Assembly (NCBI GenBank): GCA_965233585.1 | Contig: CBDDTI010000273.1 | Coordinates: forward strand, 1 to 17,204 | DNA: 17,204 nucleotides | Direction of reading: 5' to 3' | Origin: a bacterium | Lineage (GTDB): Bacteria; SAR324; NAC60-12 | In this document: one piece after another, positions 1 to 17,204 of the stretch | How positions within the stretch are numbered: the first letter of the stretch is position 1 | How the letters are laid out: every line of letters starts with the position of its first letter | The notes under the pieces: generated by a model | What the model was told of the DNA's origin: nothing | What the model saw: only the letters and a program-made list of their open reading frames with translations | Databases searched by the model: none | Program-made: the position numbers and the translations under genes

Positions 1-177
1 CCGTACTGATACTGTATTTTTTCTGACTGATTTTTGTTGAGAAACAACAATATAATTATTAATTTTATGCAAGAGTGTGCTGCATATTTTTTTTACATAA
101 TGGTATGTCAAGAGACCTTGCCAATTTTAGAAAATGTAGGAAAAAAATTTCTAGACAAAAGCCTGCTACAAATTGGC

Positions 178-343
178 ACAGCCGAGAATCATGATGTAGA
201 AAGAACGTTGTTCGATGCGCTCGATCATGAGCGCAGGGCAAAAATCGTATTCAGTGGCTGTGCGTTGGGCACTGATTGTTCGTGATCGAGCACGGTATCA
301 CACGATCGAACAGCGTCTTATCGACATCATGATTCTCGGCTGT
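178..343. mobile_element. Short palindromic MITE-like element
   Basis: Perfect 20-bp inverted repeat ACAGCCGAGAATCATGATGT (178-197) / ACATCATGATTCTCGGCTGT (324-343), extending imperfectly to ~39 bp. No clear TSD. Confidence 0.7.
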
Positions 344-398
344 CTCTCTTTTTTTTCTTGGCCAGGGTAGTAGAAGCCCAATGCCGCAATAAAAAATC

Positions 399-484
399 CG
401 GAAAAGTCCAGGCTTGAACCATACGGCACCAAATCGCCCAGCCGATCAGAAGTACTGTGCTTTATCGACTCAGCCAAATCCCCC
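399..484 (-). repeat. Degenerate tRNA-derived (SINE-head-like) sequence
   Basis: Minus strand reads GGGGATT-TGGCTGAGTCG (A box) ... GGTTCAAGCC (B box) with tRNA-like spacing. The stems pair poorly, so it is not an intact tRNA. Confidence 0.5.
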
Positions 485-1029
485 GTCTACATGTACAAAA
501 AAAAAATGAAAGGTTCATTGGTGAATTTAGGCGCAGGCTTTCCTATCGATACGGAAGACCACGGAGGATGTTGATAATGGACAAACGAAAACCGTATGAT
601 TCGAGCCAGGGCTTCTCCAGGGTTTTTTCGCAGCATTGGGGCTCTAGGCTTTTGTGTTGAAAATTTCTTTCCATGTGCTACTGTCATACCCAGGCCAACC
701 CTTCTCATTTTAGAATATGTGTTTGGTGGGGAAGAAAGTATTCCAGTTTCCATCTCTACATTCAAGGAATCGAATAAGAAAAAAGCCCAAAAAAGTGCTT
801 TTCAAGATGTACACGGATTTGACTAATTGCTAGCCGTTGGTTTATGAGTTTCTTTTCCTTCTTTGTTTCTTTCTTTCTTTTCTTTTCTTTTTTTTTTTGT
901 AGTAGATTATGAAAGGAGAGTCACACAGCTGGACTCGAACCTGTTGTAGTTATGTCTCTTGTGGTGGTGGCTGCAGTTGTAGTTTTCTGCTTAAACTGGA
1001 ATTTTCCAAGAAAAAAAGTTGCATACAAG

Positions 1030-1365
1030 ACTGTCTAGCAGGAAATTTTTGTCAGTGAAAAATTTTGTAAAAAGCGACCGTCAGGCAGTTCGTCAGGAAT
1101 ATATTTTCGTCAAACAGTGGCCGTCCCTCAGAAAGAAGATAGAGTTGGCCTGCGATCACATAGCTTTGTAGATTTACGCAACGAGGCATGCATGCTTGCG
1201 GCATGGCGCCTTTGTCTTTTGCTTGTCGTTTATCTTCACATTCGTGAATATTTCTGATCCCACACTTGTGGTTTTGTGAAAAAAAAATTACAGTAAGATA
1301 TTTAATTTAGTTAAAATAGCATTGACGAAAGCGACATTCCTGACGAAAATTTTCAGCTATACAGT
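1030..1365. mobile_element. MITE, Tc1/mariner-like termini
   Basis: 26-bp TIRs: ACTGTCTAGCAGGAAATTTTTGTCAG (1030-1055) vs reverse complement of 1340-1365 ACTGTATAGCTGAAAATTTTCGTCAG, 4 mismatches. Internal TCGTCA/TGACGA sub-repeats. Confidence 0.65.
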
Positions 1366-1424
1366 TGGTTTCATAAATACATTTCACAGATCCTAAGCGA
1401 GTGTGTCAACCTTTGTCAGGAATT

Positions 1425-2018
<594 letters not shown>

Positions 2019-2102
2019 ATTAATTTTTTGTTGGCCGAGTATAAAAATGGTCGATGAGAATGAAGACATTTACAAGTACAAATACAGGAAGAACAAAGAC
2101 AA

Positions 2103-2145
2103 TTTCCACAACGTTTCGCCCGGAGGCTTCATCAGGTAGGGAAAA
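2103..2145 (-). ncRNA. Minimal hammerhead ribozyme motif (second intact copy)
   Basis: Exact reverse complement of the 2206-2248 core. The middle copy (2158-2200) has GAAA changed to AAAA. Confidence 0.7.
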
Positions 2146-2205
2146 GAACAAAAACAATTTCCACAACGTTTTGCCCGGAGGCTTCATCAGGTAGGGAAAA
2201 GTCCC

Positions 2206-2248
2206 TTTTCCCTACCTGATGAAGCCTCCGGGCGAAACGTTGTGGAAA
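2206..2248 (+). ncRNA. Minimal type I hammerhead ribozyme motif
   Basis: CTGATGA (2216-2222), A-GCC-TCCG-GGC stem II, GAAA (2234-2237), palindromic ACGT stem III, GUU cleavage triplet and imperfect stem I (TTTCCCTAC/GTGGAAA). Confidence 0.75.
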
Positions 2249-3651
2249 TTGTCTTTGTTCTTCCTGTATTTGCACTAAAATATAAAAATGGTGAAAGTTT
2301 TCAACGAGAAAAATATTTTCTCAGAATTTGTGTGGCGCATTCTATGAAATGCTGTAAATTGCATAGTGTGGATGGTCAGTTTTGCAGCTGGAGGATCGCC
2401 GGTGATTACACATGTGTGCATTGCCTGGCATGGTTCAGTCTTCAAATTCTTTACTATAGCTATGGTTTTTGGAAAATCGAAAAGCTCAGACCTAAAATAC
2501 TTTTCCCAAAAATGTGGTGATTTTTTTTTGGTCAAACCATCATTCATCATATGTTGATAAAGGGGAAAAAATTATGTGGGTATTTGGATGAAATATTGCT
2601 CTACAGTTGGGTCAAAAATGGGCACTCAAACGAAAAAATATCCGAAAGAAACATCCTTGTTTTTCTCCTCAATAGTTGATCTATGGCCACTACTTGAAGC
2701 GTGATGAACTGATGCTCAGTAGCTGTTTTTCTTATTGGTATTGGATTCACCTGTAAGAAAAACTTCAGGAAAATTTTCCAGAAACTGCTTGACAGAAAAC
2801 CAAAGCATTTTTGTGATCAAGGAAAATGTTCGACAATTCAAGTTTTTCACACATTTCCTGGAATTTCTCAAAATCTGCCCAAAAATGTTTCCATTTTCAG
2901 CTAAAATGATAAACATATGTCTGCTGACTCAAAAAAACCACACACTGTAGGGGGTATTTGGATAAAATATTGCTCTGTTGCAAAATTAGCTACGGGTAAA
3001 CCGATTTGAACGCCAGAGCGTGTGTCGCCTGTGCTCTGCGGCCGATTCTATCAATTCCGGTCGCCAATTTCTTGACTTCACGATGCGCAGAATGCTGTGC
3101 AAACTACGTGTCTTTGACTTCGTTCCGAGCTACCTTAAGGTTCTAATTCTGGCTAAAAAATAAAAAAAAAGCATTGAACGCACCTAGCCATATGTCATGC
3201 GGCTTGACACTACTTTGTGTCTCGATTTGATGACCAACACTTACCTCGCAAAGATTTTCCACCTTCTTTTGCAGTTACTGTTTGCATTTTTGTCAGTACT
3301 GTGATGCTGGGTTATCTCAACAACACAACCGTGAGTCTAGACTTATCTTCCTTCTTGTTTTTCATCTTCTATTGTCAGCAATACACTGTGAAGATATCTT
3401 TTTCTTTTAATTTAATTTCTTGTGTGGCTTTGTTTGTAATCGATCATGGCATGTGCATGTTGGCTGAAAGATTACCAGCTCATACTGTTCACAAATCTAA
3501 CCGTTGTTTGGCAAGCTTTGTTGAACGTGTTCTACCTGGCATGAGTCCATAAATTTTGACCCCTAAGAGATGGGTCACTAACTGAACTTACAACTTAGAA
3601 AAGTTGCAGCTATTCATTGCAGTACAGCAAAGTCGTACGCCAAAGAACATT

Positions 3652-3722
<71 letters not shown>

Positions 3723-4323
3723 GAAAGAGAGAGAGTAGAAAGACAACGAAAGATGGAAGAATCAAAATGAATCACTCGAACCTTCTCCGTTTTTCAATCT
3801 CTCAAACCCCCCCCCCCCCCCCCTCTCCCTCTCTCTCCTTTCCATTCTTTCCAAGAAAACAATATATTGGTCAACGTCTGCTGTCCGACAGCCACTAAAA
3901 AACAAATTTCTCCTTCTCCCTTCCATCCTCGATTGATCCCCGGACCATATGAACTATCTCGCCTTGTATTAAGTTCAGTCTTCCTCTCACTTTTTTCCTG
4001 TAGATTTACATTTGAGCCATGCCACGAGAAACGGGACACAAATGGCATCCGCATCATTTTGCGTGGCGGCCAGTCAAAGTGATGCATGTACATAAACGCC
4101 TGATGATCGGCCCTGAGTCGTGAAACTCAGAGCTGCGAAAGAATTCCTGCGCCTGTTTCGTTGCATGTCATTATTATAATGACTTCGTGTGCAACAAAAA
4201 GTGGCATATTTCCTCAAAAGGAAATATACAACTGTAAAATTTCTGCTGAAAGTTTTATAACACCAATCAATATCGATATCCGGTCATCAAAATTTCAGTT
4301 CTGGAAAAAAGAACATGCCATTA

Positions 4324-4992
4324 GGCTGAGTAAAAAAAAAGTTGTTTCTCATCCAAGATTTTCGACAAAATTCGGGCTGGCGGACGGATTTTTTTTTATA
4401 TACAGTGTATGTGGGCTGTGTAAGCAATCCCCCCTGCGTAACCATCAATAGGGAGCTGTATTCCAGAGAAAGTTACCGGTGTTCTTCTAGGAGCATGCAC
4501 TCGAGTTGTCCGGTGATCATGGAAGGACAAAGCGCTGCTGTACTGTAAATCTACTGGTACATGTTTGGCGCCTATGCAAGCCACCGAGCGGGCAACAACG
4601 AGTGCTCAAGGAAACTTACTGAATTTCTTTCGCGTGTTCTTCTAGGAGCGTGCGCCGAGTTGCGCGGTGATAACAGAAGGAAAAAAACTGGTCCTATCGT
4701 AAAGCTACCGCTACATGTTTAGCGCCTATATGCATGCAATGGGCTACCGAGCGGACAAGAAACAGTGCTCAATGAAACTTGTTGAATTTCTTTCTCGAAG
4801 ACTTTCTTCGACATTTTGATGGAATGGACGGAGATTGTATAACAGAGAAGGTTATGCCCCAGCTTTATGCCTAGCATCTTTGCGTATACCAGTTTTTTTT
4901 TTGTTTCAAAATAAATATTAAAAAAATCACGGTCAGGCAGGAAAATTGGGGCGGTCGGGGATGATAAACAACTTTTTTTTTTTTACTCGGCC
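4324..4992. mobile_element. MITE, probably PIF/Harbinger type
   Basis: TIRs GGCTGAGT(A)nGTTGTTTCTCATCC (4324-4354) vs reverse complement of 4959-4992 GGCCGAGT(A)nGTTGTTTATCATCC. Flanks are TTA / TCA (TNA-type 3-bp TSD, 1 mismatch). Internal ~155-bp diverged tandem duplication at 4479-4630 / 4634-4794. Confidence 0.65.
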
Positions 4993-5024
4993 TCAGTGTG
5001 CTTCTTCTCGTGACGTGGCTCATT

Positions 5025-5667
<643 letters not shown>

Positions 5668-5736
5668 ATTGATTTATTTCATACAAAGCAAAAAAAAAAA
5701 AAATTAAAAATATAACTCCCCAAAAGCCAAAATTTA

Positions 5737-6064
5737 CTGTAAAGTCGTGTATAGAAGCCGCACTTGATCATAAGCCACACTCGAATAACAGCCACACTTT
5801 TTCGAAACTCAAGTTGCACAAAAGGGGCACTCGAACAAAGCTGCAGCTTGAAAGCCTACAGCTTTTCGCATGCCAAAATGTTTGTTTACATTTCAAACAA
5901 TTTTGTTACACTCGCAATTCAAAGTTGCACTTTCACTGTACATGTGCCAGACTCAAAACATTGCATATCATCTGCCCTCGAATAAAAGCCGCACTTGATT
6001 AGAAGCCGCAGTAAAAAGTTGAAAAATTGCACATAAGCCGCGGCTTTTATACATAACTTTACGT
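5737..6064. mobile_element. MITE, Tc1/mariner (pogo/Tigger-like), TA TSD
   Basis: TA-CTGTAAAGTCGTGTATAGAAGCCGC ... GCGGCTTTTATACATAACTTTACGT-TA, with multiple subterminal AAGCCGCAC repeats. Confidence 0.7.
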
Positions 6065-6133
6065 TATTCCAACCCCTTATCTCTCTAACATACATACAAA
6101 ACACACATGTACACCGACACAGACACACAAATA

Positions 6134-6226
<93 letters not shown>

Positions 6227-6319
6227 CAAACTCAACACTACAGTCCAAAACGCACAAGCAAAAAACAAAAGCCGGTCCCTGTGTCCCTCGAAACCTACCT
6301 AATTTTTCTCTTCCTCCAG

Positions 6320-6746
6320 CTCCTCCCTTACCTCCATCACACAGTCCATCTTTTCATGTTGCTGACGATCTCAAGTGAGACCATGTGTGGCGGCCATCAA
6401 CGCACCCTGTCCAACAGGCGACTACCGTAATCACAGAGTAAGCCAACAGCCGTCGATCGCCACAGAAAGTTTCTCCGTCAACTACGGATAATGCTTCCCA
6501 AAGCTTCAAAAATCCAAGATTGCAAGAAGAAAGAAGACGGCCACGCGCAGATCTCCAACGTCGGCACCGTCATCAGATCTGATCAGAATGGAACCAAGTC
6601 CGAAGTCTGCGAAGAGGGCGTTGATCACAATGGAACCGAGTCCAGTCCGAATCACTTGAATCGAATCAGTCCGAATCGTCATGGTCTCAGCTGCAGCAGC
6701 GACGCAGCTCGCGGTCATCGATCGTCACGAGAGCTGTCCGAAAAAG
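6320..6746 (+). other. Candidate host exon (possible ATG at 6491), product unknown
   Basis: CTAAT branch-like motif, pyrimidine tract and CAG acceptor ending at 6319; AAG|GTAATG donor at 6746/6747; GC3-rich codons at 6540-6620. No recognisable domain, and an in-frame stop at 6428. Confidence 0.3.
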
Positions 6747-6883
6747 GTAATGGTCACGCGACTGGACTCTGTTCCATTATGACATTTACCGGGATTCCTA
6801 GGGCTAGGCCTCCTATATCCGCGAACCCCGTTGCCACGGCCACGGTCAGCGGGGGATGAAGCGTGGCGCCGCGGAGAAAATGC

Positions 6884-8643
6884 GAATGTCGGTAAATACC
6901 AAAATGGAACATCGTACACTCGCGTGAGCGCTCGTCATAACTGGGAAGCGCGTGCACCACTCTGAGTCAGTTTCTCGAAAGGATTCTGAGCGAAAAATGT
7001 TCTAAGTCCAAGCGGCTTTTCTAGCTTCTGTGGAAGTTGAGAACAATTTTTGCAACTTTCGATGGCGTCCGTCTCCCTACCCTTTTCCTAACCCTATCTT
7101 TACTTTACTGAAAATCCCCTACCTAAACCGCAACCATCGTCGTTAATTATTTATTCAACAAAAAGTTCAATCGAAAGTTGTTCCCCGAGTCTCGGTTTTT
7201 CGGCTGGAATGAGATGAGTAAAAAAAGAACTCTCCAAAGGAACATCAAGAAAGAAAACGAAAAAAAAAAAAAAAACAAGATAGAAAAACGTCTTCAACAG
7301 GGTTCGAACCACCGACCGATCAATCGGAAATCGTCAAACTTTCAACTGCGCCACGAGGGATTAGTCGACCTCTGACTGTCGAAGAGCTCATTTTTTCGTT
7401 ACATGGTTTTTCTTCGAATTCGTCCTGGCTCTCGGAGCCCATCCTGCGCCTGGAAAAACTGTATTATTCCATCGTAAAAAACATTAAAACAAGGCTCGTC
7501 TGCGGAATAGACCGATTGTATTATTACCGCCTGGGCACGAGGTTCGGGGCATCCCAGCCGTTCGATCATGCAAAAAGCGTTGCTTTCTGTACTTTTCTGA
7601 GGCATTTTCGTGGCCTAGCATGGCTTTGAACGACTGTTTTTTTTTTTTTTTCAGCTTGAGGAAAATGCTAGTTTGGATAATATCTAGAATGGAGCGAAGA
7701 GCATTTGTCTTCAAAAAAAAAAAAGAAATAAAGAAAGAAAGAAAGAAAGTGCGAGTCCCGGGAGTGATCTTCGAGGCCCTCATGCGTGCATAGATCGGGT
7801 GGGCTGTGTTATCACCACTGGTACACTGAGCGTTCGCCAGGTGACAAAAGCCAATCCAAACCAAACAAGCACACCATTTACAGAACCGACACAGGAATCA
7901 AACTCAAGTTCATCATCTTTTTTTTGGCTCTCCTCAAGGCTCATTTCAAAAAATAAATAAATGATAAAGTGATAAAAACGGCTTCTCAGTTTTGAGTTCC
8001 CAGGGAACAAGAAGGGCCGAGCTGATCGCAGCCAGGCGATGTACTTGATCGACATCCGTGCTTGTGCTCAGAACTGAGCAATTTTCGTCGCGAAAGAGTT
8101 CGGTCTTGCCAACAAGCAAACTTTCTAGACTTTTCTTGCAGTGTTGGTTTCTTCTGGGTTCGACAATGAGAGCGAATATGGTGCGCTGTGCAAGTCGATC
8201 GACTGTCAGGCCTTCGAAGGTTTGCCCGCCAGTTGCACAACTTTTCTTTGAAAAAAAAAAAAGGAACAACCATTGGCTAATCGAAAAATCTAAGAACCGT
8301 TAAAAAAAAGAAAGATTCTTGCAGGAACAAGGGACAGGAGAACTGGAGAGGTTGAAAAGATGAGCGAGCTTCACTGTTTTCAGCATAGCAAAGTTGTATG
8401 AACAAGGCCGGGTTCTGGTCCGGATGCCCCGTCTCTAACCCAGACCCTAATAATACAATCGGTCTATTTTCTTGTTTTACACCTCGAGATTGAAACGTCC
8501 ACAATGGAACAAACCTTTCCTCATCACGTCGATCTTCCCCCGTTGCACTGAGTCAAGGTGTACTGAAAAGAACCAAGCGCGTTCATTGATGACGAGCACT
8601 CACGCGAGTGTACGATGTTCCATTTTGGTATTTACCGACATTC
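6884..8643. mobile_element. Non-autonomous Mutator-like (MULE) DNA transposon
   Basis: 55-bp TIRs (6884-6938 / 8589-8643, 1 mismatch) starting GAATGTCGG, and a perfect 9-bp TSD AGAAAATGC (6875-6883 and 8644-8652). No transposase ORF. Confidence 0.9.
7291..7357 (-). repeat. tRNA-derived Pol III unit inside the MULE
   Basis: Minus strand has A box TGGCGCAGTTG (7343-7353), B box GGTTCGAACCC (7300-7310) and downstream T-runs. Confidence 0.55.
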
Positions 8644-8914
8644 AGAAAATGCGTGGGCCTGCCGCGCCGCGCTTGGGGCTAAAATTTGCACGCGCAGATC
8701 ACCATGTTCTCGTATGTCACGTGCTGGTTGCTATGGAATGACAAACGCTGATTGGCTAATTAGTCGACCGGCTGCTCAAATACTCCCTGGCCTTTTGAGA
8801 GAGCGGGTAAGGATGGCGAAGATCAAAGAGACCGAGCGGGTAAGGATTCAATCCCTACCCGCTTTTTTTTTGTAAGTCGCGTGACTCGTGACGCAAGTGC
8901 ATGCGAGAAGCACT

Positions 8915-9016
8915 TTCCCCCAGTCATTTCAGGGGAGTCTGGGCGTCGTCCGCCCCCTCGGCGCTTCGCGCCTCGGGGCCGGACTAGCCCATACTCCCCT
9001 GAAATGACTGGGGGAA
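8915..9016. repeat. GC-rich ~100-bp fold-back element (hairpin MITE)
   Basis: Perfect 24-bp arms TTCCCCCAGTCATTTCAGGGGAGT (8915-8938) / 8993-9016. Inner imperfect stem ends in a GGCGCTTCGCGCC tip. Confidence 0.8.
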
Positions 9017-9789
9017 CCTACATATATCCTAGAAAAAAGGAGGTTAGGAAACGCCGATGCCGATTCCACGAGAGCCTCGGAAAGTCGACGGTCACATCCT
9101 GTTGAGTTCTACTGGTCTCAGACGTCATCAACCGCACCTATTTTTAGTTTGGAAATCTAAATCTGGATAGTGGGAAATACCCCTTCGCAGGTTTGGCGGC
9201 CACCCTCACTTTCAAATTCAAACTCAAACGATGGAGGCTGTCTCAAGCCAACAACAGCAACGAAAGCTCAACGACAAGAAGATGTTTATCCATGTGGTTA
9301 TGAACGTGTTGCTCTTTCAAAGAGCTTGGGGGAAGGCAAAGAACTGCCACTCGCCGTGGCTCAGTGAAAAGGTATGGATTCTTGTCGGGGTTGTGACGAC
9401 TCGTACGGATCGACAGTGTGTCCATCGCCGCCAATCCATCCCCTTCCCTTGCTCCCTTTCTTGCGAAGGTCTTGACTCTTGAGCTTACGCCCACTGCCAA
9501 ATGGTAACGGTTCTTTCCTCGTCGCAAAGAAAGACCAAAGACCAAAAAATAAACACGGTACTTTTCCTTTTCACAGAGGAAATGCGAAATGTGATGGTCA
9601 AGAAGCGTTCGCCAGAGAGGTACCATTGATGAAAAACAGCTCATTTCTAACAGGCCACTGTCTTGCAGTGCGGCAAAAGAAAAGGAAAAAAAAACAAAAA
9701 ACAAAGGACGTCCACTTGAGCAGATCTCTTCTGATCTGCCGCAGTAGATGTGTTGAGGGTGGTTCTGGCCCACTTGGAGGGTAATTTTT

Positions 9790-10032
9790 TTAACCCTTAA
9801 TTTCCCGCCATTTTACCTTAATATTTCCCGCCATTTTAACCCTAAGTTTCGCGGACCCTAACCCTAATTTTTCAGTTCTAACCCTAAGTTTCTCTTCCAA
9901 CCCTAAACCTAAGTTTCCCTTCCAACCCTAACCCTAAGTTTCCCTTCCAACCCTTATCCTAAGTTTCCCTTCCAACCCTAATTTTTCCGTCCTAACCCTA
10001 ATTTTCCAGGACTCTAACCCTAGCCCTAAGTT
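9790..10032 (+). repeat. Degenerate telomere-like tract: CCCTAA units embedded in ~20-25-nt higher-order repeats
   Basis: Repeated AACCCTAACCCTAAGTTTCCCTTCC-type units, with two TTTCCCGCC motifs at the left edge. Confidence 0.85.
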
Positions 10033-10413
10033 ACCTTGTGTATGGAAATGGACAAAAAGGGTAGGCAGTCCACACACCTACAGCACCCAGGGATTACCTT
10101 ATTTTCCATCATATTCCTCACAAATACTGGATATACTGAGCAGCATAACTCTGAGCAGCATACCCCGTGAGTATTAAATGACGACCACTAATGCACCATT
10201 GAGGGAGGAAGTGGTTCAGCCCCTAAGCCATATTAAACCACACCTTGTGCTGTAATAGTGGTGGTGTCCTGCCCGAATGCCTTGAGGTCGATTTGTCTAG
10301 AAAAAGAGTTCGAGATGACAGGTGGTGGACACTTGTGGGTCTAAAAATAACAACAATAATGGGATTGGTAAAATATTAAAACGTTTCGTATATGGTTGCA
10401 TGGTCTCCCACCA

Positions 10414-10463
10414 AAAATGGGCCAAAGGTCATGGCTTCCCGCCAAAATGGGCCAAAGGTCATG
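10414..10463 (+). promoter_or_regulatory. Tandem DR1 nuclear-receptor elements separated by an E2F-like motif
   Basis: GGGCCA-A-AGGTCA at 10419-10431 and 10449-10461 (30-bp period), with TTCCCGCC at 10436-10443. Confidence 0.45.
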
Positions 10464-10901
10464 AACCCATGCATCGCGTCCGCTTCACATGTGGGCCTAT
10501 GTGGGCATAGATCAGCCGAAAGAGCTACTGTGCTGTGTGTAAATCTTCGCCGTTTTAAAAAAAATAGCTTCACAAAGAGTATTTTTCTTTTCCTTCAGGG
10601 TCACCCATTCAAAGTGCTAACCCCACCTGACGGTGCTTGACATTGATGATCGAACGATCGACTCGGAACCTAGACGCTGAGCTAGAGCTGAAAATCGTTT
10701 CTATTGTGAATCGACCTCGACAATGAGTTCTCAAACGTATGCGTACATCCCGAGTGTGTCGAGATCTGTCTGTGAGAAGTCCTTAACAATAAGCGTACAT
10801 CGTGAGTGTACCGAGAACTGTCTGTGAGAGGTCCTGAACGACAACCATTCACGATCTCAAACATAAGTGCCTGTTCCTAAGGGCTAACCCTTTGTGGTAC
10901 G

Positions 10902-11648
10902 ATGGAAGATGATTTTCAGATTCTGTTCGACTACCTGAAAAATGTACGTGAATTGGCTGAGAAAGACAAAGCCGACTCTGCTGAAAACTCACCGGGTGAT
11001 GAGGAAAAGAAATGCGTGCACGAAGCTATACAGACGGAGGAAGCCTACGTTTGTTGCAAATGTGGTCTTGTGCTCGAGGACATCTTCCAACCCGACATTC
11101 ATTGGTGTGAGCATGCGTTGATGCCGCGTATTTACAGCGGCACGGACCGTCTGAATGCTATGAACAAAGCCTTGATCAACTTTCTCGACAAGGTTAGTTT
11201 CTGCACCTACCTGCCGATGTACACCTTGGAGGAACGACTCCGTGATATGAAAATCGACAGCGGCTTCAAGAGCTTGAACTATGCGATCTGCGTGATGTGC
11301 ATTCTCGAAGACGACGAACAAGCTCAAGAGCAACTCCGTCCCTACCTGCCCCGTTCTGACGTGGCCTGGGCGAGAAGTCTGCGTCTACTTTCACCCGTCC
11401 CTGAGATATTTGTCAGGAACTGGTTGAGAAATCTGCTCAAACCAGCTCGAAGGGATCTGTCCGATCGACAGAAGAAACGCTTCGCTACCAATTTCGAGCG
11501 CTTCGACGACGTTGAACGTCGAACGATGCAAGATCTGATTTCGTCCTACCGTGCCGGTTTGGATTGGAGTACGAATGACTTGGAAAAGCTACCCCCTCCC
11601 GTTGAGACACGCCCTTTTCCGCTTCTCTGTGGCCGTGTGCAAGAATAA
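10902..11648 (+). CDS. Viral-type protein with N-terminal TFIIB-like zinc ribbon (putative transcription factor)
   Basis: 248-aa intron-less ORF with CVH-x10-CCKCGLVLE, matching the C-x-H...CxxCG[LV]V ribbon of TFIIB-like/late-transcription proteins of large dsDNA viruses. The helical remainder is not recognised. Confidence 0.65.
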   Translation: MEDDFQILFDYLKNVRELAEKDKADSAENSPGDEEKKCVHEAIQTEEAYVCCKCGLVLEDIFQPDIHWCEHALMPRIYSGTDRLNAMNKALINFLDKVSFCTYLPMYTLEERLRDMKIDSGFKSLNYAICVMCILEDDEQAQEQLRPYLPRSDVAWARSLRLLSPVPEIFVRNWLRNLLKPARRDLSDRQKKRFATNFERFDDVERRTMQDLISSYRAGLDWSTNDLEKLPPPVETRPFPLLCGRVQE

Positions 11649-11734
11649 GTGAACGAGAGGCTGAAAAATATACTTTTTATTATCACGCATCACATTTTAT
11701 ATCGCATATTCTATTTTTCAAGAAAGCTCAGTGA

Positions 11735-12633
11735 TCAGATGTTATAGTGTGTCATGAGTTCTGTATGAATGCGTTTGATCATGTCTTCGGAAAGATCCTT
11801 GGCAAAATGCAACTGACAGTAAAACTTGAGGGTGGTGTCCTGGGCAAAATGGGTTCCTCCAAAACGATACTCAGGTTTTTTGTCACCATTGATGCGATGA
11901 AACGGTCTATTGTCTGTGTGCGAGAAAACCAACACTGAGTTCAGGTGAATGGCAAAGACTCCTTCTGAATTTCTTGATAAGCTCAGCACATACTTCTGAC
12001 CGGCGATTTGTTGGATATGTGACACTGACTTTCCCAAGGCCGAGGTTAGCTTTGGTGCTGCAGTGGCGTTATCGAAAACAACATGATTGGGGGAGAATGG
12101 TGGCGCAACATGTTTACCAAATACTGATGTTGTGTTGGCAATGTGGAAATACAGGGCATCCCCACCAAATCCGGTGAATTCATAGCCAAATCTGATATGT
12201 ACAGGTGTAAAAGAGAGGTTTGTAACAATGGGGTCGTTTGCTTCACAGACTTGAAATATGGCAAACGCTTTGTTGTTTTCGAAAAAGTTATCCATTTCAT
12301 CCCTGATCAACATGTCTCTGTTTCTTCCAAGAATCGCTGTTGATTATCTTTGGACAGAAGGAGCTTCTCCGTGGAGATGGTTTTGCCTGTAAAGTCCAAT
12401 AGGTTTCTTATCCTGTAATTATCTTTACTCGTCCTTTCGATCGACTGGAATCTGCTCGGGTGAACGTAAACGTAATAGTACGCATTCTGAGCAATGTAAG
12501 GGAGAAGGTGGAATGGATCTGACGGACCCGGCTCTCCTCGCAAACCGCTTTTTCCTCTGTCTCCACGTTCACCTTTCGATCCACGCTCTCCTCGATCGCC
12601 CTTTGGGCCTTTCATTTTCCTCACTCTCGTCAC
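11735..12633 (-). pseudogene. Collagen-stalk plus LamG/concanavalin-like head fibre/spike protein, split by one frameshift
   Basis: ORF 12307-12633 has 10 G-X-Y triplets (GPKGDRGERGSKGERGDRGKSGLRGEPGPS). ORF 11735-12313 ends in a LamG-like motif (IHLNSV...RFGG...LSEDMIKRIHTELMTHYNI). The downstream frame is open back to ~12343 (STAILGRNRDM), so a single-base indel joins them. Confidence 0.65.
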
Positions 12634-12666
12634 GTCTTCTTTCAGCTGTTCAGATACGGCTGCTTT

Positions 12667-12815
12667 GTCGTAAATGGGTAAAACGTTGTCTGTGTTGATG
12701 ATGATAAACTGTCCATGTTCATATTGGATAACAGGTCGTAGCTAGACACTCCACGAAATCCGTGTACACCTCTCAATGCCTGTTCGATATCTTCGTTGCC
12801 CAGTGGGGTGTTCAT
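12667..12815 (-). pseudogene. N-terminal fragment of adenain-like (Polinton PRO) cysteine protease
   Basis: Manual translation from ATG 12815 gives MNTPLGNEDIEQALRGVHGFRGVSSYDLLSN/(1-nt shift)/EHGQFIIINTDNVLPIYD. This matches the F-x-G-V...D-x-L-P...IINTD pattern. The catalytic G-x-H-W is absent. Confidence 0.7.
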
Positions 12816-12823
12816 TGTTACTA

Positions 12824-13642
12824 TTAGGAGAGGGATTTTCCTTCTAGAATAGCCAACACTTTTGGGTGAGATTGACTGTGATTTCTAAAAATAGCCTGTA
12901 CAAAGTCGGTATCATTTATCATCTTCTCTTGCAATCCACGCATGAAATGCTGAACATTGATGAATTTGGATTCTGATGTTTTCGTGTACGTTTCACTAAG
13001 CTGTTGCAGTCCTGAAAACTTTTGTGTAGCTCTCGGAATAGTTAAACTCCGCTGCTTGATCTGCTCGAGTTTGGTTTTAGATGCAGAATACCGTCTATCT
13101 GATGGAACGATCGTTCGTACCATATTTTCGAATGGATACCTGGACAGATAGGTTCGATTCGTTTCGTTCACCAGCATCTTGTAATCGCACACAATCTGCT
13201 TTTCTACATCGTCTATAATTTCCTCAAGTCGTGCTCTGAAACCAAAACCGGGATCTTCTTGGTAAACCTGTAACAGTTGAGGTCTGAGCGTGAAGTAGTT
13301 GCTTTTCAAGAATTCTTCGGGTATACCTTTATCAGCCAAAAACCGATGAAAAACGAGCAAAAGAATTCTGTCGAATTCGTTATCCTTCGTAACTTGTAAA
13401 GAGGGAATGGGAGACGTAGGAATTCGATTTTTCTTTCGAACATCTGCAATAGAATCTCTTACTGCTCCGGTGTTGTTGTCATACCCAAGTAGCGAGGATG
13501 ACACCACATTCACAATGGATCGAGGATTGATGAGTTCTGGGTTGTTCTTGAAGTAGCGCTCGTACAGACCCTTGATGCGAGGATCTTTCTGCAACTTAAC
13601 AATAGATGATCTGCTCAGTTCGTGGTCAGGTATTCCAGTCAA
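12824..13642 (-). CDS. Unknown viral protein, 272 aa (probably the C-terminal part of a ~355-aa gene)
   Basis: Long intron-less ORF with a TTG start overlapping the upstream stop. It ends 8 nt before the protease ATG and is duplicated at 15860-16599. No motif recognised. Confidence 0.6.
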   Translation of the reverse strand: MTGIPDHELSRSSIVKLQKDPRIKGLYERYFKNNPELINPRSIVNVVSSSLLGYDNNTGAVRDSIADVRKKNRIPTSPIPSLQVTKDNEFDRILLLVFHRFLADKGIPEEFLKSNYFTLRPQLLQVYQEDPGFGFRARLEEIIDDVEKQIVCDYKMLVNETNRTYLSRYPFENMVRTIVPSDRRYSASKTKLEQIKQRSLTIPRATQKFSGLQQLSETYTKTSESKFINVQHFMRGLQEKMINDTDFVQAIFRNHSQSHPKVLAILEGKSLS

Positions 13643-13890
13643 AAACTTTCCTCAAGCCACTGATAAAAAGAGCGGTAATTGTATTGACCGTCTCGCTGTT
13701 TCAATGGAATAGTGCCGATGACTTCCCACGACGATTTGCGTTTTCTGATGATGTGGTGAGGATGCTTGTTCGTAAACTGCAACGTCTTCAATCTTTTCCT
13801 CTTCGGTATGGGGAACGGCATAGATCGATCACCCAACCGCTCCACACGATACGGAAAGTGGTTTTGGAACCGAACGATTAAATGCTCCAT
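13639..13890 (-). CDS. Basic 83-aa viral ORF (probable N-terminus of the above; NLS-like PKRKR, RKRK)
   Basis: ATG at 13890. The stop lies in the run GAAAGTTTTTGA; one extra T would fuse it with the 272-aa ORF. Confidence 0.5.
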   Translation of the reverse strand: MEHLIVRFQNHFPYRVERLGDRSMPFPIPKRKRLKTLQFTNKHPHHIIRKRKSSWEVIGTIPLKQRDGQYNYRSFYQWLEESF

Positions 13891-13910
13891 CTTACTACTA
13901 ATAGGAGGAC

Positions 13911-13993
13911 TTTTTTCGCAGTTTTTTTCGCAGTTTTTTGCGCAGTTTTTTGCGCAGTTTTTTGCGCAGTTTTTTGCGCAGTTTTTGTCGCAG
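13911..13993. repeat. 12-bp minisatellite (T6-7[G]CGCAG) x7
   Basis: CAG ends at 13921, 13933 ... 13993. Confidence 0.95.
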
Positions 13994-14125
13994 ATTCTAA
14001 CTCATTCCCATCCACATCAGCTTAACTTTCCAAGCGTTATGAACTCCTTGACTTCTACCATCACAGTTTATGAAGATTGTGTGAACAATCTATGGCTAAG
14101 ACGAACATTTCACACTCAATCGTTA
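13990..14125 (-). pseudogene. Diverged paralogous copy of the ATPase 3' end
   Basis: Encodes ECEMFVLAIDCSHN/FINCDGRSQGVH vs ATPase NCERPVLAIDCSRNQYFTYCNGTSQAVH. DNA similarity to ~14318-14470 continues past the stop. Confidence 0.75.
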
Positions 14126-14375
14126 TGCATGCGTATGCGTCAGCTGCCACTTTCGTGGTTTGTCTTCATAGGGGTAGTTTAGTCGAGGCGTCAAAGTTCC
14201 AGGCTGCAACCCGAGCATACTCCGCGTGCGCTAACGTGTGTCTGAGCCACGCCGCCTGTGACGTCCTTCATTTCCTTACCCACTAACAATTTTCCAGACT
14301 TCACTGTCGATCAAACTCACAGTTTCCAACCCATTCCCATTCAATCACACGCACACCCGCGTTACTTTCGAAGCA

Positions 14376-15859
14376 TTATTCAAAATGAACTGCTTGACTT
14401 GTACCATTGCAGTAAGTGAAGTATTGATTGCGTGAACAGTCAATGGCTAGAACAGGTCTCTCGCAGTTATCAAGCAGCTTCTCGTATAGCCTGTAAATCA
14501 AATTAGATTTGATACACTTTCCACCGAACAGCGTGTCGATGTAACGCTTGATGTTGGTTTTGTCAGTGAATCGGAATCGATAGAGAAACCTTGTGTTGAT
14601 CTTCATGTCCATCACGTTGTCAAAGCTTTGTGATAGGAAGAAGACGTTCAGTTTGTAATGATGAGTGTACATGGTGAAGAACTTGTAGAGACATTCTCGC
14701 TGGTTTCCATGCTTCAAGCCCATAATGCGTATGTCGTCTATGATAACATAGGATTCAGGTTGGATGCAAGTTTTCTCGATCGATTCTGGCATCACGCTGT
14801 AATGCTTCAAAACCATACCATCTTGTCGATATTCTTCAGGAGATGTGTTTGAAATCACAACCAATCTCTTTTGGTTTGACGATGTGCAGGAGCTTCTTCA
14901 AGAAGAAACCGTTATAATGGAAACCTCCCGACGTGCTCTACCGACACCGCTCTCAATTGAGCTTGCCCAAGATGCACTGACCAAAGTGCAGAGTCACCGA
15001 CATTTGGGAGTCATCTTCTCACACGACCTCCGGTGGAACAATCACGTTGATTTTATACTGAGCAAAGCAACGCGCCTGCTGTCGGTCCTTCGCCGACTGC
15101 GGTCATCATTGGACCAAGAGTCCCTTTCGCACATGTACTTAACCTACATCAGGCCGATCTTGGAGTACGCCTGCACGGCATGGGGTAACCTTGGGACTAC
15201 ACAGGTGGACCGCCTGGAACGCTTTCAAAGGAGAGCAGCCAAAATCATCCTCCGCCGCCCGCTATTTGTGCCCAGTAACCATGATGAACTCCTGGCAACC
15301 ATTGGCTGGCCTTCCCTGGCCTCAAGAAGGAAATACTTCCAGGCAGTTCTTGGATATCGAATGGCTACCAGCAACGTTCCCCAGCACTTGAGAGACTACA
15401 TCCCTCCCAAGCCAACCCACATGCACAACACTAGAAAACCACCTTTCTTCCAACTCCCCACTACGAACACCTCTCTAATGCTTAACTCTCCTCTCTACCA
15501 AGCAGCAGATACTTTCAACTCTCTTCCTGCAGTTCTGCAGTCTGCCTCAAGTCTCACATTCTTTAAAAACGGTGCCGCACTATTCTTACTCACATGCCAA
15601 TGTTCATGCAGTAAGCACACTAGTAAGTAAGTAGACCTCACATCACACATCCTTCCCAATCAATGCCCTTACACTGGCGTCTCGCCATATACAAGGTGTA
15701 ATAAAGATAAAGATAAAGATAAAGAAAGACTTTCCAGCGTTGCTTTGACCGAGAAGTAGAACATTCTGCCTCCCATCCTTTCAACGAGGGATAATTTCCT
15801 CGAACGATGGTTTTGTTGTATATGTTAAACCAGGTACTCTCAGCTTTGGAGAAGAGTTC
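14376..15859 (-). pseudogene. A32/FtsK-HerA-family viral DNA packaging ATPase, interrupted by a LINE
   Basis: Walker A NVLLLGQSNAGKS (GQSNAGKS at 15727-15750) continues after the LINE as FFLKKLLHIVKPK/RLVVIS. Walker B is YVIIDD, followed by the THHYKLNVFFLSQ motif typical of Polinton ATPases. Extra-A frameshifts near 14870 and 15780. Confidence 0.9.
14909..15721 (+). mobile_element. 5'-truncated non-LTR retrotransposon (CR1/L2-type LINE)
   Basis: RT C-terminal motifs HLGV..DLRW..HV, YxxYIRPILEYA..W, LERFQRRAAK, LxxRR, FNSLP; stop at 15630; 3' stem-loop TGGCG-TCT-CGCCA; (ATAAAG)4 tail; 6-bp TSD AAGAAA at 14903-14908 and 15722-15727. Confidence 0.93.
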
Positions 15860-16847
15860 ACAAAGTCGGTATCATTTATCATCTTCTCTTGCAATCCACG
15901 CATGAAATGCTGAACATTGATGAATTTGGATTCTGATGTTTTCGTGTACGTTTCACTAAGCTGTTGCAGTCCTGAAAACTTTTGTGTAGCTCCCGGAATA
16001 GTCAAACTCCACTGCTTGATCTGCTCGAGTTTGGTTTTAGATGCAGAATACCGTCTATCTGATGGAACGATCGTTCGTACCATATCTTCGAATGCATACC
16101 TGGACAGGTAGGTTCGATTCGTTTCGTTCACCAGCATCTTGTAGTCGCGCACAATCTGCTTTTCTACATCGTCTATAATTTCCTCAAGTCGTGCTCTGAA
16201 ACCAAAACCGGGATCTTCTTGGTAAACCTGTAACAGTTGAGGTCTGAGCGTGAAGTAGTTGCTTTTCAAGAATTCTTCGGGTATACCTTTATCAGCCAAA
16301 AACCGATGAAAAACGAGCAAAAGAATTCTATCGAATTCGTTATCCTTCGTAACTTGTAAAGAGGGAATGGTGGACGTAGGAACTCGATTTTTCTTTCGAA
16401 CATCTGCAATAGAATCTCTTACTGCTCCGGTGTTGTTGTCATACCCAAGTAGCGAGGATGACACCATATTCACAATGGATCGAGGATTGATGAGTTCTGA
16501 GTTCTTGAAGTAGCGCTCGTACAGACCCTTGATGCGAGGATCTTTCTGCAACTCAACAATAGATGATCTGCTCAGTTCGTGGTCAGGTATTCCAGTCAAA
16601 AACTTTCCTCAAGCCACTGATAAAAAGAGCGGTAGTTGTTTTGACCGCCTCGCTGTTTCAATGGAATAGTGCCGATGACTTCCCACGACGATTTGCGTTT
16701 TCTGATGATGTGCTGAGGATGCTTGTTCATAAACTGCAATGTCTTCAATCTTTTCCTCTTCGGTATGGGGAACGACATAGATCGATCACCCAACCGCTCC
16801 ACACGATACGGAAGGTGGTTTTGGAACCGAACGATTAAATGCTCCAT
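15781..16847 (-). pseudogene. Second copy of the 83+272-aa ORF pair, C-terminally truncated at the duplication junction
   Basis: Protein matches copy 1 up to INDTDFV, then runs into ATPase 5' DNA. Confidence 0.75.
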
Positions 16848-17202
16848 CTTACTACTAATAGGAGGACTTTTTCGCAGTTTTTTTTCGCAGTTTTTTTGCG
16901 CAGTTTTTTTCGCAGTTTTTTTCGCAGTTTTTTTCGCAGTTTTTTTCGCAGTTTTTTTCGCAGTTTTTTTCGCAGTTTTTTTCGCAGTTTTTTGCACAGT
17001 TTTTTTCGCAGTTTTTTGCGCAGTTTTTTGCGCAGTTTTTTTGCGCAGTTTTTTGCGCAGTTTCTAACTCATTCCCTTCCACATCAGCTTAACTTTCCAA
17101 GCGCTATGAACTCCTTGACTTCTACCATCACAGTTTATGAAGATTGTGTGAACAATCTATGGCTAAGACGGACATTTCACACTCAATCGTTATGCATGCG
17201 TA
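15860..17202. repeat. Near-identical segmental duplicate of 12900-14135 (272-aa ORF, 83-aa ORF, minisatellite, ATPase 3' paralog)
   Basis: Identity begins at ACAAAGTCGGTATC (12900 vs 15860). Differences are scattered substitutions, one 3-nt deletion and minisatellite expansion. Confidence 0.97.
16868..17060. repeat. 12-13-bp minisatellite (T5-8[G]CGCAG) x16
   Basis: Expanded version of 13911-13993. Confidence 0.95.
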
Positions 17203-17204
17203 AG

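Follow-up and report, generated by a model that had tools for sequence, protein, structure and literature searches.

The window considered here, that is, the whole stretch of 17,204 nucleotides that was analysed, carries virus-like, intron-less and compact genes from about 10.9 to 17.2 kb. The question that this locus raises is what kind of element left these genes behind, and whether that element stands for a new lineage. The preliminary description saw in it an endogenous Polinton-like virus with an unusual gene set and a poorly described ancestry. We consider that the region is very probably what remains of an endogenous Maverick/Polinton (class Polintoviricetes, which includes the adintoviruses), now dead and rearranged. 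On the minus strand, the gene order is ATPase, ~355-aa gene, protease start, and collagen-like gene with its C-terminal domain; the Zn-ribbon gene is on the plus strand (Table 1). The sequence features named at the outset (ATPase motifs, protease start, intron-less ORFs) are all present, on the minus strand, and the genes have far more database matches than chance would give.

Table 1. Features of the window, ordered by position
Feature	Positions	Strand	Evidence and remarks
Tandem array of 19-25-nt units with CCCTAA (telomere-like) motifs	9788..10035
30-nt repeat (x2)	10399-10463
52-nt tandem repeat, 1.9 copies	10741..10839		just upstream of Zn-ribbon gene
Zn-ribbon, all-helical protein gene (248-aa ORF)	10902..11648	+	nearly intact; 37 homologues, alignment, two-frame tblastn
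C-terminal domain ORF (202 aa) of collagen-like gene	11735..12343	-	frameshift at 12307-12343 separates it from the collagen ORF
Collagen-like ORF part	12307..12660	-	~10 uninterrupted G-X-Y triplets (~12523-12609), then ~70 aa; direct reading, Pfam Collagen
Adenain-type cysteine protease remnant, residues 1-52 of ~169	12661..12815	-	frameshift ~12717-12720; family profile E 1.7e-11, 4.9e-6
~355-aa gene, copy 1	12824..13890	-	complete in length; split by frameshift ~13640-13650
12-nt minisatellite, about 6 copies	13911..13996		upstream of ~355-aa gene copy 1
Degenerate ATPase 3' remnant with stops (profile positions ~205-240)	14039..14135	-	profile E 0.0043
Packaging ATPase, 3' part (about residues 66-242)	14376..14908	-	Walker B and HH...Q block; frameshift ~14863-14870; profile E 6.8e-101
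Probable 5'-truncated non-LTR retrotransposon (LINE) fragment	14909..15721	+	open C-terminal ORF; (ATAAAG)4 tail 15701-15725
Packaging ATPase, 5' part (about residues 25-66)	15722..15859	-	Walker A; in-frame TGA 15781-15783
~355-aa gene, copy 2	15860..16847	-	same frameshift as copy 1 (~16600); 3' end cut at junction 15860
12-nt minisatellite, about 16 copies	16868..17063		upstream of ~355-aa gene copy 2
Second copy of ATPase 3' remnant, at window edge	17106..17202	-	profile E 0.0022

The packaging ATPase and the protease

All motifs of the packaging ATPase can be read on the minus strand, namely Walker A (GQSNAGKS, 15727-15750), Walker B (YVIIDD, 14733-14750) and the HH...Q block (HHYKLNVFFLSQSF), and they are invariant in 22 aligned relatives, taken from 79 homologues. 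These homologues were found with the C-terminal ORF among 88 candidate database proteins (E<=1e-3, best 2e-111), and the intact ones are about 242 aa long; in the window, the first ~24 codons were lost at the duplication junction. Pfam A32 was not matched by the protein, Pfam giving only weak AAA_14 matches, and a profile search of PDB sequences returned no match. The AlphaFold model of an intact relative (pLDDT 81), compared with viral models by Foldseek, had 105 matches at E<=1e-3. The top match was the FtsK-like protein of Drosophila-associated adintovirus 3 (E 6e-9, TM 0.57), followed by mimivirus, mavirus, Sputnik V3, A32-like and adenovirus IVa2 ATPases, and the solved structures matched were FtsK-type EssC/TcpA and the B204 packaging NTPase of STIV/STIV2, with moderate TM-scores overall (about 0.5-0.57). 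Judged by this modelled fold, the protein is an FtsK/HerA (A32-like) packaging ATPase, as had been proposed from its motifs.

The protease start, MNTPLGNEDIEQALRGVHGFRGVSSYDLL, reads from 12815 downwards on the minus strand. The adenain-like N-terminus that had been recognised is confirmed for residues 1-52; what had been overlooked is that the remnant stops at residue ~52 of the ~169 present in relatives, ahead of the catalytic residues including His, where it directly meets the collagen ORF. Out of 29 candidates, 26 were matched in the family search. When 12 relatives were scanned, Peptidase_C5 was listed in nine and reached the curated Pfam cut-off in four, and the integrase domain rve was listed in six and reached the cut-off in four; rve was also precomputed on seven of the 26 matches. 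In each case a single predicted protein contains both, with rve immediately following the protease, and the integrase link depends on merged gene models in the relatives. In the window, the protease and integrase family profile had no significant match past protease residue 52, and no Pfam rve was present. This absence of the integrase fits an internal deletion. Adenovirus offers a similar pair, with IVa2 models among the fold matches of the ATPase and Peptidase_C5 matched by relatives of the protease.

The accessory genes

The reconstruction of an orphan gene of ~355 aa was correct. It is a real, conserved gene: a 275-aa ORF had 54 database matches at E<=1e-3, 23 of them at E<=1e-30, and full-length relatives of 344-392 aa cover both window ORFs. 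Its orphan status also holds, no family, structure or atlas match having been found for the protein. In two database proteins (P0109 and P0124), the C-terminus of this gene is joined to the protease start. The basic N-terminal ~70 aa resemble a nuclear-localisation signal and are followed by a largely conserved Gly-Gly; because of these features and the position in the morphogenesis block, our guess is that it might be a virion or maturation protein.

The Zn-ribbon ORF, in which a frameshift near 11593-11618 alters the last ~18 residues, matched 37 of 513 candidate database proteins, and the alignment of this family revealed a conserved CxH ... CxxC-G-L-V-L motif. The 'TFIIB-type ribbon' of the preliminary description is a lead only, the Pfam and fold signals being weak and non-significant. 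Against Pfam Zn_Ribbon_TF, the window protein reached 13.7-15.7 bits, about half the cut-off of 29, with only the second knuckle aligned, and eight of ten family members gave a weak match (best E 0.024). Pfam TFIIB matched none of the ten, no cyclin-domain Pfam match was found, and NCBIfam TFB matched none of 15. The protein model, a poor one (pLDDT 43), has ~10 helices after the ribbon; its fold search returned no match at E<=1e-3 (E-values >=0.02, TM <=0.26), and 10 of the top 50 weak matches were named TFIIB/TFB and none VLTF3. The atlas leads were Pox_VLTF3 (0.88), TFIIB and a Preplasmiviricota cluster (range 0.85-0.88). With its Cys/His ... CxxCG-L-V-L ribbon followed by ~10 predicted helices, the protein may resemble the TFIIB/VLTF3 factors of Nucleocytoviricota, though nothing in the comparison is significant. 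The protein probably acts in transcription.

The collagen-like gene had been described as a 'collagen-LamG fibre'. The collagen run is real, though short (Pfam Collagen E 2.7e-5, 24.3 bits, just below the cut-off of 27.2), while LamG found no support, the C-terminal domain having no match in Pfam, PDB sequences, PHROG or phage tblastn. From the collagen run, a trimeric fibre-like protein comparable to the adenovirus fibre is a plausible guess; unlike that fibre, the C-terminal domain is without a detectable relative. We assign the gene to the element on the basis of the flanking element genes only.

It is unlikely that this gene, and possibly the Zn-ribbon gene too, came from another element or from the host, and that a deletion at ~12661 brought it beside the Polinton remnant. 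Such an origin would agree with the abrupt junction, where the collagen-like ORF has no 5' end and its frame continues upstream straight into the protease remnant, and with the opposite strand of the Zn-ribbon gene. But the collagen-like gene has the Zn-ribbon gene on one side and the protease remnant on the other, and relatives of the Zn-ribbon gene are linked by identically sized contigs to the ATPase in two other copies (38215, 34004) and to the protease in one (51125). In addition, coral polintoviruses with collagen-like proteins are reported in the part of PMC11131425 available to us.

Decay, duplication and a probable LINE insertion

This copy of the element is dead, and nothing in the fragment can be active. 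Positions 12900-14135 recur as a direct duplication at 15860-17202 with 96-97% identity, and the duplicated segment (about 2-3 kb) carries the old ATPase 3' remnant, which is found upstream of each ~355-aa gene copy, together with the ~355-aa gene, hence the two copies of the latter. At junction 15860, the 3' region of the ~355-aa gene meets the 5' region of the ATPase gene in a clean, novel and in-frame join. Farther along, a probable LINE fragment splits the ATPase gene just after Walker A, and the ATPase frame resumes on both sides of it. The duplication, the old ATPase remnants and the LINE fragment had all been overlooked.

That the tandem duplication (~3 kb) is an assembly artefact, in which two diverged haplotypes were placed in series, seems to us unlikely too. 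Divergence between the copies is limited to ~3% and to minisatellite copy number, and the second one runs off the window with its far end unseen, as an artefact would allow; against it are the clean, novel, in-frame junction and the database protein P0080, which has the same junction, though P0080 may derive from the same record.

On either side of the probable LINE fragment stands AAGAAA, at 14903-14908 and at 15722-27. These flanks are a probable target-site duplication, and only a probable one because the second AAGAAA overlaps the LINE tail. The 275-aa ORF of the fragment had no Pfam match; we take it to resemble LINE C-terminal regions.

The order of events may have been as follows. A frameshift would have arisen first in the ~355-aa gene, and an internal deletion would then have taken most of the protease and the downstream part, which in relatives holds the integrase. 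Next, the ~2-3-kb segment would have been duplicated in tandem, the copies now being ~3% diverged; this step is placed after the frameshift because both copies of the ~355-aa gene carry the same one. Finally, a 5'-truncated LINE would have retrotransposed into the ATPase gene just after the P-loop.

Affiliation of the element

Gene predictions from relatives merge the protease gene and an rve integrase into one, and on this ground the family is placed in the Maverick/Polintons (Polintoviricetes), and not in a new lineage. According to the accessible part of a preprint (10.64898/2026.06.19.733378), the pairing of an adenain-type protease and an rve integrase is typical of Maverick-Polintons. 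The ATPase fold, together with Peptidase_C5 and rve in the protease relatives, bears out an endogenous Polinton-like virus. Further traits shared with Mavericks are compact genes without introns and the presence of many family copies in genome assemblies; ATPase and protease relatives are linked in four other copies (17541, 38896, 41672, 30601), as judged from identically sized contigs. In contrast to a Maverick, the copy in the window has no recognised pPolB, capsid or integrase gene and no termini, its ATPase is missed by Pfam A32, and a ~355-aa gene of unrecognised fold lies between ATPase and protease. By Pfam, genes for pPolB, capsid proteins (double jelly-roll major capsid, penton) and integrase were found neither in 12 ORFs of 9.2-17.1 kb nor in 27 ORFs of 0.5-9.8 kb. 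Of the terminal inverted repeats and the 6-bp target-site duplication that bound a Maverick/Polinton, neither was detected in the window, which holds one end at most, and the 9.8-10.9 kb region has no inverted repeat partner there. The CCCTAA tandem array could represent either the element's left boundary or a minisatellite of the host.

The claim of an unusual gene set from a poorly described lineage is not well supported, given that the protease and rve pairing is canonical for Maverick/Polintons and the family is abundant. Moreover, the available portions of two papers (PMC11131425, PMC8502044) describe animal polintoviruses with lineage-specific unknown ORFs, with collagen-like proteins and with transcription factors of the zinc-ribbon type (VLTF3). 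For stony-coral endogenous polintoviruses, the excerpted source describes many high-frequency unknown proteins, a VLTF3-type factor and low-frequency collagen-like proteins (PMC11131425). The accessory genes of the window are of the same sort, by description and not by sequence; unlike in the corals, Pfam Pox_VLTF3 matched none of ten members of the Zn-ribbon family here at E<=1.

A Polinton-like virus or another member of the Preplasmiviricota outside the Maverick/Polinton groups, representing a poorly described invertebrate lineage, is improbable. It would account for an ATPase too divergent for Pfam A32, for window ORFs in which Pfam shows no pPolB or capsid gene, and for three of five gene types without family assignment, and a few animal ATPases do group with Aquintoviruses in the portion of the preprint at hand (10.64898/2026.06.19.733378). 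However, the same portion gives the protease and rve pairing seen in the relatives as a Maverick-Polinton trait, and the ATPase has its closest structural match in an adintovirus protein.

Nucleocytoviricota, too, have A32 ATPases, adenain-like proteases, TFIIB/VLTF3-type factors and collagen-like proteins. That the region derives from an integrated giant virus is nevertheless very improbable: many giant-virus A32-like ATPases are among the ATPase fold matches, and the Zn-ribbon atlas leads and weak fold matches point to giant-virus VLTF3/TFIIB, but the compact genes are of small size, copies of the family are numerous, the protease of relatives forms a fusion with an rve integrase, and the top ATPase neighbour is the adintovirus protein.

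Significance for the family

From established knowledge of the Maverick/Polinton group, intact members of this family would integrate by means of the rve integrase and would assemble a capsid, into which the FtsK/HerA ATPase would pump the genome, with the adenain-type protease serving particle maturation. The parent family is multi-copy and abundant across public assemblies, and the fragment is ordinary in kind, yet with a few uncharacterised accessory genes.

The packaging module and its viral affinities

The right part of the window, from about 10.9 kb to its right edge, carries compact ORFs that have strong database relatives, and it is a dead Maverick/Polinton fragment, that is, a decayed copy of a known kind of element. 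The sequence features noted in the preliminary description (Walker A, Walker B, HH...Q and the N-terminus of an adenain-like protease) are all present, and its reading as a Polinton-like virus is supported by the fold neighbours of the ATPase and by the protease and rve integrase found in relatives. The coordinates are collected in the table below.

Main features of the virus-like region
Feature	Position	Strand	Basis or remark
Packaging ATPase gene	15859 to 14376	minus	motifs and relatives
Walker A GQSNAGKS	15727-15750	minus	motif
Walker B YVIIDD	14733-14750	minus	motif; HH...Q block comes after
Insertion, 813 bp	14909-15721	plus	parts Walker A from next helix of ATPase
355-aa gene, copy 1	12824-13890	minus	
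355-aa gene, copy 2	15860-16847	minus	
202-aa ORF of collagen-like gene	11735-12343	minus	
Zn-ribbon protein ORF, 248 aa	10902-11648	plus	database relatives

The 173-aa C-terminal ORF of the ATPase has 79 relatives at E<=1e-3 among 88 candidates, and intact forms are about 242 aa long. Walker A, Walker B and the HH...Q block are invariant in the 22 of these 79 relatives that were aligned. The predicted ATPase is left unnamed by sequence libraries: Pfam gives weak AAA_14 matches only, and the family profile finds only chance-level matches among PDB sequences. An AlphaFold model built from an intact relative and the 22-sequence alignment reached a pLDDT of 81, and its best neighbour among viral models is the FtsK-like protein of Drosophila-associated adintovirus 3 (E 6e-9, TM 0.57). 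Further viral neighbours are the packaging ATPase of a mimivirus, the FtsK-HerA ATPase of mavirus, Sputnik V3, adenovirus IVa2 and many A32-like ATPases; the solved structures that match are the FtsK-type EssC/TcpA and the STIV/STIV2 B204 packaging NTPase. On these fold neighbours, the reading as a cellular P-loop NTPase, which the preliminary description had named as the finding that would refute it, is not supported. When the ATPase alignment was scanned over bacterial and archaeal genomes, 76 stretches matched the pattern and none of them was a relative.

Two weak matches lie to the left of the virus-like genes, one to the ATPase family profile (9483-9626, plus strand, E 0.038, profile positions 147-177) and a weaker, protease-like one by tblastn (9504-9632, minus strand, E 0.32). 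They are too weak to build on, and may be due to chance or mark the eroded remnant of a much older Polinton.

Protease and integrase

By itself, the window ORF beginning MNTPLGNEDIEQALRG (from 12815 downwards) receives no name from Pfam. P0109, a database protein related to the window ORFs, fuses the end of the 355-aa gene with a longer form of this ORF, and a search with its protease part gave 26 matches among 29 candidates, with intact forms of 169 aa. Twelve of these relatives were scanned: Peptidase_C5 (adenovirus endoprotease) was listed in nine, reaching the curated cut-off in four, and rve was listed in six, again reaching the cut-off in four. Several predictions run from the protease straight into the rve integrase core, and rve is precomputed on 7 of the 26 protease-family matches. 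The pairing of this protease with an rve integrase is the classical Maverick/Polinton signature. P0109 had no match among PDB sequences, nor did the protease among PHROGs.

The window matches residues 1-52 of the protease only (12815-12661), with one frameshift, and the remnant ends ahead of the conserved GGHHW block. Profile and tblastn searches with the protease and integrase found no integrase remnant in the window. In two protease-integrase relatives, the linker that precedes the integrase core gives a weak tblastn match at 4459-4551 on the minus strand (E 0.015 and 0.16); the match sits in a 163-bp tandem duplication (4479-4797) and is probably due to chance.

The 355-aa gene between ATPase and protease

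The orphan gene of about 355 aa that had been proposed is real, since full-length relatives of 344-392 aa extend across the two ORFs into which it is split in the window, one of 83 aa (from MEHLIV) and one of 275 aa. For the 275-aa ORF, 54 relatives were found at E<=1e-3 in a 50%-clustered library, 23 of them at E<=1e-30. No usable match was found in Pfam, PHROG or the atlas. About 70 aa at the N-terminus are basic, and a largely conserved R/K-G-G comes next. From its position and composition only, we infer that the 355-aa protein could be a virion or maturation protein.

Decay and duplication

The ATPase lost its first ~24 codons at the duplication junction (15860), carries an in-frame TGA at 15781-15783 and is frameshifted at ~14863-14870. 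It is further interrupted by the 813-bp insertion, which has a 275-aa open frame without a Pfam match, (ATAAAG)4 at its end and AAGAAA flanks, and which, by its family likeness, would be a 5'-truncated LINE.

The stretch 12900-14135 recurs at 15860-17202 with 96-97% identity, the second copy passing the window edge. Each unit consists of a degenerate remnant of the ATPase 3' end, a 12-nt minisatellite and the 355-aa gene. The same frameshift separates the 83-aa and 275-aa parts in both copies of this gene, so the duplication took place later than the inactivation. Judged from the window alone, the duplication may instead be an assembly artefact. The minisatellite that precedes the 355-aa gene is built of a TTTTTCGCAGTT-type unit, with ~6 copies at 13911-13996 and ~16 copies at 16868-17063. 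It is also translated in P0117, another related database protein, and is thus part of the family's intergenic region.

The collagen-like gene

This gene comprises about ten G-X-Y triplets (~12523-12609), then ~70 aa, a frameshift and the 202-aa ORF; its placement in the element rests on the element genes that flank it. The Pfam Collagen score lies slightly below the cut-off, and in PHROGs the collagen run matched tail-fibre families solely via its G-X-Y repeats. A LamG fibre had been proposed here. The C-terminal domain, that is, the 202-aa ORF, has no match in Pfam, PDB sequences, PHROG or tblastn against phage genomes, so that the name LamG is unsupported.

The zinc-ribbon protein

The product of the 248-aa ORF is probably a transcription-related zinc-ribbon protein. 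A database search with the ORF yielded 513 candidates, 37 of them relatives, and some of these represent up to 204 member sequences; a frameshift near 11593-11618 changes the final ~18 residues. With the window protein, Pfam Zn_Ribbon_TF reaches 13.7-15.7 bits, where the cut-off is 29, and it weakly matches eight of ten family members (best E 0.024). Neither the TFIIB cyclin domain nor Pox_VLTF3 of Pfam was found in these ten, and NCBIfam gave nothing relevant, with TFB absent from all 15 members scanned. Leads from the atlas (0.85-0.88) were a Preplasmiviricota cluster and Pox_VLTF3 and TFIIB clusters. The structural model shows a three-stranded ribbon and about ten helices at a pLDDT of 43, which makes it unusable as a model; Foldseek with it returned no match at E<=1e-3, and 10 of its top 50 carried TFIIB or TFB names. 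Among PDB sequences, the single-sequence search was empty and the profile search gave nothing meaningful; PHROGs had no match. The TFIIB-like identity given in the preliminary description is a weak lead, drawn from sub-cut-off Pfam scores, the atlas and non-significant fold matches. In a literature search that was not thorough, no mention of a polinton with a TFIIB-like gene came up in the text available, and one preprint, in its available part, deals with TFIIB in giant viruses only.

Related database proteins and surrounding repeats

From contigs of identical length, we infer that elsewhere the ATPase is linked to relatives of the protease in four cases and to those of the Zn-ribbon protein in two, and the Zn-ribbon gene to protease relatives in one. 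Four database proteins were not counted as independent relatives, since all four look like translations of the window locus or a near-identical one: P0001 and P0134 are 96-99% identical to the window, and P0080 and P0117 appear to have been translated through stops, which became W. They appear to be gene-calling artefacts on repeat DNA in public protein sets.

The left 9.8 kb contains a diverged repeat of ~600 bp, microsatellites and inverted repeats that resemble hairpins, with no recognisable coding sequence (Pfam on 27 ORFs gave one sub-threshold chance match); tRNA and Rfam scans of the window found nothing. The ~600-bp repeat (1465-2029 and 5096-5678, 68% identity) starts with (GA)n, ends in a hairpin-forming inverted repeat (arms 5426-5541/5567-5682, 93% complementary) and resembles a host repeat of the MITE or SINE type. 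A near-perfect palindrome at 2075-2276, with 72-nt arms that are 99% complementary, is made from a 55-nt tandem duplication. Inverted repeats of 60 nt (6884-6943 and 8584-8643, 95% complementary) lie 1.6 kb apart around a GC-richer stretch, where they may bound a small DNA transposon. At 3654-3721 and 6093-6226 there are long (CA)n/(CACG)n microsatellites, strongly skewed in GC and AT. A tandem array at 9788-10035 separates the gene-free left part from the virus-like genes. Its units of 19-25 nt contain telomere-like CCCTAA/AACCCTAA motifs, and it may represent either a telomere-like satellite in an interstitial position or the element's subterminal repeats.

Relation to known polintoviruses and significance

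According to the available part of a recent preprint, Mavericks, Polintons and adintoviruses make up a single class that occurs chiefly in animal genomes; its group 1 is defined by a cysteine protease, pPolB and an rve integrase (10.64898/2026.06.19.733378). In the available text on stony-coral polintoviruses, unknown proteins of high frequency are reported, as are collagen-like proteins and a VLTF3-type factor (PMC11131425); that on adintovirus-related viruses reports the conserved 'Adintoc' proteins, whose nature is unknown, as well as VLTF homologues and fibre-like genes (PMC8502044). As far as these texts go, the window gene set is thus of the expected kind, and the earlier claim of an unusual set from a poorly described lineage is largely unsupported.

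For annotation, the region is to be masked as a repeat and its ORFs kept out of host gene calls; some 'proteins' in databases seem to be mis-calls of such ORFs. A bolder proposal, which we consider rather unlikely, is that the family carries two conserved genes beyond the described core: a TFIIB-like transcription initiation factor (zinc ribbon plus cyclin-like), and a new 355-aa component of the morphogenesis module, fixed between packaging ATPase and maturation protease and perhaps a precursor cut at a conserved Gly-Gly. Viral paralogues of basal factors are otherwise typical of giant viruses; if the TFIIB-like reading is true, this would be a small nuclear DNA virus with a basal-factor paralogue of its own. 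The wider value is modest and lies in the family rather than in the window copy: it offers a conserved, uncharacterised 355-aa gene in the morphogenesis block and a possible TFIIB-like factor, both of which, if confirmed on intact copies, would widen the accessory repertoire of animal polintoviruses and bear on gene exchange between polintoviruses and giant viruses.
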